A DNA stretch of 64,000 nucleotides from positions 1 to 64,000 of the forward strand of contig JARVGK010000003.1 in NCBI GenBank assembly GCA_029762535.1. Direction: 5' to 3'. Each line of letters begins with the position of its first letter. Within the stretch, counting starts at the first letter, position 1. Below are positions 1 to 64,000 of this stretch, piece by piece. Below the pieces are notes generated by a model. The model searched no databases and was not told the origin of the DNA. It saw nothing but the letters and a program-made list of their open reading frames with translations. The position numbers were made by a program, and so were the translations under genes. Origin of the DNA: Thermoplasmatota archaeon (lineage in GTDB: Archaea; Thermoplasmatota; Penumbrarchaeia; Penumbrarchaeales; Penumbrarchaeaceae).

Positions 1-915
1 AGCTGGAGCGCATCTGACACGCAGGGAATAACCGGAATAAACCTCACGATAGGGGACATGAAGGTGCCTCTCGTACCCAGCTTGAGGGAATGGGCGATCA
101 ACCTCGATGAGGGGACCCATGTCATAATTATCGAGGTATCCGACATTTCAGGCAGGACGGACAATGACAGCATCATTTTGATCGTGGACCTGACCCCGCC
201 GATGGTCGAAAGGTCGGCAGGTCCGATCGTCAGTGGCGGCTCGGTATTTCTCGAATGGTCCGTTAACGAGACCGAGATCGATGAATTGGAATGGAGCCTG
301 ACGCTGGATAACGAAACGGTCCCGGGAGTGGACTACGGCAAGGGAAGGCATGAGCTCAGGGATGTTCCACCAGGGAACCACGTCGCCGTGCTTACCGCTA
401 CGGATCCGGCCGGGAACAGTGTGGAGATCGTTTGGGATTTCAACGTTAAAAGCCAGGAACCGAAAGGGGTATCCGGCTCGGGTCTATCCCCTTTCATTGT
501 GATCCTGATCATCATCCTGTTCATAGCAGCCGTCATAGCCATAGCGGCCTTCCTTGTCCTGAGGAGAAGGCCAAAGGAAGAGGGTAAGAAGGTCGCAGGC
601 CCGGCGAGGCCCGAAAAGCTGAGGCTGAGCCATGTTGCCCCACTCGTCGCGGCCGGTCCGGCAAGGACAACTCCGCCCGCACAGCGCCCGGACGTGATCG
701 AGGACGGTCCGAGCTATATAAGGCCCAAGAGACCCGCACCCATGAAGAGGGACGCCGTCAGGTCGGGGCCGGTCGTCAGGCCGTCAGAAGCTAAGATACA
801 GAGACCTGCGAGAACCATAGAGACCGAACCTAAGAAAGCCTCCGATGAAGAGGTTCCGGTCTGGGACGAGGACGAGGTGGAATGGGACGAGATCCCGGAA
901 TGGGAAGATGCCTAA
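1..915 (+). CDS. C-terminal part of a membrane-anchored surface protein (Ig-like domains, TM helix, low-complexity cytoplasmic tail); 5' end outside the window
   Basis: Frame is open from base 1 (SWSASDTQGITG...). Ig-like motifs VDLTPP and LTATDPAGN; hydrophobic helix PFIVILIIILFIAAVIAIAAFLVL followed by RRRPK; acidic C-terminus. Confidence 0.8.
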   Translation, partial: SWSASDTQGITGINLTIGDMKVPLVPSLREWAINLDEGTHVIIIEVSDISGRTDNDSIILIVDLTPPMVERSAGPIVSGGSVFLEWSVNETEIDELEWSLTLDNETVPGVDYGKGRHELRDVPPGNHVAVLTATDPAGNSVEIVWDFNVKSQEPKGVSGSGLSPFIVILIIILFIAAVIAIAAFLVLRRRPKEEGKKVAGPARPEKLRLSHVAPLVAAGPARTTPPAQRPDVIEDGPSYIRPKRPAPMKRDAVRSGPVVRPSEAKIQRPARTIETEPKKASDEEVPVWDEDEVEWDEIPEWEDA

Positions 916-938
916 TAACTGAATCATATTCCTCTTCC

Positions 939-1388
939 ATGCCCTATTACCACGATCACGATTGGATCATTCCGGGGAGGATCTTGGCATCCAGGATCCC
1001 TCCGGACCTGTCATATCTCTTGACGCTCAAAGAGTCGGGGGTATCATCGGCCCTCAACCTGACCGAGATGGATTGGCCCGGAGAATGGAAGGGGTCATGG
1101 GGCGGGGATTACATGCATATCCCCGTCTATGATCTCGGGATCCCGACTGAAGAGCAGGCCGTGAATGCGTTACGTTTCATAGAAGAGGGTCTCTTAACAG
1201 GAGCGGTGATGGTCCACTGCTTCGCAGGACTGGGGAGAACGGGGACGATCATCGCCCTCTACCTTGTAGAGTCCGGAATTGAACCCAGGGACGCAGTGGA
1301 GTTGGTCAGGAGCAGGCGTCCGGGATCGCTCGAGGTCCTGGAACAGGAGGAGTTCGTGCTGAGCTGGAGAAGAGGGGGAGGATCATGA
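939..1388 (+). CDS. dual-specificity protein phosphatase family protein
   Basis: Catalytic HCxxGxGRT motif (VHCFAGLGRTG), DLGIPT general-acid loop, RSRRPGSLE. Start moved to ATG 939 to avoid overlap with the upstream gene. Confidence 0.9.
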   Translation: MPYYHDHDWIIPGRILASRIPPDLSYLLTLKESGVSSALNLTEMDWPGEWKGSWGGDYMHIPVYDLGIPTEEQAVNALRFIEEGLLTGAVMVHCFAGLGRTGTIIALYLVESGIEPRDAVELVRSRRPGSLEVLEQEEFVLSWRRGGGS

Positions 1389-2122
1389 TGGACGTGATAG
1401 TGCTGGCCGGCGGTTTCGCGAAGAGGATGTGGCCCCTGACCAAAGATATGCCAAAGCAGCTGCTCCCGGTGGCCGGAAGGCCGATGCTGGACCACACCAT
1501 ACGCCCTATCCTTGCCATGAGAGAGTTGGAGAGGCTATTCGTATCCACCAACGAACGGTTCTCGGGGCAGTTCCGGGAGTTCCTCGATGGATATGGAGAT
1601 GAGAGGATAGAGCTCTTCGTCGAACCTTCACATGGCGAGGAGCAGAAGCTCGGGGCCATAGGCGGGCTGGGTTACCTGATCCGCGAGAGGGGTCTTTCCA
1701 GGGACACTATGATCGTCGGAGGCGACAATCTGTTCGAGTTCACCCCAAGCGAGCCCCTCGAGTTCTTCAGGAGCAGGAACAAGGATATCGTGGCCGTATA
1801 TGACGTCGGCTCTCTGGATAGAGCAAAGCTGTACGGGATAGTGGATGTGGACCGGGAAGGGGTCATCGTCGATCTCCTGGAGAAGCCCGATAACCCCCCC
1901 TCCACCCTTGCCGCGACGGCTTTCTACATGTTCAAGGCAGAGACCATCGGTCTTGTCAACCCCTACCTGAAAGGAGGGGGGAAAAGGGACGCTCTGGGAC
2001 ATTTCATATCCTATCTGGTCCGCGAGAAGGAAGTGCTGGCGTGGTCCTTTTCCGGGAAATGGTTCGATGTCGGGTCCCTGGAGGTCTACAGGGAGGCCGA
2101 TGAGTATTTCTCCGCAAGTTAG
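1385..2122 (+). CDS. sugar-phosphate nucleotidyltransferase (NTP_transferase family)
   Basis: LAGGFAKRMWPLTKDMPKQLLPVAGRP, GDN, EKP and WFDVG motifs; ATGA overlap with the phosphatase gene. Confidence 0.9.
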   Translation: MMDVIVLAGGFAKRMWPLTKDMPKQLLPVAGRPMLDHTIRPILAMRELERLFVSTNERFSGQFREFLDGYGDERIELFVEPSHGEEQKLGAIGGLGYLIRERGLSRDTMIVGGDNLFEFTPSEPLEFFRSRNKDIVAVYDVGSLDRAKLYGIVDVDREGVIVDLLEKPDNPPSTLAATAFYMFKAETIGLVNPYLKGGGKRDALGHFISYLVREKEVLAWSFSGKWFDVGSLEVYREADEYFSAS

Positions 2123-2156
2123 GACGGGTTCGGATCCGACCGTCGACCCGGACAAC

Positions 2157-2897
2157 TCATAGACGAAGGTTCCAACCTGGATCGCGGTATTTGGACCTGA
2201 CCAAGGACCTGGATCGTTCCAGGTCCTTTTCGGACCACTCGAGGTCCATCCTTTCCCTGTCCGGTAGGATCGAATCGAGGACATGCCCTGCGAGTTCGGG
2301 TAGCGATATGTCCACATGATTGGATATCGGGGACACCTCTTTGCGAACGGAGGGGGTGGCATCCACGCATCCGAAGCGCCCGCCCCACAATAGCCTCTTC
2401 ATCAGCTCGGAGTCCATGGAATGAAGGACCGTTCCATGGACCTGGACCGTGTCCCAGGTCCATCTCATCGATGATCCGACCACCTTTCCGCCGCTCTTCA
2501 TGAATATCGATGTTCCATCAATGAATGTGTCAAGGCCCAATTCCCTGAAGGACCTGTCTATGGGTTCCAACACCGCCCTGTAAGCGCCTGAGATCCCTCC
2601 CGATATCATATCGACCGGGGCGGAAAGCGAGAAGGCGAACTCCCCATCTCCGTCGTTTAGGACGGCGCCTCCTCCGCTCATTCTCCTCACGACGGGGATC
2701 CCCAGGTCCCGGGCGAGCTCAAGGTCCACCTCTCCTTTCGCGCACTGGAACCTGCCTATCGTCAGGGACCGCGGGACCGTTCTCCAGCCCCTGAGTATCG
2801 GGACACCGTTCGATCTGACCCATTCGAAAACAATTTCCTCGAGGGCGAGGGCCCACTCGATATCCGAAGGTTTTATCCCATTGAACAGGACGTCCAT
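2157..2897 (-). CDS. lplA: lipoate-protein ligase A family protein (catalytic domain)
   Basis: VVRRMSGGGAV, GGKVVGSS with the catalytic Lys, HGT and KYRDPGWN motifs. Confidence 0.85.
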   Translation of the reverse strand: MDVLFNGIKPSDIEWALALEEIVFEWVRSNGVPILRGWRTVPRSLTIGRFQCAKGEVDLELARDLGIPVVRRMSGGGAVLNDGDGEFAFSLSAPVDMISGGISGAYRAVLEPIDRSFRELGLDTFIDGTSIFMKSGGKVVGSSMRWTWDTVQVHGTVLHSMDSELMKRLLWGGRFGCVDATPSVRKEVSPISNHVDISLPELAGHVLDSILPDRERMDLEWSEKDLERSRSLVRSKYRDPGWNLRL

Positions 2898-3034
2898 CGT
2901 CCGTTGAGATGGCAGGTATTATTTAGTAATTATCCGAAATAGCATGTTCAACGGATCTTTGGGGCGAAATTATCTATATCTTCCTAACATATATCCCTTC
3001 ATCTTGGGTTTCCTATGGGAAAGGTCCAGAATAT

Positions 3035-5713
3035 ATGGTTCGGACCAGCGGGGGTGCTGTGCTGAAGGCATCAGGTCCGATGGATATGAGAAAAACCGAC
3101 GGTCGCAAGGCGGACAGCCTGTTCAGGGCACTCCCTGTAGGGGGGGGTATTCTCATCGACAGGGTGTTCGTCGAGGTGAACGACGCCTTCTGCGATATGC
3201 TGGGTCACACCAGGGACGAGCTGATAGGCCGCTCGTCGCGGATGGTCTATCCCACCGATGAGGATTTCGAATATGTCGGCAGGGAGAAATACCGACAGAT
3301 CGCCGAGACCGGGTCCGGGCAGTTGGAGGCGCGCTTCCTCCGAAAGGACGGGGAGATATTGGACGTCCTGCTGAGCAGTACCTATTTGGATCTCTCCGAT
3401 CCCTCAAAAGGCGTGACCTTCACCGCAATGGACATCACCCGATCCAAGAAAGAGAGAGAGGAGCTGAAAAGGAGCGATTCCCTGTTAAAAGCCATCAATA
3501 GGGGCATCAACGATATCGTCTGGATGATGGACATGGACATGAGGTTCACCTATGTCAGCCCCTCGATCGAGAAGGTGCTGGAATACAGGCCCGAGGAGGT
3601 TTTGGGAACATCCGTCCTCTCATATTTTCCTGAAGAGGACCTGGTAGAGGTAAGAGCGAACATCAAGCAAAGGCTGCGATCCCCTGATGCCGAGGGGAAG
3701 AACGTTGTTTTCGAATACAGGATGGTCTCAAGGTCTGGAAAGCTTGTCCCTGTCGAGGTCTCGTCCTCCGTCAAACGTGACGAGGACGGTAATGTCCTGG
3801 AGTTCTACGGCGTAACCAGGGACATCTCCGAGAGGATGAAGCGGGATATGGAGAGGGGCAATCTACACAGGATCATGGCATCGCTTCCTTCAGGGGTGAT
3901 GGTCATTGACGATTCCGAGAAAGTCGTGCATTTGAACGATGCCGCCCGCAGGTTCTTCGGATCCAGCGGTTCGGATGAGGGGCCAAAGGCATGCGGAGAT
4001 GTTTTGGGATGCAGGAACCGGAACATCACCCCCGAAGGCTGCGGGCGCTCGGAGAACTGCGCATCATGCAGGATCCTGAAATATATCAGGGACGTCCTGG
4101 CAGGCGGGGAAGGCGTTGAGGGGGAGGATCTGGACATCAGTGTCGAGGACCGATCCGAACCTCGATCGTTGATATTCAGCGTGGTCCCTATGGTGGAGAG
4201 AGGCGAACGGATGGCCCTCGTTTCGTTCAACGATATCACTCCAAGGAGAGCCGCGGAGCGTGATCTTGCCATCAGCGAGGCGAAGCTGTCCAGGGCGGAG
4301 CAGGTCGCCGGGATCGGGTACTGGGAGTTCGACATGGGCAAGGGGACGGTTAGGGCATCCGAAGGGGCGAAAAGGTTGTACGGGATAGTCGGGGACGATC
4401 TGAGAATAACGGAGGTCCAGCAAATACCCCTCCCCGAGTATCGGGGCATGCTCGACTCCGCCCTCAAGGATCTGATCGATAAAGGGCTGTCCTATGACGT
4501 CGAGTTCAAGATCGAAAGGCCAAGCGACTCAGAGGTGATCGATATACACAGCATAGCGGAGTACGATGCTGATAGGAACGTGGTATTCGGCATTATCCGG
4601 GATGAAACGGATCGAAAAGCAATGGAGGAGGCCCTCAGAAAGAGCGAGTCCCTGCTCAACAACACCCAGAGGATCGCCCGGATCGGAGGGTGGGAATATG
4701 ACGTAGAGAAGAAGGCCATGTTCTGGACGAAGGAGCTCTACCACCTGCACGGGATCGAGGATGCCGAGATCGAGCCCGGAAGCACCCATCACATAGACAG
4801 GAGCATAACCTGCTACGATCCCGAATACCGTCCGTTAATAAGGTCTGCCTTCGAGAGATGCGTTTCCGAAGGTGAGCCTTACGATCTCGAGTTCCCGTTC
4901 ACATCTTACATGGGGGAGAAGATGTGGATAAGGACGTCCGGGATCCCCTTTATGAAGAGGGGGAAGGTCGAAAAGGTCATGGGGACCCTGATGGACATAA
5001 CCTCGCTGAAGAGGGCCAGGGAGGATCTCATCGAGCAGCGCGATATCGCCAGTTTCCATCTGGACCTGCTCAACCACGACATAGGCAACCTTCATCAGGG
5101 CCTCTACAGCTCCATGCAGCTACTGGAGATGACGGACGATCCCGACAAGCGCCGATCGATAATCAGGCTCTCATTGGGGATACTGACGCGGAGCATGAAG
5201 CTCACAGAGGACGTCAAGCTTCTATCCCACATGAGGGATTCGAAGATAGCCTTCGAGCCCGTGGACATTGTATCGATGATCAAGAGGGTGTCCTCCATGG
5301 TGATGGATATGTTCACCGAGCGCGATGTTCGGATAGATATGGACGCCCCTACGGAGAAGTTCACGGTGACGGCGGAACCATTCCTCGAGCAGCTCGTGCT
5401 CAACCTCCTCCACAACGCCGTGAAATGCCAGAGGGAGAAGCCCCGCGTTGAAGTGAAGGTCCGGCGTCAGGAGGGAAAGCTCATAGTGGATTTCGACGAT
5501 CACGGCCCAGGTTTTCCGGCCAGTTCGATAGAGGAGCTGATCAAAAAGACGCGGATGGGGGTCGGAACGAGAAGGGGTCTGGGCCTCGTTCTCTCGGCCG
5601 AGATCGCAAAACGGCACGATGCGACGCTCGAGGTGATGCCAACGGTAAAGGGCGATCCCTCGAAAGGGACGAGGTTCAGGCTGTCGCTAATGAACGGTGA
5701 TTCGTCTTCCTAA
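3035..5713 (+). CDS. multi-PAS sensor histidine kinase
   Basis: Five PAS/PAC-like repeats (DITRSKK, DISERMK, DITPRR, DETDRK, DITSLK), H-box LNHDIGN, N-box NLLHNAVK, DHGPG and GLGL G-boxes. Confidence 0.9.
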   Translation: MVRTSGGAVLKASGPMDMRKTDGRKADSLFRALPVGGGILIDRVFVEVNDAFCDMLGHTRDELIGRSSRMVYPTDEDFEYVGREKYRQIAETGSGQLEARFLRKDGEILDVLLSSTYLDLSDPSKGVTFTAMDITRSKKEREELKRSDSLLKAINRGINDIVWMMDMDMRFTYVSPSIEKVLEYRPEEVLGTSVLSYFPEEDLVEVRANIKQRLRSPDAEGKNVVFEYRMVSRSGKLVPVEVSSSVKRDEDGNVLEFYGVTRDISERMKRDMERGNLHRIMASLPSGVMVIDDSEKVVHLNDAARRFFGSSGSDEGPKACGDVLGCRNRNITPEGCGRSENCASCRILKYIRDVLAGGEGVEGEDLDISVEDRSEPRSLIFSVVPMVERGERMALVSFNDITPRRAAERDLAISEAKLSRAEQVAGIGYWEFDMGKGTVRASEGAKRLYGIVGDDLRITEVQQIPLPEYRGMLDSALKDLIDKGLSYDVEFKIERPSDSEVIDIHSIAEYDADRNVVFGIIRDETDRKAMEEALRKSESLLNNTQRIARIGGWEYDVEKKAMFWTKELYHLHGIEDAEIEPGSTHHIDRSITCYDPEYRPLIRSAFERCVSEGEPYDLEFPFTSYMGEKMWIRTSGIPFMKRGKVEKVMGTLMDITSLKRAREDLIEQRDIASFHLDLLNHDIGNLHQGLYSSMQLLEMTDDPDKRRSIIRLSLGILTRSMKLTEDVKLLSHMRDSKIAFEPVDIVSMIKRVSSMVMDMFTERDVRIDMDAPTEKFTVTAEPFLEQLVLNLLHNAVKCQREKPRVEVKVRRQEGKLIVDFDDHGPGFPASSIEELIKKTRMGVGTRRGLGLVLSAEIAKRHDATLEVMPTVKGDPSKGTRFRLSLMNGDSSS

Positions 5714-5773
5714 GCTGAGACATTAAAAAAAAAATTATCCTTCCACTTAATTCTCGTGGAGGAAAATGGATCC

Positions 5774-5793
5774 GGGGATGGATTACCATCCCC
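5774..5793. terminator. hairpin between convergent genes, with an A-run at 5725-5733 (U-tract on the - strand)
   Basis: GGGGATGG-atta-CCATCCCC. Confidence 0.45.
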
Positions 5794-5811
5794 TTCAATT
5801 CCAACGGCGCT

Positions 5812-5985
5812 TCAGAACCGTCTCGGATTGGGGTTCTTCTTCCTGTAGCAGTCCCTGCAGTAAACTGGTCTGGTCCCGTCGGGCTTGAAGGGTACCTCGG
5901 TCTCAACGCCGCACTCTGCACAAGTGACCTTATGCATCTCCCGAGGAGGACGATCATATCCTCCCCTCCTGTTATCCCTATACAT
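5812..5985 (-). CDS. CxxC-x17-CxxC domain small zinc-binding protein
   Basis: REMHKVTCAECGVETEVPFKPDGTRPVYCRDCY is the signature of this family. Start taken at ATG 5985. Confidence 0.9.
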   Translation of the reverse strand: MYRDNRRGGYDRPPREMHKVTCAECGVETEVPFKPDGTRPVYCRDCYRKKNPNPRRF

Positions 5986-6088
5986 ATTGATTATTCCTTT
6001 GGCCCCATTGGACAGGGGCTTGGAACCATCAAAACCTAAGTGAATAATAAACTTTTGCCAATTACAAGTGTGTACAATGACAGTAAGT

Positions 6089-6742
6089 TCAATAGTGCTC
6101 ATCTATGAGAGATGATATCAGGCGGCATTCGGCCTTGCGGAGATGCTCGATCGCAGTGGCCTTGCTCACGCCCAATCTGGATGCCAGGTCCTCTGCCTTA
6201 ACTTTCCTTGGATAATTGTAGTAACCGCTCTTTTTCGCCTCGAAAAGGATCTCCCTCTGCTTCTGCGTTAAACGGGATATTAAATCCTTTTCCTGGAATG
6301 TCGCTTGCGAAAAGGAAATCCTTCTGACGGACCCGAAGAGTTTCATAATCTTTACTGCTCTTTTCAGTTCATTTTCCTCGCCCATGCAGGATAAGAGCAT
6401 CCTGCCATCCTTCCAGAAGGTCGGGTCTGTCCAGATCACATCCATCCTAGAACCCCTGAACATGTCCTTCAGGATCCCTTCCGGTGCCTTCGCATAGAAG
6501 AGGACTATATATTGATCACCATTTCTGGACAGTATCGTGGTCTGTACCGATAAAGGCCATTTGATACTCTGCATCTCTACACCATTCTTCAGTTTCATCT
6601 CGGCGACCATCACCTTGACCCCTTCTTCGAAATCCACCCGTAGGAGATGTATCAATCGGAAAGATTCGATACGATCGAGAAGGCCTTTCTGGTATGTTTT
6701 AAAGAGGATCCCAGGTTCGAACTCCATTGTAAGCTTGCGCAT
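6089..6742 (-). CDS. bat-type (HTH_10) helix-turn-helix transcriptional regulator
   Basis: LTQKQREILFEAKKSGYYNYPRKVKAEDLASRLGVSKATAIEHLRKAE. Confidence 0.9.
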   Translation of the reverse strand: MRKLTMEFEPGILFKTYQKGLLDRIESFRLIHLLRVDFEEGVKVMVAEMKLKNGVEMQSIKWPLSVQTTILSRNGDQYIVLFYAKAPEGILKDMFRGSRMDVIWTDPTFWKDGRMLLSCMGEENELKRAVKIMKLFGSVRRISFSQATFQEKDLISRLTQKQREILFEAKKSGYYNYPRKVKAEDLASRLGVSKATAIEHLRKAECRLISSLIDEHY

Positions 6743-6839
6743 GATGCTGTAATAATTGACCGGTTATTTAAAGTGCCATACATGAACGGCAATGAAAATA
6801 TTTACGATCGAACCCATACTCCATTACAGGAGGAATATC

Positions 6840-7523
6840 ATGAAACTAGTGGAGATCGATCAGGTCCATAAGAGCTATTATTCAGGTGGAGACAGGACGC
6901 ATGTCATAAGAGGAGCGGACCTATCGATGGAGAGAGGAGAAATGGTGATGATAATGGGCCCGTCAGGATCGGGCAAGACCACGCTCTTGAACCTACTGGG
7001 AGGTATTGATAAGCCCGATTCCGGCATACTTCGGGTGGATGGTCTCGATCTCACGAACCTTGGTAAGAAGGAGTTGACGAGATTCCGAAGGGAGAAGGTG
7101 GGATTCATATTCCAGTTCTACAACCTGATCCCCACATTGACATCCCTCGAGAACGTCGAGCTTGGCCTTGAGGCGCTAGGCCTTCCCAAGAAGGAAATCA
7201 GGTCGAGGGCTTTGAAGTACCTGAGGCTTGTCAATCTCGATGACAAGCTCGGTTCATATCCTCAGGAGCTTTCGGGAGGACAGCAGCAACGGGTCGCAAT
7301 AGCAAGAGCCCTTGCCAAAGAGCCAAAGTTGATCCTTGCCGATGAGCCGACAGGGAACATAGATGAGGAGCATGAGAACATTATAATGAGCCTAATGAAG
7401 GACCTGCAGCATCGATCGAAGACAGCTTTCATGATCGTTTCCCACAACACGCGGCTGAAGCGTTTTATGGACCACACCCTCCACCTGAGACGCGGAAAGC
7501 TATCGGAAAGCAATGGAGGTTGA
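6840..7523 (+). CDS. ABC transporter ATP-binding protein (LolD/MacB type)
   Basis: [49 protein letters not shown] upstream of ATG 6840. Confidence 0.92.
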
Positions 7524-7528
7524 CGTAA

Positions 7529-9838
7529 TTGAATGCGATATACAAGAGTGTTTTAAGAAAACTTTGGAACATGAGATGGCGGTCCATTGCGTTCTCTCTG
7601 GTTATCGCACTTGCGGTGGCCATGCTTGTTTCCGGCCTTTATTCTTCATTGGTATTCGATCACTCCATAGATACTTTCATCGAAGGGACGAATTTTCCCG
7701 ATGTTTTCGTTCAGCTGTCAGATCCGATCGATGATGCCTCGATCGATGATATTCTATCCTCCTCATCTACCATAGACGCTTATTCCCTACGGCTTAAGGC
7801 CGATGGCATCTATCACAACGGGGGTGAAACCTATCCGGCGATCTTCATAGGGATCGATGATCCAACAAGGGAAGACATTGCCAGACTGGTCCTTAAGCAA
7901 GGTCGGTTCTTCGAAGGAAATGGCACGGGCGTCGTGGTCGCTGGGATGGAAAGTATCGGAGCGGAGGAAGGGTCGGAACTGGCCTTTTCAATAGGAACCA
8001 AAGACTTCAGACTGAACATCACAGGTTCCATTCAGACCACGGAGTATCTTTTCTTCCAGGCGATCCCAGATTCTTCACTTCCCTTTCCAGGGCAGGTCGT
8101 TGTGGTCTATATGGGTTTGGAGGATCTGCAAGCCATCGTCGGTCCTGGGATCAATGATATGATCCTCATCTTTTCCAGCGGCTCGGATACTGAGGATGCG
8201 ATACCCGAACTGGAAGGCCTGCCCATATCCCATTTGGTCCGTCAGAGGGATCATCCCAGCATCGTTTTCATGGATCTGGGAGTGGTGAAGATGAAGAACA
8301 TGTTCCCTCTACTTTCTTCCATATTCATGGTGATAGGCATGATCTCGATCTTCATGACCTTCTACAGGATCGTCATGAACGATTCCAGATACATTGGGGT
8401 GATGATGTCCCTCGGTTACAGCAAGGGGAGGATAGTGGCATCCTATATGGCCATGGGGGCGTTTCTGGCTCTGATAGGCTCGATATTGGGGTTTCTGTTA
8501 TCTCTACTTTTCACCTATGGTGTTATGTCCATAACGATGACGATGGTCGCCGATATCGATCTCGCTTTTCCGGTCGATCCGATGCCTTTCATGATAGGGG
8601 CTCTCTATGCGTTCGGGAGCGTTCTAGTATCCATAGGCATCCCGGTCATCGTGATAACCCGACAGAGTGTCCGGGAAGCCCTGGACCACAAGCCTAGGAC
8701 GAGGGTAGCGACGTTAGGGACCTCCCTTGGAGGGCTTTCCACCCTGAAAGTCATGGCGTTGAGGAACACCTTCAGGAACCCACCAAGGACCGCACTGACC
8801 GTCCTTGTGATCGGTATATCCATAGGTATGGCTGGATCGTGGCTGGTCATTACCGACTCGTCGATGACGTTCCTGAACGAACAGGTGGACTCCGATACCT
8901 GGGATATCAGGGCCGATTTCAACGGGATGAAGGATAACGATAACATCTCTCTTATACTTGATCTTCCCGATGCCGATTATGTCATACCTTTCGCTTTCTA
9001 TGCCGGCTCAGTAGAGAAGGGAGGCGAAGAGGATCACTCCTACATAGTCGCATGTGACGACATGGCCCAAGCCAGAGAATTCGAACTGCAGGAGGGGAAC
9101 TTGGATCTCTCAGGAGCAGTGATCACGAATAAACTCGCGAAGGATATGGGCCTGAAAGTTGGCGATAGCATAAGGATCTCAGTGGGACCGAGTTCGATGA
9201 TGATAACCATCACAGGGATTGTCTATGATATTCTGGGTCATACCGTGTACATGGATCGGAACGCTGCCTCGCAGATCGTCGAGAAAGATGTCTCATCGGG
9301 AGCTTTCATCAAATTGGATGATAAACAGCAAGTAGGGGCCAGGGCCTCTGAGATCAGAATGATCCCTGGAATATCCCGGGTCACCGTACAGGATGATATA
9401 TCAAGATCGGTCGAGGAGACCTTCGGTCAGGCCATGAGCATGTTATGGGCATATTTCTTGATCACCTTGTTGATAGCACTGGTGATCGCCGGATCGGCCA
9501 TAATCATCTCGACCATGGAGCGGGACCTGGAATATGCCACTTTGGAGACATTGGGGATCAAAAGGGAAAAGGTGATAGGTACGCTCGTACTAGAAGTGAC
9601 AATAATTGGGCTATTATCCTCTGCCATAGGGGTCCCGATGTCCTTTATACTTGGAAAACTAGTCGCCTTGGTAATGGAGGAGATACTCTACACCTTTCCC
9701 ATACTCTTCGCCATGAGCACGATCCTCCTAACATTCTTTTTGGGAACTCTATTTGTCCTGGGATCATCGATATTTCCGATCCGTTACACTGCGAAGTTGA
9801 ACGTCGAGAGGACCATAAGGGAGAGAACAGCTGCATAG
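7529..9838 (+). CDS. FtsX/MacB-like ABC transporter permease (duplicated)
   Basis: Two MacB-periplasmic + FtsX halves ([10 protein letters not shown]; RNPPRTALT; [13 protein letters not shown]); directly follows the ATPase gene. Confidence 0.88.
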
Positions 9839-9965
9839 ACCTAACTGGTGTAGCGAAACGTCCTATTAGGGTAGTTTTCATCCCTTTTTGGGTTGTTCAG
9901 GGGTATTGTGTCGGAAAACAATAAAATAACGGGTAGTTCCATATGGTCCATGCGGGGGTATTCGC

Positions 9966-12900
9966 ATGAGATGGAGTATCGATACTATCCCTTGTCTGAT
10001 TTTGATCGCACTGCTTATAGTGGCATCCATCCCCGGATCGGTCCGATCCTCCGACCAGGATCCCGTCGTCAACGATGCTGCGATGCCTCGTTCCACTCCT
10101 GATCCGCTACCGGAACGATTCATCACTTCGCCCTGCTTCATCGAGAACAGGGGCCAGGTGGACGAGGGTATACTGTTCTACGCGCACCTTCCCTACGGCA
10201 GGATCGCCTTCACGGCCGAGGGCGTCCTTATCACCATTGTCGAAGGATCAGCCAACTCCCGCCTCGAAGGCACCAACATACTCCTGACCTTCCCTGATAG
10301 CGGAGGGGCTCCTGTGGGAAGGGATCGGGTCCCGGGAAGCTACAATTACTTTTACGGCAGGGATCCGGACCTTTGGCTGACCGACGTTCCCGCTTACAGC
10401 AAAGTGGTCTTCGAAGGCCTCTGGGGCGGGATAGATATGGTATATGGTTTCCACGATGGACACCTGAAATACGACCTGATAGTGCCCCCGGGCGTCGATC
10501 ATGATCGTATCGAGATCAGGGTGGAAGGGCATGAGCTTCTTTCCCTGGACATGGATGGGGCCTTGGTCCTCCATTCCATACACGGCCCGGCTATAACCGA
10601 TTCCGGACTCGTGGCATTCCACGAGGGAGATCCCACAACGGAACTGATATCGGAGTTCGTGATCATCGACGCTGACTCCTATTCGTTCCGGGTCGTGGGC
10701 AGGGATCCGTCCCGGACCCTCGTGATAGATCCTCTGGTCTATTGCACGTATTTAGGAGGATCGGGTATGGACACCGGACGCGGGATCGCGGTCGACGGCT
10801 CCGGTCACGCCTATATCGCCGGCAGCACGGAATCGACGGACTATCCCATAACCATTGGAGCTTTCGACACGGAACAGAACGGCAACACCGACATCTTTGT
10901 CACGAAGATCTCCAAGGACGGCAAGGACCTTGTATATTCCACGTTCGTGGGCGGGACCGACAGCGATGAGGCCCGAGGAATAGCGTTGGACGGATCGGGA
11001 AATGCCTACGTCACCGGGTTCACCCGATCGACCGACCTCCCGACAACGGACGGCGCCTTCCAGAGTGACCTGAGCTATCACTACGACGCTTTCGTCCTCA
11101 AGCTGGGGTCCGCTGGCTCATCCCTCGATCATTGCACATACCTCGGGGGAACCGGCAGCGACTATGCCTATGGCATCGCAGTTGATGGCAACGGATCCGC
11201 TTACATAACCGGAAGGACAGATTCTGCGAACTATCCTACGACGAGTGGCAGTTATTCGACCACATACAACGCCAACAGGGACGTTTTCGTCACAAAGCTG
11301 GGGCACAACGGGACGTATCTCGAGTATTCGACCTTCGTTGGAGGGTCCGAGTTAGATACCGGATATGGTATAGCGATCGATGATGGTGACAGTGCGTATG
11401 TTGTCGGTTATACGGAATCATCGGATTTCCCGACGACCGGTGGTGCCTTCGATACGAACTTCAACGGCGCGACGGACGCCTTCGCCATCAAGATGAACAG
11501 GAACGGGACCGGCCTGCATTATTCCACCTTCCTGGGCGGGGTGAGCTACGATTACGCTAACGCCGTAGCGGTTGATACGGACGGTTCTGCGTATGTCACA
11601 GGGGAGACGCGTTCCTTCGATTATCCGACCACGACAGGTGCTTTCGATACGACCTATAACGGCGATCTGGACATTTTCGTCACGAAACTGAGCCACAACG
11701 GCAGGTCCGTTCTGGCATCCACCTACCTCGGCGGTACGTCGGCGGAAAGGGCCTACGGGATCGCTGAGGACGGTTACGGATCGGCCTATATAACGGGTTA
11801 CACCTCTTCATCCTCGTTCCCTACCACGAAGGGAGCTTACAAGACCGCATTCCAGGGGGGTAACACCGACTCCTTCATCACCAAGCTTGACGCATCCTTC
11901 TCCGGGCAGGTCTTCTCCTCCTTCATTGGCGGGACAGGCGATGATTGCGGATGGGGGCTGGCAATAGATGACTCATGGAACGTCTTCATAACGGGGGACA
12001 CCGCCTCGACCGACCTCGGGACATCGACGGGAGCATATCAGTCATCCTACGCCGGCGGTTCGATGGACGCCTTCGCCTTGGCGATGAGATCCCCTCCCGG
12101 AGCGGTCCTGGAACTCTCAGCATTGGCGGGTGACGACCATGTTAGGCTTCAGTGGATGGAGCCTGTGAGCGATGGAGGGTCCCCGATATCTAACTACAAC
12201 GTTTACAGAAGAAGCGCCTCCGAGGAGAAGTCGCTCCTCGAAACAATAGGAAAGACCGAAGCGTACATCGACAACGCTGTGACGAAAGGTGTGACATATC
12301 ATTACTCCGTTTCAGCCGTTAACGGCGTGGGCGAGAGCATCCACTCACCGGAGGTGAGCGCACGTCCCGCATCACGGCCGACAGCTCCTCTGAGCCTCAG
12401 AGTGTCCTCCTACGGGGACGGGATGCTGGAGCTGAAATGGGACCTTCCACAGGATACTGGAGGTCTTACCATTCTGCAGTACAGGCTAAACAGGACGTCC
12501 CAGGACGGCACGATGATGAGGAACCTGACCGCGCCAAGGAGCGGTTTCGTTGACACGAGCCTCAGAAATGGGATCGAATACGAGTACACGCTATACGCGC
12601 TAAACGAGATAGGGGCATCCCCGCCCTCTTCACCAATTAGTGGTGTTCCAAGGACACTGCCAAACGCTCCGATATGGGTCAATATCACGGCTGGGCCGGG
12701 GTCCATACTTCTTGAATGGGTACCCCCTCAGGACGACGGCGGGGCCGAAGTTATCAACTATCACGTACACAGGGGACGGGTCGGTGAGATGCTTGAATTA
12801 CATGCGAACCTGTCCTCGTCCGAAACATCGTATAACGATACCGATGTACAGAACGGGATCACCTATCGCTACAGGCTCTCGGCTTTGAACTCGGAGGGGG

Positions 12901-14435
12901 AGTCATCCCTGTCGGAGGAGCGATCTGCAAAACCCGAGGACGCGCCCTTCGCCCCCAGGAACCTGAGCGCTCTATCATCCTCTCGAACGGTAAAATTGGT
13001 GTGGGACCCCCCAGAGTCCGATGGCGGTTCCAGGATCACAGGATTTAGGATATTCGGCGGCCCCGCTGCGGGAGGCCCTGTCCTGATGGGTTCTGTCGGA
13101 AGAGGGGTCTTCGAGTTCACCAACGGATCACTCACGAACGGGGTCACATATTCCTTTTTTGTCACCTGCTTCAACGCGGTCGGCGAATCGCCTCCCTCGG
13201 AGATCGTCACGGCCAAGCCCCTGAGCGTCCCCTCGGCTCCGAGGGAGCTTACGTTAGTATCGGGCGATTCGATGGTCACCCTGGAATGGCAGCCTCCTCT
13301 GGACAACGGGGGCTCACCGATAACGCATTATATCGTTCAAAGGGGTTGGACGCAGGCGGGCCTCCTCAACCTAGTCAATGTGACCCCGGATACAAGGACA
13401 TACATCGATGAGGATGTGGAGAACGGCCTAACATACTTTTACGCTGTCAAGGCCGCGAATGAGGCGGGACTATCGGTCTCGAGCGGGTCCCTATCCGCAG
13501 TTCCCGAGGGCCTTCCCGGTCCCCCGTCCATTCCATCAGTTACGGCGCGCAGGGGTTTTGTTGAGATAAGTTGGTCTGCGCCCCAGGACAACGGCGGTTC
13601 CAAGATCACCGAGATCAGGGTTTACCGCAGGAGCGAGGGATCGGACTTCGAGATGGTCCACGGGGACACCGCCCTTCAAGGCCTGTTCATGGATACTGAT
13701 GTGACCAACGGGGTCACATACGAGTACCGCCTCACATCCGTGAACAGGAACGGGGAAGGTCCACCCACCGATATTCTCTCAGCGATGCCTACCGGATTAC
13801 CTCAGGCCCCCATCTCACTGACCGCGGTCTTTATTGACGGCGGGGTGAGGCTTGAATGGGACCCACCTTCAGGGGACGGAGGTTCCCCTGTATTATCTTA
13901 CAATATCTACAGGAGCATGCCCCCAGAGGGCAAGGAGTTGATCGCGACAGTGGATGCGAACAAGACCTCATATATGGACCCCGATCCCGTAGAGGGGCTG
14001 ATGAGGTATGAGGTCACCGCCGAGAACGATATTGGCGAGGGTCCGACATCTGCCCCCGTGGAAGTCACGATCGAGCCCGAGGAGATCCCCGAAGAGAACG
14101 GTTCCGGGGTGTTGTTCATAGCCATAGCCGCCGGGGCCGTTGTCCTTCTGGTCATCGTTATCATAGTCGTACTCCTCATGAGGAGGAAAAAGGGACCGGG
14201 GCCCGTCCCCGAGGAGGAACCTCCCGTTGAGGAGGCACCTAGGGAGGAAGTCCCACAGGAACAGCCTCCGGACGAGGACTACCTCTCCGATTTCTACACC
14301 GAGGTCGAGCAGGAGGAGATGCCTGATAACGTCTTCAATTTGGAAGAGGCAAAGATAGAGGGAGATGCCACCATGGATCCTCTGACCCAGGGTTCCCCCG
14401 AACAGCCCACGGAAAACCCTTCCTCGAACCCCTAA
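9966..14435 (+). CDS. large surface protein: signal peptide, SBBP beta-propeller repeats, seven fibronectin type III domains, C-terminal TM anchor
   Basis: FIENRGQ/LVIDP N-terminal domain; repeated YLGG-x-D-x-IAVD-x-AY-x-G-T-S-x-P-TT-GAF units; seven FN3 units with W..P..DGGS and Y.V.A.N..GE; TM helix followed by RRKK. Confidence 0.9.
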   Translation: MRWSIDTIPCLILIALLIVASIPGSVRSSDQDPVVNDAAMPRSTPDPLPERFITSPCFIENRGQVDEGILFYAHLPYGRIAFTAEGVLITIVEGSANSRLEGTNILLTFPDSGGAPVGRDRVPGSYNYFYGRDPDLWLTDVPAYSKVVFEGLWGGIDMVYGFHDGHLKYDLIVPPGVDHDRIEIRVEGHELLSLDMDGALVLHSIHGPAITDSGLVAFHEGDPTTELISEFVIIDADSYSFRVVGRDPSRTLVIDPLVYCTYLGGSGMDTGRGIAVDGSGHAYIAGSTESTDYPITIGAFDTEQNGNTDIFVTKISKDGKDLVYSTFVGGTDSDEARGIALDGSGNAYVTGFTRSTDLPTTDGAFQSDLSYHYDAFVLKLGSAGSSLDHCTYLGGTGSDYAYGIAVDGNGSAYITGRTDSANYPTTSGSYSTTYNANRDVFVTKLGHNGTYLEYSTFVGGSELDTGYGIAIDDGDSAYVVGYTESSDFPTTGGAFDTNFNGATDAFAIKMNRNGTGLHYSTFLGGVSYDYANAVAVDTDGSAYVTGETRSFDYPTTTGAFDTTYNGDLDIFVTKLSHNGRSVLASTYLGGTSAERAYGIAEDGYGSAYITGYTSSSSFPTTKGAYKTAFQGGNTDSFITKLDASFSGQVFSSFIGGTGDDCGWGLAIDDSWNVFITGDTASTDLGTSTGAYQSSYAGGSMDAFALAMRSPPGAVLELSALAGDDHVRLQWMEPVSDGGSPISNYNVYRRSASEEKSLLETIGKTEAYIDNAVTKGVTYHYSVSAVNGVGESIHSPEVSARPASRPTAPLSLRVSSYGDGMLELKWDLPQDTGGLTILQYRLNRTSQDGTMMRNLTAPRSGFVDTSLRNGIEYEYTLYALNEIGASPPSSPISGVPRTLPNAPIWVNITAGPGSILLEWVPPQDDGGAEVINYHVHRGRVGEMLELHANLSSSETSYNDTDVQNGITYRYRLSALNSEGESSLSEERSAKPEDAPFAPRNLSALSSSRTVKLVWDPPESDGGSRITGFRIFGGPAAGGPVLMGSVGRGVFEFTNGSLTNGVTYSFFVTCFNAVGESPPSEIVTAKPLSVPSAPRELTLVSGDSMVTLEWQPPLDNGGSPITHYIVQRGWTQAGLLNLVNVTPDTRTYIDEDVENGLTYFYAVKAANEAGLSVSSGSLSAVPEGLPGPPSIPSVTARRGFVEISWSAPQDNGGSKITEIRVYRRSEGSDFEMVHGDTALQGLFMDTDVTNGVTYEYRLTSVNRNGEGPPTDILSAMPTGLPQAPISLTAVFIDGGVRLEWDPPSGDGGSPVLSYNIYRSMPPEGKELIATVDANKTSYMDPDPVEGLMRYEVTAENDIGEGPTSAPVEVTIEPEEIPEENGSGVLFIAIAAGAVVLLVIVIIVVLLMRRKKGPGPVPEEEPPVEEAPREEVPQEQPPDEDYLSDFYTEVEQEEMPDNVFNLEEAKIEGDATMDPLTQGSPEQPTENPSSNP

Positions 14436-14470
14436 GACCACTATTCATGGTTGATAGAGAGGGGGATTCT

Positions 14471-15745
14471 TTATAGGGGACACCCGCCCCCGCACTGGAC
14501 GACCAGATCGCAGTTCGCGCACTCCTTTGGGGCCATACTGCGATCTCGAAACCTCCTGCAAAGATCGCTTTCCCAGATCCGGTCCCACGGATCAGAGAGG
14601 ATGTTCCCTAAACCCTCGTAGTAGCTCTGGCACGGTATAACGGTCCCGTCCGGCTCCACGGCCATGTTCATGCGGCAGGCGGTGCACTGCTTCATGCCCA
14701 GGTCCAGTTCCATCGGGTCCAGATCGCAGTAGCGGGTGGGAGAATACCATCTGAACTCGTACTCCTTGAGGATGGAGTCCTTTCTTGCCTCTTTCAGAAT
14801 CGGTATCAGATCCTCGCAAGGGACGCCCTTCGCTTCTTTTCCTCTTCCGGAACGGATGATCGCATTGACCGCGACATGCTTCACACCCATGTCTCCCAGG
14901 AAGAGGACGGTTTCAAGCGCGCTCTCTTTGTTAGCTTCCATGATCGTTGTGTTGGTGACAAGGTATATTCCCGAATCCAAAGCGTTCTTGATGCCGGCTA
15001 TCGTCCTCTCGAATGAGCCTTTCGTCCCCGTGATCCGATCGTGCAGCGACGGTTCATGGGATGCCAGGGTTATCTGTACATGGTCAAGCCCCGATGAGAT
15101 CAGTTCGTCCAAGTAGGATCGCTCGGAGAGTTTCTTCCCGTTCGTGTTCAGACCAGTTATCTGTCCGGTCTCTTCGGCAAAAGCTATTAGTTGAGGCAGA
15201 TCGTCCCTGATCGTTGGCTCCCCGCCGGTGAAGACAATGTGCGGGATACCTATTTGCCACAGCTTGAGGAGTACCCCCTTCCATTCCTCTGTAGAAAGCT
15301 CTTTCTTCGCCCGATTTTTCTCGTTGTAGCAGTGGCCGCAGTCGTTGTCGCACCTGTAGGTAAGGGCGAGGTCCATTCTGAAAGGGGCGATCTGCCCTGT
15401 GTATATGTCCCCCAATTCATCGTCCATGTCAAGGACGATGTCCTTCTGCTCCAGCACACCCATCATCGCGGTCTTGAAGACCTGCAGATCGCTTTTGACG
15501 ACGTCCTTCTTCACCCTGTATCTACGTCGGATCTCCTTTACGATCCTTGCATCATCGGCGCCCTCCAGAAGCAATTTCGCGAATTGTATGCCGGTCCCGT
15601 TCAACGTTATGAGGCGTGAGGCATCGACTATGAGTATGCCCTTGTCCCTGGAATCCACCCTCAGGTGCATCCTCCTGCCTTCCAGAGGCCCCGATCCAGT
15701 GAAATGATACACTCCCGGTCTGAGCTTTTCAGGAAAAGGCCACAT
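14471..15745 (-). CDS. radical SAM/SPASM enzyme with N-terminal PqqD-like (RRE) domain
   Basis: CDNDCGHC (CxxxCxxC), FTGGEPT, NTNG; SPASM CTAC..VEPDGTVIPC..CANCDLVVQCGGGCP; PqqD-like LNGTG..IVKEIRRRYRVKKDVVKSDL. ATG 15745 overlaps the upstream TGA (TGATG). Confidence 0.92.
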   Translation of the reverse strand: MWPFPEKLRPGVYHFTGSGPLEGRRMHLRVDSRDKGILIVDASRLITLNGTGIQFAKLLLEGADDARIVKEIRRRYRVKKDVVKSDLQVFKTAMMGVLEQKDIVLDMDDELGDIYTGQIAPFRMDLALTYRCDNDCGHCYNEKNRAKKELSTEEWKGVLLKLWQIGIPHIVFTGGEPTIRDDLPQLIAFAEETGQITGLNTNGKKLSERSYLDELISSGLDHVQITLASHEPSLHDRITGTKGSFERTIAGIKNALDSGIYLVTNTTIMEANKESALETVLFLGDMGVKHVAVNAIIRSGRGKEAKGVPCEDLIPILKEARKDSILKEYEFRWYSPTRYCDLDPMELDLGMKQCTACRMNMAVEPDGTVIPCQSYYEGLGNILSDPWDRIWESDLCRRFRDRSMAPKECANCDLVVQCGGGCPL

Positions 15746-17334
15746 CACCTGCCACCCCCCGCACACGCGCAGGCGCACGCACACGCGCAGGCGCATCCTC
15801 CTCCTCCAAAACCCCCCCCGGAGCCGCCTGTTGAGGGCGGATGCAGCAGGCTGGTCACGCTGGCGCTGAGGTTCCTCGTGCTAGAGGCGACGTTCTTTGA
15901 CAATGACCTGACGTTGTTCACGTAGGACCTTGCGAAGGACCCGGGAACATGCCCTCCGGAGGTTCCGGGGGAATGGATGGTAGAATGCCGCGCCGTTCTC
16001 ACGGGCATGAACAGCGGGAGTATGAGGACGTCCATCTTCCTGTCGTAGTCCTTATCGACCATGAGCCATTCGTCGTTCTCCCTGACCTTCTGCTCCAATG
16101 GTCCAAGCTCCCTGCACTCGCCCACCTGGCCCCATGCCTTCTCAACGATCCCCTTGTAGTATTGTTGTGTCTTCTTCTGCGAGAACCCCTTCATCTTCTT
16201 CTCGGTGGCCTTGATCATGTCCTTCATCGCCTTCTCCACAAGGTCCCTCACGAGCTTTCCGTCATCCCCGATGGCATCATAGAGCCCTCTCTCATATTCA
16301 TGCTCCAGCTTTTTTGGATCGATCCTGTAAAGGAAATCGCTTCCGTCCTCTGCGGGGGTGATCGCCTTTTTCTTGATCATGCCGTAGATGATGATCGAGA
16401 CCACCTTCTCCAGGGGGTATTCTAGGACCATGGCCGCCTCCGGGGCGGTCAGGCCTGTCCGCGGCGGCCCCGTGAAGGAGATCGCGGGCCTGAAGTAATC
16501 CTCTTTCTGCTTCTGGGATAGTATTATTACCCCGACTATGATCGCAGCGATGACGAGTATGGGCGAAAGCGTGCAGAGGAGGGCGCATATCGAGGAGATG
16601 AACGCCGATAATCTATCCAGGAAGGTCTCCTTGTAATACTTATCCACATACTGCTTTGGAAACGCCACGCCGACGTCCGTCTTTCCGGACGATATCTCTG
16701 ACGGGGACCTCGGACCCAGGTCCCAGGTGAGCTCGATACCTTCGATGGTGCTAACGTGATCGTCCCATTTCATATTGTGATATGCGGTGCTCTCGAGGTC
16801 GATGATCTCATAGGGCAGGGTCATGTGAACGATGAGCGATCCCGTTTTCCCTCTCTGGAACTCGCTCGAGAACCACGTGGGGCGGAAGACCACGCTCGCC
16901 ATGCTCTTGTTGTTCGGGCTCTCCCAAACCATCCTGTCCACGTTTATGGAGAACTCCAGAACGATCCTGTGCTCCCTTGCGGCGTTCACTTTGACTTCGA
17001 CCCCCGGGTCCACGTATTCCGATCTACCCGCCGACGGAGCGAAGTTCCTCTGCAGATCTCCGGCAGGGTCGTATATCCAAACCTCCGCCCTGGCCGTAGA
17101 TAGCCTGTAATGAGAGTTGGGCATGCCCACATCTACGTATTCGAAATTGGATCCCCAGTTGATGAATTCGAAGCGATAACGGATATCGCAGCTGCCATCC
17201 TTCTTTATCTGGACCCATGCCTCCTGGGCCATCAGCTCGAAATCGTATTCCTTCGCTTCCGATCCCATGCTCATGGCCCATGTGGAGAAGATCAGCCCAA
17301 GAAGTAGAAGGGCGATGAGGCGCAACCTTACCAT
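15745..17334 (-). CDS. membrane protein (DUF2207-like architecture) with Gly-rich (Cys-Ala)6-GGGR C-terminal tail
   Basis: Signal peptide, extracellular beta domain (IKKDGSCDIRYRFEF), TM helix, LTAPEAA motif, tail GGSGGGFGGGG-CACACACACACA-GGGR. GAGGAGG SD before ATG 17334. Confidence 0.8.
   Translation of the reverse strand: MVRLRLIALLLLGLIFSTWAMSMGSEAKEYDFELMAQEAWVQIKKDGSCDIRYRFEFINWGSNFEYVDVGMPNSHYRLSTARAEVWIYDPAGDLQRNFAPSAGRSEYVDPGVEVKVNAAREHRIVLEFSINVDRMVWESPNNKSMASVVFRPTWFSSEFQRGKTGSLIVHMTLPYEIIDLESTAYHNMKWDDHVSTIEGIELTWDLGPRSPSEISSGKTDVGVAFPKQYVDKYYKETFLDRLSAFISSICALLCTLSPILVIAAIIVGVIILSQKQKEDYFRPAISFTGPPRTGLTAPEAAMVLEYPLEKVVSIIIYGMIKKKAITPAEDGSDFLYRIDPKKLEHEYERGLYDAIGDDGKLVRDLVEKAMKDMIKATEKKMKGFSQKKTQQYYKGIVEKAWGQVGECRELGPLEQKVRENDEWLMVDKDYDRKMDVLILPLFMPVRTARHSTIHSPGTSGGHVPGSFARSYVNNVRSLSKNVASSTRNLSASVTSLLHPPSTGGSGGGFGGGGCACACACACACAGGGR
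15760..15795 (-). repeat. 18-bp tandem duplication encoding (Cys-Ala)6
   Basis: TGCGCCTGCGCGTGTGCG x2 on the - strand. Confidence 0.9.
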
Positions 17335-17717
17335 ATAGGGTCCTCCTCGATGGAATATGTCGTGCCGCAGTACGGGCATATGACCGAGAGGCCCATGTCC
17401 CCCAGCTTCACGTTCTCGGAGGTTATCGGACCGGAGCAGGACCTGCACTTCATCTCCTTGAATCTCCTCTTCCCAGAGACCAGATCGTCCGAGCCGATGT
17501 TGACATTCTGCTCTATCCTGACCTCGGGAGGCCTCTCGTTCTTCTTCAGGTAGATGAAGATCCCGAGGGGGATGAACCCGATGATGAGTAGCACGACCGC
17601 CGTTATGATGATCGAAACGTCATAGGGCGGAGCCAGGGCGGCTATGAAGAAAATGGCCGAGAACAATATGAAGAAAACACCGGTCCCGATAAGCAGGAAC
17701 CCTGCCCAACCCTTCAT
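17328..17717 (-). CDS. two-TM membrane protein with C-terminal zinc ribbon
   Basis: Two hydrophobic helices, then CRSC...CPYC; stop overlaps the start of the next gene (ATGGTAA). Confidence 0.8.
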   Translation of the reverse strand: MKGWAGFLLIGTGVFFILFSAIFFIAALAPPYDVSIIITAVVLLIIGFIPLGIFIYLKKNERPPEVRIEQNVNIGSDDLVSGKRRFKEMKCRSCSGPITSENVKLGDMGLSVICPYCGTTYSIEEDPIW

Positions 17718-17849
17718 GGGAGGGCGATGGTCTTTTTGATTGTTAAAACCTATCGAAGCGAAAGCGTCATGACCTGCATATTGACCGACCCCCTGTAAAC
17801 GGTTATAAAGTCATACGTTCCTTACGCTCAGGGATATGGAGGAAAAAAC

Positions 17850-20800
17850 ATGGAATCGAGGCTCAGGACCATGATGGGGTTGATCGTGTTGCTTCTGCTG
17901 TTCGCAGTCTTCAACGGAGTAACGGGATCGGCCGAGATCGAGCGTGTTGAAGAGGAAATCACAGGGTTCGAGATGATCCGGGTGGATGATCCAACGAACA
18001 GGATCATCGAAAAGGAGTTTATAACCCCGATCCCTCTCGGACCTGATGAACCGATTTTTTTCGAGGGATGGGGCCCGCTCTTTGACACATTCTATACGGA
18101 CACAGAGCCTCTAAGGATGAGCGCGATGCCCCCTCGTCTCTCCGCGGCTCCGACTAGGGGCAGCGACGATGAGGGCGAGCAGAACTACAACGATTTCTCG
18201 AACGGGTCAAGGCTCCTAACGCCTACGGACAGCGTATCGGGGTCGCTCAATTTCGATACCAGCGGCCAAACGAGCGACTGGATAGACTGGTACAAGTTCA
18301 AGTTGGACGACATAGACCCGTCCCCGAACGCACCCAACGGGGCTCGCAACATCACTTTTACACTCAATGACTACAGGGACCAGGACGGTAATTACGGCCT
18401 ATACGAGTACGCGATCACATGGATCAACGAGACGACATACGAGCTGTCGGAGGACTATGCGGACCTTCTGCATGTTTATTTCACCTACTACGATCCGTTA
18501 AGGGGGCCGATGCGGCTTGGCGGCTGGTCATTTTTCTACGACGACAAGGATTACACAGACGGATGGTCATGGGACTCCAACTGGACCGTGGACCTCGTCG
18601 CTCCCGTCCCCTCGACCGGTGAGGAGGACATGGACGGGCTGGCTAACGGCCTGACGGAGGTGGGCTGGTATTACGTCGGTATAGCGCTCGATTGGTATGG
18701 TAACCCAGACGCACCCGATAGATCTTCCTTCGGGGTCCAATACGATCTCTCCATCGACACGTCCAGAAGGCAGGACACCGACAGCGCCGCGAACGACATG
18801 GACGTAGCCGGACCTATCGTATCCGGCCAGGGATACAGGACATTCTCCAGGTACAACAACGTCGATTGGTTCAAGGTTGAGGGATCGGACCCCTCAAAGC
18901 TCTGGAACATGACGATCAACGTCACACGGACGGGAGCAGCCGCGCCAAGGTCCTTCTTTCCGACCATATACGACCCGTGGCAGCATCTCTACTTCCTGTG
19001 GCATCACGCGGGTGAGGACGATATCTGGGATACGGATGACGACGGTATGTTCTATTACCACGTGATATTCTCGGCGTTCTTTTCCGGCAGACTTGGGGAT
19101 GCGCTGCTGATAGGTGATGAGTTCCAGAACATAGAATTGAACCTGAGGAACACCTGGACCCAGACGTCCAAGCGCGAAGTGTATGTTGGTTTATATTCGG
19201 AGCCGCTGACCTTGGAAGTCAACGAACAGGGCGAGATAACGGGTATCTTCTACCAATCCGATTGGTTCGCACTATCAGAGTACAGAGTGGATATCGGCAT
19301 TGTGGAGGAAGCGGTCAACAGGCCGCCGACCATACCGCTGTTGAGGTATTCCTCGGATTGGGAACCCCGACCCGAAGGCGGCCATTACGGGTCCGTCTTC
19401 ACCTTCGATGTGGCCTACAGCGATCCGGACAACGACCCCCCACAGAGCCTGTACCTGCGCCTCGATCCGGACACCCCCCAACAGAAAGAATACTCTCTTC
19501 TGGATAAGGACGTGGACAAGAACGACCTCACATATTCAGACGGCAAGCTCTACCGCATCGACCTAACCGGAGAGGAGATAGGTGAGGGGGCCCATGTCAT
19601 CGAGGCTCAGGGTAGGGATTCGATACCTTTCGGCTCCCTAAGGGAGCCCATGGGGTCAGCTCCTCAGATCATATCCGATGAGCTAGTCGTATGGAACGAC
19701 GATCCGGTTGGATCGGACCAATTGTGGGATGGGGTTCCAGATATTTACGAGGACGATCCGCCTCTCGTCATCCCGCTCCTGAGCTCCGGGTCCGTAAGAG
19801 GTCCGTTCAAGGACGCGGAGGGGATCCTCACAGAGATCAAGGTGTTCTCCAATGGAACATGGGAGGATGAGATAACGAGCGATGTGGTCAAACTCACGGT
19901 GTCCCTCCTGCCTGAACCGGTAATGAGAATAGAACCACTTCCCGATCAATTCGGGTCGGAGACGTTCATGTTGAAGGCCTCCGATGATCATTCCTCGGTA
20001 GAGAGATCGATCGAAGTGGTGGTGATCCCCGTCAACGATCCGCCTGTGATCACCTCGGTTAGAAGGGCGGGAACGGACCATCCCGTCGTCATGAGGAACT
20101 CCCTCTCTTATTTGGCGGACATGGAGGATGTCTGGGTGGTCCTGGAGGACGAGGTCCTGGAATTCTTCGTGATCGCAAGCGACATAGATATAGGTGGCGG
20201 ATCCCTGGAATACAGTTACCTGCCCGAGTTGTCCGATAACTGGAAGCAGCCTCCTGTGATAACTTCCACCGGATGGGTCACGATGACCCCCAGGAACGAC
20301 GATCTGAGAAAGAGCGAGATGACGTTCTCGGTGAGCGATGGGGAGGAGGAGGTCATACTGCTGCTGGTGATCAAGGTGACCAATACGAACGATCCTCCTC
20401 AGATACATTTCCCAGTTGAACCGGGCAAGGAATATTCCCAGTTCGACAGGATCGTCCTGAGACCCTCCGGAAGCGACATAGATCCAGGCGATATACTAAG
20501 CTTCTCCGTGAACATGTTGGAGGATCTCGGCTCCGCCTATCCCTCGATCGATGATCAGCTCCCGGACCTGGTCTTTACTAACGACATGTGGGATTTCGAC
20601 ACGAGGACAGCAGAGTTCTGGTTCAAGCTGGACGATCAGGGAATATGGGGATGGGGTCCCGACAGGGAAAGGACCAAGACAATAACGGTCGCCTTCAAGG
20701 TCACGGATCTCGAGGGGGCATCGGCACTTATCTCAGTGGAGCTGTCATTGATCGATGTGAATGAACCTCCGGAGGCACCGACCCTCATCAGGTACAGCGT

Positions 20801-21335
20801 CGATGATGCGGACGTGGACCCTTCAACCCCTTATCTTATCGAGAGGCACAGGGTCAACCTGTGGGTCGAACCCGTAGAGGATCCCGACGGGGACACCCTC
20901 ACCTACATGTGGGACCTCGGGGACGGGAGGACCGCAGAGGGTCTCAATATAAATCACACCTATTCCTCCGCCGGAACCAGGACCGTGAGGGTATGGGCGA
21001 GCGACGGTCTCCTCGACGGCGACGTGATCTCGACGTCGGTCGTGATACCGCCTGACGAGGACGTATACGTTCCGCCACCCCCTAAAAAGGAATTCCCGAT
21101 CTGGCTGATCATAGTGATAGCCCTCATCATCCTCTTCATCATTGCTGCCGCGGTCGTTTTCATCGTATTGAAGGGTAAAAAGGCTACGGAGGATGATGGG
21201 TCCGCTAAGGCAAACCGCTATGATCAAGACGATCGTGGGGATACAACAGAGGGAGCCCTGAACACATGCCCTTCATGCGGCGGGAGCGTTCAGCCCTCTT
21301 GGTTCATATGCCCCTCCTGCAAGAGCAGGCTATAG
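17850..21335 (+). CDS. large acidic surface protein with cadherin-like/Ig repeats, PKD domain, TM anchor and cytoplasmic zinc ribbon
   Basis: Signal peptide; VNDPP/TNDPP/VNEPP repeats; PKD motif WDLGDG..NHTYSSAG; TM helix; CPSC..CPSC. Confidence 0.85.
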   Translation: MESRLRTMMGLIVLLLLFAVFNGVTGSAEIERVEEEITGFEMIRVDDPTNRIIEKEFITPIPLGPDEPIFFEGWGPLFDTFYTDTEPLRMSAMPPRLSAAPTRGSDDEGEQNYNDFSNGSRLLTPTDSVSGSLNFDTSGQTSDWIDWYKFKLDDIDPSPNAPNGARNITFTLNDYRDQDGNYGLYEYAITWINETTYELSEDYADLLHVYFTYYDPLRGPMRLGGWSFFYDDKDYTDGWSWDSNWTVDLVAPVPSTGEEDMDGLANGLTEVGWYYVGIALDWYGNPDAPDRSSFGVQYDLSIDTSRRQDTDSAANDMDVAGPIVSGQGYRTFSRYNNVDWFKVEGSDPSKLWNMTINVTRTGAAAPRSFFPTIYDPWQHLYFLWHHAGEDDIWDTDDDGMFYYHVIFSAFFSGRLGDALLIGDEFQNIELNLRNTWTQTSKREVYVGLYSEPLTLEVNEQGEITGIFYQSDWFALSEYRVDIGIVEEAVNRPPTIPLLRYSSDWEPRPEGGHYGSVFTFDVAYSDPDNDPPQSLYLRLDPDTPQQKEYSLLDKDVDKNDLTYSDGKLYRIDLTGEEIGEGAHVIEAQGRDSIPFGSLREPMGSAPQIISDELVVWNDDPVGSDQLWDGVPDIYEDDPPLVIPLLSSGSVRGPFKDAEGILTEIKVFSNGTWEDEITSDVVKLTVSLLPEPVMRIEPLPDQFGSETFMLKASDDHSSVERSIEVVVIPVNDPPVITSVRRAGTDHPVVMRNSLSYLADMEDVWVVLEDEVLEFFVIASDIDIGGGSLEYSYLPELSDNWKQPPVITSTGWVTMTPRNDDLRKSEMTFSVSDGEEEVILLLVIKVTNTNDPPQIHFPVEPGKEYSQFDRIVLRPSGSDIDPGDILSFSVNMLEDLGSAYPSIDDQLPDLVFTNDMWDFDTRTAEFWFKLDDQGIWGWGPDRERTKTITVAFKVTDLEGASALISVELSLIDVNEPPEAPTLIRYSVDDADVDPSTPYLIERHRVNLWVEPVEDPDGDTLTYMWDLGDGRTAEGLNINHTYSSAGTRTVRVWASDGLLDGDVISTSVVIPPDEDVYVPPPPKKEFPIWLIIVIALIILFIIAAAVVFIVLKGKKATEDDGSAKANRYDQDDRGDTTEGALNTCPSCGGSVQPSWFICPSCKSRL

Positions 21336-21821
21336 AGACCCGCTCATGCCACAGTGCGGACATGTGATTGAAGTGGATCCCGGTCGGATAACCAGATGAC
21401 CTCGGCATCGAGGGCATTCGACCGTCATTCCCGGTACTGCCGTTGAATCAGGAACAGGGTTTTGGGGCGAAATGACCTCGGCTACGACAGGCTCTTCTAT
21501 CGTAGATAGTTGGCGTTTCCTCCGCCTGTATTCAACGAAGATGAGTAGATAGGATATCACTAGCAGAGGGCCTGTTACCAATCCTGCGATCCTCACCCAA
21601 CTGTCGCTGGTCAAAATAGACATTGGGATCGTCGAGAGGGCAGTGATCGATCCGAAGACCATGAGGATGGGGACGATGGCGGAACCGATCTTTCTGCCCC
21701 CTCGCCCCTCCTCGATGGCCTTTCTGCTTGGGATCATAATTGTCAGGATGAGGAATCCGATGAGGGATGCGACGAATGCCAGCTCCACGGTAAGGGATAG
21801 AATGTCCACCAGGTCTAACAC
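21330..21821 (-). CDS. three-TM membrane protein with C-terminal zinc ribbon
   Basis: Three hydrophobic segments, RRRKR, CPRC..CPHC. Confidence 0.75.
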   Translation of the reverse strand: MLDLVDILSLTVELAFVASLIGFLILTIMIPSRKAIEEGRGGRKIGSAIVPILMVFGSITALSTIPMSILTSDSWVRIAGLVTGPLLVISYLLIFVEYRRRKRQLSTIEEPVVAEVISPQNPVPDSTAVPGMTVECPRCRGHLVIRPGSTSITCPHCGMSGSL

Positions 21822-21930
21822 TCCTGAACGAAACGGGATGGGAAATCCTGTATTAGTACATTTCTTGGGTTAAACAGCATTAAGGCCGTGGTGGAGAAAG
21901 CCTTTATCGTCCAAACATAACCAATTAAAA

Positions 21931-21980
21931 TATATAAAATGTTTACATTACAACTATTGGTTGTCATCATAATGTAAACA
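21931..21980 (+). promoter_or_regulatory. hsp20 promoter: TATA box followed by an 11-bp inverted repeat
   Basis: TATATAAA at 21931-21938; TGTTTACATTA (21940-21950) / TAATGTAAACA (21970-21980). Confidence 0.65.
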
Positions 21981-21997
21981 AATACGAGGTGTATAAA

Positions 21998-22513
21998 ATG
22001 AACGGAAGGACGGACAGAAGAATGACAGTAAGGGATGAGGACAGCATCTGGAACATGAACCCGTACAGGTTACTGATGGATATGGACAATGTATGGGATA
22101 GGATGTTCAGAGACTTCGGCAGCATGAACCTCGGCCCGCTCTCGATAGAAGGAAGAAGGCCAGAGGCATATATTCGAGGCCCGAGCTTCATGCCACTGGA
22201 CCTTTCGGATAAAGGGGATCGCTTCGAGCTTCGGATGGAGATGCCCGGGCTGAAGAAGGACAATGTTGAAATTACCCTCGACAAGCAGATACTTACCATA
22301 TCGGCCAATGAGGACGAGTCCAAGGAGGAGGAGACAGAGAACTACCTGGTAAGGGAGCGCAGGGCCTTCAACTGCAAGAGGTCGATAAAGCTCCCGGGTG
22401 ATATTAAAGAGGACGAGGTCAAGGCCAGAGTAGAGGATGGCGTCCTTCATCTGGCGCTGCCCAAGAAGGCCCCCGAGGAGAAGGAAGGGGCAAAGACGAT
22501 AACAATAGAGTGA
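21998..22513 (+). CDS. hsp20: small heat-shock protein Hsp20/alpha-crystallin family
   Basis: EMPGLKKDNVEI, RSIKLPGDI, ARVEDGVLHLALPK; GAGGTG SD before ATG 21998. Confidence 0.93.
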   Translation: MNGRTDRRMTVRDEDSIWNMNPYRLLMDMDNVWDRMFRDFGSMNLGPLSIEGRRPEAYIRGPSFMPLDLSDKGDRFELRMEMPGLKKDNVEITLDKQILTISANEDESKEEETENYLVRERRAFNCKRSIKLPGDIKEDEVKARVEDGVLHLALPKKAPEEKEGAKTITIE

Positions 22514-22534
22514 TCCGCCCCCCAAGCATACCGA

Positions 22535-22567
22535 GAGAGGGGTCCAACCCCTCTCATTCTATCTTTT
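22535..22567 (+). terminator. hairpin terminator after hsp20
   Basis: GAGAGGGG-tccaa-CCCCTCTC followed by a T-rich stretch. Confidence 0.6.
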
Positions 22568-22605
22568 ATATTATCAATGGTTCATCACGGACCTTGATCA
22601 GGTCA

Positions 22606-23427
22606 TCAGGCGTAGCTCACATAACCCGAGATCTGAACGTATGTCGCACCTCGAACGCATGTTATCTGCAACATGTAATCACCACTGTTTCGAAGGTCCC
22701 CCTCCGTGAAATACCAGTGAACGAAAGTGCTTCCTATTACAGTAACGGTCCTGTTGTCCATGACGTTTCCCAGAGGGTCCATAAGTGTGACCTCGACCTT
22801 GTTCGACTGGGTCTCGAGAAGATGCGCCCCGGCGATGGTGACGTTGACGTCCATCTCTTTTGCGCCGGAGAGGACCTCCCAGCTGTACTCGGTATAGTTC
22901 CCAATTATACCCAGGGACTCGAATATGGGCTCCCCCAGAAGGACCGCGGGGTTGGGTTCGAAGGTCTTTTTCGGCCAGACGACCTTGATATCCTTCTTAT
23001 CCGCCCCCGAGCCGCCGTCGTTATCGTAAACAGTGAGGGTTATAGTGTAATTTCCAGGCTGGGTGTATGCATAGGTCACGTTGGATTCCGTTCCGTCCCT
23101 GTCATTGCCGTCACCGAAATCGAAAACGTATTTGAATATGCCACTGGACGTCGCGTTCTCGCTGTCCGGGTCGCTGGACCGGTTCCCCGAGATCGTGATC
23201 ATCTGTCCCACCTCAACGGTATCGTTCTCTAGGTCCAATATCGCAACCGGGGGTATGTTAACGGTATCGTTCTTATCGTCATTCTCGTCCTTTTCCTTTT
23301 TGCCGGTATCGAAGATGTTGGCGATGACCCATCTTGATCCGGTTATTATGCCGGCCAGTGCCAATGCGATTATGATCAGGACGATCAAAACGGTCAGGAT
23401 CTTCTTGCCTTTATCCATCAGGGTCAC
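22606..23427 (-). CDS. N-terminally anchored PKD-domain protein
   Basis: N-terminal TM; SSDPD, FDFGDG, YTQPGNYTITLTVYDNDG. Confidence 0.85.
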   Translation of the reverse strand: MTLMDKGKKILTVLIVLIIIALALAGIITGSRWVIANIFDTGKKEKDENDDKNDTVNIPPVAILDLENDTVEVGQMITISGNRSSDPDSENATSSGIFKYVFDFGDGNDRDGTESNVTYAYTQPGNYTITLTVYDNDGGSGADKKDIKVVWPKKTFEPNPAVLLGEPIFESLGIIGNYTEYSWEVLSGAKEMDVNVTIAGAHLLETQSNKVEVTLMDPLGNVMDNRTVTVIGSTFVHWYFTEGDLRNSGDYMLQITCVRGATYVQISGYVSYA

Positions 23428-23488
23428 CTTCGAATATCATTTCCCGGAGGAATTCGTGGTAGGGTATGGTAATCCTCCGATTACTATT

Positions 23489-24379
23489 TTATTCCTTCTC
23501 CGGGGGATTCTTGGGTTGGTCCTTGGACTTCAATTTCTCCTCTTTCTGTCTTTTCCTCTGAAGGGTCCTATCGAGTATCAACTTCATATAGACAGCGTCG
23601 TGTTCCAATAGAGGTGATTCGGAGATTATCGTGAAGTCCCAGTCATCATGGTTGAGCAGTGCCTCGGATAGAGGGTCGAACTTGAGGTCCCCTTTCTTTA
23701 TCGGTGTGGACATGAGCTTGTCGCCATCCACATGCTCGACCCCGGAGAAATGTATGTAGAAGCTCTTCTCACCGGTGACGGAATATGTTCGTGACAGCAG
23801 GTTCTCGAAATCCTCCACGTCCCTGAGGCCCCCCCTCTCCCTGGCGTGTATGTTCGCCATGTTCAGAACGGGAAACGTGTTCCCCACGCGCTTGACTATG
23901 GTCAAAACCTCGTCCAGGGACCCGAAAACCCTCTGTCTGCCGGAGGTCACGATGCCTAACCTGGCCTTGATATCCATCTTTTTGAACCTGTCCCTTAGCC
24001 ACCTTATCTGTTTTACGGCGATCTCCATAGCCTCTGAGGGGTCGTGTTCATGGTACATGCCCACATGTGTTACCAGTAGCTGCGCCCCTAGTTCGTCCGC
24101 GATCCTCCCGCTCCAGATAACATTGTCAAGAGAACGCTTCAGGTATTCTTCATCCCCAAGCAGGTCCATGTAATAGGGGGCATGGATCGATAGCTGTACA
24201 TCCAGTTCCATCCCTAGCTCCCTTATCAGCGTTGTGTCTTCAGGGATCTCCCTCTGAGGCCTGAGGAGCTGCACCTCCATAGCGTCCAGCTGAAGCGCGT
24301 GTATGTCCTCGATGCCATCCTTGAGGGTCCTTCCCTTGCAGGACAATGGTATTCCTGCCGGCCCGAATCTTATACCCAT
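23489..24379 (-). CDS. endonuclease IV-like TIM-barrel protein (AP endonuclease family 2)
   Basis: IRFGPAGIP, LSIHAPYY, FGSLDEV, HFSGVE, TIISESPLLEHDA. Confidence 0.8.
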   Translation of the reverse strand: MGIRFGPAGIPLSCKGRTLKDGIEDIHALQLDAMEVQLLRPQREIPEDTTLIRELGMELDVQLSIHAPYYMDLLGDEEYLKRSLDNVIWSGRIADELGAQLLVTHVGMYHEHDPSEAMEIAVKQIRWLRDRFKKMDIKARLGIVTSGRQRVFGSLDEVLTIVKRVGNTFPVLNMANIHARERGGLRDVEDFENLLSRTYSVTGEKSFYIHFSGVEHVDGDKLMSTPIKKGDLKFDPLSEALLNHDDWDFTIISESPLLEHDAVYMKLILDRTLQRKRQKEEKLKSKDQPKNPPEKE

Positions 24380-24499
24380 TACTGCTCATCTCCAAATAAC
24401 GGTCGCCAGAGATACCATGTCCTCGGACCTGTCCACAGCAACCACATATCTTGCACCTGCCTATTATATATACTTTTTCCTGTAAGGGCCCAGATCATC

Positions 24500-25378
24500 T
24501 CAGAGTACGATCTTCCCCTTCTTGAGAAGCATCTTGACGGCGTCATCCGCCGCCTCGTCGAGCTTTCCCGGGTTCTCTAGCTCTTCGCGTACCATCCTGT
24601 TCTGCTCGTCGATAACGGCCCTCGATTCGTTTAGAACCTTTCTCTTCTCCTGCCTCATCTGAAGGACCTTATCCCGAAGCTCCATGGCCTTCTGGTGGTA
24701 TGAGTCCGCCTGAGACCTTGCCTTTAGGTATTCCTCATGCCTCTTGTCCGATTCGGATCTGAGATGATCAAGAGTCGAGGACCGATCCTTGATGTCCTTG
24801 TTCAACTCCTTCACCTTGGTGTACAGCTCGTTGATCCTCGCATGTTCGAGGTCCGCCCTCTGCCTGAAGTCAGATATCTCCTCTTTGATGTCGGTGAACT
24901 CCGCCTCCGCTCTTCGTATATCCGGCTCCCGGGTCTGTATCGATCGGAGCTTCTTTCTCTTCTCTTCGATCTGTTTTACGATATCGCGTTCCTTATCGAC
25001 GTTCATCGGTTCTGTCTCGTATCTCTTCTCAAGCTTCTGGATATCGATCTCGAGAGTGATCCTGTCCTCGTATGGTTCGTCCTTCTTCTCATCGCCCTTC
25101 TTTCTCAGGTTCCCCGAGAGAAGACCCGCCCTCTGGTTGTAGAGGTCCCTCCTGGCCTTTGCCTCATTTATCTCAAGGTATAAAGCCTCCTTCTCGGCCC
25201 TGAGGTCCGCGATGCCGTCGAGGACCGCGCGGCGCTTCGATTGGAGATCGTCCCTCATCTCCCTGAAGACCTTCGCCTCCTCCTGGAAGCCATCACGCCT
25301 GTCATAGAGGGTCTTGAGCCTCTTTTCCGCGTTCGAGAGCTCTGATGTGAATTCCGGTGAAATCTCATCACCTGTCAT
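24500..25378 (-). CDS. archaeal coiled-coil protein (COG1340-like)
   Basis: Heptad-rich helical sequence, ETEPMNVDKERDIV, C-terminal LKKGKIVL. Confidence 0.75.
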   Translation of the reverse strand: MTGDEISPEFTSELSNAEKRLKTLYDRRDGFQEEAKVFREMRDDLQSKRRAVLDGIADLRAEKEALYLEINEAKARRDLYNQRAGLLSGNLRKKGDEKKDEPYEDRITLEIDIQKLEKRYETEPMNVDKERDIVKQIEEKRKKLRSIQTREPDIRRAEAEFTDIKEEISDFRQRADLEHARINELYTKVKELNKDIKDRSSTLDHLRSESDKRHEEYLKARSQADSYHQKAMELRDKVLQMRQEKRKVLNESRAVIDEQNRMVREELENPGKLDEAADDAVKMLLKKGKIVL

Positions 25379-25437
25379 TGGTGATCTCCCAAGAATGATT
25401 TTTTTTGGAGAAAGCCCGTCTCCTACTTAAATTCAAC

Positions 25438-26205
25438 CTATCCCTTCGATTTTCCCCTTCGACGGGCTATCCTGGAGGCGACCATCCCGGCGACGATCCC
25501 CGCATCGATGTTCACCACCAAGAGCGGGGAGCAGCTTTGAAGCATGGCGAAGAGGGCCGTCTCTCCCTTAGGGTGTATCCCGTAACCAGTCGATACCGGA
25601 AGACCTATGACCGGAGCCTCTGTGAGACCTGAGACGATCGTCGGCAGTGCGCCCTCCCTTCCGGCGGCGACGATTATCACATCGGGATCGAACTCCCTTA
25701 TCCTCTTCAAGGGCTCGACCAGTCTGTGTATCCCAGCTGCCCCCACATCGTGGAATGCCAGGGTTTCGCATCCCAGCTCTTCAGCGATAATTCGAGCCTC
25801 CTCGGCTGCTGGAATATCGGATGTCCCTGCGGTGAGGATCGCGATCCGTCCATTCTTCTCCTTCGATGGAGGCATGTCCAACCTTCTTAAGACCAGGATC
25901 CTCGCATCGTCCTCCCTGCGAACGATCACTTCGGGTCCGATACGTCTCTCGAGAACGGAGGCATCCTCAGGTGTTATCCTAGAGATGATGGCGCGTCCCG
26001 ACCTTCTGAGAAACTCTGAGGAGATGTCGAATATCTGCTCCAGCGTCTTTCCTTCGGATAGTATGACCTCAGGTATCCCTGTCCTGAGCTCGCGTCCCGG
26101 ATCGATATTGTGTTCGAGGGATCCGAGAAGCCGCTTCGCCACCTCGGATCTCGCTTCGTCTAGGGTGATCTCTGCCCGGTGAAGCTTTTCAAGTATATCG
26201 TCCAT
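25438..26205 (-). CDS. larB: nickel pincer cofactor biosynthesis protein LarB (AIR carboxylase family)
   Basis: RELRTGIPEVILSEGKT, TAGTSDIPAAEEA, DVGAAGIHRL, VAAGREGALPT, PVSTGYG, VVNIDAG. Confidence 0.9.
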   Translation of the reverse strand: MDDILEKLHRAEITLDEARSEVAKRLLGSLEHNIDPGRELRTGIPEVILSEGKTLEQIFDISSEFLRRSGRAIISRITPEDASVLERRIGPEVIVRREDDARILVLRRLDMPPSKEKNGRIAILTAGTSDIPAAEEARIIAEELGCETLAFHDVGAAGIHRLVEPLKRIREFDPDVIIVAAGREGALPTIVSGLTEAPVIGLPVSTGYGIHPKGETALFAMLQSCSPLLVVNIDAGIVAGMVASRIARRRGKSKG

Positions 26206-26315
26206 GAGGGTCTATGCACAGGGAGCATAAAAAAGGATTCCATAGGACCGGGCCAATATGTATTTAAGAGATAGTTGGAATCGCAAAAGGTCCGGCCCTT
26301 CGTCATCCGGATGCT

Positions 26316-28013
26316 ATGCTGAGGTATGACATGGAAAGGAAGGATCCATCGAAAGGCAAGGCCGTTCCCCATTTACGGGCGTTGAATCCAGTGGCATCCA
26401 TATTCCTCGAACCCAATACCGAGCATCGCCTCTATGTAGAGGAGGGACGGGCCGTTCACGAATGGATAGGCCCCGATAGCCGTCCGATAATGGAATTGAC
26501 CGCCAGCGAGCTGAGGGCGATCATATCCGATCACTCTCTGAGGATGGCCGATGGGAGCAATATAATAGGGAGCGGGGGCCACGCGATCAAGTTCAACGTC
26601 CTCGATGAGACGGCAGCGCGCACGCTAGGGGAAATCGCATTATCCGATGACGTGAAAGTTTCGACCGAGAGTTCCCCAGGGTACAATTCGATAAGGCTGG
26701 ACATCGGCGGATCGCGATATTCCGTGGACCTCTATACTGAATTGAACAAGGACCGTATGGGGGATTACCTTCTCTTGAGGCTGAACAGCAGGTCGAATCC
26801 CGCAGTCGTGCGCCTTGTGGGTTTCTCCTACTGGGAATTCAAGGACCGACCTCTTATCTGGTCCAGGTTAACGGAGAAGAACCGAAGCTGCATACCTGCC
26901 TTGAGGCCGTTCCTCGGGGAATTGGAAGAACTTCTATCGGCGTTCTCGGGATTGGAGGGAGAGGATTCCCGCCGCTTCCTTATGGACCTTGCCTCGGGCA
27001 AGCGCTTTGCGGGGAGCGACCTCTCTTTAACCATCGGATCGCAGATCGCCGAGATGCATCTCGACCTAGTGACCGTGAAGGCTATGAACGCAGAAACGTC
27101 GAACAGGATAGGCGACCGCATCGTGAACGAGCTATCGCTGTCAAGGTTCGACATGGCGGAAGTAGGGTCCCTCTTGGGGAAGATGGGGCATTTCATGAGC
27201 TCGGTGAAGCGGGACCTTGCCCGGATCACGGGAGAGGTATCGCTCCAAACCGCTGGAAGGAGGAAGCAGAAGGTGATACGCATCTCCCCGAGAATGGACG
27301 AGATGAGAAGCCGTGGCCTCGAGGCCATGCCCTTGCTCATGAGGAAACTGTATCAGAGGGAGCGTGAGATCCGTCAAAGGACCGCGAGGTTGAAGGAACT
27401 GGTTGGATCCCCCGCCATAACCTGCCTTATTGATACCAGTCTGGAGAGGGCGGAGGCGGAGGATGGGCATGTGCTTTTCTCCAATTTCGATTGGTCCTTC
27501 AGCGGAGACGAGAGCAGGCAGTTGAGGAAGGTCCCTCCGATCAAGGACCTATCGCTCGCTCTAAACTCTCTTATGAAGGTCAGGCTACTCATCGCGCGAA
27601 AGTCGATCAGGAAGGAGGCCGTGGATCTGAGGATGGCCCCCTCTCGTCTCTGGTTGATGTACCTCGAATACAATCTCTCGAAGAGGGATTACGACAGCAT
27701 GAGGACGGATTTCAGGATCAGGGACCTCATACGAACCAGGGAGACGCCCTTCAGGAAGGTCTTTTCCATCTCTATTATTGGGGCACTGTGGTACGAACTG
27801 TGCAGGAGGGAGATGGTAAGGGGATACATGGATACGATAATGAAGGGAGAGATCCCGGCCCTTCTCGATTATCCAAAGAGAGCGGACATCGCCGAGGCCA
27901 TATCCTCCTTTCAGGTCCTCACCGCCATGTCACAATTGTCCCCCGCACTATCCGGCGGGAACGCCTCCATTCCCACGCTAGAATCCGATGCTATGATAGT
28001 TCTCACACGTTAG
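26316..28013 (+). CDS. hypothetical protein with degenerate maltokinase/aminoglycoside-phosphotransferase-like fold
   Basis: IGSQIAEMHLDL and RKVPPIKDLSLALNS resemble maltokinase LGxxxAEMHxAL and KxSPLRDVAGMLRS; the catalytic motifs are altered. Confidence 0.55.
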   Translation: MLRYDMERKDPSKGKAVPHLRALNPVASIFLEPNTEHRLYVEEGRAVHEWIGPDSRPIMELTASELRAIISDHSLRMADGSNIIGSGGHAIKFNVLDETAARTLGEIALSDDVKVSTESSPGYNSIRLDIGGSRYSVDLYTELNKDRMGDYLLLRLNSRSNPAVVRLVGFSYWEFKDRPLIWSRLTEKNRSCIPALRPFLGELEELLSAFSGLEGEDSRRFLMDLASGKRFAGSDLSLTIGSQIAEMHLDLVTVKAMNAETSNRIGDRIVNELSLSRFDMAEVGSLLGKMGHFMSSVKRDLARITGEVSLQTAGRRKQKVIRISPRMDEMRSRGLEAMPLLMRKLYQREREIRQRTARLKELVGSPAITCLIDTSLERAEAEDGHVLFSNFDWSFSGDESRQLRKVPPIKDLSLALNSLMKVRLLIARKSIRKEAVDLRMAPSRLWLMYLEYNLSKRDYDSMRTDFRIRDLIRTRETPFRKVFSISIIGALWYELCRREMVRGYMDTIMKGEIPALLDYPKRADIAEAISSFQVLTAMSQLSPALSGGNASIPTLESDAMIVLTR

Positions 28014-28015
28014 GT

Positions 28016-29842
28016 TCAGGCGTAATAATATTCCCCTTTTGACCTCTGCTCCGAATCCAGCCTGGAGTCCTCCTTGTTGATCCGGGGCCTCTTGGTGTCC
28101 GGGTCCCTGCGGAAGGTCACGCCGACGTCCTTGAGGAACATGTTCATGCCGTCCCTTAAATGGAGCGGGCCGTGCGATGTACCCCATACCGAGGGCTCGC
28201 CCTGGAAGACCATGATCGTGTCTGATACCAGATCTATGAAATAGACGTCGTGATCGACTATGAGGGCGGACCTGCCCTGCTTCTCAATAACACGGCGTAT
28301 GATCTTCGCCACCTCCATCCTCTGATTGGCGTCCAGGTATGCTGAGGGTTCGTCCAAGAGGTACAGGTCGGCCTCCCTCGAGATTGCGACCGACACCGCC
28401 ACCCTCTGCTGCTCTCCTCCGGAGAGCTTCGACATTTCCTTGTCGTATAGCTGCTTTAACATCATGGGGCCCTCGATCTCTGCCTTGAAGAAGCCTGAAC
28501 CGAAAAGGGAGGAAAGCTCGGTCATCATATAGTCCCTGACCGACCCCTCGAAATCGTTCTTGATGTACTGTGGCTTGTACGAGATCTTGGTATCGAAATC
28601 GACCTTTCCGTTGTCGGGTGAGATCTCGCCGGCGAGCATCTTTACGAAAGTGCTCTTCCCGGTAGCGTTGGGACCGACGCAGCCGACGACCTCTCCTATG
28701 TGTATTATGCCGGCGTTCGACTTGAAGGTGAAGTTCGACATTTCCTTTTTCATGCTTGGGAATATCAGGAGCTCTCCCGATCTCCACTCGTCCCTGGGAG
28801 GGTGGTCTATGAACTCTATTTGTTTTGACCTGAACCTTATGTTCTCCTCCTTCATGTACCCGGACAGGAAGGTGTTTATGGCGTGCTTGGTCGTGATGGG
28901 TTTGGTCACGACGCCATAGGCTCCCGGTTCGCCGTACATGAGGCATATGTTGTCCGAGAGGAAATCGAGGATGGCGAGGTCGTGTTCGACCAGCATCACC
29001 TGCTTGCGCGAACCGAGCTCCTTAATCGTCCTTGAGATCCTTAGCCTCTGTCTTATATCGAGGTAGGAAGATGGTTCGTCGAAGAAGTAGAAGTCCGCAT
29101 CCTTCATGAGAGATGCCCCTATGGCGACCCTCTGAAGCTCCCCTCCGGAGATCTTGTCCAGCGTCCTGTTAAGGAACGGTCCGAGCTCCATGAGGTCCGC
29201 GATCTCCTCGACCCTTGAAGGATCGACCCTGGACAGCAGTTCCTTGACCGTCCCCTTGTAGGACCTTGGGATCGAGTCCACGTACTGAGGCTTCAATGCC
29301 ACCTTGAGCCGGCCCTTGGCTATGTTCTCGAAATGCTCGAAGAGCCCGGTACCCGCGAAGCGGTCCCGGACATCGTCCCAATCCTCTGGGGGCTTGAGAG
29401 CTTCGTCCTTGTCCAGCTGCTTTGAGCCAAAGGCCTTCGCCCTGTCCTCCTCGTCGTCTGTGATGCCGAAGTTCGGCATCTGGATCCCGCCAAGGACGTT
29501 CAAGACCGTTGTCTTTCCGATCCCGTTGGATCCCAGGAGACCTAGGATCGTCCCTTGCTGTGGATACGGGATCCTGAACAATCGGAATCCGTTTGTCCCG
29601 AACTGATGTATGAGGTCCTCGTCTAGTTCTGCAGGGAGGCCAATGATCCTCAGGGCGTCGAAGGGGCACTTGTGTGCGCAGATCCCGCATCCGACGCAGA
29701 GATCCTCATCGATGATGGGCTTGTTCTTCTCATCCCAGGAGAATATCTCATCCCCCATCCTGACCCGGGGGCAGAAGTTGTAGCACTCCTTGTTGCATTT
29801 CTTCGGCTGACACCTGTCATGTATAAGGGCTGCGATCCTCAT
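28016..29842 (-). CDS. rli: ribosome recycling ATPase ABCE1/RLI
   Basis: N-terminal Fe-S domain (CQPKKC..C..CP, CVGCGICAHKCP), two ABC domains (GSNGIGKT, GPNATGKS), TFRRDPDTKRPRINK, GEYYY. Confidence 0.97.
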   Translation of the reverse strand: MRIAALIHDRCQPKKCNKECYNFCPRVRMGDEIFSWDEKNKPIIDEDLCVGCGICAHKCPFDALRIIGLPAELDEDLIHQFGTNGFRLFRIPYPQQGTILGLLGSNGIGKTTVLNVLGGIQMPNFGITDDEEDRAKAFGSKQLDKDEALKPPEDWDDVRDRFAGTGLFEHFENIAKGRLKVALKPQYVDSIPRSYKGTVKELLSRVDPSRVEEIADLMELGPFLNRTLDKISGGELQRVAIGASLMKDADFYFFDEPSSYLDIRQRLRISRTIKELGSRKQVMLVEHDLAILDFLSDNICLMYGEPGAYGVVTKPITTKHAINTFLSGYMKEENIRFRSKQIEFIDHPPRDEWRSGELLIFPSMKKEMSNFTFKSNAGIIHIGEVVGCVGPNATGKSTFVKMLAGEISPDNGKVDFDTKISYKPQYIKNDFEGSVRDYMMTELSSLFGSGFFKAEIEGPMMLKQLYDKEMSKLSGGEQQRVAVSVAISREADLYLLDEPSAYLDANQRMEVAKIIRRVIEKQGRSALIVDHDVYFIDLVSDTIMVFQGEPSVWGTSHGPLHLRDGMNMFLKDVGVTFRRDPDTKRPRINKEDSRLDSEQRSKGEYYYA

Positions 29843-29893
29843 CGATATCGCTCAGACCATAAAATCGTGGTTATTAAATGTATTCGAATACCG

Positions 29894-29940
29894 TCACTGC
29901 ATAATGAGATCGACCATCATCTCCAGGGGGAGGATCCCGG
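29894..29940 (-). repeat. displaced copy of the aconitase X gene 3' end (att-like direct repeat of 30487-30533)
   Basis: 29900-29940 vs 30493-30533: 37/41 identical; encodes GILPLEMMVDLIMQ* vs GILPLEMMVDLVMG*. Confidence 0.85.
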
Positions 29941-29966
29941 GTAGATCTGATGAAGTTCATGCTGTA

Positions 29967-30200
29967 TTATGATTTCAAGAACAATTTGATGATCTCATCC
30001 TTATCTATCCCGGCTTGACGTAGTATTTCAGTGAGAGTTCCTTTTGGTAGGTCCTTTTTATGAAATGGCACAACGACCCTGTTACCATTTTTCGGGTTGT
30101 AGTAAAGGTGATGACCACCCTTGATCCTTTCGAGAACGAACCCTTTCTTCTTAAGGATCTTGATGATCTCATCTGGATCAAGAACAGGTAGTTTGGGCAT
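29967..30200 (-). CDS. hicA: type II toxin HicA (mRNA interferase)
   Basis: KKGFVLERIKGGHH..VVVPFHKKDLPKGTLTEILRQAG. Confidence 0.93.
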   Translation of the reverse strand: MPKLPVLDPDEIIKILKKKGFVLERIKGGHHLYYNPKNGNRVVVPFHKKDLPKGTLTEILRQAGIDKDEIIKLFLKS

Positions 30201-30426
30201 GGGCTTTCACTGTCAAGGTGTATTCGAATGTTCTTTCTTCAGTTGGGATATCCTCTCCATGTGCGATCATGCTTTCGAGGTAGAGCTCTATCGCCTCTTT
30301 CGCAAACTCTATAGCCTCATCGATCGTATCGCCGAAGGTAATACAACCGGGAAGAGAGGGTACAATTACCGTAAACCCTCCTTCGGGTTCCTCCCTGAGA
30401 AGTATCCTATAGTTTCTTGCTTCCAT
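30178..30426 (-). CDS. hicB: type II antitoxin HicB (short form, no obvious DNA-binding domain)
   Basis: EPEGGFTVIVPSLPGCITFGDTIDEAIEFAKEAIELYLE. Confidence 0.93.
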   Translation of the reverse strand: MEARNYRILLREEPEGGFTVIVPSLPGCITFGDTIDEAIEFAKEAIELYLESMIAHGEDIPTEERTFEYTLTVKAHAQTTCS

Positions 30427-30486
30427 GTAGAAGGATAGTCTGTTTCAAAGTATTATTTATTTCCATGCCATAAGGAAGCGGTCGGA

Positions 30487-31707
30487 TCAACCCATAACGA
30501 GATCGACCATCATCTCAAGAGGGAGTATCCCGGCCGGTATGCGGGGGAGCTTGGGAATGTAATGGGCCGCTTTGCCCGAGTCCGTTCCCACCTTACTCAT
30601 TCCCATCGATCCCAGCGGAGTGACGACCATGCAGGTGTCGTTGTATATCTCGACCCCTGAGCGCTCGATGTCATCAAGGATACCGGGATCCACAAGGGAT
30701 CTCGCCTCCCTCGACGTGAAGACCAGAAGCCTCTTGCCGTCCCGGACCCTCCTCTCACCTATGGCCTTCGCCAACCTGATGAAATCCTCGGGTCCGAACT
30801 GAGGGCAACCGAGAACGAACCCGTCTGCATCGGATAGGTCCTCGGGATAGATGTCGTCCTTGGCCCTTTCAAGGTCGGATATGTCCAGGTCCACTATCTC
30901 ACGGATGCGGTCCTCGGAATAGGCCATGTCCACCAGCTTCATCTCGGGGGTGATCCCCTCAACATGGTAAATGGCGTGCCCTCCCTTGGCGGCCATTGCG
31001 GCCCCCAGGTGTTTCATATCGGGTTTTGAGGAGTCATTCTTCAGTCCTTTGATGTAGCATACATCGGAGTTGTAATTGACGCCAAGGTACGCTCCAAGGA
31101 GATCGTAGTGGATATGGTCCATGTCGCCTTTCACATTGACCTCCAGGGTTGGGATCCGGTTCTCATCAAGATGCATCCCCCAGTTCGGGGTCTTCCCGAT
31201 GATGGCCGAGGCCAACGAGGAGATGCCTCCTTCCCTGTTGGTCCTGGCCCCCACCATGGAGTTGGCGTAGATGACGGCGTTGGACTCCCCCCAGGCGAGA
31301 TGGTCCCCGAAGGAGATCGGCTCCACCGCCCCGGGGATCTCGTAAGGGATGCAGGAGCAGTTGATGGTGATGCCCAGCTCCCTGAAGAGGAAGATGATCT
31401 CGATCTGCTTGGATGCGAACCCCTCTGGGATACCCATCTCCTTCCAGCGCTCAAGGTCCATCCCGGCTGGGTTGAGGCTCGAGGGGATCGAAGCCTTACC
31501 CCCGCCCTTGACAATGTCGCGAAGGAACATCAAAAGCGCCTCCCCGGCCGTTAGATAGGAGACACCCGATACGTGGGCGGAACGGATCGGTACTAGCCTG
31601 TCCGCCTCCTGAAGCTCCCCGTAATTGACGAGGATCCCCATGGCCTTGGTCCTTGCATGGGAGGGATCCCCCTGGAGGATCCCCTCCTCTTCCCTGGTCA
31701 GGTCCAT
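30487..31707 (-). CDS. aconitase X catalytic subunit (DUF521; phosphomevalonate dehydratase large subunit-like)
   Basis: AHVSGVSY, LNPAGMD, CSCIPY, AWGESNAVIYANSMVGARTNREG, GCPQ, DTCMVVTP, TDSGKAAHY. Confidence 0.9.
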   Translation of the reverse strand: MDLTREEEGILQGDPSHARTKAMGILVNYGELQEADRLVPIRSAHVSGVSYLTAGEALLMFLRDIVKGGGKASIPSSLNPAGMDLERWKEMGIPEGFASKQIEIIFLFRELGITINCSCIPYEIPGAVEPISFGDHLAWGESNAVIYANSMVGARTNREGGISSLASAIIGKTPNWGMHLDENRIPTLEVNVKGDMDHIHYDLLGAYLGVNYNSDVCYIKGLKNDSSKPDMKHLGAAMAAKGGHAIYHVEGITPEMKLVDMAYSEDRIREIVDLDISDLERAKDDIYPEDLSDADGFVLGCPQFGPEDFIRLAKAIGERRVRDGKRLLVFTSREARSLVDPGILDDIERSGVEIYNDTCMVVTPLGSMGMSKVGTDSGKAAHYIPKLPRIPAGILPLEMMVDLVMG

Positions 31708-31766
31708 GGATGGAGTATGATGGGAGTATTTTAAAACCTTGTCCCCGGGAATATTTTGGAATAAGG

Positions 31767-32050
31767 CGGACCCATGGGGATTCGATGCTTAGAAAATCCC
31801 TACGGATTTTCTGCATCTTGGGATCTCGAATTAAAGGAATGATGCTTTTGATCCCAAGAACCAAGGTTCGAATCCAAATGTACATTGTTCTTGAAAATAA
31901 TTAGAAAGCGGACCCATGGGGATTCGACTGTGAAAAATCCTTCGGATTTTCCACGTCTGGGATTCTTTAATCGATATGATATTGTTGTTGAATCCCAGAA
32001 CCCAAGGGTTCGAATCCAAATGTACAATGCTCCCGAAAATAATTAGAAAG
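31767..32050 (-). repeat. two 142-bp tandem units, each carrying the tRNA-Arg 3' end with a twin-hairpin insert
   Basis: cggacccatggggattcga at 31767, 31909 and 32051 (exact 142-bp period); shared ggttcgaatccaaatgtaca and gaaaataattagaaag. Confidence 0.9.
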
Positions 32051-32124
32051 CGGACCCATGGGGATTCGAACCCCACCCCCCGGCTCCGAAGGCCGGAAGA
32101 CTATCCTGGCTATCCTATGGGCCC
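32051..32124 (-). tRNA. tRNA-Arg (anticodon TCG), no intron, CCA not encoded
   Basis: GGGCCCA/TGGGTCC acceptor stem, CCGGC-CTTCGGA-GCCGG anticodon arm, TGGGG-TTCGAAT-CCCCA T arm. Confidence 0.93.
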
Positions 32125-32676
32125 GATGATTGGGTTATGGCCCTGTAGGGTCATAACCCTATTTTAATCGATTCATAAGCGGATCCCCAGGATATGTGTT
32201 ACTCCCGAAGGGATCGGGGGTGGGGAAAAAAGTCTCTGTGGTTGGATTCTTTCGGGGGAAGAATCCACCGGAAGACTATCCTGGCTATCCTATGGGCCCA
32301 TATTGGTTTGTAGTCCGAATGTAATGAGGACTATAAACCTTTATATGGTGATCCTTAGGCTGGATAGGCGGATCAAGCCATATTCGGGGTGGGGGAAAAG
32401 CCTCTGTACGGAGGCCGGATCGGGGATCCGGCCTGAAGACTATCCTGGCTATCCTATGGGTCCATGAACTATTGGATGGCCAAAGGCCGGCCAATAGTTC
32501 TATTTTTCGGACCCATAGACGATGGGGGATAGGCGGATCTAGCCGAGTTCGGGGTGGGGGAAAGAGTCTGTGTACGGAGGCCGGATCGGGGATCCGGCCT
32601 GAAGACTATCCTGGCTATCCTATGGGCCCGATGATTGGGTTATGGCCCGTAGGGATATAACCCAATTTCAATCAAT
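32125..32676 (-). repeat. three ~165-175-bp units, each carrying the tRNA-Arg 5' 29 nt plus hairpins
   Basis: gaagactatcctggctatcctatggg(c/t)cc at 32271, 32435 and 32601 (and at 32096 in the tRNA); shared ggggtggggg-aaa block. Confidence 0.9.
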
Positions 32677-33003
32677 TCATCTACCGCTTATACGGTACCA
32701 TGCGGGAAGCCCGATGTACCTGTAATGGTCCTCGATCTGCCTGGAATATATGGAGGCATAGAAGCGGTTGAAATCGGCGACATGAAGCAGTCCCTTCTTC
32801 GTGGGAACGACCTTGTAGGACCTCTCGTCCCTATCGACCGATATGTAGCCCTCACCCTCCAGATGCGAGAGCACCCTCTCCGTCATGTTGTGGTTTGACC
32901 TTATATGATGCATTATCTCCGATTTGGAAAGCCCGTCGATCCCTCCAGAAAGAAGCTGTTCGATCTTCGATCCGAGATCTTTCTGCTGGAGATCGATGCC
33001 CAT
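32677..33003 (-). CDS. winged-helix DNA-binding protein
   Basis: LSKSEIMHHIRSNHNMTERVLSHLEGEGYI..YKVVPTKKG. Start taken at ATG 33003. Confidence 0.75.
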   Translation of the reverse strand: MGIDLQQKDLGSKIEQLLSGGIDGLSKSEIMHHIRSNHNMTERVLSHLEGEGYISVDRDERSYKVVPTKKGLLHVADFNRFYASIYSRQIEDHYRYIGLPAWYRISGR

Positions 33004-33086
33004 CGCTGAGGCTAGAAGGTTCAACACGATGCAGGAATACAGGTTGATGTCCTTGTAGCTCTTTCCTTCCAAACCGCACACACCTC

Positions 33087-33932
33087 TCAGGGCAGCACTT
33101 TCGGGAGCTCTGGGACATACGGTATGAACTCGTATCTCCCGTTCGGAAGTTCCACGACGACCTGAACGTTCATCCGCTTCTCCTTCTTTGCCTTAAGGTA
33201 TATCCTACCCTCGACAAGTTTGTCATACAATTTCTCGTCGATCCCGTTGAACGACCCTCCCGCCTTGTAAAGCAGACATACCCTGCCCGGGTATATCTTC
33301 GATCTCGATGTGATATCCTCCAGGTCACTTATGATGGCCTTGAGGTCCTCTGAACTGGGGGATCTCCTGTACTCTCGTATGAAGATGGAGTATCCCGGAT
33401 ACCCGATCCTGAACAGCTTGGAGAAGAACGATGCCTTGTTGAGGATGAAAGCGCTGAAATGATGCCTCTTTCCCGACTTGCCCACGGCATACGAGTCCTT
33501 CCTGATGATCTCCGGCCTTCTGCTGATCATCCTCTTGAAGGTGAGATTGTTCTTCTTCAGATAGTTGAGGAACCGCTCCGTCATGTTCTTGCCTTTCGGT
33601 ATGGAATGTCCAGGGGGCCCCTCCCTCATGGCCTTGATGGCCGAATACCTGAAAGCGGCCGTCTTGAGAAAACGCCTCAAATGGGTGAGAAGCCGTGCGG
33701 TTATGATCCCGGTCACGAGAAGGGAGAGAAGTATCAGCACGAGGAACCAGTTGCCACTGGATAGCGTTGCAAGGAACAGCAGCAGGTAAAGTACAACTGA
33801 GAACCATACGAAATATAGCGCGAACTTTGATAGGAACAGTATCCTATCCGAGTTGTCGATTATCTCCTCGGCCAGGTTGAACGTCCCTGATATGGGGTCC
33901 TCGACCCCTCTGTATAGCTGCCATCGCTTCAT
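33087..33932 (-). CDS. two-TM membrane protein with a cytoplasmic domain, possibly restriction-endonuclease-like fold
   Basis: Two N-terminal helices; VGKSGKRHHFS resembles the archaeal GxSGxxHxFD motif. Confidence 0.6.
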   Translation of the reverse strand: MKRWQLYRGVEDPISGTFNLAEEIIDNSDRILFLSKFALYFVWFSVVLYLLLFLATLSSGNWFLVLILLSLLVTGIITARLLTHLRRFLKTAAFRYSAIKAMREGPPGHSIPKGKNMTERFLNYLKKNNLTFKRMISRRPEIIRKDSYAVGKSGKRHHFSAFILNKASFFSKLFRIGYPGYSIFIREYRRSPSSEDLKAIISDLEDITSRSKIYPGRVCLLYKAGGSFNGIDEKLYDKLVEGRIYLKAKKEKRMNVQVVVELPNGRYEFIPYVPELPKVLP

Positions 33933-33980
33933 TTCAAATCACCCAAGAGATCCTTTTCTGTGCTCTCTCGGCCCTCATCG

Positions 33981-34048
33981 TATTTAAACCCGTATGAAAC
34001 AAAGTTACGTAACTTTCTGTTAGAACAAGCTTTCGTTCCCTTATATAT
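33981..34048. promoter_or_regulatory. divergent promoter pair with a central 16-bp palindrome
   Basis: TTTAAATA on - (33981-33988), AAAGTTACGTAACTTT (34001-34016), TTATATAT on + (34041-34048). Confidence 0.6.
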
Positions 34049-34082
34049 GATTTTTCGTGCCTCTTCCCTGTGGTGATAAGAC

Positions 34083-36236
34083 ATGACCAAAGGAAAAGCA
34101 TGGATAATCCTGCCCCTGATCCTCGCCGGCGCGATAATCGCCTCGGGCGTGGGGATGATAGGTCTCCTGCTCCAGCTGACGGAGAGGGATGGGGCAGGGC
34201 CGGATATTGAGCCAGAGCATGCGATCACCAGCAGCGAGCTGCTGCTGGCCAAGGAGATATCCTCGGAAACCTACCGGCGATCGCTGGACACCGCACTCTC
34301 CGCAGAGGGATATTCCCCCAAGGAGAAGGGGATCCCCATACGGCCTGAAAATGAAAAGGTCCCGCTTCCCCCAACAGCTGAGGGTGAGCCCGAACGTACG
34401 AGAGGGGAGGACGATCTTACAAGCATGGAAGGATACATTAACAGGGACGAGGGCCCGGGAGCGCCCGAGATCAACGTGGATTCCACCGCCTCCCTTCTCG
34501 GCGAGAAGGGATCCCTCATAGAGGGCTCCTACTCCACGCTGAAGGAGGGCTCGATCCCGGACGGTTTCTCCGTGATCGATATCGATGAGGACCACGACCT
34601 CCCCGTAACCGAGGAGGGGATCTCCATGGAAGAGGATATGCCCCCTGAGATCTCCAAGGATATGGAGGACCTTTCCGATGAGCTCTCCGATGTTCTTGGA
34701 GAGAACGCACCCGATGCGGCATCGGCGGGAATCGACCTCAACGACGTGGCTGAAACCACCTGGACCATGTCGAACTCGACATCCAGGGATTCGGACCTCG
34801 ACGGCAACCCCGAATACAAGTACGAGATCAAAGTGGCATACGGAAGGAAGAACAACACCGTTCTCAACTCCAGCCTCGAATATATCGCTGGCTACGAATA
34901 TGAATACCGTGACGCGGACTCCGACGGGACACCTAACTACGAGAGGCTCTTCATCGTCAAGTTCGCGAATTACACTGTGAACGGCAACAAGGTTGCCGAG
35001 GGCGTCTCCTTCACCGAGATCGTGAAGAACGATACCGACGGCGACTCGTTGATCGATCGTGAGGACATAAAGCATCTGTCATACGGGTATCACGCCACGT
35101 TGTTCGGCACGGTGAAGAGCTTCGCCAGGGCGGGCGAGATCTCCCGGATCGACGATGACGCTGACTCCGGGTTCGACAGGACCACAGGCAGCGCCGTCTT
35201 CTACATGAAGAACGAGAACGTAAGGACGAATGTCACCTTGAGGGAGTCCTTCATTGTTATCAAGGGATCGCGCTCCGAGGTATATGCCGAGTACTCGAGC
35301 CTCGCTTTCACGAGGCTCAACGGGACCTCGGGTAACGTCCTTCTCGAGGACGCGCGGATAATGACCTACAAAGAGAGCGGCTCGAATAGGAACCTCGTCC
35401 TCATCGCAGGAAGGAACAACACCGTCACCGGACGGGTCCAGTATGGTATCTTGAACCTCACGGCGTCATCTCAGGGAAATACGACGACGATAAGGGTAAC
35501 GGGATTCGCACTGGAGAACTCCACTCTCCTTCTCGGCGGGACCAGGTCCGACGCCGTGGCCGTGGATTACACTGTCGTGATCGAAGGGACCTCAAAGACC
35601 GAATCCGGCTTCCTCGCAGCCTCCAGAACGGATATGAGGCCCAAGACCACGGAGGAGTCGGTGATATTCCTGTCCATGGACAGGAGCTCATCCTCAAACG
35701 TCACCATCAGCGAGAACGTGACGGTATTCGCCAGGGTGAACGTGACAGGGACCGGACTGACCTCGACCTCGGCGCTGGCCATGAGGAACTACGCCGATGC
35801 CGACGCGGACGGCAATGCCGAATATCTGAAGGAGGCATGGGTCGTCGGCAGGTCCGAGGACCTGGACAACGACGGCATCGTTGATAAGGAAGGTTACATA
35901 GTCCACTGGGCCGAGACGATGGACCAGGATGACGACGGCAACCCCGAGCGCATCAACAACTTCACCATGATGGGCTGGAAACACGATACCGACGACGACG
36001 GGAACGTGGACATCGAGAGGGGATTGATGGTCAACGTGACATGGTACGACGAGAACTCCAACGGCACGTTCGAGCTCAAGGAGACAGGCATCCTTGGCTT
36101 CGAGAAGAAGGATGCCGATTCCGACGGTGTTTTCGACAGCGAGAAATACGCCGGCGCCTGGGAGAAGATCATCGACGTCCATGACGATGGCACCGAGATC
36201 AACAAGCAGTCCGGAACCTGGACGCACGAGGTATGA
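34083..36236 (+). CDS. secreted/membrane-anchored acidic protein with many DxDxDG calcium-binding-like loops
   Basis: N-terminal TM; DSDLDGNPE, DADSDGTP, DTDGD, DADADGNAE, DLDNDG, DQDDDGNPE, DTDDDGN, DADSDG. Confidence 0.75.
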   Translation: MTKGKAWIILPLILAGAIIASGVGMIGLLLQLTERDGAGPDIEPEHAITSSELLLAKEISSETYRRSLDTALSAEGYSPKEKGIPIRPENEKVPLPPTAEGEPERTRGEDDLTSMEGYINRDEGPGAPEINVDSTASLLGEKGSLIEGSYSTLKEGSIPDGFSVIDIDEDHDLPVTEEGISMEEDMPPEISKDMEDLSDELSDVLGENAPDAASAGIDLNDVAETTWTMSNSTSRDSDLDGNPEYKYEIKVAYGRKNNTVLNSSLEYIAGYEYEYRDADSDGTPNYERLFIVKFANYTVNGNKVAEGVSFTEIVKNDTDGDSLIDREDIKHLSYGYHATLFGTVKSFARAGEISRIDDDADSGFDRTTGSAVFYMKNENVRTNVTLRESFIVIKGSRSEVYAEYSSLAFTRLNGTSGNVLLEDARIMTYKESGSNRNLVLIAGRNNTVTGRVQYGILNLTASSQGNTTTIRVTGFALENSTLLLGGTRSDAVAVDYTVVIEGTSKTESGFLAASRTDMRPKTTEESVIFLSMDRSSSSNVTISENVTVFARVNVTGTGLTSTSALAMRNYADADADGNAEYLKEAWVVGRSEDLDNDGIVDKEGYIVHWAETMDQDDDGNPERINNFTMMGWKHDTDDDGNVDIERGLMVNVTWYDENSNGTFELKETGILGFEKKDADSDGVFDSEKYAGAWEKIIDVHDDGTEINKQSGTWTHEV

Positions 36237-36250
36237 AGGAGGAATAGAGC

Positions 36251-36700
36251 ATGAGAATGTGGGCAATGATAGGACTTGCGGCTCTCATAATGGGGGCCGG
36301 ATTGATGGCCGGATGCATAGACGAGGTGGCCGATCCCACCCTCGAGTTCAACGTGATGGATGTGGCGCTGAACAATTCATCGCCAAACCCGTCATCGGTC
36401 GATGCAGGCAGCGGGTACCAGTTCCTCTACGTCAAGGTGAGGCTGGTGAACCTCAACGAGAAGGCTGATCTCACTGTTGTTCCCGGATCGTTCGCCGTGG
36501 ATGACAACTCGACCGTCGAGAAGAGGGGCGATCACATGGCCACCCTCGACATGAGGCGCATAGACAGCATAAGGGTGGACCCACAGGATGAGAAGATCTT
36601 CTGGGTCACGTTCAAGGTGCCTACGGATTCTAAGATGATATTCATCCGCTACAGGGGCACTTTGGACGAGCCCGTGGAAAGGACGCTGCCGGAATATTGA
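36251..36700 (+). CDS. lipoprotein, DUF4352-like
   Basis: Lipobox-like LMAGC; GYQFLYVKVRLVN; WVTFKVP. Confidence 0.7.
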   Translation: MRMWAMIGLAALIMGAGLMAGCIDEVADPTLEFNVMDVALNNSSPNPSSVDAGSGYQFLYVKVRLVNLNEKADLTVVPGSFAVDDNSTVEKRGDHMATLDMRRIDSIRVDPQDEKIFWVTFKVPTDSKMIFIRYRGTLDEPVERTLPEY

Positions 36701-36717
36701 GGCCTGAAGGAAAGGTT

Positions 36718-36752
36718 GGATCCCCCAATTCCAAGGGGGATCCTTTTATTTT
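36718..36752. terminator. hairpin terminator between convergent genes
   Basis: GGATCCCCC-aattccaa-GGGGGATCC followed by TTTTATTTT. Confidence 0.65.
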
Positions 36753-37042
36753 TATCCGACGACGACCCGGAACTTCTCCCTGACGGGGGGTGATACGAGG
36801 AATTCCCTCATCCTCTCTATGAGAAGGTCGTAGACCCCGACTTCCTCGTACCTTCTGGCGTCCTCCTCCGTCTCCCAGAACCCCATGTCGAAGCCCTTGC
36901 CCGTCTCATCGTCTATGAACAGCTCGCCTTTGACGAAACCGCTCTGCTTCTCGGCGTCCTGAAGGACATAGCACTTCCAGATCCTTATGGCATCATCTAA
37001 CCTGTCCTTGCTGAAATGATATGTGACCATTCCCACGTACAT
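36752..37042 (-). CDS. antibiotic biosynthesis monooxygenase (ABM)-like protein
   Basis: 96-aa ferredoxin-like pattern QSGF..D.ETGK....WETEEDA..Y. Confidence 0.75.
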   Translation of the reverse strand: MYVGMVTYHFSKDRLDDAIRIWKCYVLQDAEKQSGFVKGELFIDDETGKGFDMGFWETEEDARRYEEVGVYDLLIERMREFLVSPPVREKFRVVVG

Positions 37043-37188
37043 AGGTAACCTCCAGATGGTTGAGAAAGAGCATCTGTCTGAAAACTATTTATTGATTTTC
37101 ATCGTTTCGTTCTTTGAAGCCACGACGATCCCTGGTCGTTCCCTTTGGTCGGTCCCGATTAAATTAATATCATCCAACCCCGCTTGGG

Positions 37189-38691
37189 ATGACAAGCATG
37201 AAAGACAATGGACCGAAGAAAAGGAGGGCATTCCCCAGGCGAATCCCCTCCCTGGATATCCCGTTGAGGATCCCGGAGCTCGAATGGACCAGCTTCCCGG
37301 AGCCGAAGCGCTATTTCACCTTCTTCTACTCGAAGAAGTACATCATTCTGGTCCTTATTCTGACACTTGCGACCTATCTTATCACCCAGGGGCAGAGCGA
37401 ACCCATAAGGAGGGTCGCCGCGATATTCGTCCTGGTCGCCGGGTGCTGGCTCTTCGAGATATTCCCGATATACATCACAGGGCTCATGGTCCCGGTCCTT
37501 CTGACGTTTGCCGGGATCTTCAAGCCGGCTCAGGCGTTCGAGCCCTTCGCCCATCCGGTGATATTCCTGCTAATCGGCGGCCTCACCCTGGGCCAGGCCG
37601 TGGTGAAGCACGGGATCGACAGAAGGATCGCTTTTTCCATACTGAGGTATTCCATGGGCAAGCTGGAAGGCGTCGTGATAGTCTCGATGCTGACCACGGC
37701 CTTCATCAGCATGTGGATATCCAACACCGTGGCGATAGCCATACTGCTCCCTGTGGTCCTCACCATACTAGCCTCCGTGCCCGATGATATGCTGCCTTTC
37801 AAGAGGAGGGTTCTCTTCGGAATGGCCGTGAGCGCCACCCTTGGAGGCATGGCCATGCTCACGGGCAGCACGCCGAACATGATCGTGGCAGCCCTTCTCG
37901 AGAGCAGGACCCCTTTCGGCTTCCTGCAGTGGGCATATTACGGGATCCCGGTCGTGGTCCTCTCCCTTGTCTCATCATATTTCATTCTCAAACGCCTCTT
38001 CAGAACGCCGGATGCGAAACTGGACCTGGGCAGGGTCATGGGCCAGAACCGGTCCGAGGGACCCATGGGCTTTTCGCAGAAGATGGTGATAGCGATATTC
38101 GGGTTCACGATCCTGCTGTGGTTCTTCGGGAGCCAGGCTGAGATATTCCTGGGACTGCCCTCGTCGATCTCGAGCGCCGCCATCGTTTCGATCCTGTCGG
38201 TCCTCGTGATGTTCGGATCGGGCCTTCTGGATATGAAGGACCTCAAGTCGATACACTGGGAGATCATGTTCCTGGTGGGTGGAGGGATCCTCCTGGGCGA
38301 GGCCATGGTGGAATCCGGGCTCGCGGGTGAGATAGGTGGCGCGGTGGCATCGACCAGTTCGTTCCTCCCGGTAGTCATGATGATCCTCCTGTTCACCCTG
38401 CTGACCATCGCCCTGACGAATTTCATTTCGAACAGCGCGACCGCGGCCATCCTGGGTCCGATCGCGATCGCCGCCTCGGATTCGATGGGGATGAACCCCA
38501 TACCTTTTGTCATGGGGATCGGACTCGGGGCGTCCGTAGCGTTCATCACCCCGGTCGGGACGCCTTCGACGGCCATGGTGTACTCCACTGGATTGATCCC
38601 CAAGGACATGCTCATCAAGTACGGCCTCATGATAGGGATCATAGTCGCCCTTGTGATATCTATCATAACGTTCATATTCCCGATACCCTGA
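37189..38691 (+). CDS. DASS/SLC13 family sodium-coupled anion symporter
   Basis: SMWISNT, GSTPN, NFISNSATA, TPVGTPSTA motifs; multiple TM helices. Confidence 0.92.
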   Translation: MTSMKDNGPKKRRAFPRRIPSLDIPLRIPELEWTSFPEPKRYFTFFYSKKYIILVLILTLATYLITQGQSEPIRRVAAIFVLVAGCWLFEIFPIYITGLMVPVLLTFAGIFKPAQAFEPFAHPVIFLLIGGLTLGQAVVKHGIDRRIAFSILRYSMGKLEGVVIVSMLTTAFISMWISNTVAIAILLPVVLTILASVPDDMLPFKRRVLFGMAVSATLGGMAMLTGSTPNMIVAALLESRTPFGFLQWAYYGIPVVVLSLVSSYFILKRLFRTPDAKLDLGRVMGQNRSEGPMGFSQKMVIAIFGFTILLWFFGSQAEIFLGLPSSISSAAIVSILSVLVMFGSGLLDMKDLKSIHWEIMFLVGGGILLGEAMVESGLAGEIGGAVASTSSFLPVVMMILLFTLLTIALTNFISNSATAAILGPIAIAASDSMGMNPIPFVMGIGLGASVAFITPVGTPSTAMVYSTGLIPKDMLIKYGLMIGIIVALVISIITFIFPIP

Positions 38692-38736
38692 GGTTCCCGG
38701 GAAGGTTTTTCATTGCCAGAGAGGTTACCCTCATCG

Positions 38737-39399
38737 ATGGAAACGATGAAAGGCGCTCGGTCGAGCGATATCGGCCCGGACCTGTTCCGGAAGCTGATCC
38801 AGGAATACTTCAGGACATGCGTCGATCTGGGGTGCGGGGACGGAAAATACTGCTACGAGATGGCGCGAACCGATCCCGATACGTTCTACATCGGGATCGA
38901 CGCCGACCGCAACGGTCTCGTCGAGTATTCAAGGAGGATAGTGAAAAAACCCTCGAGAGGGGGACTGAAGAACGTCCTCTATCTCATCTCGAACGTGGAG
39001 TCACTCCCCGAAGAACTCAATGGGATCGCGGATGAGGTCACGGTCATCCTGCCGTGGGGATCCCTTCTTCAGGGTATGGTGGGGTCCGATCCGCTGTATC
39101 TTTCTAACATCAGGAGGATCTCAAAGGACGGGTCACTCCTGAAGATCTATCTGAACTACGACGTCAAGTACGAGCCCGTCGAGATGGAGAGGAAAGGGCT
39201 GCCGGAGCTCACCGAGGGTTACGTTGAGGATCACATGGTCCCGGCATACGCTTCTGCGGGGATCCGGATCGCCGGATACCGCTTCATGGAGAACGAGGAG
39301 GCCAGATCGATCCCTTCGACCTGGACGAGGAAATTGGGTTTCGGCAGGGCCAGATCGACCCTTTTGATCGAGGGCGTCATCGAGGGGGGATCCCCCTGA
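38737..39399 (+). CDS. 16S rRNA (adenine-1408-N1)-methyltransferase, NpmA/KamB family homologue
   Basis: DLGCGDG, FYIGID, KKPSRGGLKNV, ESLPEELNGIAD, LPWGSLL, KGLPEL, STWTRKLGFGR match NpmA motifs as recalled; 220 aa from ATG 38737. Confidence 0.85.
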   Translation: METMKGARSSDIGPDLFRKLIQEYFRTCVDLGCGDGKYCYEMARTDPDTFYIGIDADRNGLVEYSRRIVKKPSRGGLKNVLYLISNVESLPEELNGIADEVTVILPWGSLLQGMVGSDPLYLSNIRRISKDGSLLKIYLNYDVKYEPVEMERKGLPELTEGYVEDHMVPAYASAGIRIAGYRFMENEEARSIPSTWTRKLGFGRARSTLLIEGVIEGGSP

Positions 39400-39806
39400 A
39401 GGCCTCCTTCACCTGTCGTGGGCATCCCAACATCAGAGCCGAACACAGCCGGACCATCGAGTTCACGAAGGATAAGGAGCTGACCGAGAGAGGGGATTGT
39501 ATCATCGGCGTCTCCTGCGACTTCGATCCGGAGGAATTGAAAAAGCTCTCCGGGAAGGTCTGGATAACGGTTCAGGTCGATGAGATGACGGACGGGTTCC
39601 GGGCCTACATCAATCCGAAATTCGATCAAGACAGGGAGATCGTGTTCCGAAAGAGCCGGGTGAGGACCCAAAGAACGCTTGGAACGGACCTGAACAAAGG
39701 GGCCTCAAAGCTCGAAAGGTCCATAGTCGAGAGGATGAGGGATCCGAATGCCGTGATGCATGTCGTGCTCGAGAGCAAGGGGGGGGCATCCTATGGGAAA
39801 GGATGA
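39396..39806 (+). CDS. DUF371 family protein (probable CTG start)
   Basis: The frame upstream of the listed ORF reads LKASFTCRGHPNIRAEHSRTIEFTKDKELTERGDCIIGV, the DUF371 signature. Confidence 0.85.
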   Translation: MKASFTCRGHPNIRAEHSRTIEFTKDKELTERGDCIIGVSCDFDPEELKKLSGKVWITVQVDEMTDGFRAYINPKFDQDREIVFRKSRVRTQRTLGTDLNKGASKLERSIVERMRDPNAVMHVVLESKGGASYGKG

Positions 39807-40536
39807 GGTCCGGGGATCCTACGATTCCTCATCCGAGTATTGGCTGAAGAAGAGCCGGGTCTCGGAGAGGTATCTGTCCCTCATCGAGGGATCCCTCGGA
39901 GAGGATATGACGGTCCTTGACCTCGGATGCGGAGGGGGCAGGATGTCGTTCCTGCTTGCAGGGAAGGCGAGGAGGATCGTGGGATGCGATCTTTCCCCCG
40001 CCCTTGTGGAAGGCGCAAGGGAGAAGGCAAAGGACCAACCCGGGATGGTATTCGTCCAGGGGGATCTCGAATCGCCCTCGGCATGGGATGATTGTTTGAA
40101 GGCCAACGACGGGGAGGAATTCGATATGATCATCTCTAACGTAGCTCTCCGAAAGGACGCTTTGAGGCTGGATCGCGTCCTTGACAATGCCGGGAGCGTT
40201 CTCGCTCCAAAGGGAAGGATCATCCTTAGGATCGAATCCTCGGGGGATCTCCCGGAGATCGGATGCCCCCTCCCATGCTATCACCTCAGGGAGGTGCGAT
40301 CCTCCTTTGAGGAAAGAGGATACAGGATAGAGCTTCTGGAGGAAGAGCGCTTCTCCCAGAGGTTCTCCTCCTTTTCGGCGTTTCGGGATTTCCTTGAGAG
40401 GACATCCCTCATGTCGCATCTGGTCGAGACCCATTCCATGGACAAGGCCCTTGACAGGGCCCGATCCCTTGAGGGCAGGGACGGGATAAGAGTGACCAGG
40501 AGCTACTGGATCGTCAAGGTCGATCCCACCTTGTAG
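39793..40536 (+). CDS. class I SAM-dependent methyltransferase
   Basis: VLDLGCGGG, GCDLSP, FDMIIS, LAPKGRI. Confidence 0.85.
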   Translation: MGKDEVRGSYDSSSEYWLKKSRVSERYLSLIEGSLGEDMTVLDLGCGGGRMSFLLAGKARRIVGCDLSPALVEGAREKAKDQPGMVFVQGDLESPSAWDDCLKANDGEEFDMIISNVALRKDALRLDRVLDNAGSVLAPKGRIILRIESSGDLPEIGCPLPCYHLREVRSSFEERGYRIELLEEERFSQRFSSFSAFRDFLERTSLMSHLVETHSMDKALDRARSLEGRDGIRVTRSYWIVKVDPTL

Positions 40537-40583
40537 TAAGAAAACTATTTCTTGGAGTAGTATAATACATATTCGGTGGTGTA

Positions 40584-41759
40584 TTGGTATGCTTGAAGTG
40601 GGAATCCCCCATCATCGCTTCATTGATGTTCGTCTTCTACTTGATGGTTGGGTTCACCTCATGTTCCTTTTTCATAGAACCCAGTGCCTCGGCTCCTCTT
40701 GAAGGGATGCCACCGAAAATACTCATTGAGGCGATAAACGAGACCGTAACGACATCGGATTGGTCCTACGAGATCCGGGCTGCCGACAACGAGACCCCGG
40801 AGGAGTTCCTGACCTTCTCGATCACGAGCATCGAGTGGGAATATTCCAGATATTTCTCCATGCAGGGGAACTGGATCGTCGCGACCGGGCTTAAACCCGG
40901 GTACGATTCTGTTCGTATAACGATCGAGGTCATGGACACCGACGGGCTAACGGACAGCGCCATGTACGACATCTACATCGATATAGATGACCCCGCGCCG
41001 ATGATATTGAGCAGCATACAGACCCTCACAGTCACTGGCATGAACGCGTATTTTTTTGTCGGCACCGGTCCCCAGTGCGACGTTCGCTATCACGATCCTC
41101 ACGGGGACCAAATCTATATCGATGAGGTGGTGAGCCCGGACATGACCCTAAATGTGCGGCGGGATTCGGACCGGGAGGGCGTGGACTACAGGGTCGAGGT
41201 GAGGAGGGGATGGATCTATGATGATTACCCCTCTCACCCCTTCATTGGTGGAGCGGATTTGGTCTTCGACATCAAAGACGAACAGAACAGCGTTCGTGTG
41301 ACGATCACGGTCCATTTTCTACCCCTGTCCGATATGTTCAGGATCGTGCCCCTTGTAAACCTCGACGATCTCACGGACAGGGATCCGGTCATACTCGGAA
41401 TAGGCATGGTCGGGGTCGAAGGATTGCTTTTCCACAACCTTTCCTCCGTATACTGGGATTCTAACAGGACATCCATAGATGACGAGTACTCCCCGATAAT
41501 GAAGGATGTCCTGAGCGCAGGCCATCATAATATCTCGGTCGAGTTCGATCTTACGGACGACGATACCAGTTCGGAATACGAAGTGTACATTCACATATAC
41601 GTGCATCCGACGGAGGATCGTGTCGAGAGGACGGACGATGTCGGGGGCGAGATCTGCCTCTTCGCCCTCCTTTCCATGATGATCCTACCCCTGCTCATCG
41701 TCTCTCCTGCGGTGATAGGGTCGATCGTGCTCAAGGTCGTTCGGCGAAGGGGGCGTTAA
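40584..41759 (+). CDS. secreted protein with Ig/cadherin-like domains and C-terminal TM anchor
   Basis: Signal peptide, EVMDTDGL, LSAGHHNISV, terminal hydrophobic helix followed by RRRGR. Confidence 0.65.
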   Translation: MVCLKWESPIIASLMFVFYLMVGFTSCSFFIEPSASAPLEGMPPKILIEAINETVTTSDWSYEIRAADNETPEEFLTFSITSIEWEYSRYFSMQGNWIVATGLKPGYDSVRITIEVMDTDGLTDSAMYDIYIDIDDPAPMILSSIQTLTVTGMNAYFFVGTGPQCDVRYHDPHGDQIYIDEVVSPDMTLNVRRDSDREGVDYRVEVRRGWIYDDYPSHPFIGGADLVFDIKDEQNSVRVTITVHFLPLSDMFRIVPLVNLDDLTDRDPVILGIGMVGVEGLLFHNLSSVYWDSNRTSIDDEYSPIMKDVLSAGHHNISVEFDLTDDDTSSEYEVYIHIYVHPTEDRVERTDDVGGEICLFALLSMMILPLLIVSPAVIGSIVLKVVRRRGR

Positions 41760-41761
41760 AG

Positions 41762-44455
41762 ATGAGATCGCTCTTATTCCTCATAACGCCCCTGCTCATC
41801 GTCCCGATCGTTCTTTTCGTTGATATATCCTGGGCGGATCCGGTCCAGGGGACCGAGTGGGACGCGCCGTTCCCCGACGATCTCAGGTTCTCCGATCCTG
41901 GCCCCATCGATTACGAAAGAATGATCGATGTTCTCTATCTGGATGACGGCACATATTTCTGGTTACACATCGTGACGGAGCAGGTCCCCGGTTACGACCT
42001 GAACAGTGTGATCCTCCTGTTAGAGATGTACTCCGAGGCCGACGAGCTCCTATCGAGCGATCCGATAACGCTTTTCGAGACATCTTTCGATCCATACGAT
42101 CGGATAGTGTATCCGGCGGAGTACGGAGACGACGGGATCGCATTCCTCCTCGAACTGAAACAGAACTATTATGGCAACAGCGGGGCCGATGAATTCTATA
42201 TGGTGGTCCTCGATAACGCGACATCCTCCGGGCCTCTGTCGGCGGAGTCGAAATACCTGGACATAGAGGACTTCGATCATTTCAGGTTCAGGTTCGAGGA
42301 GGAGTCCCTCCCGTATATGGCATACCTTGTCCTCTATGGAGAGGATATGGTCTTCGTCCAGCCCTATTCCTCGGAGGAGGGGTTCTTGGACCCTATCGAG
42401 TTCGAGGAAGGGGTTCGTCAGGCCTCGGACATACTCGACCACGGTGAGGGTATCATATTCATACATCAGGAGGCCCGTGGGACGATCACTTTAAGATCAT
42501 ACTATCCCAACGGGACCAAATTTGGGTCCGTGGATGTGCCGGCATATCCGGAGGGGATCGGTCTGGACAACACCTTCGACTCGTGGATGCACGAAGGGAA
42601 TATCCACCTTATGGTCTGGCGGGACGAATTGCGTGGGTCCTACAAGCACCTGGACCATCTGGTGATCTCCATCGACGGGGAGATAATAGATAAGGATCTG
42701 GACATCCTCCCATGGGAGAGCCCGTTCCTTTTGACCAACCATCTCTTCGGCCTCGAGGGGGACATCTTCCTGCTCGGGACCAACTCGTACTCGCTCTACA
42801 GGTTCGAGAAGGACATGACCCCCATCGTCAGATATCCTATCGGATCCCACCCGGACGATCCCGGCCTCTGGGAGATATTCCTGTTGGATCATTTCAAGGG
42901 AGAGGTCCATCTTCTCATCCGGGGCGAGGATCATTTCGGGATCTCCTCCTACAGGGAGGGCGAATTGCCCATGTTCGGCTCCTTCAGTATCGAAGAGGAT
43001 ACGGTCATGGACAACGAGACCTATCCCCAGGATTGCAGACTGATCGTTGGGAACGGCAGCACCCTGGTCCTCGAGGGGATCGATCTGATGATCGAGTACT
43101 ACGACTTCCCTCTGATCGTAACGGATGGCGGATCACTGGAGATGAAAGGATGCACGAACCGGACGGGCGAGAATTGGAACGTCGATAACGATGGCCGACT
43201 GACCATGGTCGATTGCACCATGAGGATCGATATCACCGGCACGGGTTCGATATTACTTGAAGGGAACGGGAACGTCTTCCCCACCCGATACTATCTGGAC
43301 TGGGAATGTTCCTCGCTGACGTTGACCGGAATTGTCGCCTCCGGATCGGATATTCCCACCCATCAGATCTTCTACAGTATCCAGAGGAACGACTATACCG
43401 TCCCCATGTTGAACATCATCGATTGCGAACTCAGGGATCTCGCATCGAACACGCGCAAAGGATTGGAAATGAGGGCCGACTCGATCCTCGTCAGGGACTG
43501 CACCTTCGAGAACGTCAGCTGCTTCTTCAACGACGGCGACCTGAAGATCGAAGGGTCTACGTTCCAGGATTGCGATCTCTCCGGAGTGGATCCCGCGGAT
43601 ACGGTCCATGTTATCGATTCGACCTTCAGGGATTGCAGGAACGTCTATTGGCTGTTCGGCACGATGCATTCCGAGATCGAAGGGTCGTCCTTCATGAACT
43701 GCTCCCGGATCATCGAGACCTCGTCCTATGCCGATAATCGGATAGAGGTCTCGAAGTGCCGGTTCGTCGAATGCGAGAACGTCACCGAATACGAGGGATC
43801 GGACCTCATAACGATCGAGGATTCCCTGTTCCTGAACTGCCGGAGGACGATCGGCATCGATGCCGATCTGGATGAACACATAGGGCTCAGGATAGCGAAC
43901 TGCACCTTCGACGGTAAACAACGCCAGGTCTATTTCAAGGGCGATCCGCTGGACGATGTCGACCCGTTCGACGATCCCGAGGAACCGTTCGGTTACAACA
44001 CCCCGAGGATGGTTGACCTGGCCTACAATACCTGGAACGCCTCCCATCCGGAGCAGGTGGCCTCCGTCGTTTCCTTCGGTATCAAGTTCCTTCCGTTCAA
44101 TGACCTCGAGGGGAACCTGATATCGACCGAAGATGACGACATGGACCGGATGGACGACGATTGGGAGGAAAAGAACGGCCTTGACCCGGAGCATTATTTC
44201 GACAGGTTCCTCGATCCCGACAACGACGGCTACGACAATCTCGAGGAGTTCAGGGCGGGCTCGGACCCCATGGATGGCGGGGATCATCCCTACGAGATGA
44301 CTCCCGAACTGAAGTTATGGATACTTATATGCGCGTGCAGCGTCCTGGTGGCCGCCGCCCTTTTCATCGCGTTCCCACTGCAGGCATTCGTCAGGGGGAT
44401 CCGGCCTCCCCCTAAAAACCATAAGGATGAGAAGATAAAGGAGGGGGCGCATTGA
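41762..44455 (+). CDS. surface protein with right-handed beta-helix repeats, acidic Ca-binding (TSP3-like) repeat and TM anchor
   Basis: Repeated IxDSTFxDC rungs; DDDMDRMDDDWEEKNGLDP..DPDNDGYDNLEEF..SDP; TM helix. Confidence 0.75.
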   Translation: MRSLLFLITPLLIVPIVLFVDISWADPVQGTEWDAPFPDDLRFSDPGPIDYERMIDVLYLDDGTYFWLHIVTEQVPGYDLNSVILLLEMYSEADELLSSDPITLFETSFDPYDRIVYPAEYGDDGIAFLLELKQNYYGNSGADEFYMVVLDNATSSGPLSAESKYLDIEDFDHFRFRFEEESLPYMAYLVLYGEDMVFVQPYSSEEGFLDPIEFEEGVRQASDILDHGEGIIFIHQEARGTITLRSYYPNGTKFGSVDVPAYPEGIGLDNTFDSWMHEGNIHLMVWRDELRGSYKHLDHLVISIDGEIIDKDLDILPWESPFLLTNHLFGLEGDIFLLGTNSYSLYRFEKDMTPIVRYPIGSHPDDPGLWEIFLLDHFKGEVHLLIRGEDHFGISSYREGELPMFGSFSIEEDTVMDNETYPQDCRLIVGNGSTLVLEGIDLMIEYYDFPLIVTDGGSLEMKGCTNRTGENWNVDNDGRLTMVDCTMRIDITGTGSILLEGNGNVFPTRYYLDWECSSLTLTGIVASGSDIPTHQIFYSIQRNDYTVPMLNIIDCELRDLASNTRKGLEMRADSILVRDCTFENVSCFFNDGDLKIEGSTFQDCDLSGVDPADTVHVIDSTFRDCRNVYWLFGTMHSEIEGSSFMNCSRIIETSSYADNRIEVSKCRFVECENVTEYEGSDLITIEDSLFLNCRRTIGIDADLDEHIGLRIANCTFDGKQRQVYFKGDPLDDVDPFDDPEEPFGYNTPRMVDLAYNTWNASHPEQVASVVSFGIKFLPFNDLEGNLISTEDDDMDRMDDDWEEKNGLDPEHYFDRFLDPDNDGYDNLEEFRAGSDPMDGGDHPYEMTPELKLWILICACSVLVAAALFIAFPLQAFVRGIRPPPKNHKDEKIKEGAH

Positions 44456-45396
44456 AGTTCGAGATCTCGATCAAGGGCGTCGACCTGCCCTCCTCCCTCT
44501 CGGCGGGTCTGAAGATACCGGAATTCCGGGTCGGGTCCGGAGGGACCGACTTCGTGAACATACTCAATAATGGGAACCGGGGTGAGTTCAAGGGATATTT
44601 ACTTGGGGATAGGAAGCCCGGAAGCGGTGACATTTGGTCATCTCCCGATCGAAACACAGTCAAGACCTCCCTGATCGGTCCGGAACGAGGTTATCTACCC
44701 CATCAGACCGTGAAGGGATATCTGGACCACATTATCGAGATATCCGGGATCGATCCTTCGGTCGCTCGCAGGCGGGATATACTCGATGAGCTGGAATTGG
44801 GCGCCATCATGGACTGCGAGGTCTCCGGGCTGGGCTCCGGACAGAGGATTTTAGTGGACCTTGCAAGAGGGGCGGTCCTCGATCCCGATCTGTTCATCAT
44901 CGATCTGATGGAAATGGAAGAGGCGGCGGGGAACCAGGAGAAGGTGGTATCTTTCATCAGGTGGTTCCTGAAAGGTAGCGAGAAGGGCGCGGTCATCTTC
45001 GTTAAGGAACCTCCAGAAGAGGTCCACGAGGGAGAGCGCTTCTATTCGGTCATGGACAACACCCTCTCCGAAAGGGACCTAACCCAGATGCCGGTAGGGA
45101 ACTTGTATCCGTTCAGGGTGAGGTTCGTCCTGGATGACATGGTCCAGGCCGCCCAGATCATAAGAGGGTTCCCCCATGTCAGGGTGGAGCCCTCGTTCAG
45201 GCCTATAATGGCAAAGGAAGAGGGCACGGACGATACCGGACTTTCCGAGGAACCGTTCTCAATACATTACGGCAGGGAGATGTTCTTCGGACTGAAGCGT
45301 TACGACATCCTGCCCCAGATCAACAAGGAGCTCATCTCCGCCGGGATCAAGGTGTACGAGGTATCATTGATGAAGAAGGGAGGTGAGCGCCAGTGA
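44452..45396 (+). CDS. degenerate ABC-ATPase-like protein
   Basis: GYLPHQTV, LGSGQRILVDLARGAVLDPDLFIIDL resemble the ABC signature and Walker B; no GxxGxGKT. Confidence 0.6.
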   Translation: MKFEISIKGVDLPSSLSAGLKIPEFRVGSGGTDFVNILNNGNRGEFKGYLLGDRKPGSGDIWSSPDRNTVKTSLIGPERGYLPHQTVKGYLDHIIEISGIDPSVARRRDILDELELGAIMDCEVSGLGSGQRILVDLARGAVLDPDLFIIDLMEMEEAAGNQEKVVSFIRWFLKGSEKGAVIFVKEPPEEVHEGERFYSVMDNTLSERDLTQMPVGNLYPFRVRFVLDDMVQAAQIIRGFPHVRVEPSFRPIMAKEEGTDDTGLSEEPFSIHYGREMFFGLKRYDILPQINKELISAGIKVYEVSLMKKGGERQ

Positions 45397-46322
45397 AAAG
45401 CGTCACATGTGCGATGCTCAAGGAGAACGTGAAGTGCTCCTCCATCGGGATCGCGAGGATATTCTCCGTGAAGGCGCTTGTGATGCTCGTGATAGTACTG
45501 TCGACGGTCCTGCCCATAATCGTGATTTCGGAGGACGATCAGGATCCCGGGGGTGATAACCTTTACAAATACCGACATCCGAGTGATGCCACTACGAACA
45601 GGCGGGGGGAGGTCGTGGATTGGGAGGGGGTCGACGAGATACCAGAGAATGAGGGATCGGACGATGCCGCTTCAGGGACAGCCCTGGCGACGATCGTCCT
45701 CGCTATTTCGATTTTGAATATCGCCATCTGTCATGTCTATTTATTCTCCAAGAACATAGGTAAGGGGAGGCTCACTATCCTTCAACAACTGGGTGTTCCC
45801 GATGGTCAGGTCTTCAGAGGTAATGTCCTCAGCGTAGCCGTCCTGTTCTCGGTACTATCCGTATTGGACATGGTCTTCTTATCGATTATCTATGCCATGG
45901 TCTCCTCCCTTTTTCTTGAGGTGATCGTCGTTGGTACCATCTCTTCGACGGTCGTACTGTCCTTGTATATAGTCGGCATTACACACCCGACCTCCGTCAA
46001 ACTGTTCAAGAGGAGGTTCATGGTCCCGCTTCTCAACATATCGATCATTATCTTTTTGGGCATCCTGCTATCGAGGACCATCCTGGACCCCGTGTTCGAG
46101 ATGGTAGGCCTTGATATCGAAATAATCAAAGCGATCCTCACCGGGTTCAGCCCGGTCCACTTCATAGGAGCCGTCGCCGGTTGGATGATTGGAGGGGAGG
46201 CGATCCGGGTCACTGACCTCCTGTGGACCGTTCCAGTGGCGATATTGATCTGCATGGGGATCGTGCTTACAGGCAGGATCAAGGCAGGGGAGCTGAGGTC
46301 CCCTTTCATGTCCCTACATTGA
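45393..46322 (+). CDS. multi-pass membrane protein, ABC-2 permease-like
   Basis: About six TM helices, FSPVHF; GTGA overlap with the upstream gene. Confidence 0.6.
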   Translation: MKSVTCAMLKENVKCSSIGIARIFSVKALVMLVIVLSTVLPIIVISEDDQDPGGDNLYKYRHPSDATTNRRGEVVDWEGVDEIPENEGSDDAASGTALATIVLAISILNIAICHVYLFSKNIGKGRLTILQQLGVPDGQVFRGNVLSVAVLFSVLSVLDMVFLSIIYAMVSSLFLEVIVVGTISSTVVLSLYIVGITHPTSVKLFKRRFMVPLLNISIIIFLGILLSRTILDPVFEMVGLDIEIIKAILTGFSPVHFIGAVAGWMIGGEAIRVTDLLWTVPVAILICMGIVLTGRIKAGELRSPFMSLH

Positions 46323-46376
46323 GGTTCGACCGATCTTTAACATATCTATAGGGTGCTCTGGTACAATCATCGATCG

Positions 46377-47672
46377 CTATGGGTCCACTCTCTCGATGAT
46401 AGCCGCGAAGAAACCTGAACGATCATCTCCTGGCATCGGATGGAAATATGTTCCTCTGAACAGATCCTTTGGAAGATATGGAACCATGCCATCCGCTTGG
46501 ACCGGGTGGAACCCTTCGTTCTCCTTGAGGAAACGTTCCACTATCGATCCGTTCTCCGACTTGTCCATTGAACACGTCGAATACACGAGCCTCCCGCCGG
46601 GCTTCACGAGGTCGGAATAGGTCTTCAGTATATCGTACTGGACCATCGGGAAACGTTCCATGTCCTCCTGTTTCAGGTGGATCTTTATGTCGGGGTTGCG
46701 CCTCATCGTCCCCAGTCCTGAGCATGGGGCATCGACGAGGACGAGATCCGCCCATTCCCTGTACGGATCGAGCGATGAAGGATCCTTGACGTGGAGCCTC
46801 TGATAGTTCCAGATCTGAGCCCTTCTTCCCCTCTGTCTAAGGCGCTGGAGGCTCCTCTCGTTGGTGTCCATTGATATTAGCATCCCCCTGTTCTTCATCA
46901 AGGCGCTCAGGGCGAGGGTCTTGCCACCGTTCCCGGCGCAGGCGTCCACGACCTTCAGGCCTTCGATCCCTGCAAGGGCGATCCTGCAGGCGATCTGGGA
47001 GGAGATGTCCTGCACTTCGATCAGACCCTGCCTGTACTCCTCGAGATCGTCGATCCTGGTCCCGTCCGGGAGAAGGAACGCATCGGGATCCAGGTCCGTC
47101 ATCATCGGGGAGTTCACGACCTTCGATATGGACCGCATGACCTTATCCCTCGTTGAGAGCAGGGTATTGGTCCTGATGCCGATATATCTCGGATGTAAGA
47201 GGGAATCGGCCAGAGCATCGTATGCCTTCTCCTTACCGAGGGAATTGATAAGGGTGCTTGATATGAATTCCGGGACCGATGACGATGCAATATTATCAGA
47301 TACATCTTCCCTTCTATCTATCGATGTGATCGCCGGTAATATTTTCGATCTCTCGACCGTTGCCTTGATGGCCTTGCGCCTCTCCCAGAAAAGGTCATGG
47401 TCCTTGGGCATCTCCTTGAGGAACACCATCGATGCCGCCATGGCAAGCTCATTTGGATCGGCGCTGCCTATCTCTTTAGTGAAAATATGGTGCCATCTAA
47501 GGTAAGAATAGCACGATATGGCCACCCTTGACCTGCTGCGATCGTCCAGATTAGAGTATTTAAGGATCCGGTGCAGCGATCTGTTGGATTTCTCCCCGCT
47601 CAATACCGATGTGATGAAATCCTTCAGGTGAGGATGGAGCTTGAATGACCTTTTTCCGGAACGGGGTATCAT
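46377..47672 (-). CDS. RsmB/NOL1/NOP2 family RNA m5C methyltransferase
   Basis: EVQDISSQ, DACAGNGGKT, VDAPCSGLG, VYSTCS, GFFAA. Confidence 0.92.
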   Translation of the reverse strand: MIPRSGKRSFKLHPHLKDFITSVLSGEKSNRSLHRILKYSNLDDRSRSRVAISCYSYLRWHHIFTKEIGSADPNELAMAASMVFLKEMPKDHDLFWERRKAIKATVERSKILPAITSIDRREDVSDNIASSSVPEFISSTLINSLGKEKAYDALADSLLHPRYIGIRTNTLLSTRDKVMRSISKVVNSPMMTDLDPDAFLLPDGTRIDDLEEYRQGLIEVQDISSQIACRIALAGIEGLKVVDACAGNGGKTLALSALMKNRGMLISMDTNERSLQRLRQRGRRAQIWNYQRLHVKDPSSLDPYREWADLVLVDAPCSGLGTMRRNPDIKIHLKQEDMERFPMVQYDILKTYSDLVKPGGRLVYSTCSMDKSENGSIVERFLKENEGFHPVQADGMVPYLPKDLFRGTYFHPMPGDDRSGFFAAIIERVDP

Positions 47673-47848
47673 GTTAGCGATCCCCCTAACCCCCGAGGTG
47701 ATAGATGAAACTTTTCACCCCCCGAAGGGGGATCTCCTCCACCTACGGATGCTTACAACCTAAAGATCCCCTCCGCGATCCGGGATCCTACTCCTGGAAG
47801 GGGGGGATCCCTCCAAAAAATCAATGAGGTTATGATCTTGTGGTCGAT

Positions 47849-47883
47849 AAAAAAAAAGGGGGGAGATCGAACGATCTCCCCCC
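47849..47883 (-). terminator. intrinsic terminator of the DUF4397 gene
   Basis: On the - strand: GGGGGGAGATCG-tt-CGATCTCCCCCC-T9. Confidence 0.8.
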
Positions 47884-47907
47884 AAGGGTTTTTCTGATTA
47901 TATACGA

Positions 47908-48657
47908 TCATCTGTCCTTCACGAGAAGTGCTCCGAGGGAGGGTTCGCCCGTCCCTGGCGAGACCAATCCCGTGGCGAAGACCGTGTACGAGGTCCTCTT
48001 CATCAGGCTCACATCGTCCACGCTCAGAACAACTGTCTCGGTCCCGGCGAGCCTGACCTCGAGATCGTAGGTCCCCGCCTTGACCGACAGATACCTCTCC
48101 ACATCGCCGAAGCTGACATCGGGGAACAGTACTGGGCCGTCCTTGACAGCGATATCCACCGCGGGAGCATCCGGAGATGCGTGGACGAACCTCACCCAGG
48201 ACCTGAATATGGGCCGGACCGGTCTGAGGTCCTCTATGACCAAAGGTTCGATCTCGGAGAGTTTACCCACGGCTACGATGGTGTAGTCCCTGACGGGTTT
48301 GAGAACGACATCCGCATTTATGACGATGGGTGACGTCTGTCCGGTTGGGACCACCTGTATGTTGTATGACGAACCTCCCTTGTTGAAGGGGACGGTCAGA
48401 TATGGTGTGTACTCGCCGAATGCCAGGTTTGACACCGCAAGGTTTCCGTTGACCCATATGTCCACCGCAGGGGCGTCAGGTGAGAGATGCACGGCTCTGA
48501 CCCTGGCCGAAGCCCAGGATGATCCCCCGAAGCCTCTGCCCCCTCCGTTGTTTTCCTTGTCCATTCCTCTTCCTTCCACCTGGCCTACCATTATCATGGA
48601 GCCCAGGAGGACCATGAGGGTGATCCCCATGGCGGCCGTTATTGTTCCTTTCCTCAT
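47908..48657 (-). CDS. secreted DUF4397 domain protein
   Basis: Signal peptide; two VR.VH.SPDAPAVDI repeats. Confidence 0.9.
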   Translation of the reverse strand: MRKGTITAAMGITLMVLLGSMIMVGQVEGRGMDKENNGGGRGFGGSSWASARVRAVHLSPDAPAVDIWVNGNLAVSNLAFGEYTPYLTVPFNKGGSSYNIQVVPTGQTSPIVINADVVLKPVRDYTIVAVGKLSEIEPLVIEDLRPVRPIFRSWVRFVHASPDAPAVDIAVKDGPVLFPDVSFGDVERYLSVKAGTYDLEVRLAGTETVVLSVDDVSLMKRTSYTVFATGLVSPGTGEPSLGALLVKDR

Positions 48658-49389
48658 TTTTTTACCTCCAATGGCTTGGTGAAAGATGAGAAAGTATTCT
48701 TACATATTATAAACATAACTTGACATATTAGGTTTTTCATGTCCAGATACGGGACGAATGAAGGGATCCCTTCTTCTGGATAGGTCGATGTTCATATCGA
48801 GTACGGAATAGGGGATCGTTGACGGATGTTCTTGGACTGTTAATAGCAGGGGTGAGAGAAAGGATCCCGAACGGGGATCCCGCGATCATGGTCCTTGACA
48901 AGCTCTCAAGGTCCAATTTCAGGATGTCGATCCCCTTTTATCTCCGCACCAAGGAGGAGATCTTAAAAGTAAAGGATGATTAGACAATACTGTCACTGGT
49001 GGGAACCTTCGTAACGTCAACATGCCGACAACTACAACAGTTCCAAAGGGGGGAAAATGCCATCGGGAATTTTTTCGAAGTTGAACCCTGGGTTCAAAGA
49101 CGCCAGTGGCGACAATGAGTAAAAAAATAAACGGGAAGCAACAAATCGCTCGATCATCAGGCTTCCCGGTCCTGGAAAAACCAAGCCGGGGAATTGGTCA
49201 CTGGTAGTTTTTCCCGACTTTTTCATCCTACAACGATCACAATATGCCAAAGGATGAAAAAGAGCCACTGGTGGGAACCCGCAGAAACCTCGAAGAGGGT
49301 TCGAGGGCAGGGGAAATGTCATCAGACATTTTCCCGATGTTGAACCCAAGGTTCAATCACACCAGTGGCGACAAAGAGTAAAGAATAAA

Positions 49390-49464
49390 TGGAGCCACTG
49401 GTGGGAATTGAACCCACGACCTACTCCTTACCAAGGAGTCGCTATACCGCTAAGCCACAGTGGC
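49390..49464 (-). tRNA. tRNA-Thr (anticodon GGT), CCA encoded
   Basis: GCCACTG/CAGTGGC acceptor, ACTCC-TTGGTAA-GGAGT, GTGGG-TTCAATT-CCCAC, TCCA end. Confidence 0.95.
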
Positions 49465-49520
49465 GATGTTTTGGAGGGTGGTTAAAAACGGACCTTTACT
49501 TAAACATTGCTGAGTTATCC

Positions 49521-49720
49521 GAGCCACTGGTGGGAACCTTTGGAACGTCAACATGCCGACAACTACAACAGTTCCAAAGGCGGGGAAAATGCCCTCAGGC
49601 ATTTTTCCAACGTTGAACCCACGACCTACTCCTTACCAAGGCCCTGGGAAAACCTTGGGTTTTCCCGGTCATGACCCCTTTCGGGCTCATGAAGTCGCTA
49701 TATCGCTAAGCCACAGTGGC
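49521..49720 (-). pseudogene. full-length tRNA-Thr copy interrupted by two hairpin inserts
   Basis: tRNA segments 49521-49536, 49613-49641 and 49693-49720, separated by 76-nt and 51-nt inserts; D-loop GG>GA; CCA lost. Confidence 0.85.
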
Positions 49721-49920
49721 GATGTTTTGGAGGGTGGTTAAAAACGGACCTATACTAAAACAATATTGAATAAGAGAAGTCACTGGTGGGAACCTTTGGA
49801 ACTTCAACATGCCGACAACTACAACAGTTCCAAAGGCGGGGAAAAAGCCTGTTGCTCTTTCTAAGATTTATCATCATCAATAGTGACAATATAATTATCG
49901 TATCAGATCATCCCGCCTTC

Positions 49921-50562
49921 ATGGATCTGGCGATATTGGTGGATTTTGACAATACCGTCACATCCCAAGACGCCTCCTATGCGATCCTCGACCGCTTCGC
50001 CGAAGGCGACTGGAGGCGGATCGAGGAGGAGGCTTTCCGCGGCAAATATACCATCCTCGAAGCCCTCGAGATCCAATCCCGAATGGTCCGGGGGGATCCC
50101 AAAGCCATCGACGAACATGTACTCTCCATTGTATCCCTCCGCGAGGGTTTCCTGGAATTCGCCAATTGGTGCAGGGAGAACTCCATTCATCTCGAGATCT
50201 GCTCCGACGGCTTCGGGCATACGATCCCCTTGATACTGAAGAGGGAGGGTTGTGAGCACATACCCTACACATCCAACCATACCTGGTTCGAGGGGGATCG
50301 AATGCGAATAGCCTTCGATCATAAAAGGGAGGGATGCCCCGTCAACGCAAACTGCAAATGCTCGCATCTCGAGCGTCTGGGGTCACTATACGGTGATGTG
50401 ATCTACGTAGGGGACGGCGCGACGGACGCGTGCGTGGCGGGCAAGGCCTCTCATCTGCTAGCAAGGGATTGGCTGGCGGCATACTGCAATGAAAAAGGCA
50501 TTCAATACACCGAATGGAAAGAATGGACCGACGTCATAGAATACGCATCAACCCTGCTTTGA
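49921..50562 (+). CDS. HAD-IB phosphatase, MtnX-like
   Basis: DFDNTVT, ICSDGF, NCKC, YVGDGATD, LARD. True start is ATG 49921; the ORF-track extension lies in the repeat array. Confidence 0.88.
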   Translation: MDLAILVDFDNTVTSQDASYAILDRFAEGDWRRIEEEAFRGKYTILEALEIQSRMVRGDPKAIDEHVLSIVSLREGFLEFANWCRENSIHLEICSDGFGHTIPLILKREGCEHIPYTSNHTWFEGDRMRIAFDHKREGCPVNANCKCSHLERLGSLYGDVIYVGDGATDACVAGKASHLLARDWLAAYCNEKGIQYTEWKEWTDVIEYASTLL

Positions 50563-51654
50563 CCAATGCGTGCCGAGGGGTTCTCTCTTCCTCGTGTCGA
50601 AGGCCTTCTCCTCCTCACCTAGCGGAATGTCAATTCTCCTTCGCAGCACATCGGAGAGATGGGCGGCCTGCATGACCTCGACGCTCTCCCTCCCCTGAAC
50701 GCTGGTCACCGCTATGTCCTCATCTCGCGAGAGTACACCGATGACGTTGTTCAGGACCTTATCGTGGTTCGACATCGATCCTTGATACCCACCCTTGTAC
50801 GTGTTCGCGGGCGCGCCGAGAGGTATCTCAGGCTTTTCGACCCCCTCGACGCTCCAGTCCGAGATCTCGTTGAGGTACTTGCCACCGATCTTGATGCACC
50901 CCTTCTCGCCCAGCACCATCAGGGATCCCTCCATGTTCCTGCCGTAGGCGGCGGTGGTGTAGCTTAGGACCCCGGCGCATCCATTTTTGAAATCTATCCT
51001 GACATGGCCAAGGTCCTCTACCTCAATATAAGGATGGGCAACGTTGTCCATCCAGGCGTTCACTGATAGGGCCTCCCCTCCGATCCACAGTATCAGATCG
51101 ATGAAATGGCTGCACTGGGTGAACAATGCCCCTCCGTCAAGGTCGAGGGTACCCCGCCATTCGCCCTCTCTGAAATAGTTCATGTTCCGATTCCAGAGAA
51201 CCGTCGAGGATATCATATAGATCCTGCCCAGCTTCCCGCTAACGACCATGTCCCGCAGGATCGACACCGGTGGATTGTATCTGTTCTGCTTCACCAAGAA
51301 GTACTTCTTTCCCGTCTCCTTCTCGGTCCGTATTATAGAGTCGGCCTCCTTCAAGGTGAGGGCCATGGGCTTCTCGGAGAGCACATGCTTTCCGGCCCTC
51401 ATGGATGCTATTGCCTGTGAGGCATGCAGTCCAGAAGGCGTGCATAGGTTCACCACATCGATATCATCCCTGGACAGAACGTCATCGAAAGAATATACGC
51501 TCTCGCATCCCGCGATCGTGGCCCCTTCATCCGCCCGTTCGGGAACGATGTCGCACACCCCTGTTATCCTCGCGCCTTCCAGGCCTTTGAGGAAGGATAC
51601 GTGCCTCGAGCCAATATTGCCGTAGCCAACTACCGCGAACCTTACATCTTCCAT
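50548..51654 (-). CDS. Gfo/Idh/MocA oxidoreductase (WbpB-like NDP-sugar 3-dehydrogenase)
   Basis: GYGNIG, CTPSGLH, EKPMA, VKQNRYNP, WRGT...DGG, SHFID. Confidence 0.9.
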   Translation of the reverse strand: MEDVRFAVVGYGNIGSRHVSFLKGLEGARITGVCDIVPERADEGATIAGCESVYSFDDVLSRDDIDVVNLCTPSGLHASQAIASMRAGKHVLSEKPMALTLKEADSIIRTEKETGKKYFLVKQNRYNPPVSILRDMVVSGKLGRIYMISSTVLWNRNMNYFREGEWRGTLDLDGGALFTQCSHFIDLILWIGGEALSVNAWMDNVAHPYIEVEDLGHVRIDFKNGCAGVLSYTTAAYGRNMEGSLMVLGEKGCIKIGGKYLNEISDWSVEGVEKPEIPLGAPANTYKGGYQGSMSNHDKVLNNVIGVLSRDEDIAVTSVQGRESVEVMQAAHLSDVLRRRIDIPLGEEEKAFDTRKREPLGTHWSKQG

Positions 51655-51690
51655 TCTAACGCGCTCCTATCGATCGTTCCCGGGTGGGGG

Positions 51691-53082
51691 TCATGACTTG
51701 TAGTAGGTCTTGATGTACTTATCATCTATTCTCTTGAGCTCGTCCTTGGGGATGATCCTCAAGAGCTTCCAGGCTATACCGAGCGTGTCTTCGATGGTTC
51801 GGTCCTCGTCGTTCCTCTGAGTGATAAAATGTTTCTCGAACTCCTCAGAGAAGCGCAGATATGCCCTATCCCTGTCGGTGAGAGCCTCCTCCCCGACCAC
51901 GGCGACGAGGTCCCTGAGGTTCACTCCCTCGGCGTAGGCGGCATAGAGCTGATTGGACACCTGGTCGTGATCGCCCCTGGTCCTGCCTTCTCCGATCCCC
52001 TGCTTCATCAGCCTGGAAAGGCATGGTAGTACATCGACGGGAGGGGATATGGACTTGCGGTGCAGGTCCCTGGATAGAACGATCTGTCCCTCAGTTATGT
52101 AACCCGTCAGGTCAGGTATCGGATGCGTTATGTCGTCATCTGGCATCGTCAATATGGGTATCTGGGTTATGGAACCCTTCCTGTTCTGTATCCTGCCCGC
52201 CCTTTCGTATATCTGGGACAGGTCGGTGTACATATATCCCGGGTAACCCCTTCTGCCCGGGACCTCCTCCCTCGCCGCCGCGATCTCCCTCAGAGCCTCG
52301 CAGTAGTTGGTCATGTCGGTGAGTATGACGAGTATATGCATGTCCTTGGAATATGCCAGGTATTCCGCCGTGGTGAGGGCCATCCTGGGGATGATGATCC
52401 TCTCGATCGCGGGATCGTCCGCTAGGTTAAGGAACAGGACGGACCTCTCCAGAGCCCCGCTCAGCTCGAAGGAACGTTTGAAGTAGTTCGCCTCCTCGGC
52501 AGTTATCCCCATTGCGCAGAATATAACGGCGAACTCGCCCGATCCTCCGGGGACCTTGGCCTGTCTAGCGATCTGTGCGGCGAGGTCATTGTGAGGAAGG
52601 CCCGATGCGGAAAAGATGGGGAGCTTCTGCCCTCTGACGAGCGTGTTCATTCCGTCTATGGTGGATATTCCGGTCTGGATGAACTCCCGAGGGTATTCCC
52701 TGGCAGTTGGATTGATGGGCTCCCCGTTGATGTCCTTTCGTAGCTCGGGAATGATCTCCGGGCCGTCATCGATGGGTCTGCCGATACCGTCGAAGACCCG
52801 GCCCAGCATGTCCTGGGACAGTGGGATCTTCATCGTCTCCCCGGTGAACCTCACCGAGGTCGTCTTGGTGTCTATACCCTTGGTTCCCTCGAAGACCTGT
52901 ATTATCGCCTTGTCGGTATGGGCCTCGAGGACCTGTCCGAGCCTCATCTTCCCATCCGGGGCCCTGACCTGTACCACCTCGCCGTAGGATGCGCCTTTTA
53001 CCCCTTCGACGACCATCAGCGGACCCGATACCTCCTGGACGGTCGAATACTCAACATCCTTGCCCTCGACCAGGGTTGACAT
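51691..53082 (-). CDS. atpB: A/V-type ATP synthase subunit B
   Basis: [58 protein letters not shown]. Confidence 0.97.
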
Positions 53083-53108
53083 GGGTCCGGGTAGCTGAAC
53101 TCCCGATA

Positions 53109-54986
53109 TTAATCTTTAGGTCGTCCTGGGATCATTAGCATAATGAGGAACATCAATACGAGGATCGATACGATAAGCCAGGATGCGAGCGCGGAAGTGT
53201 CGATCGGACTGGTTTTTGAGAATTCGACGTTCACAAGGTTGTTGGCCCTGAACGAGGCATCTGAATACTCGTCCTGTGAGGAGAGTTCCGCCTCGATGAT
53301 GTGCAAGCCTTCGGGGATCTCGCCAAGAGGCACCCTGATCTCCGATCCCCGGTCTTCCGTTATCATCACGGTCTCACGGCGTAGCAGGACCCCGTCCAGG
53401 GAAAGCTTCACGATGGCGTGGGCCTCGCCTTCACCCACCATCGCAACTTTTATGATCGCAGATCCTTCCTCGACGGTCAATGCCTCGATGTAGGGGTCCG
53501 CGAGAGGGATCTCCACGTCGACCATCAATCCCATTTCCGGCCGGATCGGGATCACCTTGTTCGAAATGCCCCAATAGGCTGTCATGGAGTAATCGACATC
53601 GACAATTGTCCCGTACTCCTTTACATATCCCCAAATGAGGTCGATGCGTCCCGGGCTCCTGTGATACGATCCGATATGGGATTCCAGAACAAGCTTTGCC
53701 CCCATGATCGGGAATCCCCCCGGGCCGACAGTTCCGATATCTACATAGCTCCACCAGGAGGTCCTGCCGGGGCTGTCCACCCCCGGGATGAACATGTTCA
53801 AAGGATAGTCGGTCTCGTCCCAGGTCTGTTCCTGTATGGCCCAGACCGAGTAGTTCTCGAACCTGCAGTTCTCGATATCGTTGACGCCGCCCCCTTCCAA
53901 TAGAAGCCCTATGTCGTTATCCTTGAAATTGCAGTCCCTCAGATCGAGGGGTGCTGAGGACCGGACCCCTATGTCCGCTCCATCGATGGTGAAGCGGCCA
54001 AGGAAAATACGCTGGGTGTTCGCACAGAGCACTCCTATCCCCGAGCTGTGTACCGCAGAATCGCTGAGAGGGACCACGTCGTTAACGGAATGGCACTCAT
54101 ATAGCGAGATCCCGGTATGCACCCCGTGGATGCTCACATCCTCGACATGTTGGATCCTTGCCTCATCGAACTTGAGCCCGAACAATGCGTTTTCCAGTTC
54201 TATTGTGACGTTCGAGATATTCACGCCCGACCCGCCGGAATATATCCCGGTGGTGTAGCTGCCGGATATGGACACGTCCATGGCGGTGAGATCGCACCCT
54301 CCCGTGGCGGATATCGATGCCACCTCGCTGTAGAACGCCATGTCGGAGATGAACGTGGAGTCGGATATCGAGAGGCTGCCCTGTCCATGCATCGTGATGC
54401 TGTACGAATCCACGATGCACTCGTCGAGGGTGTGGTTCCCCCTGAGGAAGATGGCCCCGGGGATGGTGGACGCTTTGATCATTGAATCGCAATCCCGCAA
54501 GGCCAGCATTCCACAGTCGACGAACGATGCGTCCTGGATCGAAACAACTCCGCGGTTGACGTAGAACCCGATCAATCCGATGTTGTCCCTGATATCCAAT
54601 AATCCATTTAGGGTGCTGTTGATCACGGTCACATCGCCCCATGCCTCGATGAAGATGGTCGTTCCCTGATGATCATCGGAAGGGGATATCGTTGAGTTGA
54701 TGATGGATAGGCTCTCCCCATCCGCTATGACGATCCCCGCGCCGTCAATGACGAGCGTGCAATCAACAATGGACAGCGACCCGTTCACGAGGATCGCTCC
54801 CGAGAGCATCTCCTCTCCCGTCAACATCAGGTCGCCCTCGATGACGTTGGGGTCCCAAACGCTTTCGGGCAGTTCGTTAACTACTGGCTGCGAGCACCCG
54901 GCATCGCCCAGAACCGGATAAGAGAACATGGTGAACATCAAAAAAATAGCCGTTATCAAGAGGATCTTACCATTCATGCGTACCAC
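53109..54986 (-). CDS. secreted beta-helix protein with C-terminal Ig-like domain and TM anchor
   Basis: Signal peptide, parallel beta-helix-like rungs, CARDB-like end (NNLV), C-terminal TM. Confidence 0.7.
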
Positions 54987-57572
54987 TCACATCGAACACC
55001 AGGAGCATCTTCCCTTGCCATCGCAGACGTTGCAGGTACCGCTGCCTTTGCAGGATGTGCATGTGTCCCCGAAGTATTTTCCAGTCCCGTTGCAGGTGGA
55101 GCATTTTCCGGTGCCCTTGCACCATGAGCACTCGCCCGTCCCGGAGCAGGATATGCAGTTGGGATCGCCGGCCTTCTTGACCGGTGCCTCCTCGACCTTG
55201 TCCTCGGAGGGTCTTTCCTTTTCCTTGGTATCTTTCTTCTTTTCCTCTTCTGGGGTCTGCTTGAGCTTCATAAGGATCTTCTTCTTGTAGAAGCTGGCTT
55301 CCTTGTTCTTCTGGTCGATATTGAGGACCGCATCGAAGAAACCAAGGGATTCCATCATTCTGCCGGCCTTGTATGAGGACCTGGCCTTTTCTAACAGTTC
55401 GTCGATCTCTCTCTTGGTAGTTCCATCTTTATTCTCGGCGGGCATTTTTTTCCCGGATATTTCTGATTCATATTCATCCACCATATAGGGATCGTTGAAG
55501 GAGTTCGCTTTGGCCTTCAGGTCATCGTCCTTCTTCTTGTAGGCGTCCCTTAGAAGGCCAGCCTTGAGCTTTATGAGCCTTTTAACGAGTTCCTTGAATA
55601 TCTCGTACTCCGAATTCAGATAATCAGTGTCCGTCGTGAGGTAGCTCCTGATCTTAGAGGTGTCAATCCCCTTGGAGTCTATCTCATCAAGCTTTCTGCA
55701 GATGACGCCGCGCCTCTGCTCCTCCTTGGCGTTCTTCTCCTTTAGGTTCTGGAACACCTCCATGACCTCTGAAGTCATGTCGGGTTTGTCCAGATTCTCG
55801 GCGATGAACGTCTCATCCGTCTTGAACCAACCCCTGATCTCGGTCTGGAACTCCTTCTTGAAGGTCTCGAGCGTTGCGATCGAGCGGGTGTATTTAAGCA
55901 TGATATCCTGAAGGTTCTCCACGGTCTTGGCCTGTCTCATCTGAGATAGAATGCCTTCGATCTCGTACCCCTGTCCCCTCCAAACCTTGAGCAGATCGTT
56001 GAGCTCCTTTCTCTTCTCCCTCATCCCCTCATATTCCTGGATCTGTCCTTCGATCTCGGAATACTCCCTGATCACGGATTCGTACAGTTCGGGGTTCTTG
56101 AGCTTCAATAATACCTTGTGGACGCTGTCGGATATCTCCTTTACGTTCTGGGACTTGAGTTTCGCTTCGATATCCAGGAGTTGCTTGATCCTGTCATCGT
56201 ATAGTTCGATCAGCTTTTCCGTAGAGTCCAGGTCCTTTTTATCGAACATGTCCTCCAATTGATTGATCGTGAATCCCATACCCTTCCACTGCTTTATTGT
56301 GGATTCGATGTTCTGCGTCCTGATCCTGTGGGCCTTGATCCTCTCCTTAAGCTCCTTTATCTGATGGTCTATGACCTCCATGTTGGTGGGATCGTTCATG
56401 GACTCGAATATCTGTGCGAGATCGTCCTCGAAATCGGTGGCATCCATAGAGAACAGCCTCTCCTTCAGGGACTTGAGCTTCGCGAGGTTCCTGACGAAAA
56501 TGTCATATTCCTCCTCAAGCAGGTTCATATCCTCGTTCAGGAGTTGCTCCACCATCTCCACCTTGTATCCTTCGACCCTGTAACGCCTGAGGCTCTCCTT
56601 AATCTCGGCACGCCTCTTGGATTCCTCCACTAGGCGCTTCTCCCTATCTTTTATGGCGCCGATCTCCTTTTCGAGAGAGAGCATCCTCTCGACGATGGTA
56701 TCCAGCATCCAGGGGTCATCGATCATCGACTCCAGGTCCCTTAATTGGGAGGAGATCGAGGAGCTCACCGGAGAGGATTTGATATCGAGGAATTTCTGCT
56801 TTTCCTTCAAAAGATAATCAACGTTACCCTCGTAGATGTTGAACTGCTTCTCCAGATAGTCGAGGTCATCGTCGTTGTCTATCATCTCCTCGAGCGAATG
56901 GGTAATGAGACCTTTCCTCTTGTATCTCTGCAGCCTGTTCCTTAGGGCTCTGTATCGGCCATCAACGGATTTGAGTATGCCTCTGAGCTGGCCGATCCTT
57001 CTATCGAGGTCATCAAGCTTACCCAACTTGAAGACCTCCTTCTCGATGTTATCGATCTTTTTCCTGTATCCGCCTCCCACCTCGGAATGGTTGGCTCTAA
57101 GGTCCGCTATCGTGTCCCTTATTCTCTCTGCCTTCTCTATCTGCTCTCCCAGGGATACGAATCGCCTTTCCACCTCCTCGAAGGGATGGGAGAACAGGCC
57201 ATCATCCTTTTCCAGTTTGTATCCTTTCTCCCTCCATTCGGACACAATGGCCTTCCACTCCGATATCTTCTGGTCCATCTGATTCGCGTCCCTTATGAGC
57301 GCGAAGACACCCTTGCCCTTTTTCGAGGCGTTGCCCTTATCCTTGTTCAGTGTATCTTTCAGTCGGTTCAGATCGCCTATGAACTCCTGGATGAGGCTGT
57401 AGGCCTTCTGATGTTCACCGGTCTTGAAGAACTCCCTTGCCGAGTCGAGCTTTCCTCTTACGGGAGAGATGTCCAGGCCCTGACGCTCAAGCTGGGTCGC
57501 AAAGGCATCCCCTTTCTGGATGACCTGCTCCAGCTTCTGTATCTTGTCCTGTGCGGACGGGGATTCAATCAA
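54987..57572 (-). CDS. large helical/coiled-coil repeat protein with TPR-like motif and C-terminal DnaJ-like zinc finger
   Basis: Charged helical repeats; FDAVLNIDQKNKEA (TPR-like); six CxxC pairs, five in CxxCxGxG form. Confidence 0.75.
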   Translation of the reverse strand: MIESPSAQDKIQKLEQVIQKGDAFATQLERQGLDISPVRGKLDSAREFFKTGEHQKAYSLIQEFIGDLNRLKDTLNKDKGNASKKGKGVFALIRDANQMDQKISEWKAIVSEWREKGYKLEKDDGLFSHPFEEVERRFVSLGEQIEKAERIRDTIADLRANHSEVGGGYRKKIDNIEKEVFKLGKLDDLDRRIGQLRGILKSVDGRYRALRNRLQRYKRKGLITHSLEEMIDNDDDLDYLEKQFNIYEGNVDYLLKEKQKFLDIKSSPVSSSISSQLRDLESMIDDPWMLDTIVERMLSLEKEIGAIKDREKRLVEESKRRAEIKESLRRYRVEGYKVEMVEQLLNEDMNLLEEEYDIFVRNLAKLKSLKERLFSMDATDFEDDLAQIFESMNDPTNMEVIDHQIKELKERIKAHRIRTQNIESTIKQWKGMGFTINQLEDMFDKKDLDSTEKLIELYDDRIKQLLDIEAKLKSQNVKEISDSVHKVLLKLKNPELYESVIREYSEIEGQIQEYEGMREKRKELNDLLKVWRGQGYEIEGILSQMRQAKTVENLQDIMLKYTRSIATLETFKKEFQTEIRGWFKTDETFIAENLDKPDMTSEVMEVFQNLKEKNAKEEQRRGVICRKLDEIDSKGIDTSKIRSYLTTDTDYLNSEYEIFKELVKRLIKLKAGLLRDAYKKKDDDLKAKANSFNDPYMVDEYESEISGKKMPAENKDGTTKREIDELLEKARSSYKAGRMMESLGFFDAVLNIDQKNKEASFYKKKILMKLKQTPEEEKKKDTKEKERPSEDKVEEAPVKKAGDPNCISCSGTGECSWCKGTGKCSTCNGTGKYFGDTCTSCKGSGTCNVCDGKGRCSWCSM

Positions 57573-57813
57573 CTTCCCTTTCCCTCCCGGGTGTCCTGAA
57601 ACGGGGTGAGATAGGCTATCTGGACTTAATATTTTGCCTAATCTTTCCCTATATCGTATACTATGGACCCGAAGGTTAATTTCGAACGATTATTTATTTG
57701 AATGGGTATCATTCCTCCTTTGGCCTAATGAGATCGGGATAGAAAAAAGAAACGTTAAGTAATGGGATTGTTTAAGCCATTCCATCATAGGAAAACGGAA
57801 CGATCGGGTCAGG

Positions 57814-58137
57814 GTGTCTCAAATGAAAGCTTCTTCGATGGACAGGCTGCTCCAGGCCGAGCGCTTGGCCCAGCAGCGGGTCGATGGTGCCCGGACCGAG
57901 GCCTCGCAAATGGTCAATAGGGCCCGGGATGATATGAAGGAACATTCGGAGAAGTTGATCAAAGACGAAATTAGGTCGAAAAAAGCCGAGCTGGCAGCGG
58001 TCAAGGAGCGGGCCGAGAAAGAGTCCGAAAGACTGAGAAAGGAAGGAGCGATCTACGCCGAGGAGATAACGAAAAAGGGACGTAAGCTGGTCCCGGATGC
58101 GGTTGAAGCGGTAGTCGGCGAGTACCTTGATGGATGA
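57814..58137 (+). CDS. atpH: A-type ATP synthase subunit H (G)
   Basis: Short charged helical protein (LLQAERLAQQRVDGARTEA) at the head of the operon. Confidence 0.8.
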   Translation: MSQMKASSMDRLLQAERLAQQRVDGARTEASQMVNRARDDMKEHSEKLIKDEIRSKKAELAAVKERAEKESERLRKEGAIYAEEITKKGRKLVPDAVEAVVGEYLDG

Positions 58138-58152
58138 GGGAGATGAGTTGTA

Positions 58153-60195
58153 TTGTACCCGGAAAGGATGGACAGGGTGGACTTGTACCTTATGAAAAAG
58201 GATGTGGAAGGGACCCTTAAAGCCCTCCATGCGTCCATGATGATCGAGGCGGTCTCCTCGAAGGTCGCCCCCAAGGCAGGTGGGAACGATCGGGCATTGT
58301 CCGAAATGAAGGCAAGGGCGGATCGTCTCATGGACTTCATCGACGAACATCGCACTAGGCCAAAGGGCATGATATCCTCCATGCTGCCCGAGGAAGGAAT
58401 GATCCTCGATATCCCGGAGAACGAGGTACGGGGATATGTTTCAAAGCGCCTCAAGATCATCGAATCATCGATCCTGCCCGTGAAGCTCGATCTGGAAAGT
58501 ATCGTGAACGATCTCGAATTCCTTTCGGATTCGATTTCCAGACTGACCCAGATATCAGGGTTGGACGTGGATATGGGATATCTGTCCGAATTCAGTTTCC
58601 TGAAGTTCCGTGTGGGTTACACTCGCAGATTCACGGAGCTCAGGGAGACAGTGGAGGCCGCCGGAGGGTCCGTTGAAGGCTCCTTGCTCGATCGCAGGGA
58701 GGGCCTGCACGCCGTGAGCGTGATCTACACGAAAAGCACCGCTCAGGTTGTGGAGGAAGCTCTCAGGGGGAGGCTCTTCACCGACATAGTCATCGATAGG
58801 GTGAGGCTCTCGAGGGTTTTGGAGAGGGGTGGCCTCTCGTCCAAAGTACTGAAAATGAGGGTTCGGGACCTGCTCCCCGAGCTCGAGAGAGCGCGTGTGG
58901 GCCTTCTGGCCAAGAGGGATTCCACAAGGGCGATGGCCTCAGCGCTCTCTTCAGATCACTATCAGGAGATGCTCTCCCTGGAGGAGGCGCTCGATGTGGA
59001 GCGTGATATGGAACTGGGCAGGGGTTACTTCGGTCATAGTAGGTATACCGCATCGATCTCAGGATGGGTGCCAAGAAGGAGGCGCAATGAGCTCATATCC
59101 ATATTCAAGGCGACCTTGGGAAGGGAATTCCAAGCCGATTTCAGGGAACCAACGGAGGATGAGATCGGTTCCGAAACGGTCCCTGTCAAGTTGCGCAACG
59201 GATGGTTGGGCGAATTGTTCGAGCCCTTGACAACGACCTTCGCCATGCCGCGCTACAACGAGATCGATCCGAGCCTCTTCATTTCAATACCATTCATACT
59301 ATTCTTTGGAATGATGATGGGCGATGCGGGATACGGCGCCCTAATATTGCTTCCTTCGATTTACCTGTATATCAAGGGAAAGCGGAGCCCCATGCTCAAG
59401 ACCACGTCCATCCTCGGGATGTTAATGGGGGTGTCGTCCATTCTTGCCGGCATATGGATGGGCGCTTTCTTCGGAGATCTCGTACCGAGGCTTTTCTACG
59501 GCGACCCCCTGAAGCCCATATACTCATTGACGATAGCCGGTTATACCCTCCCCTATGACAGCTTGAGAGACCCAATGCACCTGTTCGGAATATCGATGGC
59601 CCTCGGTCTTCTCCATATAAACCTGGGTTTCCTACTGCTCGGATACGACAGGTTGAGAAAAAAAGACATTTGGGGTTTCATCAAAGGATCGGTATCTTGG
59701 GTATTCATCCAGTCAGGTGCCGGTATCCTTCTTGGCGGAACCATGCTTCAGGCTTTCGAGGCGGGGACCGGCGTTCTCGCCGCTGGAGGCGCATTGTTCC
59801 TGATCGGGGCAGTCCTTCTGGCATTCGAAGCCAAGGTGATGACCTTTTTCTCGATCGAAGGGATAATCGGCGATGTCGTCTCATACGCCAGGATACTGGC
59901 CCTGGGCCTATCGACGTTCGGTTTGGCCATGGCGTTCAACATAATCGGAGAGATGCTAGGTGGGATGACCCCCTTGCTCTTTCCAGTGGCGGCACTGCTG
60001 CTCGCCGTGCTGCACGTGGTTAACCTGCCTATACAGATGCTCGGGGGTTTCGTGCACTCGCTCAGACTGCAGTATGTCGAATTCTTCGGCAAGTTCTACG
60101 AGGGAGGGGGCCGCAAGTTCGAGCCCTTCGGCAGGGAGAGGCAGCATACAAGATATGTCCGCATCCAAAACGCGGAGGGGGTCGGTGAACGATGA
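58153..60195 (+). CDS. atpI: A-type ATP synthase subunit I (a)
   Basis: PRYNEIDP, FFGMMMGDAGYG, SYARILALGL, HSLRLQYVEFFGKFYEGGG. Confidence 0.96.
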   Translation: MYPERMDRVDLYLMKKDVEGTLKALHASMMIEAVSSKVAPKAGGNDRALSEMKARADRLMDFIDEHRTRPKGMISSMLPEEGMILDIPENEVRGYVSKRLKIIESSILPVKLDLESIVNDLEFLSDSISRLTQISGLDVDMGYLSEFSFLKFRVGYTRRFTELRETVEAAGGSVEGSLLDRREGLHAVSVIYTKSTAQVVEEALRGRLFTDIVIDRVRLSRVLERGGLSSKVLKMRVRDLLPELERARVGLLAKRDSTRAMASALSSDHYQEMLSLEEALDVERDMELGRGYFGHSRYTASISGWVPRRRRNELISIFKATLGREFQADFREPTEDEIGSETVPVKLRNGWLGELFEPLTTTFAMPRYNEIDPSLFISIPFILFFGMMMGDAGYGALILLPSIYLYIKGKRSPMLKTTSILGMLMGVSSILAGIWMGAFFGDLVPRLFYGDPLKPIYSLTIAGYTLPYDSLRDPMHLFGISMALGLLHINLGFLLLGYDRLRKKDIWGFIKGSVSWVFIQSGAGILLGGTMLQAFEAGTGVLAAGGALFLIGAVLLAFEAKVMTFFSIEGIIGDVVSYARILALGLSTFGLAMAFNIIGEMLGGMTPLLFPVAALLLAVLHVVNLPIQMLGGFVHSLRLQYVEFFGKFYEGGGRKFEPFGRERQHTRYVRIQNAEGVGER

Positions 60196-60235
60196 ATATG
60201 AGATCAATTTCACACCATATGGTATCTAAAAACGA

Positions 60236-60982
60236 ATGGAGGATAAAGAAATGAGATGGATGTCCGTATTGATCGTGTCGATCATCGTAGCAGGAGCCCT
60301 GCTCATGGCAGGTATCGCGAACGCCGAGAGGGTCCCCGTACTCGACGAGGATAATGACGGGATGGATGACAACTGGGAGTTAGCGAATGGCCTGGACCCA
60401 ACCGTTGACGATTCCCTTGAGGACAAGGACGGAGACGGTGTCACCAACATCAAAGAGTACCTGGACTATTCGGATCCCGACGATCCAGAGGACTCCCCTA
60501 CGGTCATTTCCAACAGGAGGCTGGTCTTCATAGGCGTTGCCGTTGCGGCGGGAGTATCGGCCATCATGTCCTCGTTGGGGATAGGGATAGCAGGGGCTGC
60601 GGCCGCTGGAGTGGTCGGGGAGCGCCCCGACAAGTTCGGAAAGCTGATAATATATCAGGCGATGCCGATGACCCAGGGCATATATGGCCTTCTCATAGCC
60701 ATACTCGTACTGAACTTCACGGGACTCACCGATCTGAATATCGAGGTCCTGAAGAACCCGTTCATCGGGTGGGCGGCTCTGGGAATCGGCATTGTCATCG
60801 CCCTTTCATCATTTTCAGCGATACCGCAGGGGATGACATCCGCATCGGCCGCGGCCGCGTTCGGCAGGAACAACGCGATATTCGGCAAGGGTATGATATT
60901 CATAGTGATGTCGGAGACCCTGGCCATCTTCGGACTGCTCGTCGCCCTCTTCCTCATTCTGGCATCGGGAATGCTGGGCTGA
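60236..60982 (+). CDS. atpK: A-type ATP synthase subunit K (c), duplicated-hairpin type, with N-terminal signal peptide and acidic repeat
   Basis: SSLGIGIAG, PMTQGIYG, SAIPQG, MSETLAIFG; extra N-terminal DEDNDG..DKDGDG segment. Confidence 0.93.
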   Translation: MEDKEMRWMSVLIVSIIVAGALLMAGIANAERVPVLDEDNDGMDDNWELANGLDPTVDDSLEDKDGDGVTNIKEYLDYSDPDDPEDSPTVISNRRLVFIGVAVAAGVSAIMSSLGIGIAGAAAAGVVGERPDKFGKLIIYQAMPMTQGIYGLLIAILVLNFTGLTDLNIEVLKNPFIGWAALGIGIVIALSSFSAIPQGMTSASAAAAFGRNNAIFGKGMIFIVMSETLAIFGLLVALFLILASGMLG

Positions 60983-61005
60983 ACCGCTTCTGGAGATGTG
61001 AGGAT

Positions 61006-61617
61006 ATGGGCGTAGAGGATGTCGTTCGGAGGATCGAGGCCGAGGCGGAGGAGGAGCAAAAGGCCATCATCGACGAAGCTATGGCCAGATCAGTCGGGAT
61101 AAAGGAAGAGGAGCTGTCCAGGATCGAGAACGAGCTCAAAGAGATAAGGAGATCCTTCGAGAGGGAGAAGGCCAGCCTGGTCAATGTCTATCTGAGCGAG
61201 GGTAGAAGAAAGGCCAGGCAGGCCGTGCTCGCCGCGAAGGAGAACGTGATATGGGAGGCGGTCTCAGGCATCAGAAAAAGGTTCAGCGACCTTGATGGCT
61301 CCGAACTTGAGGCCCTCCTTCGCAAGTTCTCCGAAAGGTCAAGAAAGGGACTTGGACCGGGCATTTCCATCTATGCTGTCAGGAGGAAGGACTCGGAGAT
61401 GCTGGAGAAATGCGGGGCGGAGGTGGCAGGGATCATAGAGGGCGACGACCCGCTTCCCGATGGAATATCCCGCTTGAGATCGCGATCCCTCATGGGGGGT
61501 TTCATAGCGATCTCCAAGGATGGTAGGAGAGCCCTTGACATGACCTTCGGTGGAACGCTAGAACGGGATAAGGAGAGAGTGCGGTCAAAAATATCGGAGA
61601 TTCTCTTCAGGGAATGA
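61006..61617 (+). CDS. atpE: A-type ATP synthase subunit E
   Basis: MGVEDVVRRIEAEAEEE, MGGFIAISKDG..DMTF, ISEILF; operon position. Confidence 0.9.
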   Translation: MGVEDVVRRIEAEAEEEQKAIIDEAMARSVGIKEEELSRIENELKEIRRSFEREKASLVNVYLSEGRRKARQAVLAAKENVIWEAVSGIRKRFSDLDGSELEALLRKFSERSRKGLGPGISIYAVRRKDSEMLEKCGAEVAGIIEGDDPLPDGISRLRSRSLMGGFIAISKDGRRALDMTFGGTLERDKERVRSKISEILFRE

Positions 61618-61626
61618 GGATGTGAC

Positions 61627-62727
61627 ATGTCGCCTATTGGATTGTCCGGTCTGGTATATCCAGCCATAGCTGCTGGGGGGGCTTTGGCGGTCTCCGGAGC
61701 CGCTTTCGGGGTCAAGTACATGATAAGGCTCGGTCAGTTCTCCTACCAGAACGCCCGTTTATCGACCATTGGAAATCCTTATATCACCAGGGAGCAGTTG
61801 ATGCAATTGGTGGAGTTCGGAGATGCCGACGCTCTGTCTCGATCCCTTCAAGGGTCGTTCTCATTTAACTCCCCACCTCGTTCTTTCAGAGATGCTGATC
61901 ACCGCTTGATGGATTCATTCGCGAAGGTGATCGATGAACTCGTTAAGGATTCGCCGTCCCCGACCCATCCGAGTATAGCCCTACTTCTACTTCGATACGA
62001 GTCCATGGAGCTCAAACGCCTTCTCAGGTCCGTGGGCAGTAGCGATGGACCAATTCATCCCATCGGTTCTTTAAGGCCGGATCTTGAGATGCAGGTCCTT
62101 CGATCAGGCGGTTTGTCCCAGGCCGTAGAATGCTTGGAGCATCACCCTCTAGGCAAGGATATATCATCATTGACAAGGTCGGGAGACGTCGACCTGAGCT
62201 CATTGGACATGGCCCTTGACAGGGCGGTCATAGGGTACATGAGACGCGTTGAAGGTGTGCCAAAAATTGCAAAGAAGGGCACAATCGATCTAGGAGACAC
62301 TCTTGCTGACGCCTACAACATCAACATGATGCTGCGTTTGAAGGGGGGATCGACCGACAGGGAAAAGGCAATGACATTTGTTGTTCCCGGGGGGACGATA
62401 AGGCCGGACCGCATCGAGGGAATGGCCGAGGCGACCACGGTCCATGAGGCCGTTCAGGTCCTATCCGGGACGACCGCAGAGGAACATCTAAAGAGGTCCG
62501 AGGTCTCAGGGACCATCAATATGGACGTGGCCATGGACCGGATGGTCCTCGATGGCGCTGTGAGGATCGGACAGAGGTATTTCAGCGGAATAGGACCGAC
62601 GATAAGGCATGTGATCTCCCTGGAGATGGAGATGAGGAACCTCAGGACGTTGTTTCTCGCTTCGTTCTACGGCTGGGAAAGAGAGAGGACGATCAGCAAC
62701 CTTGTACTCCAGGAGGAGAGCGTATGA
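61627..62727 (+). CDS. atpC: A-type ATP synthase subunit C
   Basis: FSYQNARLS, EMEMRNLR; operon position. Confidence 0.88.
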   Translation: MSPIGLSGLVYPAIAAGGALAVSGAAFGVKYMIRLGQFSYQNARLSTIGNPYITREQLMQLVEFGDADALSRSLQGSFSFNSPPRSFRDADHRLMDSFAKVIDELVKDSPSPTHPSIALLLLRYESMELKRLLRSVGSSDGPIHPIGSLRPDLEMQVLRSGGLSQAVECLEHHPLGKDISSLTRSGDVDLSSLDMALDRAVIGYMRRVEGVPKIAKKGTIDLGDTLADAYNINMMLRLKGGSTDREKAMTFVVPGGTIRPDRIEGMAEATTVHEAVQVLSGTTAEEHLKRSEVSGTINMDVAMDRMVLDGAVRIGQRYFSGIGPTIRHVISLEMEMRNLRTLFLASFYGWERERTISNLVLQEESV

Positions 62728-63056
62728 TGGAAGAGAACCTCCACGCCGCTCTCGATGATGACATGGCCCTGGGCTTCTCGTTGGCGGGGGTCAAGGACAT
62801 TTTCATTGTCACGGACGGGGAGGGCGATGGCGGATTGAAGGAATGGTTCCTGTCCAGGCTGAAGGATGAGGGTGGTCTGATCATCCTCTCCATGGAAGCG
62901 GCTGAAGGACTCAGGGACGAGCTTTTCACTAAAAGGGCCAGGGGGGCGCTTTTACCTGTTGTAGTGATTCTACCCGGAAGCGGAGAGGACAGTATCGCCA
63001 AGGACCTTGTCCGGAGGGCCATTGGAATGATGCCACACGGGGAGGGAACATCATGA
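62724..63056 (+). CDS. atpF: A-type ATP synthase subunit F
   Basis: DMALGFSLAGV, PVVVILP, LVRRAIG. Confidence 0.92.
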   Translation: MMEENLHAALDDDMALGFSLAGVKDIFIVTDGEGDGGLKEWFLSRLKDEGGLIILSMEAAEGLRDELFTKRARGALLPVVVILPGSGEDSIAKDLVRRAIGMMPHGEGTS

Positions 63057-63093
63057 AGGTATTGAACGGCTCGAACATTGAGGAGGCCGGATA

Positions 63094-64000
63094 ATGAACG
63101 ATGATATGCATGGACAGGGATACATAGAGATGATCGCAGGACCGGTGGTCAAGGCCAGGGGCATGCGCGGTTCGAGGATGTACGATGTGGTGGCCGTTGG
63201 GAACGAGAAGCTCATTGGCGAGATCATCGGCCTGGAGGATGATATGGCCGTCATCCAGGTATACGAGGAGACAACAGGCATCGCCCCGGGCGAGCCGGTC
63301 TTGGCCACTGGAGTGCCCCTTTCGGTAGAGCTAGGACCTGGTATCATGTCGATGATCTACGACGGGATACAGCGTCCGCTGGAGAAGATCATGGATCGGA
63401 CAGGGGATTTCATAGCCCGGGGGGTTTCCGTAACCGCTCTGGACCATTCCCGCAAATGGCATTTCGTTCCGGTATGCTCCCAGGGGGATAGGCTGTTCGG
63501 GGGGGACGAGATGGGAAACGTCAAGGAGACCCCCACCGTCCTTCACCGGATACTTGTACCTTCGGGAGCGGACGGCACGGTGGATTGGGTCGCTCCAGAA
63601 GGGGATTACGATATAGATGAGGCCATTTGCCGTCTCAAAACATCTTCGGGCCAAAGGGAGCTGAACATGCATCAGAAATGGCCTGTCAGGATGGCGAGGC
63701 CCTACAGGAGCAAGCTCGATCCGGCTAGGCCGTTGATCACTGGTCAGAGAGTACTTGACACATTCTTTCCGCTCACCAAGGGCGGAACCGCGGCAATACC
63801 CGGAGGATTCGGCACTGGAAAGACGGTCACCCAGCATCAACTGGCGAAATGGTCCGATGCGGACATTATAGTTTACATCGGTTGCGGAGAAAGGGGAAAC
63901 GAGATGACGGATGTATTGAGGGAGTTCCCCCATCTCGAGGATCCTCGGACCAAGGAGCCTCTGATGTCGAGGACCGTGCTTATAGCTAACACCTCGAACA
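63094..64000 (+). CDS. atpA: A-type ATP synthase subunit A (5' part; runs off the window and is absent from the ORF track)
   Basis: GAGGAGG SD, then [21 protein letters not shown]; [48 protein letters not shown]. Confidence 0.96.

Follow-up and report, generated by a model that had tools for sequence, protein, structure and literature searches.

Which substrate does a radical SAM maturase act on if its operon leaves no space for a precursor peptide? This question is raised by three genes in the window analyzed here, the first 64,000 nt of contig JARVGK010000003.1 of a Thermoplasmatota archaeon (assembly GCA_029762535.1). The original prediction placed the substrate in the Cys-Ala tail of a full-size membrane protein encoded next to the enzyme. 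On balance, our data favor the view that the enzyme covalently modifies the tail of this neighboring membrane protein in cis. The earlier remark that the system seemed uncharacterized agrees with our searches: no description was found in Pfam, in NCBIfam or in the literature on the tail motif, Cys-Ala repeats, DUF2207 in combination with radical SAM enzymes, and membrane proteins as radical SAM substrates.

Operon structure and the small zinc-ribbon protein

The operon consists of three minus strand genes with overlapping ends and is preceded by a divergent intergenic region:

17328..17717, minus strand: small zinc-ribbon protein with two TM helices, 129 aa, first operon gene (ORF)
15745..17334, minus strand: tail protein, 529 aa, with signal or anchor helix, ectodomain, TM helix, cytoplasmic part and tail (ORF)
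14471..15745, minus strand: RRE-radical SAM-SPASM enzyme, 424 aa (ORF; Pfam PqqD, Radical_SAM and SPASM)
17718..17849, no strand: divergent intergenic region of 132 nt 5' of the operon, presumed promoter site judged by its position only

The genes of the small protein and the tail protein overlap in ATGGTAA (17328-17334) and those of the tail protein and the enzyme in TGATG (15743-15747), both as previously reported, and via TGATG the enzyme gene is translationally coupled to the tail gene. ORFs and translations likewise confirmed the zinc-ribbon protein with two TM helices and the membrane protein of about 529 aa carrying a CA-GGGR tail. Because the three genes overlap and are flanked by gaps of 35 nt (3') and 132 nt (5'), a separate precursor gene cannot be accommodated, and the ORF map of the locus has no space between the genes for one. 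The earlier statement that no short precursor ORF is evident nearby is in line with this. The length of 529 aa was counted from the ATG that agrees with the N-termini of homologues. Longer starts at GTG 17448 and ATG 15796 were rejected because the resulting N-termini disagree with the homologues; the ORF from ATG 15796 crosses the CA repeat in a different reading frame.

In the small protein two hydrophobic helices are followed by a cytoplasmic zinc ribbon (CxxC...CPxC) and a conserved C-terminal E-x-P-x-W. Invariant residues are C91, C94, C114, P115, C117, E125, P127 and W129, with the four Cys invariant in 74 family members. Of the 76 loci with at least 500 nt of upstream sequence, 73 have a homologue ahead of the tail gene, and no Pfam or NCBIfam family reached its cut-off with this protein.

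The operon represents, in its archaeal version, a widespread and unnamed cassette, which is defined by a (CA)n[G(CA)n]GGGR membrane protein with a zinc-ribbon gene upstream and an rSAM-SPASM gene downstream, all found here. This gene order is common to 10 archaeal and about 60 bacterial loci.

Domain structure of the tail protein

The following parts of the tail protein were distinguished:

16657..17241, minus strand: ectodomain, residues 32-226, beta-sandwich (AF2 pLDDT >90 over most of the range)
16510..16602, minus strand: single central TM helix, residues ~245-275 (hydropathy)
16009..16446, minus strand: cytoplasmic helical domain, residues 297-442 (AF2 pLDDT 86-95; several invariant residues)
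15820..15948, minus strand: leader-like block, residues 463-505 (per-column conservation and gap counts)
15748..15795, minus strand: core tail, (CA)6 at 15760-15795 followed by GGGR at 15748-15759 (translation)

The AF2 model of the whole protein has a mean pLDDT of 81.5, and Foldseek matched the ectodomain to the N-terminal sandwich domains of OST1/ribophorin I and of ERAP/LTA4H (M1-aminopeptidase). In most of 35 family members the net charge of the C-terminal flank of the TM helix is between +3 and +8; the N-terminal flank has either no net charge or a negative one. Since the positive charge of the C-terminal flank is found across the family, the C-terminal half is placed in the cytoplasm. 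In alignments of homologues from archaea and bacteria the 43 residues of the leader-like block show no gaps; a Gly and an Ala close to the start are invariant, and the Pro at the end is nearly so. From the sequence, we infer that this block is a putative recognition sequence for the RRE of the enzyme. A predicted complex of the enzyme with tail residues 440-529 scored 0.02, against a mark of 0.32, a value that counts neither in favor of binding nor against it.

The protein ends with a Gly-rich linker, (CA)6, GGGR and the stop codon. In a six-frame scan of the 2.96 Mb genome this tail was the sole run of at least three CA. Loci with such tails span Thermoplasmatota, Chloroflexota, Acidobacteriota, Cloacimonadota, Zixibacteria and others, with an uninterrupted repeat in archaea and the form (CA)4-G-(CA)3 in bacteria.

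Although no Pfam or NCBIfam family reached its cut-off with the tail protein, its organization is that of DUF2207 proteins (PF09972 and PF20990), namely a signal peptide, a beta-sandwich ectodomain, a TM helix, cytoplasmic helices and a Gly-rich C-terminal tail. This likeness is high in language-model features (0.94-0.97) and weak by fold (TM-score 0.40-0.45). The Pfam models PF09972 and PF20990 did not match the tail protein, and of the 35 family members a single one was hit, with E 0.07 (0.073). We know of no ordinary DUF2207 protein that has a Cys-Ala core or an rSAM partner.

Features of the enzyme

Three elements define the enzyme:

15449..15715, minus strand: PqqD-like RRE domain, residues ~11-99 (PF05402; four beta strands followed by three helices in the model)
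15329..15352, minus strand: CxxxCxxC cluster motif with C132, C136 and C139, residues 132-139 (invariant in 31 of 31 aligned orthologues)
14480..14728, minus strand: SPASM region with seven family-invariant Cys, C340, C354, C372, C409, C412, C418 and C422

The Pfam model PqqD (PF05402) matched residues 39-90 with 26.5 bits, just over its gathering score of 23.4, whereas SPASM reached 41 bits with a gathering score of 21.5 and Radical_SAM an E-value of 2.9e-25. The SPASM region contains both motifs, C-X12-G-X4-C and CX2CX5CX3C, and the extra Cys C357 and C396 of archaeal enzymes. Hence, of the predicted PqqD-like N-terminus and full SPASM domain, the former and a seven-Cys SPASM were recovered, but "full" has to be qualified: the enzyme ends 2 residues past the last Cys of CX2CX5CX3C and lacks the last ~17 residues, including the final SPASM Cys, of most archaeal orthologues. 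A relative with 95% identity and identical gene order is shortened in the same way, and the nearest clade also lacks the final Cys.

The AF2 model of the enzyme has a pLDDT of 88.4. Among solved structures, SkfB, SuiB and CteB are closest to it by sequence and fold, matched over the full length including the RRE (16-24% identity; the alignment to SkfB starts at residue 31). EpeE, an epimerase, and anSME are among the further fold neighbors. As a whole the enzyme reached the cut-off of no Pfam or NCBIfam family, its Pfam matches being to the three domains. All 25 NCBIfam rSAM/SPASM families listed (among them PqqE, NirJ2, AhbD, MftC, SkfB, AlbA, StsB, GeoRSP and TIGR04347) scored far under their cut-offs, the best being PqqE with 127 bits against 381. 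The enzyme has the architecture of the RRE-fused radical SAM/SPASM peptide maturases.

Co-occurrence of tail and enzyme

A catalytic-type enzyme was found in each of the 65 tail-bearing genomes that could be judged. In 58 of these it is adjacent to the tail gene and in the other 7 it is encoded elsewhere in the same genome with the CxxxCxxC motif and the SPASM end intact, so that the co-occurrence check proposed with the original prediction had a positive outcome. In a sample of 151 genomes drawn evenly from the phylum, in which related genomes are not independent of each other, tail protein and enzyme orthologue were present in the same 10 genomes and both absent from 139. Within the family the distribution of the cassette is patchy, yet both genes are jointly present.

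Three relatives of the tail protein (G060/P0218, P0219 and P0225) lack the tail and also the leader-like block. The enzyme-like proteins encoded after them have kept the PqqD-like domain but not the CxxxCxxC motif; the two full-length ones have also lost the SPASM Cys, and the third gene ends at a contig edge. Tail and catalytic machinery thus appear to go together, since the partners of tail-less relatives have lost the Cys ligands of the Fe-S clusters. These cases may represent one old lineage and so a single event. Furthermore, most bacterial cassettes contain a second, Cys-less rSAM-like paralogue, which is absent from our source genome. As pseudo-enzymes persist both beside tail-less relatives and as bacterial paralogues, a non-catalytic, probably binding, role also exists in the enzyme family. 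Being adjacent to the tail gene is therefore no proof that an enzyme of this family acts catalytically on the tail.

Over 80 loci the only recurrent neighbors were the zinc-ribbon protein, the pseudo-rSAM and a class I methyltransferase. The latter accompanies the cassette in 40 out of 54 loci, is adjacent in all 10 other archaeal loci and directly follows the enzyme gene even where the tail gene is located elsewhere. A methyltransferase inside the window was considered and rejected, as the sole orthologue in the source genome (C36:130432-131091) is located outside the window, 113 kb away and unlinked to the operon. A second radical SAM gene was also rejected as a part of the archaeal cassette, the copy at locus L004 being an unrelated rSAM with 22% identity.

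Comparison with known systems

Among the most similar systems is CrpC of Methanococcus voltae (TIGR04463 family), which installs thioethers on the full-size archaeal protein CrpA (PMC13692751). CrpC has seven SPASM Cys, and an open Aux I iron has been proposed to bind the substrate Cys (PMC13692751). Both systems combine an archaeal RRE-rSAM-SPASM enzyme with a seven-Cys SPASM and a full-size Cys-rich neighbor instead of a short peptide, although in our case the role of this neighbor as target is that of a candidate. In contrast to the integral membrane protein with a Cys-Ala tail described here, CrpA is a soluble protein of ~29 kDa with ten 17-residue C-x-x-Q/D repeats. The TIGR04463 model scored 46.3 bits with the enzyme (C36:14474-15385) against a cut-off of 525.

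StsB generates a nested sactionine hairpin from the CxCxC...GxGxG core of StsA (PMC10288494). In StsB/StsA and BlaB/BlaA, RRE-dependent rSAM-SPASM enzymes thus convert a C-x-C-x-C core with small acceptor residues into a nested hairpin of Cys-to-alpha-carbon thioethers (PMC10288494). StsA differs in being a short precursor of the secreted type with its acceptors in a separate G-x-G-x-G run, and the RRE is a separate protein. The match of our enzyme to the StsB family model (E 3.6e-23) falls far short of the 625-bit cut-off. SkfB, CteB (the SCIFF maturase) and SuiB are solved RRE-rSAM-SPASM/twitch maturases, of which SkfB and CteB form Cys thioethers. Their substrates are short leader-core peptides, and their NCBIfam models remained under cut-off for our enzyme. 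The precursors of sactipeptide and ranthipeptide systems in general are short (<~100 aa), whereas the candidate substrate here is a membrane protein of 529 aa and no short one fits into the operon.

A further parallel is QhpD, which cross-links the protein QhpC, the gamma subunit of quinohemoprotein amine dehydrogenase (PMC7876137). There, a radical SAM enzyme introduces several intra-chain cross-links into a protein that stays in a complex. QhpC, however, a small subunit of a periplasmic enzyme, is linked from Cys to Asp/Glu and has no repeat tail, and QhpD belongs to another enzyme family and context. Finally, the haloarchaeal pseudo-SAM/SPASM family TIGR04347 has lost its cluster Cys, as have the second paralogue of bacteria and the partners of the tail-less relatives. 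Our enzyme differs in keeping all cluster motifs, and it scored 112 bits with this model against a cut-off of 525.

Proposed mechanism and alternative explanations

In the mechanism we propose, a cytoplasmic RRE-radical SAM-SPASM enzyme would act on the tail at the C-terminus of the membrane protein whose gene directly precedes its own. The ectodomain would face the outside of the cell, and the helical domain, leader-like block, flexible Gly linker and (CA)6-GGGR core would be inside. After docking of the RRE on the leader-like block, a tail Cys could ligate the open iron of an auxiliary cluster, which is proposed because the family has only seven invariant SPASM Cys for two clusters. The 5'-deoxyadenosyl radical would then take a hydrogen from a neighboring Ala or Gly, a Cys-S-to-carbon thioether would form, and repeated cycles could result in a ladder of cross-links. 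For the uninterrupted archaeal repeat as well as the bacterial (CA)4-G-(CA)3, a hairpin register can be drawn in which each Cys faces an Ala or Gly. The zinc-ribbon membrane protein and the class I methyltransferase would be part of the same system. Overall, we regard thioether cross-linking as a reasonable possibility, and as the most likely form that such a modification would take. More tentatively, a thioether ladder on a DUF2207-like tail might later be methylated, and the zinc-ribbon protein together with either the enzyme or its Cys-less pseudo-paralogue might remain bound in a membrane complex, through which a signal from outside the cell would be coupled to a cytoplasmic element sensitive to redox state or metals.

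Should the tail indeed be modified by the enzyme, the reach of RiPP-type radical chemistry would include integral membrane proteins, and a new post-translational modification would be defined. This would be a permanent protein modification across many anaerobic phyla, found in hundreds to thousands of uncultured anaerobes of both domains, including Methanomassiliicoccales, Anaerolineae and Acidobacteriota, and would offer a first clue to what DUF2207-like proteins with Gly-rich tails do. The system is small enough for direct tests, with ~90 residues of candidate substrate and a single enzyme, and the tail-less proteins with their pseudo-enzymes are natural controls.

Covalent modification is disfavored by the marginal PqqD match and by the missing C-terminal residues with the last Cys of most archaeal orthologues. 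The main rival, to which we give a minor but appreciable chance, is that the tail is an unmodified metal- or Fe-S-binding element, e.g. a Cys ligand or electron conduit for the auxiliary cluster of the enzyme in a lasting complex, the true substrate, if any, being elsewhere. Alternating Cys-X-Cys is a classic metal-binding, metallothionein-like pattern that could work unmodified, and the cluster iron left free by the seven invariant SPASM Cys could accept an external ligand. Cys-less pseudo-rSAM proteins, which stay paired with tail-less relatives and occur in most bacterial cassettes, indicate that stable non-catalytic association exists in the family. However, a catalytic enzyme has been kept in all tail-bearing genomes tested and its Fe-S ligands were lost where the tail was lost. 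Moreover, for simple metal binding the Ala positions and GGGR would not have to be absolutely conserved, and the nearest characterized relatives of the enzyme are all peptide cross-linkers.

Covalent modification of the tail by a chemistry other than thioether formation seems unlikely. Conceivable reactions would be alternating L-to-D epimerization, an oxidation that turns Cys into formylglycine or a dehydro residue, and addition of a lipid- or methyl-bearing group in concert with the methyltransferase. The strict alternation of the tail would suit epimerization of every other residue, EpeE and anSME are fold neighbors of the SPASM/twitch type, and the methyltransferase accompanies most cassettes. 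Nevertheless, EpeE and anSME lack an RRE, SkfB and CteB as the best matches in sequence and fold are RRE-containing thioether synthases, and the CxCxC core of StsA is a direct precedent for thioethers.

The original prediction also considered a released peptide, which would make the 529-aa protein an oversized precursor of a small RiPP. The order of leader-like block, Gly linker and core resembles a leader-core peptide, but neither a protease nor an exporter was conserved in the 80 loci, the tail is cytoplasmic, and the whole body of ~500 aa, including ectodomain and cytoplasmic domain, is strongly conserved. A search for short proteins mostly yielded fragments of full-length genes on short contigs. 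Release is thus highly improbable.

That the repeat is a DNA microsatellite placed beside the enzyme gene by chance can practically be dismissed: the tail amino acids are invariant over 79 loci while each codon position varies synonymously, and the pairing holds across phyla and in the phylum sample. The inference of protein-level selection from the mixed codons stands in so far as the codons are mixed and the peptide is under selection, but locally the (CA)6 DNA is a perfect 18-nt unit present twice (15760-15795). Hence, the repeat number, which ranges from 5 to 7 in archaea, changes by duplication.

Organization of the operon

Three minus-strand genes joined by the stop/start overlaps ATGGTAA and TGATG had been described in the original prediction. 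An ORF check of the window confirmed the three genes and found both overlaps as claimed.

Genes of the operon
17717..17328, minus strand: small zinc-ribbon membrane protein, 129 aa, with two hydrophobic helices and a CxxC...CPxC zinc ribbon
17334..15745, minus strand: tail protein, 529 aa, ending in a Gly-rich linker, (CA)6 and GGGR
15745..14471, minus strand: radical SAM protein, 424 aa, third gene of the operon

Since the genes overlap and the gaps measure 35 nt between the 3'-end of the operon and the convergent gene and 132 nt at the 5' side, a separate precursor gene has no room inside the operon and a hidden one is excluded. Longer ORF starts (GTG at 17448 and ATG at 15796) were rejected due to their poor fit to the N-termini of the homologues. 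The longest enzyme ORF begins with an ATG within the CA repeat in another frame (15745-15796), resulting in a spurious 17-residue extension rich in Arg, Leu, Val and Cys. This extension was also found in the database entries P0098 and P0102. In the archaeal loci (L005-L014; 15745-15760 in the window) the GGGR codons provide a Shine-Dalgarno-like G-rich run just 5' of the coupled enzyme start. The stop codon of the tail gene is TGA in 10 out of 10 archaeal loci and variable in bacteria.

Co-occurrence of tail and enzyme genes

A linkage scan with one genome per species revealed a relative in at least 311 genomes. The 80 loci retained from it are all tail-bearing by construction, as the tail motif served as the seed. 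According to record titles, the carriers include Methanomassiliicoccus, Anaerolinea thermophila and Herpetosiphon. The zinc-ribbon gene was located 5' of the tail gene in 73 out of 76 loci, and an enzyme of the catalytic type was located 3' in 58 of the 65 loci with enough sequence. In each of the seven genomes without an adjacent catalytic enzyme, one carrying CxxxCxxC and the SPASM end was encoded elsewhere. Two of these distant enzymes have a methyltransferase gene directly 3', and one adjoins a second tail gene. Hence, a catalytic enzyme accompanies the tail gene in 65 out of 65 cases. Further members of the cassette were a second radical SAM-like paralogue, present in 33 out of 54 loci, all of them bacterial, and a class I methyltransferase (40 out of 54 loci).

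Unseeded searches with both profiles in 151 evenly drawn genomes of the phylum detected both genes in the same 10 genomes and neither in 139. The remainder comprised one tail-gene fragment at a contig end and one distant tail-less relative in genome G060; no statistic is given for this co-occurrence because related genomes are not independent. Within the family to which the archaeon of the window belongs, the pair occurs patchily and always jointly.

Tail-less relatives and their partners

The tail-less relative in G060 aligns to columns 14-442 of the 548 columns of the profile (hhalign probability 99.6%) and is devoid of the leader-like block, the linker and the tail. Its 3' neighbor encodes a 452-aa enzyme homologue (99.4%) that has kept the PqqD-like part, and neither CxxxCxxC nor CX2CX5CX3C was found in it. 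Searching 1.84 billion representatives with the G060 protein yielded more tail-less members with a conserved ending of their own. Two of these were on readable contigs, and their 3' partners again contained no CxxxCxxC. The full-length partner also lacks the SPASM cysteines, and the other (locus L099) runs off the contig end.

Loci with a tail-less membrane protein (about 410-434 aa, own conserved ending) and a radical SAM-homologous partner
L090:3088-5755
L099:176-2337
L100:5001-7681

All three partners have kept the PqqD-like domain. Both the zinc-ribbon gene and the methyltransferase gene were missing from the single tail-less locus with 5-kb flanks.

Where the tail is absent, the catalytic apparatus of the enzyme is also absent. 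This is as expected if the tail is the substrate and speaks against the alternative that it is a ligand or metal site. However, Cys-less enzyme homologues beside tail-less proteins indicate that, beside the membrane protein, the enzyme family also fulfils a persistent function other than catalysis. This keeps the alternative alive. The three tail-less cases may descend from one event. The second paralogue of the bacterial cassettes is Cys-less as well.

Conservation of the tail and a putative leader

Archaeal homologues end in (CA)5-7-GGGR and bacterial ones mostly in (CA)4-G-(CA)3-GGGR. A six-frame scan of the 2.96-Mb assembly that contains the window found no further run of three or more CA. 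Among 52 bacterial 19-residue tails, both codons were used at every Cys position and all four at every Ala and Gly position, together with six Arg codons and three stops, and the amino acids were constant throughout. Judging from these codons, the tail evidently is under protein-level selection. In the window, the (CA)6 stretch (15760-15795) consists of two perfect tandem copies of an 18-nt unit. Thus, the repeat number, which is 5 to 7 in archaea, changes by duplication or slippage within a constrained peptide.

The Gly linker is preceded by a block of 43 residues (463-505) that aligns from archaea to bacteria without gaps, and the stretches flanking it vary in length. Close to the start of the block a Gly and an Ala are invariant, and a Pro at its end is nearly so. 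The block as a whole is probably a built-in leader.

Short proteins from other metagenomes (P0086-P0089, P0091, P0092 and P0096) also carry a Gly linker, (CA)5 and GG(G/S)R, located internally rather than at the terminus, and a conserved A-G-C-S-x-K-D stretch follows the core motif. Apparently, they represent a different family with the same core motif.

The two membrane proteins

Pfam and NCBIfam hold no family for the tail protein, nor for the small zinc-ribbon protein. The four zinc-ribbon cysteines and an E-x-P-x-W C-terminus of the latter are invariant in 74 members. The structural model of the tail protein (pLDDT 81.5) comprises a signal/anchor helix, a beta-sandwich ectodomain, one long transmembrane helix and a helical cytoplasmic domain, followed by low-confidence helices at residues 466-497 and a disordered tail. 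In the model, the beta-sandwich is similar to ribophorin I and to the N-terminal M1 aminopeptidase domain. A DUF2207-like architecture was suggested by language-model and fold searches, and the DUF2207 Pfam model itself did not match. The C-terminal, but not the N-terminal, flank of the transmembrane helix is strongly positive across 35 family members. This places the tail in the cytoplasm, within reach of an oxygen-sensitive enzyme.

The radical SAM enzyme

The enzyme matched the Pfam families PqqD (26.5 bits versus a gathering score of 23.4), Radical_SAM and SPASM. No NCBIfam family came near its cut-off, the best being PqqE with 127 bits versus 381; TIGR04463, the CrpC family, scored 46 bits with a cut-off of 525. 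In an AlphaFold2 model built from 31 orthologues (pLDDT 88.4), residues 11-99 form four strands and three helices, which is the topology of a RiPP recognition element (RRE). The best solved relatives are SkfB and PqqE by sequence, and SkfB, SuiB and CteB by fold with full-length alignment.

Invariant cysteines are C132, C136 and C139 and seven in the SPASM region, one fewer than full ligation of two clusters needs. The same count in CrpC has been discussed as freeing one iron for a substrate cysteine (PMC13692751). The enzyme of the window ends two residues past the last Cys of CX2CX5CX3C (3'-end at 14471-14480) and is missing an end of about 17 residues with a further Cys that is present in most archaeal orthologues. 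This short end looks tolerated rather than freshly broken, because P0098, a relative with 95% identity found in a different sample, shares it along with gene order and convergent neighbor, and the further Cys is replaced in the nearest clade.

Proposed modification

For a tail acting as substrate, we favor a ladder of intramolecular thioethers. Among characterized enzymes, the nearest are SkfB and CteB, both of which form Cys thioethers. StsB acts on a CxCxC core, which becomes a nested sactionine hairpin with Gly as the acceptor (PMC10288494), and CrpC (PMC13692751) and QhpD (PMC7876137) demonstrate that whole proteins can serve as substrates of such enzymes. In the uninterrupted archaeal repeat, a hairpin with a two-residue turn would set every Cys opposite an Ala. 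The same would result in bacteria from a three-residue turn holding the single central Gly. The last Cys would face GGG in this register, and the methyltransferase may contribute an additional step. No description of the cassette was found in the literature or in family models. RRE-radical SAM-SPASM enzymes acting on full-size proteins are a known kind; new relative to print is the tail of a membrane protein as the putative target.

Genomic surroundings

In all 10 other archaeal loci the methyltransferase gene is convergent and adjacent to the cassette. In the genome of the window it is located on the same contig at a distance of 113 kb, beyond the window (C36:130432-131091; L085:4433-5092), where it forms the end of a pyrD-pyrK-...-larC-like block. 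In a related genome this block lies next to the cassette, and it is syntenic with locus L004.

The cassette is flanked by two very large surface-protein genes (9966-14435 and 17850-21335, both on the plus strand). One product (1489 aa) contains DUF7948, SBBP beta-propeller repeats and six FN3 domains, and the other (1161 aa) contains PKD/Big_9 domains, with a transmembrane helix and a double CxxC zinc ribbon at its end. At L004, too, the cassette is flanked by a similar PKD/zinc-ribbon gene.

Follow-up and report, generated by a model that had tools for sequence, protein, structure and literature searches.

Short two-stem modules inserted at tRNA genes of a Thermoplasmatota family: candidate miniature mobile elements with a predicted dumbbell fold

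Introduction

What interrupts the copies of tRNA ends that surround two unrelated tRNA genes in a Thermoplasmatota genome, and does it act as DNA or as RNA? tRNA-linked repeats and palindromic inserts that preserve a protein reading frame have been seen for decades without a mechanism. The window, the whole 64,000-nucleotide stretch analyzed here, is contig C36 of a 2.96-Mb genome that is 93% complete and belongs to an uncultured archaeon from sediment. An initial annotation of the window described twin-hairpin inserts in the T-loops of tRNA-Arg and tRNA-Thr copies, and proposed either a miniature non-autonomous element that targets the T-arm dyad at the DNA level or a structured RNA module under selection. 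We followed the module through the genome and its relatives. The modules belong to a family of small non-autonomous palindromic elements, and the best reading is that of miniature mobile elements acting at the DNA level, to which, with the full single-strand-exchange model set out below, we assign a probability of about one half. New in this work are the flush geometry of the ends, the empty alleles and a strand test.

Results and discussion

The Arg and Thr arrays

[quoted passage not shown] Each unit keeps only 3-4 nt of T stem before the insert, followed by a 2-3-nt loop and an inverted copy of the T arm that had first gone unnoticed (Table 1). Both Arg inserts and the 76-nt T-loop insert at Thr combine a GAAAA/TTTTC hairpin with a 10-bp stem that pairs perfectly and encloses a 24-nt loop; their orientation relative to the tRNA is opposite between the two loci, as had been noted. 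The units are carried, with a few differences, on contigs from two other studies, so an assembly artefact is unlikely. One strain is without one 175-bp upstream unit.

At the Thr locus, removal of both modules from the interrupted tRNA copy leaves a sequence that differs from the gene at only one of 73 positions (72/73 identical). The T-loop insertion is at 58/59, as proposed. In the relative G006 the anticodon-stem site 29/30 is occupied by a different module. The Arg junction is ambiguous over 54/55-56/57 owing to a shared GA; 55/56 had been given as a possible position, and we place it at 54/55 because of the flush pairing described below and the unambiguous relatives. The position 55/56 itself is used, unambiguously, by a Val(TAC) unit and by a tRNA(CAT) unit.

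Table 1. Positions of the features discussed in the text. Positions refer to the window unless a contig is named.
Feature	Position	Strand	Description
tRNA-Arg(TCG)	32050-32124	-	intact gene, array host
Arg unit 1 module	31928-31999	-	72 nt; stem 2 at 31956-31999, GAAAA hairpin at 31932-31951; stem-2-first strand is tRNA sense
Arg unit 1 3′-end copy	31908-31927	-	direct copy of tRNA-Arg 3′ end from T55; closes unit 1
Arg unit 1 inverted copy	32000-32018	+	T-stem remnant, 2-3-nt loop, inverted T-arm copy; completes the unit 1 four-way junction
Arg unit 1 spacer	32019-32049	-	AT-rich, about 30 nt; conserved between Arg units, unlike the loops
Arg unit 2 module	31786-31859	-	74 nt; stem 2 at 31816-31859, GAAAA hairpin at 31792-31811
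Arg unit 2 3′-end copy	31766-31785	-	direct copy of tRNA-Arg 3′ end; closes unit 2
Arg unit 2 inverted copy	31860-31876	+	T-stem remnant and inverted T-arm copy
Upstream Arg array	32125-32660	-	three fragments of the tRNA-Arg 5′ end (nt 1-29/32), each preceding a second-class module (TC-CCC-GA apex stem); spacing 175, 164, 166
tRNA-Thr(GGT)	49390-49464	-	intact gene
Interrupted tRNA-Thr copy	49521-49720	-	complete copy with two module interruptions
T-loop module	49537-49612	+	at 58/59, 76 nt; stem-2-first strand is tRNA antisense
Anticodon-stem module	49642-49692	-	at 29/30, short (51 nt); orientation opposite to the T-loop module
Truncated upstream Thr unit, module	49793-49867	+	module of a further unit
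Downstream Thr unit	49262-49372	-	nt 52-72 in inverted orientation, a 3-nt loop, a T arm interrupted at 58/59 by a module of 62 nt (49278-49339), and a 3′-end copy
Three-hairpin unit	49132-49262		long GAAAA hairpin with a stem on either side; also at Thr(TGT) and Thr(CGT)
Distal Thr unit	48992-49097	-	decayed; module at about 49006-49080
Asp-rich repeat protein gene	contig C25 45494-48121 (L119:495-3122)		875 aa; three in-frame modules, a 108-nt insert and other hairpin-rich inserts
IntI/XerA-like tyrosine recombinase gene	contig C25 100718-101655 (L030:719-1656)		range includes the upstream attC/dif-like hairpin; the 266-aa recombinase is encoded at 100855-101655

A predicted nicked dumbbell with flush ends

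Modules of the family are 48-80 nt long. In the orientation that puts the GAAAA hairpin first, a module comprises about 6 nt, a hairpin that varies at its tip and has a conserved GAAAAT/ATTTTC base, a linker of 4 nt and a second stem of 9-14 bp that is free in sequence. The loops are also free in sequence, with a length that is fixed only locally; loop identity falls to ~45% between units that have identical AT-rich spacers. The identical stem and loop lengths first reported therefore hold at the Arg and Thr inserts and not family-wide, since stem 2 spans 23-46 nt across the family.

The Arg and Thr inserts fold with z = -3.7 to -8.2, and none of 200 shuffles folded as well. Compensatory changes were found in 13 of 17 pairs, with 90% of cells paired, compared with 73% after shuffling and at most 59% in slid controls. 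When the two arms were anchored independently, 165 of 190 positions paired, compared with 86 ± 8 after arm swapping; these counts come from 19 distinct arms, are inflated by the relatedness of the modules and do not represent independent events. The stem covariation that had been claimed from three inserts is upheld.

The ends of the module are paired as well. In 26 of 27 modules the first base is paired with the base that immediately precedes stem 2, through TA, CG, GC and AT pairs, and over two positions 45 of 54 end pairs form, compared with 22.0 ± 2.9 after swapping (0 of 20000 as high). The initial 2-3 bases of the module pair with the linker that leads into stem 2, and a 2-nt bulge, mostly of pyrimidines on the GAAAA-first strand, comes next, at 2-3 bp from the nick. 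When closed into a circle, the module is predicted to fold into an unbranched rod. In the modeled fold the 5′ and 3′ ends thus abut in one helix, which gives a nicked dumbbell.

Near tRNAs, 3-7 nt of target sequence flank the module on one side and then turn back, by way of a 2-3-nt loop, into an inverted copy of the target. Together with this inverted copy, the inserted module is predicted to form a four-way junction, the minimum-energy fold of window positions 31918-32020 on both strands. Over nt 49-72 the inverted copy matches its own tRNA better than any other in only 4 of 17 loci; judged by eye, its host specificity is limited to the T-arm core. At L003, L011, L014, L019, L020 and L024, TCGTCAA is carried on the GAAAA-first strand by many second-stem loops and by those of tRNA-end hairpins, and reverse and forward units often alternate.

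Precise insertion inside and outside tRNA copies

Within tRNA copies, modules were found at 21/22 in the D arm (Leu and Ser copies) and at 29/30, 54/55, 55/56 and 58/59, in either orientation. Removing the T-loop modules rebuilt the T arm with nothing duplicated in 33 of the 34 cases tested. Seven other modules, including the Leu(CAA) type, leave no clean empty T arm, and the same is true of a subtype that ends at T60 and has no recognizable left flank. Insertion is mostly 3′ of an A. The 5′ flanks (TTCGA, TTCAA, GTCAA, GCCTA, GATAA, ACTGA and CAAGG among them) otherwise share little, and no fixed tetra- or pentanucleotide target emerged. Because the flanks have little in common beyond the final A, the T-arm dyad is a favored site and not a rule. 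The specific targeting of this dyad that was first proposed does not hold, with modules also in the D arm, in the anticodon stem and, three times, in a protein gene.

This gene, which encodes an Asp-rich repeat protein, is interrupted in frame by three modules, whose lengths (51, 48 and 69 nt) are each divisible by three. Without them, the protein aligns free of gaps over 62 aa with the homologue in the relative G020, which represents an empty allele. A Thorarchaeota homologue is without exactly the 17 codons of the first module. The 48-nt insertion can be read equally well with a 7-bp duplication. We consider it very likely that the module is mobile and inserts precisely. In the relative G014, a different two-hairpin insert occupies one shared site of the Asp-rich repeat gene.

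Two other explanations were considered for the units. In one, replication template switching and gene conversion between tRNA loci would copy modules through T-arm microhomology and perfect stems, without a dedicated enzyme. Direct and inverted repeats, the gain and loss of units, units that end in the 3′ end of another tRNA and spacers common to different loci all fit such copying. However, where modules sit in the protein gene, the D arm or the anticodon stem, they have no flank in common with a donor, and slippage is not expected to give a fixed bulge, a 4-nt linker and flush ends, so that we regard this explanation as improbable. In the other, the units would be scars left where an integrase or a casposase had integrated larger elements next to or within tRNA genes. 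The 3′-end duplications do resemble att sites, relatives have tRNA-adjacent integrases, and a Thermoplasmatota casposase reads the T-loop motif (PMC6614799). The units, however, are only 90-190 bp, with no genes and no terminal inverted repeats; the duplications vary from 11 to 21 nt, the module itself is inserted without duplication, and the only Cas1 of the genome is in the CRISPR locus. Duplication-free insertions outside tRNA genes largely refute this explanation, and we give it very little weight.

The folding bias follows the module and not the transcript

Alternatively, the system could work on RNA: transcribed as part of the pre-tRNA, the units would either function as structured RNAs or, in the manner of mobile tRNA introns, be spread by splicing enzymes and reverse transcription. 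Such a role at the RNA level would agree with the tight link to tRNA genes, with units that end in tRNA 3′ ends and with their retention across the family with compensatory stems. The sites 21/22, 29/30 and 58/59 are, we assume, among the non-canonical intron positions of archaeal tRNAs. If selection acted on the transcript, the better-folding strand should follow the tRNA. The stem-2-first strand is the more stable one in 29 of 35 modules in which it is tRNA sense and in 24 of 32 in which it is antisense, a comparison weakened by the shared ancestry of the modules; the mismatches are A.C on the other strand in both groups. Since the stem-2-first strand folds better in both orientations, the bias follows the module and not the tRNA transcript, which weakens the case for selection on pre-tRNA structure. 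Both orientations even occur within one tRNA copy. The archaeal tRNA intron was also rejected as a candidate identity: the central 4-bp helix of the bulge-helix-bulge is present in only 3 of 27 modules. In addition, no reverse transcriptase was found in the genome itself (6 of 23 family genomes have one), and the modules have no Rfam match. The RNA alternative, part of the first proposal, is weakened to the point where we think it unlikely.

A family-wide and tRNA-centered distribution

The module is not limited to the two tRNA loci at which it was noticed. A structural descriptor gave 20 matches in the genome, 19 of which lie within 1 kb of a tRNA gene, zones that make up 2.8% of the genome. 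The covariance model R2 (E < 1e-4) gave 42 matches, of which 36 (86%) have a tRNA gene within 1.4 kb; among the other six are several array ends that an inserted region or a contig break separates from the gene. The concentration at tRNA genes anticipated earlier is thus found, not one at T-loops specifically. Copies of the gene's own 3′ end lie downstream of 22 of the 41 tRNA genes and copies of its 5′ end upstream of nine; 27 genes have some array feature.

R2 matches were found in 22 of 23 genomes of the same family, in all six other genera, with the majority of the inspected matches beside tRNA genes. Database records describe the relatives with this pattern as uncultured Thermoplasmatota. 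Other families of the class gave only weak matches (E ≥ 4e-4), and in a sample of the phylum all 15 family genomes but only 2 of 134 others had matches, neither of the two at a tRNA. Units at the same tRNA are kept between genera, so movement of the module may be rare now.

A search of Rfam with gathering and E-value thresholds matched only tRNAs, with no match to the module or to RtT (RF00391), and no description of the family was found in Rfam or in the searchable, mostly open-access literature. The modules are real, family-wide and apparently undescribed, in keeping with the first impression that no such family was known. No modules were found on viruses, phages or plasmids; there was one match in a metagenome. 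The loops were also considered as spacers or guides and rejected as such: three loops had no exact match in viral contigs, where a search had been suggested, and their best matches in the genome itself were no better than those of shuffles.

A second class of module consists of a 9-11-bp stem with a TC-CCC-GA apex followed by a C-rich tract. It is part of the upstream Arg array and also occurs in L001, L005, L007, L012 and L025; 11 of its 13 matches are beside tRNAs, in both orientations. The GAAAAT hairpin also forms clusters and tandem repeats away from tRNA genes (L117:840-1200, L118:1-350, L120:3300-3400, L121:2000-2400 and the end of L122), several of them adjoining defense or mobile-island genes (DUF488, Schlafen/AlbA_2, HEPN-MNT, ORF6N). 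In the Ala(GGC) array on contig C58 (L046:471-1452), an IS481-like element with TGT...ACA ends and an integrase-type ORF lies inside a unit; the 15-bp direct repeat on its two sides is the tRNA 3′ end in inverted orientation. As a mobilizer of the module this element was rejected; it is a passenger with its own ends.

The search for an enzyme

No integrase or transposase was found among the 20 ORFs scanned in the window, as first noted. A co-occurring HUH/RAYT nuclease, tyrosine recombinase, IS110 recombinase or reverse transcriptase had been suggested; with modules in nearly all relatives, no known mobilizing enzyme gene tracks them, although such absences are soft, many relatives being incomplete. 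IS110 is present in 10 of 24 genomes, and the local copy is without a module. Y2 transposases, reverse transcriptases and IS110 are all patchy in the family, with no module at their ends in the cases examined. Cas1 in the genome itself was found only in the CRISPR locus (Cas4-Cas1).

A Y1 or Y2 single-strand transposase of the HUH type, which would bind the imperfect hairpin and cut near a TCAA- or TCGA-like motif, could move the modules as REP/BIME- or PATE-like elements. Hairpin clusters away from tRNAs do exist. The lack of target duplication, the strand-discriminating imperfect hairpins, the mosaic arrays and the succession of a hairpin, 4-6 nt and TCRA presumably recall the right ends of IS200/IS605. 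However, the Y1 transposase domain PF01797 was found in none of 24 family genomes, eight of them at least 90% complete, in a search whose control was positive in 6 of 14, and a Y2 transposase is present in only 2 of 23 relatives and not in the genome itself, with no module at its ends. The TYRA motif of the Thr copy remains with the target and not with the element, and both module ends are paired, while the guide tetranucleotides of HUH enzymes are unpaired. We therefore consider mobilization by an HUH enzyme unlikely. Derivation from IS91 or Helitron elements was rejected on the same Y2 distribution.

The IntI/XerA-like recombinase listed in Table 1 is the only complete tyrosine recombinase of the genome, with no further divergent one found there. 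It has orthologues in 7 of 23 relatives and also occurs in two relatives of the class that have no modules. Its score against IntI is 187 bits with a cut-off of 265, the IntI-specific insertion is absent from the alignment, and no module adjoins it in the genome itself. The hairpin upstream of the gene is conserved in eight family genomes, in some of which small toxin-antitoxin-like genes lie beyond it, and the locus is possibly a minimal archaeal integron. The upstream site is a TAA-N6-TTA hairpin, a motif absent from the modules. Judged by this hairpin, recombination at folded sites may exist in the family. A small intergenic repeat has three copies, one just downstream of the recombinase gene (L030:1715-1790) and the others on contigs C31 (20297-20395) and C47 (40944-41021).

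Comparison with known systems

REP, BIME and REPIN sequences (RAYT) and the IS200/IS605-derived PATEs are short imperfect palindromes, non-autonomous, arranged in mosaic arrays and inverted doublets and inserted without target duplication, all of which applies to the modules. Unlike them, the modules have no Y1 enzyme in 24 genomes, no GTAG/CGTC foot, paired ends and a strong preference for tRNA genes. The Rickettsia palindromic elements (RPE) are likewise palindromic inserts that keep the protein reading frame, by a mechanism that is unknown; compared with these, by description and not by sequence, the modules are at most half the size, form a two-stem dumbbell with a hypervariable loop, lie mainly at tRNA genes and are archaeal. 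In the E. coli tyrT/RtT arrangement (Rfam RF00391), tandem units behind a tRNA gene each end in its own 3′ end, and such units follow over half of the tRNA genes here. In contrast to RtT, our arrays involve most tRNA genes on both sides, with inverted copies and a separately mobile module.

The precedents for the proposed mechanism are the attC sites of integrons (IntI) and the attP site of CTX phage (XerCD), which share a folded single-strand site recognized by its structure, extrahelical bases, a strand bias, an inferred single exchange and a Holliday-like product (PMC4792948). In its predicted structure the module has such a folded strand with extrahelical bases and strand bias. However, it has no AAC/GTT core boxes, gene payload, attI or dif target or linked integrase, and the whole element is the folded site. 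A true attC site was rejected, as attC has R boxes (RYYYAAC ... GTTRRRY) with crossover at G^TT, whereas the modules end in TC/CC...GA/GG and their T-arm junctions are at 54/55, 55/56 and 58/59, not at G53^T54. Casposons and tRNA-targeting tyrosine integrase elements also duplicate the tRNA 3′ region and keep an intact gene (PMC6614799), but the modules, compared with casposons, have no terminal inverted repeats, no fixed 14-15-bp duplication and no enzyme gene. A classical MITE (DDE) was rejected, as the module ends are not mutual inverted repeats and no target duplication is made. By analogy, the module would work like an attC cassette cut down to its site, spread like REP or RPE sequences and be arranged like tRNA-linked repeats, while failing a defining test of each.

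A model for module movement

In the single-strand-exchange model, the module would leave and enter DNA as a folded single-stranded circle, the dumbbell. An enzyme supplied in trans, most likely of the phosphotyrosine (tyrosine-recombinase-like) type, would read the conserved GAAAAT/ATTTTC arm, the bulge and the sequence-free second stem and carry out one strand exchange at the nick. A single exchange between the dumbbell circle and the target duplex would give a four-way junction with target-module, module-module, module-target and target-target strands, which replication would then resolve. Integrons and CTX phage offer the precedent (PMC4792948): a folded single-strand site with extrahelical bases, one exchange, and resolution by replication. 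A folded single-stranded DNA intermediate is, in our view, probable in its own right. An insertion in a tRNA gene would survive only if an intact copy remains, which would explain the arrays of end fragments around one intact gene.

More speculatively, a recombinase not yet described, or a host enzyme acting in a new role, might use one strand exchange to insert, scarlessly, any single-stranded DNA dumbbell of 50-80 nt that has the GAAAAT arm, the 2-nt bulge and a free second stem, while the inverted tRNA copy would offer a landing pad through base pairing. Such a process might build the tRNA hairpin arrays of several archaeal lineages and could seed tRNA introns; we consider this wider proposal less likely than not.

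The rules found here are sharp (flush ends, a fixed bulge, a free stem and loop, empty alleles) and make the mechanism testable with synthetic dumbbells, and a module-bearing family next to a module-free sister family narrows the search for the enzyme. An enzyme that inserts scarlessly and tolerates a free payload would, if real, be of interest for genome engineering. In this archaeon the elements reshape two thirds of the tRNA loci and add peptide segments to a protein.

Observations on the host genome

Upstream of the Arg array, window positions 32677-33932 contain a winged-helix gene, which adjoins tRNA-Arg(TCG) in the relative G010 too, and a gene for a 281-aa protein without a family; the ORF at 33087-33932 was assigned to none. 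The CRISPR locus on contig C5 (61000-64000), with a Cas4-Cas1 fusion, Cas2 and a CRISPR array, is ordinary. Genes for tRNA-Asp, -Lys, -Leu(TAG) and -Pro(TGG) were not found in the assembly of the genome (G000), and perhaps were left unassembled owing to arrays. The tRNA-Arg(TCG) gene contains a G3.U70 pair and shares its 3′ end with tRNA-Arg(CCG), which may be a trace left by exchange between both arrays. The tRNA-Trp gene is followed by a tyrosine recombinase fragment, and its 3′-end array is on a different contig (L048:400-800 and L029, contigs C102 and C53, are involved); an integrated element probably separates the two. One unit of this tRNA-Trp array ends in the 3′ end of another tRNA.

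Follow-up and report, generated by a model that had tools for sequence, protein, structure and literature searches.

Repeats linked to tRNA genes have been known in Escherichia coli since 1978, and most of them are still unexplained. The tRNA-linked repeats (TLRs) of this species, which include the 178-bp repeats at tyrT (RtT) as well as rrA, rrB and rrF, amount to 22 units at ten loci, with one to five units per locus; the last 18-19 bp of a unit exactly match the 3' terminus of whichever tRNA or rRNA gene lies upstream of it, and most have no known function (PMC8144298). Direct repeats of part of a tRNA gene, lying beside an intact and functional gene, are also found with integrative elements (10.1101/2022.07.05.498093). 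Here, we describe a family of repeats around the tRNA genes of a Thermoplasmatota archaeon, centred on an array at a tRNA-Arg(TCG) gene within the window (the whole stretch of 64,000 nucleotides that was analysed).

Like the TLRs of E. coli, the closest system described so far, the archaeal units are gene-less, number one to five per locus, carry an exact copy of one end of the neighbouring gene, and occur at many loci, each matching its own tRNA. The units downstream of the tRNA, which repeat 20 nt of its 3' end with a period of 142 nt, fit the definition of a TLR closely. The other units differ in that they lie upstream of the tRNA and carry its 5' 29-32 nt rather than its 3' 18-19 nt, and in that they add a promoter-like leader, a hairpin with a conserved apex and an inverted copy of the tRNA; moreover, the host is an archaeon, and over half of its tRNA genes are affected. 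No homology to RtT (RF00391) was found in positions 30500-34000 at E<=10. In short, the archaeal family is a much richer version of tRNA-linked repeats, present on both sides of most tRNA genes.

Three other kinds of sequence invite comparison. Layouts that read direct-inverted-direct, with junctions at hairpins, arise without a dedicated enzyme through quasi-palindrome template switching and in duplication/inverted triplication/duplication rearrangements. The archaeal array is likewise direct-inverted-direct, and its junctions coincide with or adjoin inverted repeats that form hairpins; however, those rearrangements are sporadic, whereas the archaeal layout occurs at dozens of tRNA genes, persists over divergence at the genus level, has a constant apex and is spread between loci. 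In contrast to the tRNA copies of integrative elements, the array has no integrase or cargo, is spaced at 142-175 nt, is tandem on both sides of the gene and includes inverted copies. Finally, the spacer promoters of eukaryotic rDNA are tandem duplicates, in variable number, of a promoter and transcript start upstream of a highly expressed RNA gene. These belong to another domain of life and another polymerase, and the archaeal units add inverted copies, hairpins and an uneven promoter quality.

Direct and inverted tRNA copies at tRNA-Arg(TCG)

The array lies on contig C36 of a metagenome-assembled genome (MAG) of 2.96 Mb in 102 contigs, which is 93% complete. Its anchor is an intact tRNA-Arg(TCG) gene at 32050-32124 on the minus strand, called by ARAGORN and matched by the Rfam model RF00005 over 32051-32124 (50 bits, E 5.5e-9), with a G3.U70 pair in the acceptor stem and arrays both upstream and downstream. 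The upstream neighbour is a gene for a winged-helix protein of 134 aa (32677-33081, minus strand), which has a weak Pfam match to HTH_45, and the downstream neighbour is acnX (30487-31707, minus strand); genes for ABCE1/RLI and AcnX are found near the array and mark the host as an archaeon. The gap upstream of the tRNA gene, 552 nt long and gene-less, holds three units and four leader hairpins, which in the sense of the tRNA are ordered A', unit 3, C, unit 2, B, unit 1, A and then tRNA-Arg(TCG), with the starts of successive tRNA 5' copies 175, 164 and 166 nt apart. The assembly is borne out by unitigs of the probable source run, which cover the array at 100% identity, and a 189-nt unitig from a second study matches 32440-32626 with 5 differences, covering the tRNA copy of unit 2, hairpin C and part of unit 3. 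Tandem Repeats Finder reported no repeat at the array, as the units diverge too much apart from their tRNA copy, and the known RNA families of Rfam, including C/D-box RNAs, gave only chance-level matches in 30500-34000 at E<=10.

Read in tRNA sense, a unit consists of a direct copy of positions 1-29 or 1-32 of the tRNA, a hairpin with a CCC apex, a linker with a C-rich tract, an inverted copy of positions ~1-54, and a palindromic leader with a TATA-like box. All three units of the array lie on the minus strand, and their direct copies (28-32 nt) are 97-100% identical to tRNA-Arg(TCG). Unit 1 (32177-32299) has a direct copy of positions 1-32 at 32268-32299 (32/32 identical), an imperfect hairpin with a five-C loop, H1, at 32240-32269, and a degenerate inverted copy of positions ~6-54 at 32180-32225. 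In unit 2 (32348-32463), the direct copy covers positions 1-29 with the change G3A (32435-32463; 28/29), and is followed by a hairpin at 32412-32434 and by the linker, the C-rich tract and a decayed inverted D-arm in 32348-32411. Unit 3 (32508-32629) carries positions 1-29 unchanged at 32601-32629 (29/29), a hairpin at 32578-32600, and a degenerate inverted copy of positions 1-54 at 32508-32559, ending in CTATGGGTCC. The internal hairpins, AGGCCGGATC-GGG-GATCCGGCCT in units 2 and 3 and H1 in unit 1, fold as DNA with z-scores of -4.7 and -3.9, and with the leader hairpins included the range is -3.9 to -7.8, all far more stable than shuffled sequence. An earlier note on this DNA had described three units that start with the 5' end of tRNA-Arg, a hairpin within each and four further hairpins between them, and all of these features were recovered.

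The region past the linker is, in units 1 and 3, colinear with the reverse complement of tRNA positions ~1-54. It follows the strand of the variable loop and T-stem (CCCCACCCC) and passes on through the anticodon arm in inverted form, still folding into a small hairpin, to the inverted D-arm and the acceptor strand. The alignment of this inverted copy scores 33-35 in unit 1 (z 5.2, with 0/300 shuffles as high) and 30 in unit 3 (z 2.9, p 0.017), and is not significant against shuffles in unit 2 (z 1.3). Among 22 upstream units from several loci and relatives, nine have an inverted copy at p<=0.01, and the units of tRNA-Leu(CAG) and tRNA-Ser(TGA) contain almost full-length inverted tRNAs (z 5-9). 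By comparison, colinearity of the region behind the hairpin with the tRNA 3' half in sense orientation was not significant in any of 15 units (z -1.3 to 1.4). Two features that the earlier note had reported, an inverted piece of the variable/T region and a unit end able to pair with the 5' end, are accounted for by the start and the far end, respectively, of the inverted copy. The first was confirmed in units 1 and 3, where it turned out to be longer (positions ~1-54), and was not significant in unit 2; the ends likewise pair in unit 1 (RNA fold z -3.0) and unit 3 (z -3.9), and only weakly in unit 2 (z -1.5).

An inverted copy, the leader hairpin behind it and the next direct copy together form a long imperfect palindrome, the centre of which is the leader loop. 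The extended palindrome has z -2.7 when centred on leader A, where it reaches from unit 1 to the tRNA, and z -4.95 when centred on leader C, where it reaches from the inverted copy of unit 3 to unit 2. A unit and the next copy read direct-inverted-direct, with the internal hairpin as the tail-to-tail junction and the leader hairpin as the head-to-head junction, each of them a centre of symmetry. In other words, the array strings together partial tRNA copies, direct and inverted, with alternating symmetry centres.

This anatomy bears on the proposal, made in the earlier note, that the units are tRNA-like RNAs freed by RNase P/RNase Z, or decoys for anticodon nucleases or tRNA-targeting integrases. 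Units 1 and 3 do close a stem of 10-14 bp between their first and last bases (10 bp in unit 3), and in unit 3 a G follows the stem at the place of the discriminator base. Nevertheless, the closing strand is accounted for by the inverted tRNA copy, unit 2 does not close, and there is no significant sense colinearity with the tRNA 3' half. The tRNA model matches no unit on either strand at E<=10, and ARAGORN calls none. Considering that the units have no T-arm, and that their CCC triloop is not a 7-nt anticodon loop, an anticodon nuclease would find no target in them, and we regard this proposal as very improbable. A split or permuted tRNA gene was rejected as well: the upstream copies do not extend past positions 29-32 and the downstream ones set in only at position 56, which leaves positions 33-55, the anticodon among them, without a copy on either side, and an intact gene is present.

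The four leader hairpins each fold, as DNA, better than all of 200 shuffles (z -5.0 to -7.8). Leader A (32129-32162; z -4.95) has a TATA-like box, TTAAAATA, at -43 on one side and the 5' end of the tRNA on the other, and from it as the centre a longer palindrome extends into both unit 1 and the tRNA; A-type leaders also occur in relatives without intact units (L003). Leader B (32305-32339; z -6.9) has a BRE/TATA-like sequence, AAAGGTTTATAG, in its 5' arm (tRNA sense), and the same type of leader, a GGTTTATAG box with a hairpin, directly precedes the intact tRNA-Arg(CCG) and tRNA-Arg(GCG) genes on contigs C15 and C5. Leader C (32466-32500; z -7.8) is the centre of a palindrome with arms of ~35 bp that includes the first 10 nt of the unit 2 tRNA copy, and has a poor TATA-like box (5/8). 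Leader A' (32634-32666; z -5.3), which marks the outer end of the array and starts ~10 nt behind the HTH gene's stop codon, copies A in weakened form: together with its tRNA copy, it is 91.9% identical to A and the tRNA start over 86 nt (32596-32680 versus 32091-32176), and its TATA-like box is degenerate (6/8). The TATA-like boxes, which the earlier note reported in some of these hairpins, are thus uneven in quality, and a promoter of its own can be ascribed to only part of the units.

Of the 20 tRNA genes of the genome with a good TATA-like box, 13 have it between -34 and -48 relative to the 5' end of the mature tRNA. Since some units have a full promoter of the tRNA type, we predict that short RNAs other than tRNA are probably transcribed. 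The leader regions come close to symmetry (TATAAA..TTTATA) and, on the plus strand, a T-run follows every leader hairpin of the array, so that the sequence does not fix which strand is transcribed. These T-runs are present in the units of this genome and absent from the units of its relatives, and therefore cannot count as a conserved terminator. All four leader hairpins have a G.T wobble on the plus strand where the minus strand has an A.C mismatch (4 to 0, with the arms read by eye), which is a weak hint that there may be an RNA-level constraint on the plus strand.

Another reading takes the units as small-RNA genes. Transcribed in tRNA sense, a unit would yield a promoter-driven RNA composed of a tRNA 5' fragment and a hairpin with a C-rich loop; transcribed from the opposite strand, it would yield an RNA ending in a perfect antisense of 29-32 nt to the tRNA 5' end, followed by the leader hairpin and the terminator-like T-run. 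Selection for a match to the tRNA would then make the copy track its tRNA. The use of the B leader type before the intact tRNA-Arg(CCG) and tRNA-Arg(GCG) genes speaks for this reading, as do TATA-like boxes at -38 to -48, the position found at other tRNA genes of the genome, the T-run behind every leader hairpin and, as a weak hint, the wobble pairs. On the other hand, the T-run is not conserved in relatives, the box in the leader of unit 2 (C) is poor, and no unit has an Rfam match. Evidence from other loci, which also bears on this reading, is given below.

On the other side of the tRNA, two downstream units occupy 31766-32049 on the minus strand, with a period of 142, inverted repeats and the direct-repeat families D3 and D4. 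Each opens with a T-arm copy in inverted orientation (32006-32022 and 31865-31880), has two hairpins, and ends with the last 20 nt of the tRNA (31908-31927 and 31766-31785, both 20/20 identical) and a T-rich run. They are 90% identical to the units behind tRNA-Arg(CCG) on contig C15. At the tRNA's 3' end, the downstream units mirror the upstream array.

Distribution, exchange and turnover of the units

A k-mer scan around all 40 tRNAs that ARAGORN calls in the genome found copies of a gene's own ends within 1 kb for ~25 of them. Upstream repeats hold the gene's own 5' part (positions 1 to 19-44) at a distance of ~160-230 nt, downstream repeats hold its own 3' part, beginning at position ~55/56 or ~60/61 and running to the 3' terminus, at ~100-190 nt, and in many cases an inverted piece of the T-arm is found 20-55 nt past the tRNA gene. 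The points at which the copies break off coincide with hairpins of the tRNA itself or fall close to them (upstream, positions ~24-32, 37 and 44; downstream, ~55/56 or 60/61), and the duplicated part varies in length, with 20-44 nt upstream and 15-22 nt downstream. The same layout was seen at 9 of 11 tRNA-Arg loci taken from relatives. Two tRNA-Arg 5' copies 85-175 nt apart were found in 5 of 37 genomes of the class, from at least four genera and two families; this is a lower bound, obtained with a strict pattern search that gave no match in the reversed control. Scanning the whole collection for the pattern yielded 20 matches, five of them true units in Thermoplasmatota MAGs and the rest chance matches without a hairpin. 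The tRNA-flanking repeat system spans most tRNA genes in this archaeal family, and a full-text search of the literature turned up no account of arrays of this kind in archaea.

The downstream copies begin in the T-loop, a favoured crossover site of tyrosine integrases. Direct partial tRNA copies beside an intact gene are, in addition, a known footprint of integration in archaea (10.1101/2022.07.05.498093), and both speak for the view that the units are att-site scars, left by integrative plasmids or viruses that had entered the tRNA gene and were later deleted. We give this explanation very little credence. The copies are spaced at 142-175 nt, as against 9-23 kb in the known cases (10.1101/2022.07.05.498093), and the DNA between those of the array is 135-143 nt of non-coding sequence with hairpins that brackets neither an integrase nor a remnant of one. 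The same layout recurs on both sides of tRNA genes, at ~25 of them, and inverted copies and shared cores would be unexpected from independent integrations. The 30-nt hairpin core had no exact match among 2.9 million viral contigs, which also led us to reject a viral or plasmid source, and a search of the genome for distant pairs of tRNA fragments bracketing a larger element found none.

When aligned, the upstream units of the genome fall into several sequence classes, which differ between tRNAs. One class is shared by tRNA-Arg (three isoacceptors), tRNA-Pro(GGG) and tRNA-Thr(TGT), in which the hairpin comes after the tRNA 5' copy and leads into the linker CCTCCGTACAG(A/G) and a brief A/T run; behind these stand the C-rich tract CCCCNCCCC, some further sequence and then the leader with its TATA-like box and hairpin. 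The flank of the hairpin, CCTCCGTACAG, is conserved, and the hairpins themselves combine a near-constant apex, T-C-CCC-G-A, with unrelated stems (GGCCGGA, GGAAATC, GACCTTTC, GTGTTTTTT, TCCCGCT). In an alignment of these hairpins, 98.8% of the stem cells are paired and both sides have changed in 8 of 10 pairs, which none of 500 shuffles reached. The alignment was partly gathered by searching for the apex motif, and the invariance of the apex within it is somewhat circular; among the class-I units of this genome that were found independently via their tRNA copies, 8 of 10 have the exact apex, the variants being one with five Cs and one with CCCTGA. Perfect hairpins with a TC-CCC-GA apex number 14 in the genome, of which ten are no more than 700 nt away from a called tRNA gene and one more is next to an N-masked stretch framed by copies of a tRNA 3' end. 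We also considered whether the stem might be taken from the local anticodon stem, which fits units 2 and 3; the same stem is present at tRNA-Pro, however, and the idea was rejected as a general rule.

Outside the tRNA copy, unit 2 is more similar to a unit at another locus than to its neighbours: its 135-nt non-tRNA part is 86.9% identical to that of the tRNA-Arg(CCG) unit on contig C15, against 70% for unit 3 and 56% for unit 1, while tRNA-Arg(TCG) and tRNA-Arg(CCG) themselves share 76% over positions 1-29. In addition, a block of 34 nt comprising hairpin and linker is present in identical form upstream of tRNA-Pro(GGG). Both observations indicate that units move or convert between tRNA loci. 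The direct copy, in turn, always carries the species-specific substitutions of the local tRNA (GGATAGCCAGGATAGTC in this genome, GGGCCT..TAGTCT in the relative G004).

Units with these properties might be non-autonomous mobile elements, inserted into tRNA genes by a protein that is encoded elsewhere. A candidate for this protein would be a recombinase that acts on folded hairpins, comparable to the integron integrase with attC or to HUH transposases with REP and IS200 ends, for which the inverted copy would serve as the arm for targeting or binding. In line with this, the same core is found beside different tRNAs with locally matching tRNA copies, the hairpins stand at fixed positions and share a constant apex, most of the perfect apex hairpins of the genome lie at tRNA genes or, in one case, at tRNA 3'-end copies, and the number of units differs among relatives and strains. 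Against it, the 93%-complete genome has no match to the Y1 transposase domain PF01797, for which control genomes were matched, nor to the reverse transcriptase domain PF00078 (RVT_1), and its tyrosine recombinases amount to a single full-length gene (a 271-aa frame on contig C25), far from any array, and one fragment (contig C53). The duplicated tRNA part differs in length from case to case, which a target duplication of fixed size would not, and the explanation also has to contend with the absence of the hairpin core from the viral contigs and of distant tRNA-fragment repeats around a larger element. On this evidence, we consider insertion by such a protein decidedly unlikely. Palindromes of the IS200/IS605 or REP/RAYT type were rejected, as no match to the Y1 (HUH) transposase (PF01797) turned up in the 93%-complete genome.

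Comparison of the locus across relatives, which the earlier note had suggested, revealed both absence and retention of units. In the relative G010 (L002), the orthologous winged-helix gene (71% identity by tblastn) precedes tRNA-Arg(TCG) by ~65 nt and no unit lies upstream of the tRNA, which makes this an empty site, and in the relative G019 a decayed unit lies upstream of the tRNA. At the level of strains, a single 151-nt contig from another study (run X5; depth 2.4) joins leader B and its tRNA copy to the body of the tRNA, skipping 175 nt, which indicates a strain without unit 1. The tRNA-Arg(CCG) locus behind the eS31 gene has kept exactly one unit in several genera, with the same layout and a changed sequence, which hints that selection may have acted on it.

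These comparisons bear on the small-RNA reading in both directions. The conserved apex with fully compensated stems and the orthologous unit kept across genera would fit selection on an RNA; the decay of units in G019, their absence from the orthologous site in G010, and the differences in unit sequence class between tRNAs argue against it. That selection maintains the units as small-RNA genes, each linked to its tRNA and encoding either an antisense RNA or a 5'-fragment RNA with a C-rich loop, is in our view possible but improbable.

A possible origin by fold-back duplication

The explanation that we favour, with moderate confidence, is that the array is a DNA repeat architecture anchored to tRNA genes that would have formed by fold-back duplication at hairpins together with recombination, rather than a set of tRNA-like genes. 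In this model, new units would arise when replication or repair switches template by folding back at the hairpin palindromes at the edge of a tRNA gene, and the number of units would change by unequal recombination between the direct copies. Units would be copied between loci when a break in the 5' part of one tRNA gene is repaired from a related tRNA locus that bears a unit, and the direct copy would stay matched to the local tRNA through gene conversion or repeated re-creation. No function of unit transcripts is required. We favour fold-back duplication because no Y1 transposase or reverse transcriptase was found, the tyrosine recombinase matches amount to one full-length gene and one fragment, the core is absent from the viral contigs, no bracketing pairs are present, the copies vary in length, and the layout is direct-inverted-direct, which is what template switching at inverted repeats yields, with junctions at hairpins. 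Fragment boundaries also lie near positions at which tRNA modifications block reverse transcriptases; an origin by reverse transcription was rejected, since no RVT_1 gene (PF00078) was found in the 93%-complete genome.

The earlier note had offered the scar of a repeated fold-back duplication as its alternative to tRNA-like RNAs or decoys, and of the two, the fold-back alternative is the better one. It captures the anatomy, with direct and inverted copies around two palindromic centres; it falls short in treating the array as a passive local scar, because units are exchanged between loci, the copy tracks its own tRNA, and the pattern extends across the genome and the lineage.

Some observations sit less well with fold-back duplication. 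Neutral fold-back scars should not keep the apex of a hairpin while replacing its stems, and although templating from arm to arm in DNA palindromes can mimic covariation, it does not explain a constant apex. One unit has been kept at the orthologous tRNA-Arg(CCG) locus across genera, and the inverted copy of unit 2 is not statistically detectable. Since a constant apex and a retained orthologous unit misfit a purely neutral process, there is room for a small-RNA function or for an enzyme that binds the hairpins.

In practical terms, the units break metagenome assemblies at tRNA genes. More broadly, they provide a natural system in which to study how repeats originate, by template switching at hairpins or by a recombinase, why repeats track their tRNA, and whether they give rise to regulatory RNAs. 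Should the units indeed be small-RNA genes maintained by selection, they would make up a system found throughout the lineage for regulating tRNAs or guarding tRNA genes, one that is renewed by copying the ends of the tRNAs themselves.

Acceptor stem of tRNA-Arg(TCG) and the second tRNA gene of the window

The acceptor stem of tRNA-Arg(TCG) (window 32050-32124) contains a G3.U70 wobble pair (GGGCCCA/UGGGUCC), the base pair by which AlaRS recognises alanine tRNAs. The same pair occurs in most relatives' tRNA-Arg(TCG) genes, while the relative G010 has G3-C70; in unit 2, one of the repeat units upstream of the gene, position 3 of the tRNA copy is A. tRNA-Thr(GGT) (49390-49464), the second tRNA in the window, also has copies of its own parts on both sides, with positions 1-17, 29-57 and 58-73 copied upstream and positions 58-73 copied downstream.

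tRNA-associated sequences on other contigs of the genome

Downstream of tRNA-Gln(CTG) on contig C25 (125641-125911), the hairpin CTAAAATTTC-CCC-GAAATTTTAG is present in 3 identical copies with a period of 124. These hairpins have the same apex as the hairpin of the upstream units of the window, but they lie behind their tRNA and in the opposite orientation. On contig C7, an N-masked stretch of 78 nt (38949-39026) is flanked on one side by tRNA 3'-end copies with a period of 221, and on the other by an apex-type hairpin (39066-39090), named for the near-constant TC-CCC-GA apex of the upstream-unit hairpins. The region as a whole (C7:38470-39090) is most likely an additional tRNA gene with units. 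Contig C53 carries a tyrosine-recombinase fragment (7817-8068, minus strand; PF00589, in a 126-aa frame) about 500 nt behind tRNA-Arg(TCT) (7237-7314), a tRNA gene without repeat units, and this fragment may be what is left of an integrated element of the classical kind.

A short unit type in another family of the class

At L011, the tRNA-Arg(TCG) locus of G029, a genome from another family of the class, we found a much shorter unit type of 100 nt, located approximately 100-300 nt upstream of the tRNA gene. Each unit contains a copy of tRNA positions 1-21 and a hairpin (GTTCAATC-aaag-GATTGAAC). The start of the tRNA also recurs inverted over 17 nt, and this inverted copy lies just 12 nt ahead of the next copy. 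The direct-inverted-direct logic is the same as that of the units in the window, while the sequence is unrelated.

Follow-up and report, generated by a model that had tools for sequence, protein, structure and literature searches.

The window analyzed here, a stretch of 64,000 nucleotides, lies on contig C36 of a 2.96-Mb metagenome-assembled genome (MAG; 102 contigs, 93% completeness, 1% contamination) whose host is an uncultured sediment archaeon of the Thermoplasmatota. On its forward strand the window carries a run of three overlapping genes, which encode a putative rRNA methyltransferase, a small protein of the DUF371 family, and a further methyltransferase that we designated MT2 (Table 1). 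The open reading frame of the first gene spans 38713-39399 (+). Because relatives begin with ME(I/T)MKG, the conserved ATG at 38737, which yields a protein of 220 amino acids, was taken as its start.

Table 1. Features of the three-gene locus and of the spacer upstream, in window coordinates.
Feature	Position	Strand	Remarks
Spacer from CitMHS transporter gene to the three-gene unit, 45 nt	38692..38736	+	T-rich TTTTTCAT ca. 25 nt before the ATG
NpmA/Kam-family class I SAM-dependent methyltransferase gene (P0001, 220 aa)	38737..39399	+	Predicted 16S rRNA (adenine1408-N1)-methyltransferase
Shine-Dalgarno-like purine-rich run GAGGGGGGATC	39381..39392	+	Lies within the last part of the methyltransferase gene, 4-13 nt upstream of the DUF371 start
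DUF371 (PF04027) partner gene, 136 aa	39396..39806	+	CTG start, overlapping the TGA stop of the methyltransferase gene
MT2, second class I SAM methyltransferase, 258 aa	39760..40536	+	Overlaps the DUF371 end; alternative start ATG 39793

The first gene encodes a member of the NpmA/Kam family

All of the motifs that an initial annotation had quoted for the 220-aa protein (DLGCGDG, FYIGID, KKPSRGGLKNV, ESLPEELNGIAD, PWG, GLPEL, and STWTRKLGFGR) were found in it, and the NpmA/Kam-family identity that it had proposed is borne out, far beyond chance, by the profile score, the ranking of solved structures, and the modeled fold. In a Pfam scan, the protein matched the NpmA profile PF24675 with 236.6 bits (cut-off 60) over profile positions 2-213/214; across the whole host genome, the window locus is the only one above this cut-off. 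When the protein was compared to all PDB sequences with phmmer, NpmA itself (3MTE/3P2E) was the top match (E 2.5e-46) and aligned over 212 residues with just one 1-residue indel, followed by NpmB1, CacKam, KamB, UncKam, and Kmr (E 1e-36 to 3.5e-34); matches outside the family, TrmB among them, had E > 0.003. The AF2 model (pLDDT 90.1, pTM 0.89) adopts the class I methyltransferase fold and shows the N-terminal hairpin as well as the beta5/6 and beta6/7 linkers that are specific to the family, although the linker regions are of lower confidence (pLDDT 60-79). Foldseek aligned this model to NpmA 3MTE_A with a TM of 0.94 and an rmsd of 1.7 Å, and to KamB with a TM of 0.91; ranks 1-19 were occupied by m1A1408 enzymes only, and TM was ≤0.61 thereafter. 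By sequence and modeled fold, the gene is thus an intact member of the NpmA/Kam family.

The allele-level models of NCBIfam were all missed, with 152.8 bits for NpmA (cut-off 470), 140.2 for KamB (350), 137.3 for WarA (305), and 127.8 for NpmB (460). Judged by these scores, the window protein belongs to the family without being any of the named alleles NpmA, NpmB, KamB, or WarA. Because the scores fall so far below the cut-offs, the predicted function is extrapolated over ca. 60% sequence divergence. A TrmB or generic methyltransferase identity was rejected: PF02390 (Methyltransf_4/TrmB) matched with only 38.8 bits and over the N-terminal third alone, TIGR00091 reached 35 bits against a cut-off of 112.65, and the TM to TrmB was ca. 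0.6. Grouping with TrmB, the outcome that the initial annotation had named as speaking against its proposal, was therefore not what we found.

Active-site residues and the target base are conserved

The numbering of the window protein equals that of NpmA to about residue 170 and is one less beyond, according to the phmmer/PDB alignment. Conserved in the window protein are D30, D55, E88, P106, W107, S194 (NpmA S195), and W196 (NpmA W197), the equivalents of residues tested in NpmA by Husain et al., of which D30, W107, and W197 are essential (PMC3061052). The acidic residues that bind SAM in NpmA, namely D30, D55, and E88 (PMC3061052), all align. The two tryptophans that sandwich A1408, noted as apparently conserved in the initial annotation, are indeed in place as W107 and W196, and in an alignment of 15 relatives they are invariant together with D30, D55, K71, and P106; the stacking tryptophans are essential in both NpmA and CacKam (PMC3061052, PMC4705659). 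Also kept are E146, K153 (a conservative replacement of NpmA R153), R204 (R205), R206 (R207), and a basic beta2/3 linker (R66, R67, K70, K71, R74). In NpmA, E146, R153, R205, R207, and the basic linker make the contacts to the 30S subunit: one residue holds the A1408 phosphate and is supported by a glutamate, another contacts rRNA, and a surface for docking is provided as well (PMC4705659). The recognition data all come from bacterial 30S subunits, and mechanistic differences within the family have been described by Witek and Conn (PMC4705659).

The target base is available as well. Both 16S copies of the bin, a complete archaeal gene on contig C14 and a fragment on C71, read GCCCGTCAAACC, and because this fits the E. 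coli register G1401...C1407 A1408, the check for A1408 that had been suggested at the outset finds the adenine present in each copy. As part of the overall explanation set out below, we think it reasonably probable from the conserved sequence that the methyltransferase is a functional enzyme.

The methyltransferase gene is linked to DUF371 and MT2

The initial annotation had noted that the methyltransferase gene overlaps a DUF371 gene. The overlap is real and amounts to 4 nt (CTGA at 39396-39399, with TGA at 39397-39399 and CTG at 39396-39398); what has to be revised is its standing as an incidental feature of the locus, because the partnership is conserved and in some organisms fused. PF04027 matches the product with 92 bits from 39411, and its solved relatives are MTH639 (3CBN), at E 1.2e-13, and 7Y7N. 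The CTG start codon is non-canonical. Its position is homologous to an ATG in two related loci (L014 and L015) and to a TTG in a third (L016), and a public protein collection holds a 136-aa product from the window contig (P0241). The purine-rich run that precedes this start has a GGGG core that is invariant in 5/5 aligned junctions and is complementary to GATCACCTCC at the 3' end of the host 16S; the run is a putative Shine-Dalgarno element.

MT2 matched the Pfam families Methyltransf_31/25/11, plus FtsJ at 30.6 bits; the latter match is too weak to make MT2 a 2'-O-methyltransferase, and we rejected that assignment. Its AF2 model (pLDDT 85) retrieved only generic small-molecule/RNA methyltransferases in Foldseek (TM ≤0.57). 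Upstream of the trio, the T-rich element in the spacer is possibly an archaeal TATA element. A bacterial-type promoter/terminator scan, a bacterial model applied here to an archaeal host, returned nothing on the + strand.

The order NpmA-like/DUF371/MT2, with genes overlapping or nearly abutting, is conserved in four metagenomic contigs, L013, L014, L015, and L016. The trio is thus kept at five loci of a nine-member clade, counting the window, and archaeal flanks were demonstrated for three of these. Where they are visible, the flanks differ: an AbiEii gene lies upstream in L016, riboflavin and nucleotide genes adjoin the trio in L014, and mevalonate genes do so in L015. Compared to L013, the dN/dS values are 0.12 for the methyltransferase gene, 0.18 for the DUF371 gene, and 0.24 for MT2, and all three are under purifying selection; the 47 DUF371 codons upstream of the first canonical start gave 0.15. 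Within the same overall explanation, gene order and overlap suggest that the trio probably forms a translationally coupled operon, with the NpmA-like gene first.

The locus lies in an archaeal chromosome

RLI/ABCE1 is an archaeal/eukaryotic protein. The window contig encodes one (808 bits) whose closest named homologs, at 70-73% identity, come from Thermoplasmatota MAGs, and because it lies in the same window, the methyltransferase gene is placed in an archaeal chromosome. Composition agrees with the initial description as host-like: GC (0.57), GC3 (0.76), and the codon-adaptation index (0.72) are all within the range of the neighboring genes. The absence of an adjoining mobile element was confirmed too, as the scanned ORFs (32.6-50.6 kb) contained no member of an integrase or transposase family. 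Tblastn against 72,556 plasmids (PLSDB) gave no match to the methyltransferase, and viral contigs (IMG/VR) gave matches at the level of the SAM motif only. On these sequence searches, the gene is not on a mobile element.

The surroundings of the locus are a variable region. For the CitMHS transporter upstream, relatives have only paralogs of 24-32% identity, and the large surface protein encoded downstream resembles those of relatives only via a repeated C-terminal domain.

The gene is rare in its phylum and nested in a bacterial family

Among 401 genomes sampled from the phylum (262 being of high quality), PF24675 exceeded its cut-off in one only, and it did so in none of the 23 other genomes of the host's family; this genome was also the only one with a match among 41 relatives. 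The partner genes are similarly scarce. PF04027 was likewise found in 1/401 phylum genomes, in a search that does detect M. jannaschii, H. volcanii, and S. acidocaldarius. A homolog of the window DUF371 protein is absent from 40 relatives, and none of these has MT2 at E≤1e-8, save for one weak match of 35% identity.

In a collection of 5.8 billion proteins, the close relatives of the methyltransferase are eight metagenomic proteins of 56-82% identity. Identity beyond these is ≤45%, and the named sequences among these remaining hits are all bacterial (Nitrospira, Dojkabacteria, Eubacterium, Herbivorax, Acidobacteriota). A scan of genome contigs added one distant Acidobacteriota locus, and no close match to NpmA peptides was found among 120 homologs. 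The initial annotation had described the family as known from aminoglycoside producers and pathogens. It is not confined to these: an exhaustive HMMER search at E≤1e-3 produced 1014 cluster representatives of the NpmA/Kam family, mostly from environmental Acidobacteriota, Chloroflexota, and others. In large ESM Atlas clusters, the NpmA family is 96-100% Bacteria and DUF371 is 100% Archaea.

The nine close sequences form one clade among bacterial sequences in two trees (SH-aLRT 96 and 100). These family trees are unrooted and weak at their deep nodes, and the relation to authentic NpmA and KamB rests on the HMM and PDB scores. The DUF371 tree, which is sparsely sampled, is poorly resolved. The clade has ties to archaeal genomes beyond the window: L013 is syntenic with it on the downstream side, genes for HMG-CoA synthase and thiolase of archaeal type occur in L015, and the RibA of L014 is 56% identical to that of the host genome. 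Between the window and L013, dS is ca. 1.8, such that synonymous sites are saturated.

This dS saturation and the host-like composition are the basis for considering the gene long enough resident. The earlier description of it as long-resident and archaeal can accordingly be kept in part: it is resident and ameliorated in a narrow lineage, but its rarity in the phylum and in the family, and the nesting of its clade inside a bacterial family, make it an acquired accessory gene that was later ameliorated. It is an accessory gene of a narrow archaeal lineage and, judging by the sequences, was most probably derived from bacteria. The direction of transfer, from bacteria to Archaea, is deduced rather than read from a root, because the trees are unrooted and their deep nodes weak, and there may have been one transfer or several. 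Unusual as it is, an occurrence in Archaea can be explained by gene transfer, and among the papers searched (including PMC3061052, PMC12271512, and PMC12195208) we found no report of an archaeal NpmA homolog.

NpmA-like proteins, DUF371, and RsmI are associated in other genomes

Natural NpmA-DUF371 fusions of 343-380 aa make up eight of the best 150 of the 1014 family representatives. One fusion cluster, with 130 members, is named Dehalococcoidia bacterium, and another fusion shares its contig, a bacterial one, with dnaN and a sigma-70 factor gene. Split pairs of NpmA-like and DUF371 genes occur in L026/L027, beside bacterial-type RsgA and PdtaS/ANTAR genes, and in L048. In a marine bacterium represented by two independent samples (L046/L047), the NpmA-like gene is followed by a gene for a DUF371-RsmI fusion, for which TIGR00096 scored 231.6 bits (cut-off 167.9), and in another bacterial clade (L022/L023) the NpmA-like gene overlaps a plain rsmI. 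Overall, PF24675 is directly followed by, or fused to, PF04027 in the window, L013-L016, L026/27, L046-48, and the eight fused representatives.

Further neighbors point to the ribosome: one NpmA-like homolog sits in an rpsP-rimM-trmD-rplS cluster, and a stand-alone archaeal DUF371 lies among genes for eRF1, L37ae, DRG, and aIF5B. The family also includes NpmA-GNAT fusions, and a GNAT gene adjoins the NpmA-like gene in L022. The NpmA-DUF371 fusions are scattered over the family tree, which implies at least six changes; one ancient association of the two proteins or repeated fusion and fission may account for this pattern, both of which fit the sequences. The same fusions could also be taken for a resistance device with two parts.

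DUF371 forms an eight-stranded barrel that belongs to a RIFT-related group (3CBN; PMC4256011), and the ECOD paper that describes it (PMC4256011) is the only mention of DUF371 that we found in the literature. The window pair is one instance of an association that spans fusions, overlaps, and split genes. RsmI is the 2'-O-methyltransferase of 16S C1402, and C1402 and A1408 are six nucleotides apart in helix 44. Because the fusions and overlaps are independent and the two bases lie so close, the NpmA family and DUF371 can be placed together at the decoding centre. In our view, the DUF371 partnership is the more consequential point about this locus, and the fusion proteins and the cross-domain case recorded in these sequences strengthen it.

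Discussion

The explanation that we consider best, and hold to be rather probable, is that the methyltransferase, with DUF371 as its partner, uses SAM to methylate N1 of the A1408 equivalent in assembled small subunits of the archaeal ribosome, following the mechanism of NpmA. The enzyme would dock on the assembled small ribosomal subunit via its basic beta2/3 linker and flip A1408 out of helix 44; two tryptophans would hold the flipped base and an arginine the phosphate, and the methyl group would then pass from SAM to N1 of A1408. DUF371 would serve as a dedicated partner of decoding-centre rRNA methyltransferases, with a putative role in subunit recognition or in control of activity. The module would have been acquired by horizontal transfer, its methyltransferase family being essentially bacterial and DUF371 essentially archaeal, and would since have been ameliorated and retained under purifying selection. 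Its primary role would be a built-in modification of the decoding site, which would in turn confer insensitivity to aminoglycosides whose action depends on an unmodified A1408. Family membership, fold, conserved residues, target base, operon conservation, fusions, distribution, and selection are shown by the analysis, whereas we infer that the enzyme methylates, at which site of archaeal rRNA it does so, what DUF371 contributes, and what purpose the module serves.

Between the two functions offered by the initial annotation, a resistance reservoir or a housekeeping rRNA modifier, we favor the latter as a prediction. Such an intrinsic role is preferred because many homologs sit in ribosome-biogenesis contexts, although the usual sense of 'housekeeping' does not fit a gene that only one genome in 401 of the phylum carries. 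Aminoglycoside resistance might instead have come first, selected via sediment producers such as actinomycetes, with DUF371 and MT2 as auxiliary or cost-mitigating parts. All characterized members of the family give high-level resistance (PMC3061052; PMC4705659), and a sporadic, accessory distribution such as that seen here is typical of resistance genes. The NpmA-GNAT fusions, like the GNAT gene in L022, could represent stacked resistance functions, and the variable region around the trio contains transporter and surface-protein genes that have no orthologs in relatives. We nevertheless regard this order of events as unlikely, given that core genes of ribosome biogenesis surround homologs or are fused to them (rsmI; the rimM-trmD-rplS cluster), that no mobile element was found at the locus and no copy of the gene on PLSDB plasmids or viral contigs, and that neither aminoglycoside biosynthesis genes nor a further resistance gene adjoin it.

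It is distinctly less probable still that the nine-member clade has drifted to another substrate, be it a different rRNA adenine, tRNA, or a site created by MT2, and makes no m1A1408. The residues for base stacking, phosphate holding, and 30S docking are all retained without gaps, the TM to NpmA is 0.94 as opposed to ca. 0.6 to TrmB, the target GCCCGUCA is present in the host 16S, and RsmI, to which homologs are linked in their genomes, modifies C1402 at a distance of six nucleotides, which again indicates this helix. What lends this alternative some weight is an identity to NpmA of only ca. 41%, with every curated allele-level cut-off missed, and a new set of partners, DUF371 and MT2, that could retarget the enzyme. 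The proteins around the decoding site also differ between archaeal and bacterial 30S subunits. An artifact, either a bacterial contig mis-binned in an archaeal MAG or a decaying relic, is scarcely credible. The MAG does consist of 102 contigs with 1% estimated contamination, its two 16S fragments are not quite identical, and a short contig bears part of the module again in truncated form. However, RLI/ABCE1 with its Thermoplasmatota homologs on the same contig, the downstream synteny with L013, and the archaeal-type HMG-CoA synthase and thiolase genes of L015 led us to reject mis-binning, and the intact ORF, a dN/dS of 0.12, and host-like composition argue against decay.

The sequence evidence thus suggests that the module was acquired by transfer and modifies rRNA at the decoding centre, which would probably make the host insensitive to aminoglycosides. 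More tentatively, and with some doubt on our part, DUF371 could be a dedicated partner of helix-44 methyltransferases in general (the NpmA family and RsmI), m1A1408 a native, partner-controlled modification in some archaea and many uncultured bacteria, and the clinical enzymes partner-less escapees from such systems. A1408 methyltransferases have been studied almost solely as pan-aminoglycoside resistance enzymes of producers and pathogens. The window indicates that the family has crossed into Archaea and that purifying selection has maintained it there together with DUF371 as one unit; for DUF371, this provides the first functional context that can be tested. A further suggestion is that the enzymes of this family naturally serve to tune the decoding site intrinsically, resistance being a by-product, and uncultured sediment archaea emerge as carriers of a functional-looking gene of the resistance type. 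Because identity to NpmA is ca. 41% and mobility genes are absent, the locus does not qualify as a proximate reservoir for the clinic; its appearance is that of a ribosome-modifying module gained by horizontal transfer, not of a classic mobile resistance gene.

Comparison with known systems

NpmA, a member of the EC 2.1.1.180 family known from plasmid pARS3 of E. coli ARS3 and from structures 3MTE, 3P2E, and 4OX9, is the best match of the window protein in both sequence and structure. The two are nearly equal in length (220 aa in the window, 219 in NpmA), and the equivalents of D30, D55, E88, P106, W107, E146, S195, W197, R205, and R207 are kept along with the basic beta2/3 linker. They differ in that identity is only ca. 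41%, the window host is archaeal, and the gene lies on the chromosome with neither IS26 nor an ICE around it and forms a coupled unit with the DUF371 gene and a further methyltransferase gene. At this level of identity, the window gene is not the source of clinical npmA, the origin of which has been left open (PMC12271512).

KamB, CacKam, Kmr, NpmB1, and UncKam (3MQ2, 4X1O, 4RWZ, 7EHF, and 7JLZ) belong to the same Pfam family and share the fold (TM 0.75-0.91), and CacKam, Kmr, and UncKam are, like the window protein, chromosomal homologs from non-clinical organisms. However, structural alignments give only 28-34% identity to these five enzymes, all of which are bacterial, and a DUF371 partner such as that in the window is not reported for them in the literature searched. 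TrmB, the tRNA m7G46 methyltransferase (PF02390), represents the nearest other methyltransferase family, and the SAM-binding core is common to TrmB and NpmA (Husain et al., PMC3061052).

Closest in organization are the bacterial NpmA homologs that adjoin or are fused to DUF371 and/or RsmI (L022, L023, L026, L035, L046-L048, the fusion P0265, and others), which show the same partnership. The window differs from these in its archaeal host, in the split pair whose CTG start overlaps the preceding stop codon, and in a third gene that encodes a class I methyltransferase rather than an RsmI-type TP_methylase. Judged by its sequence, the window gene is thus an archaeal, DUF371-coupled member of the A1408 methyltransferase family.

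Genomic neighbourhood and duplicate sequences in the MAG

The entire 37-46 kb stretch of the window is lineage-specific. The table lists two genes on either side of the trio formed by the NpmA-like gene, the DUF371 gene and MT2, which encodes a second class I SAM methyltransferase; only the upstream one adjoins it. Among 24 relatives, no orthologue of the CitMHS transporter was found, only paralogues with at most 32% identity.

Features near the trio and related features in other contigs and loci
Feature	Location	Strand	Remarks
CitMHS/Na-sulfate-symporter family transporter	window 37189-38691	+	directly upstream of trio, 45-nt spacer
RsmB/NOL1/NOP2/Sun-type RNA m5C methyltransferase gene	window 46377-47672	-	6 kb downstream of trio, no sign of a link with it
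Partial module copy, contig C73	L019:545-830		matches window 39663-39948
RsgA-like ORF, contig C10 of the MAG	G000:C10:22776-23525		37% identity over residues 199-453
GNAT gene, bacterial locus L022	L022:6463-7008		overlaps start of NpmA-like gene, which lies upstream of rsmI

The same MAG contains a second, partial copy of the module on C73, a contig of 830 bp. This copy spans the 3' end of the DUF371 gene and the 5' end of MT2, with 88.8% nucleotide identity to the window; the match begins abruptly within DUF371 and is preceded by the end of an unrelated gene for a membrane-anchored protein. Two readings fit this copy: a paralogue that has been truncated, or a strain variant without the NpmA-like gene that was binned together with the main genome. 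The bin also contains two 16S rRNA sequences, on C14 (L003:2839-2870) and C71 (L004), that differ in helix 44 just 3' of A1408, the predicted target base (CCATCCGAG vs CCACCCGAG). This points to a genome with two rRNA operons or to a MAG that mixes strains or organisms. The RsgA-like ORF of the MAG is unexpected in an archaeon.

Partners of NpmA-like genes in other loci

One NpmA-family representative, P0283, is an NpmA-GNAT (Acetyltransf_3) fusion, and the GNAT gene in L022 is of the same kind; this partner may acetylate ribosomal proteins, as RimJ/RimL-type enzymes do, or else drugs. Next after the NpmA-like gene of a marine bacterium (L046:4252-6239 and L047, a TARA scaffold) comes a DUF371-RsmI fusion of 440 aa; its RsmI portion scores above the TIGR00096 cut-off. 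In L026 (1346-2731), the gene for a bacterial-type RsgA, a small-subunit biogenesis GTPase, and an NpmA-DUF371 pair run towards each other.

Translation of DUF371

No ATG, GTG or TTG start lies upstream of 39537 in the DUF371 frame (window 39381-39537). At the start site, the window and L013, a metagenomic locus with the same trio, have a CTG that overlaps the TGA stop of the upstream gene; L014 and L015 have ATG there and L016 has TTG. Since the 47 codons between the CTG and 39537 share 85% identity with L013 at a dN/dS of 0.15, this stretch is translated. Ribosomes likely initiate at the CTG, or reinitiate there, with the help of a G-rich, Shine-Dalgarno-like run that precedes it and is conserved. 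Alternatively, a -1 slip on CC_CCC_TGA would yield a fusion of ~356 aa, a predicted product akin to natural NpmA-DUF371 fusions.
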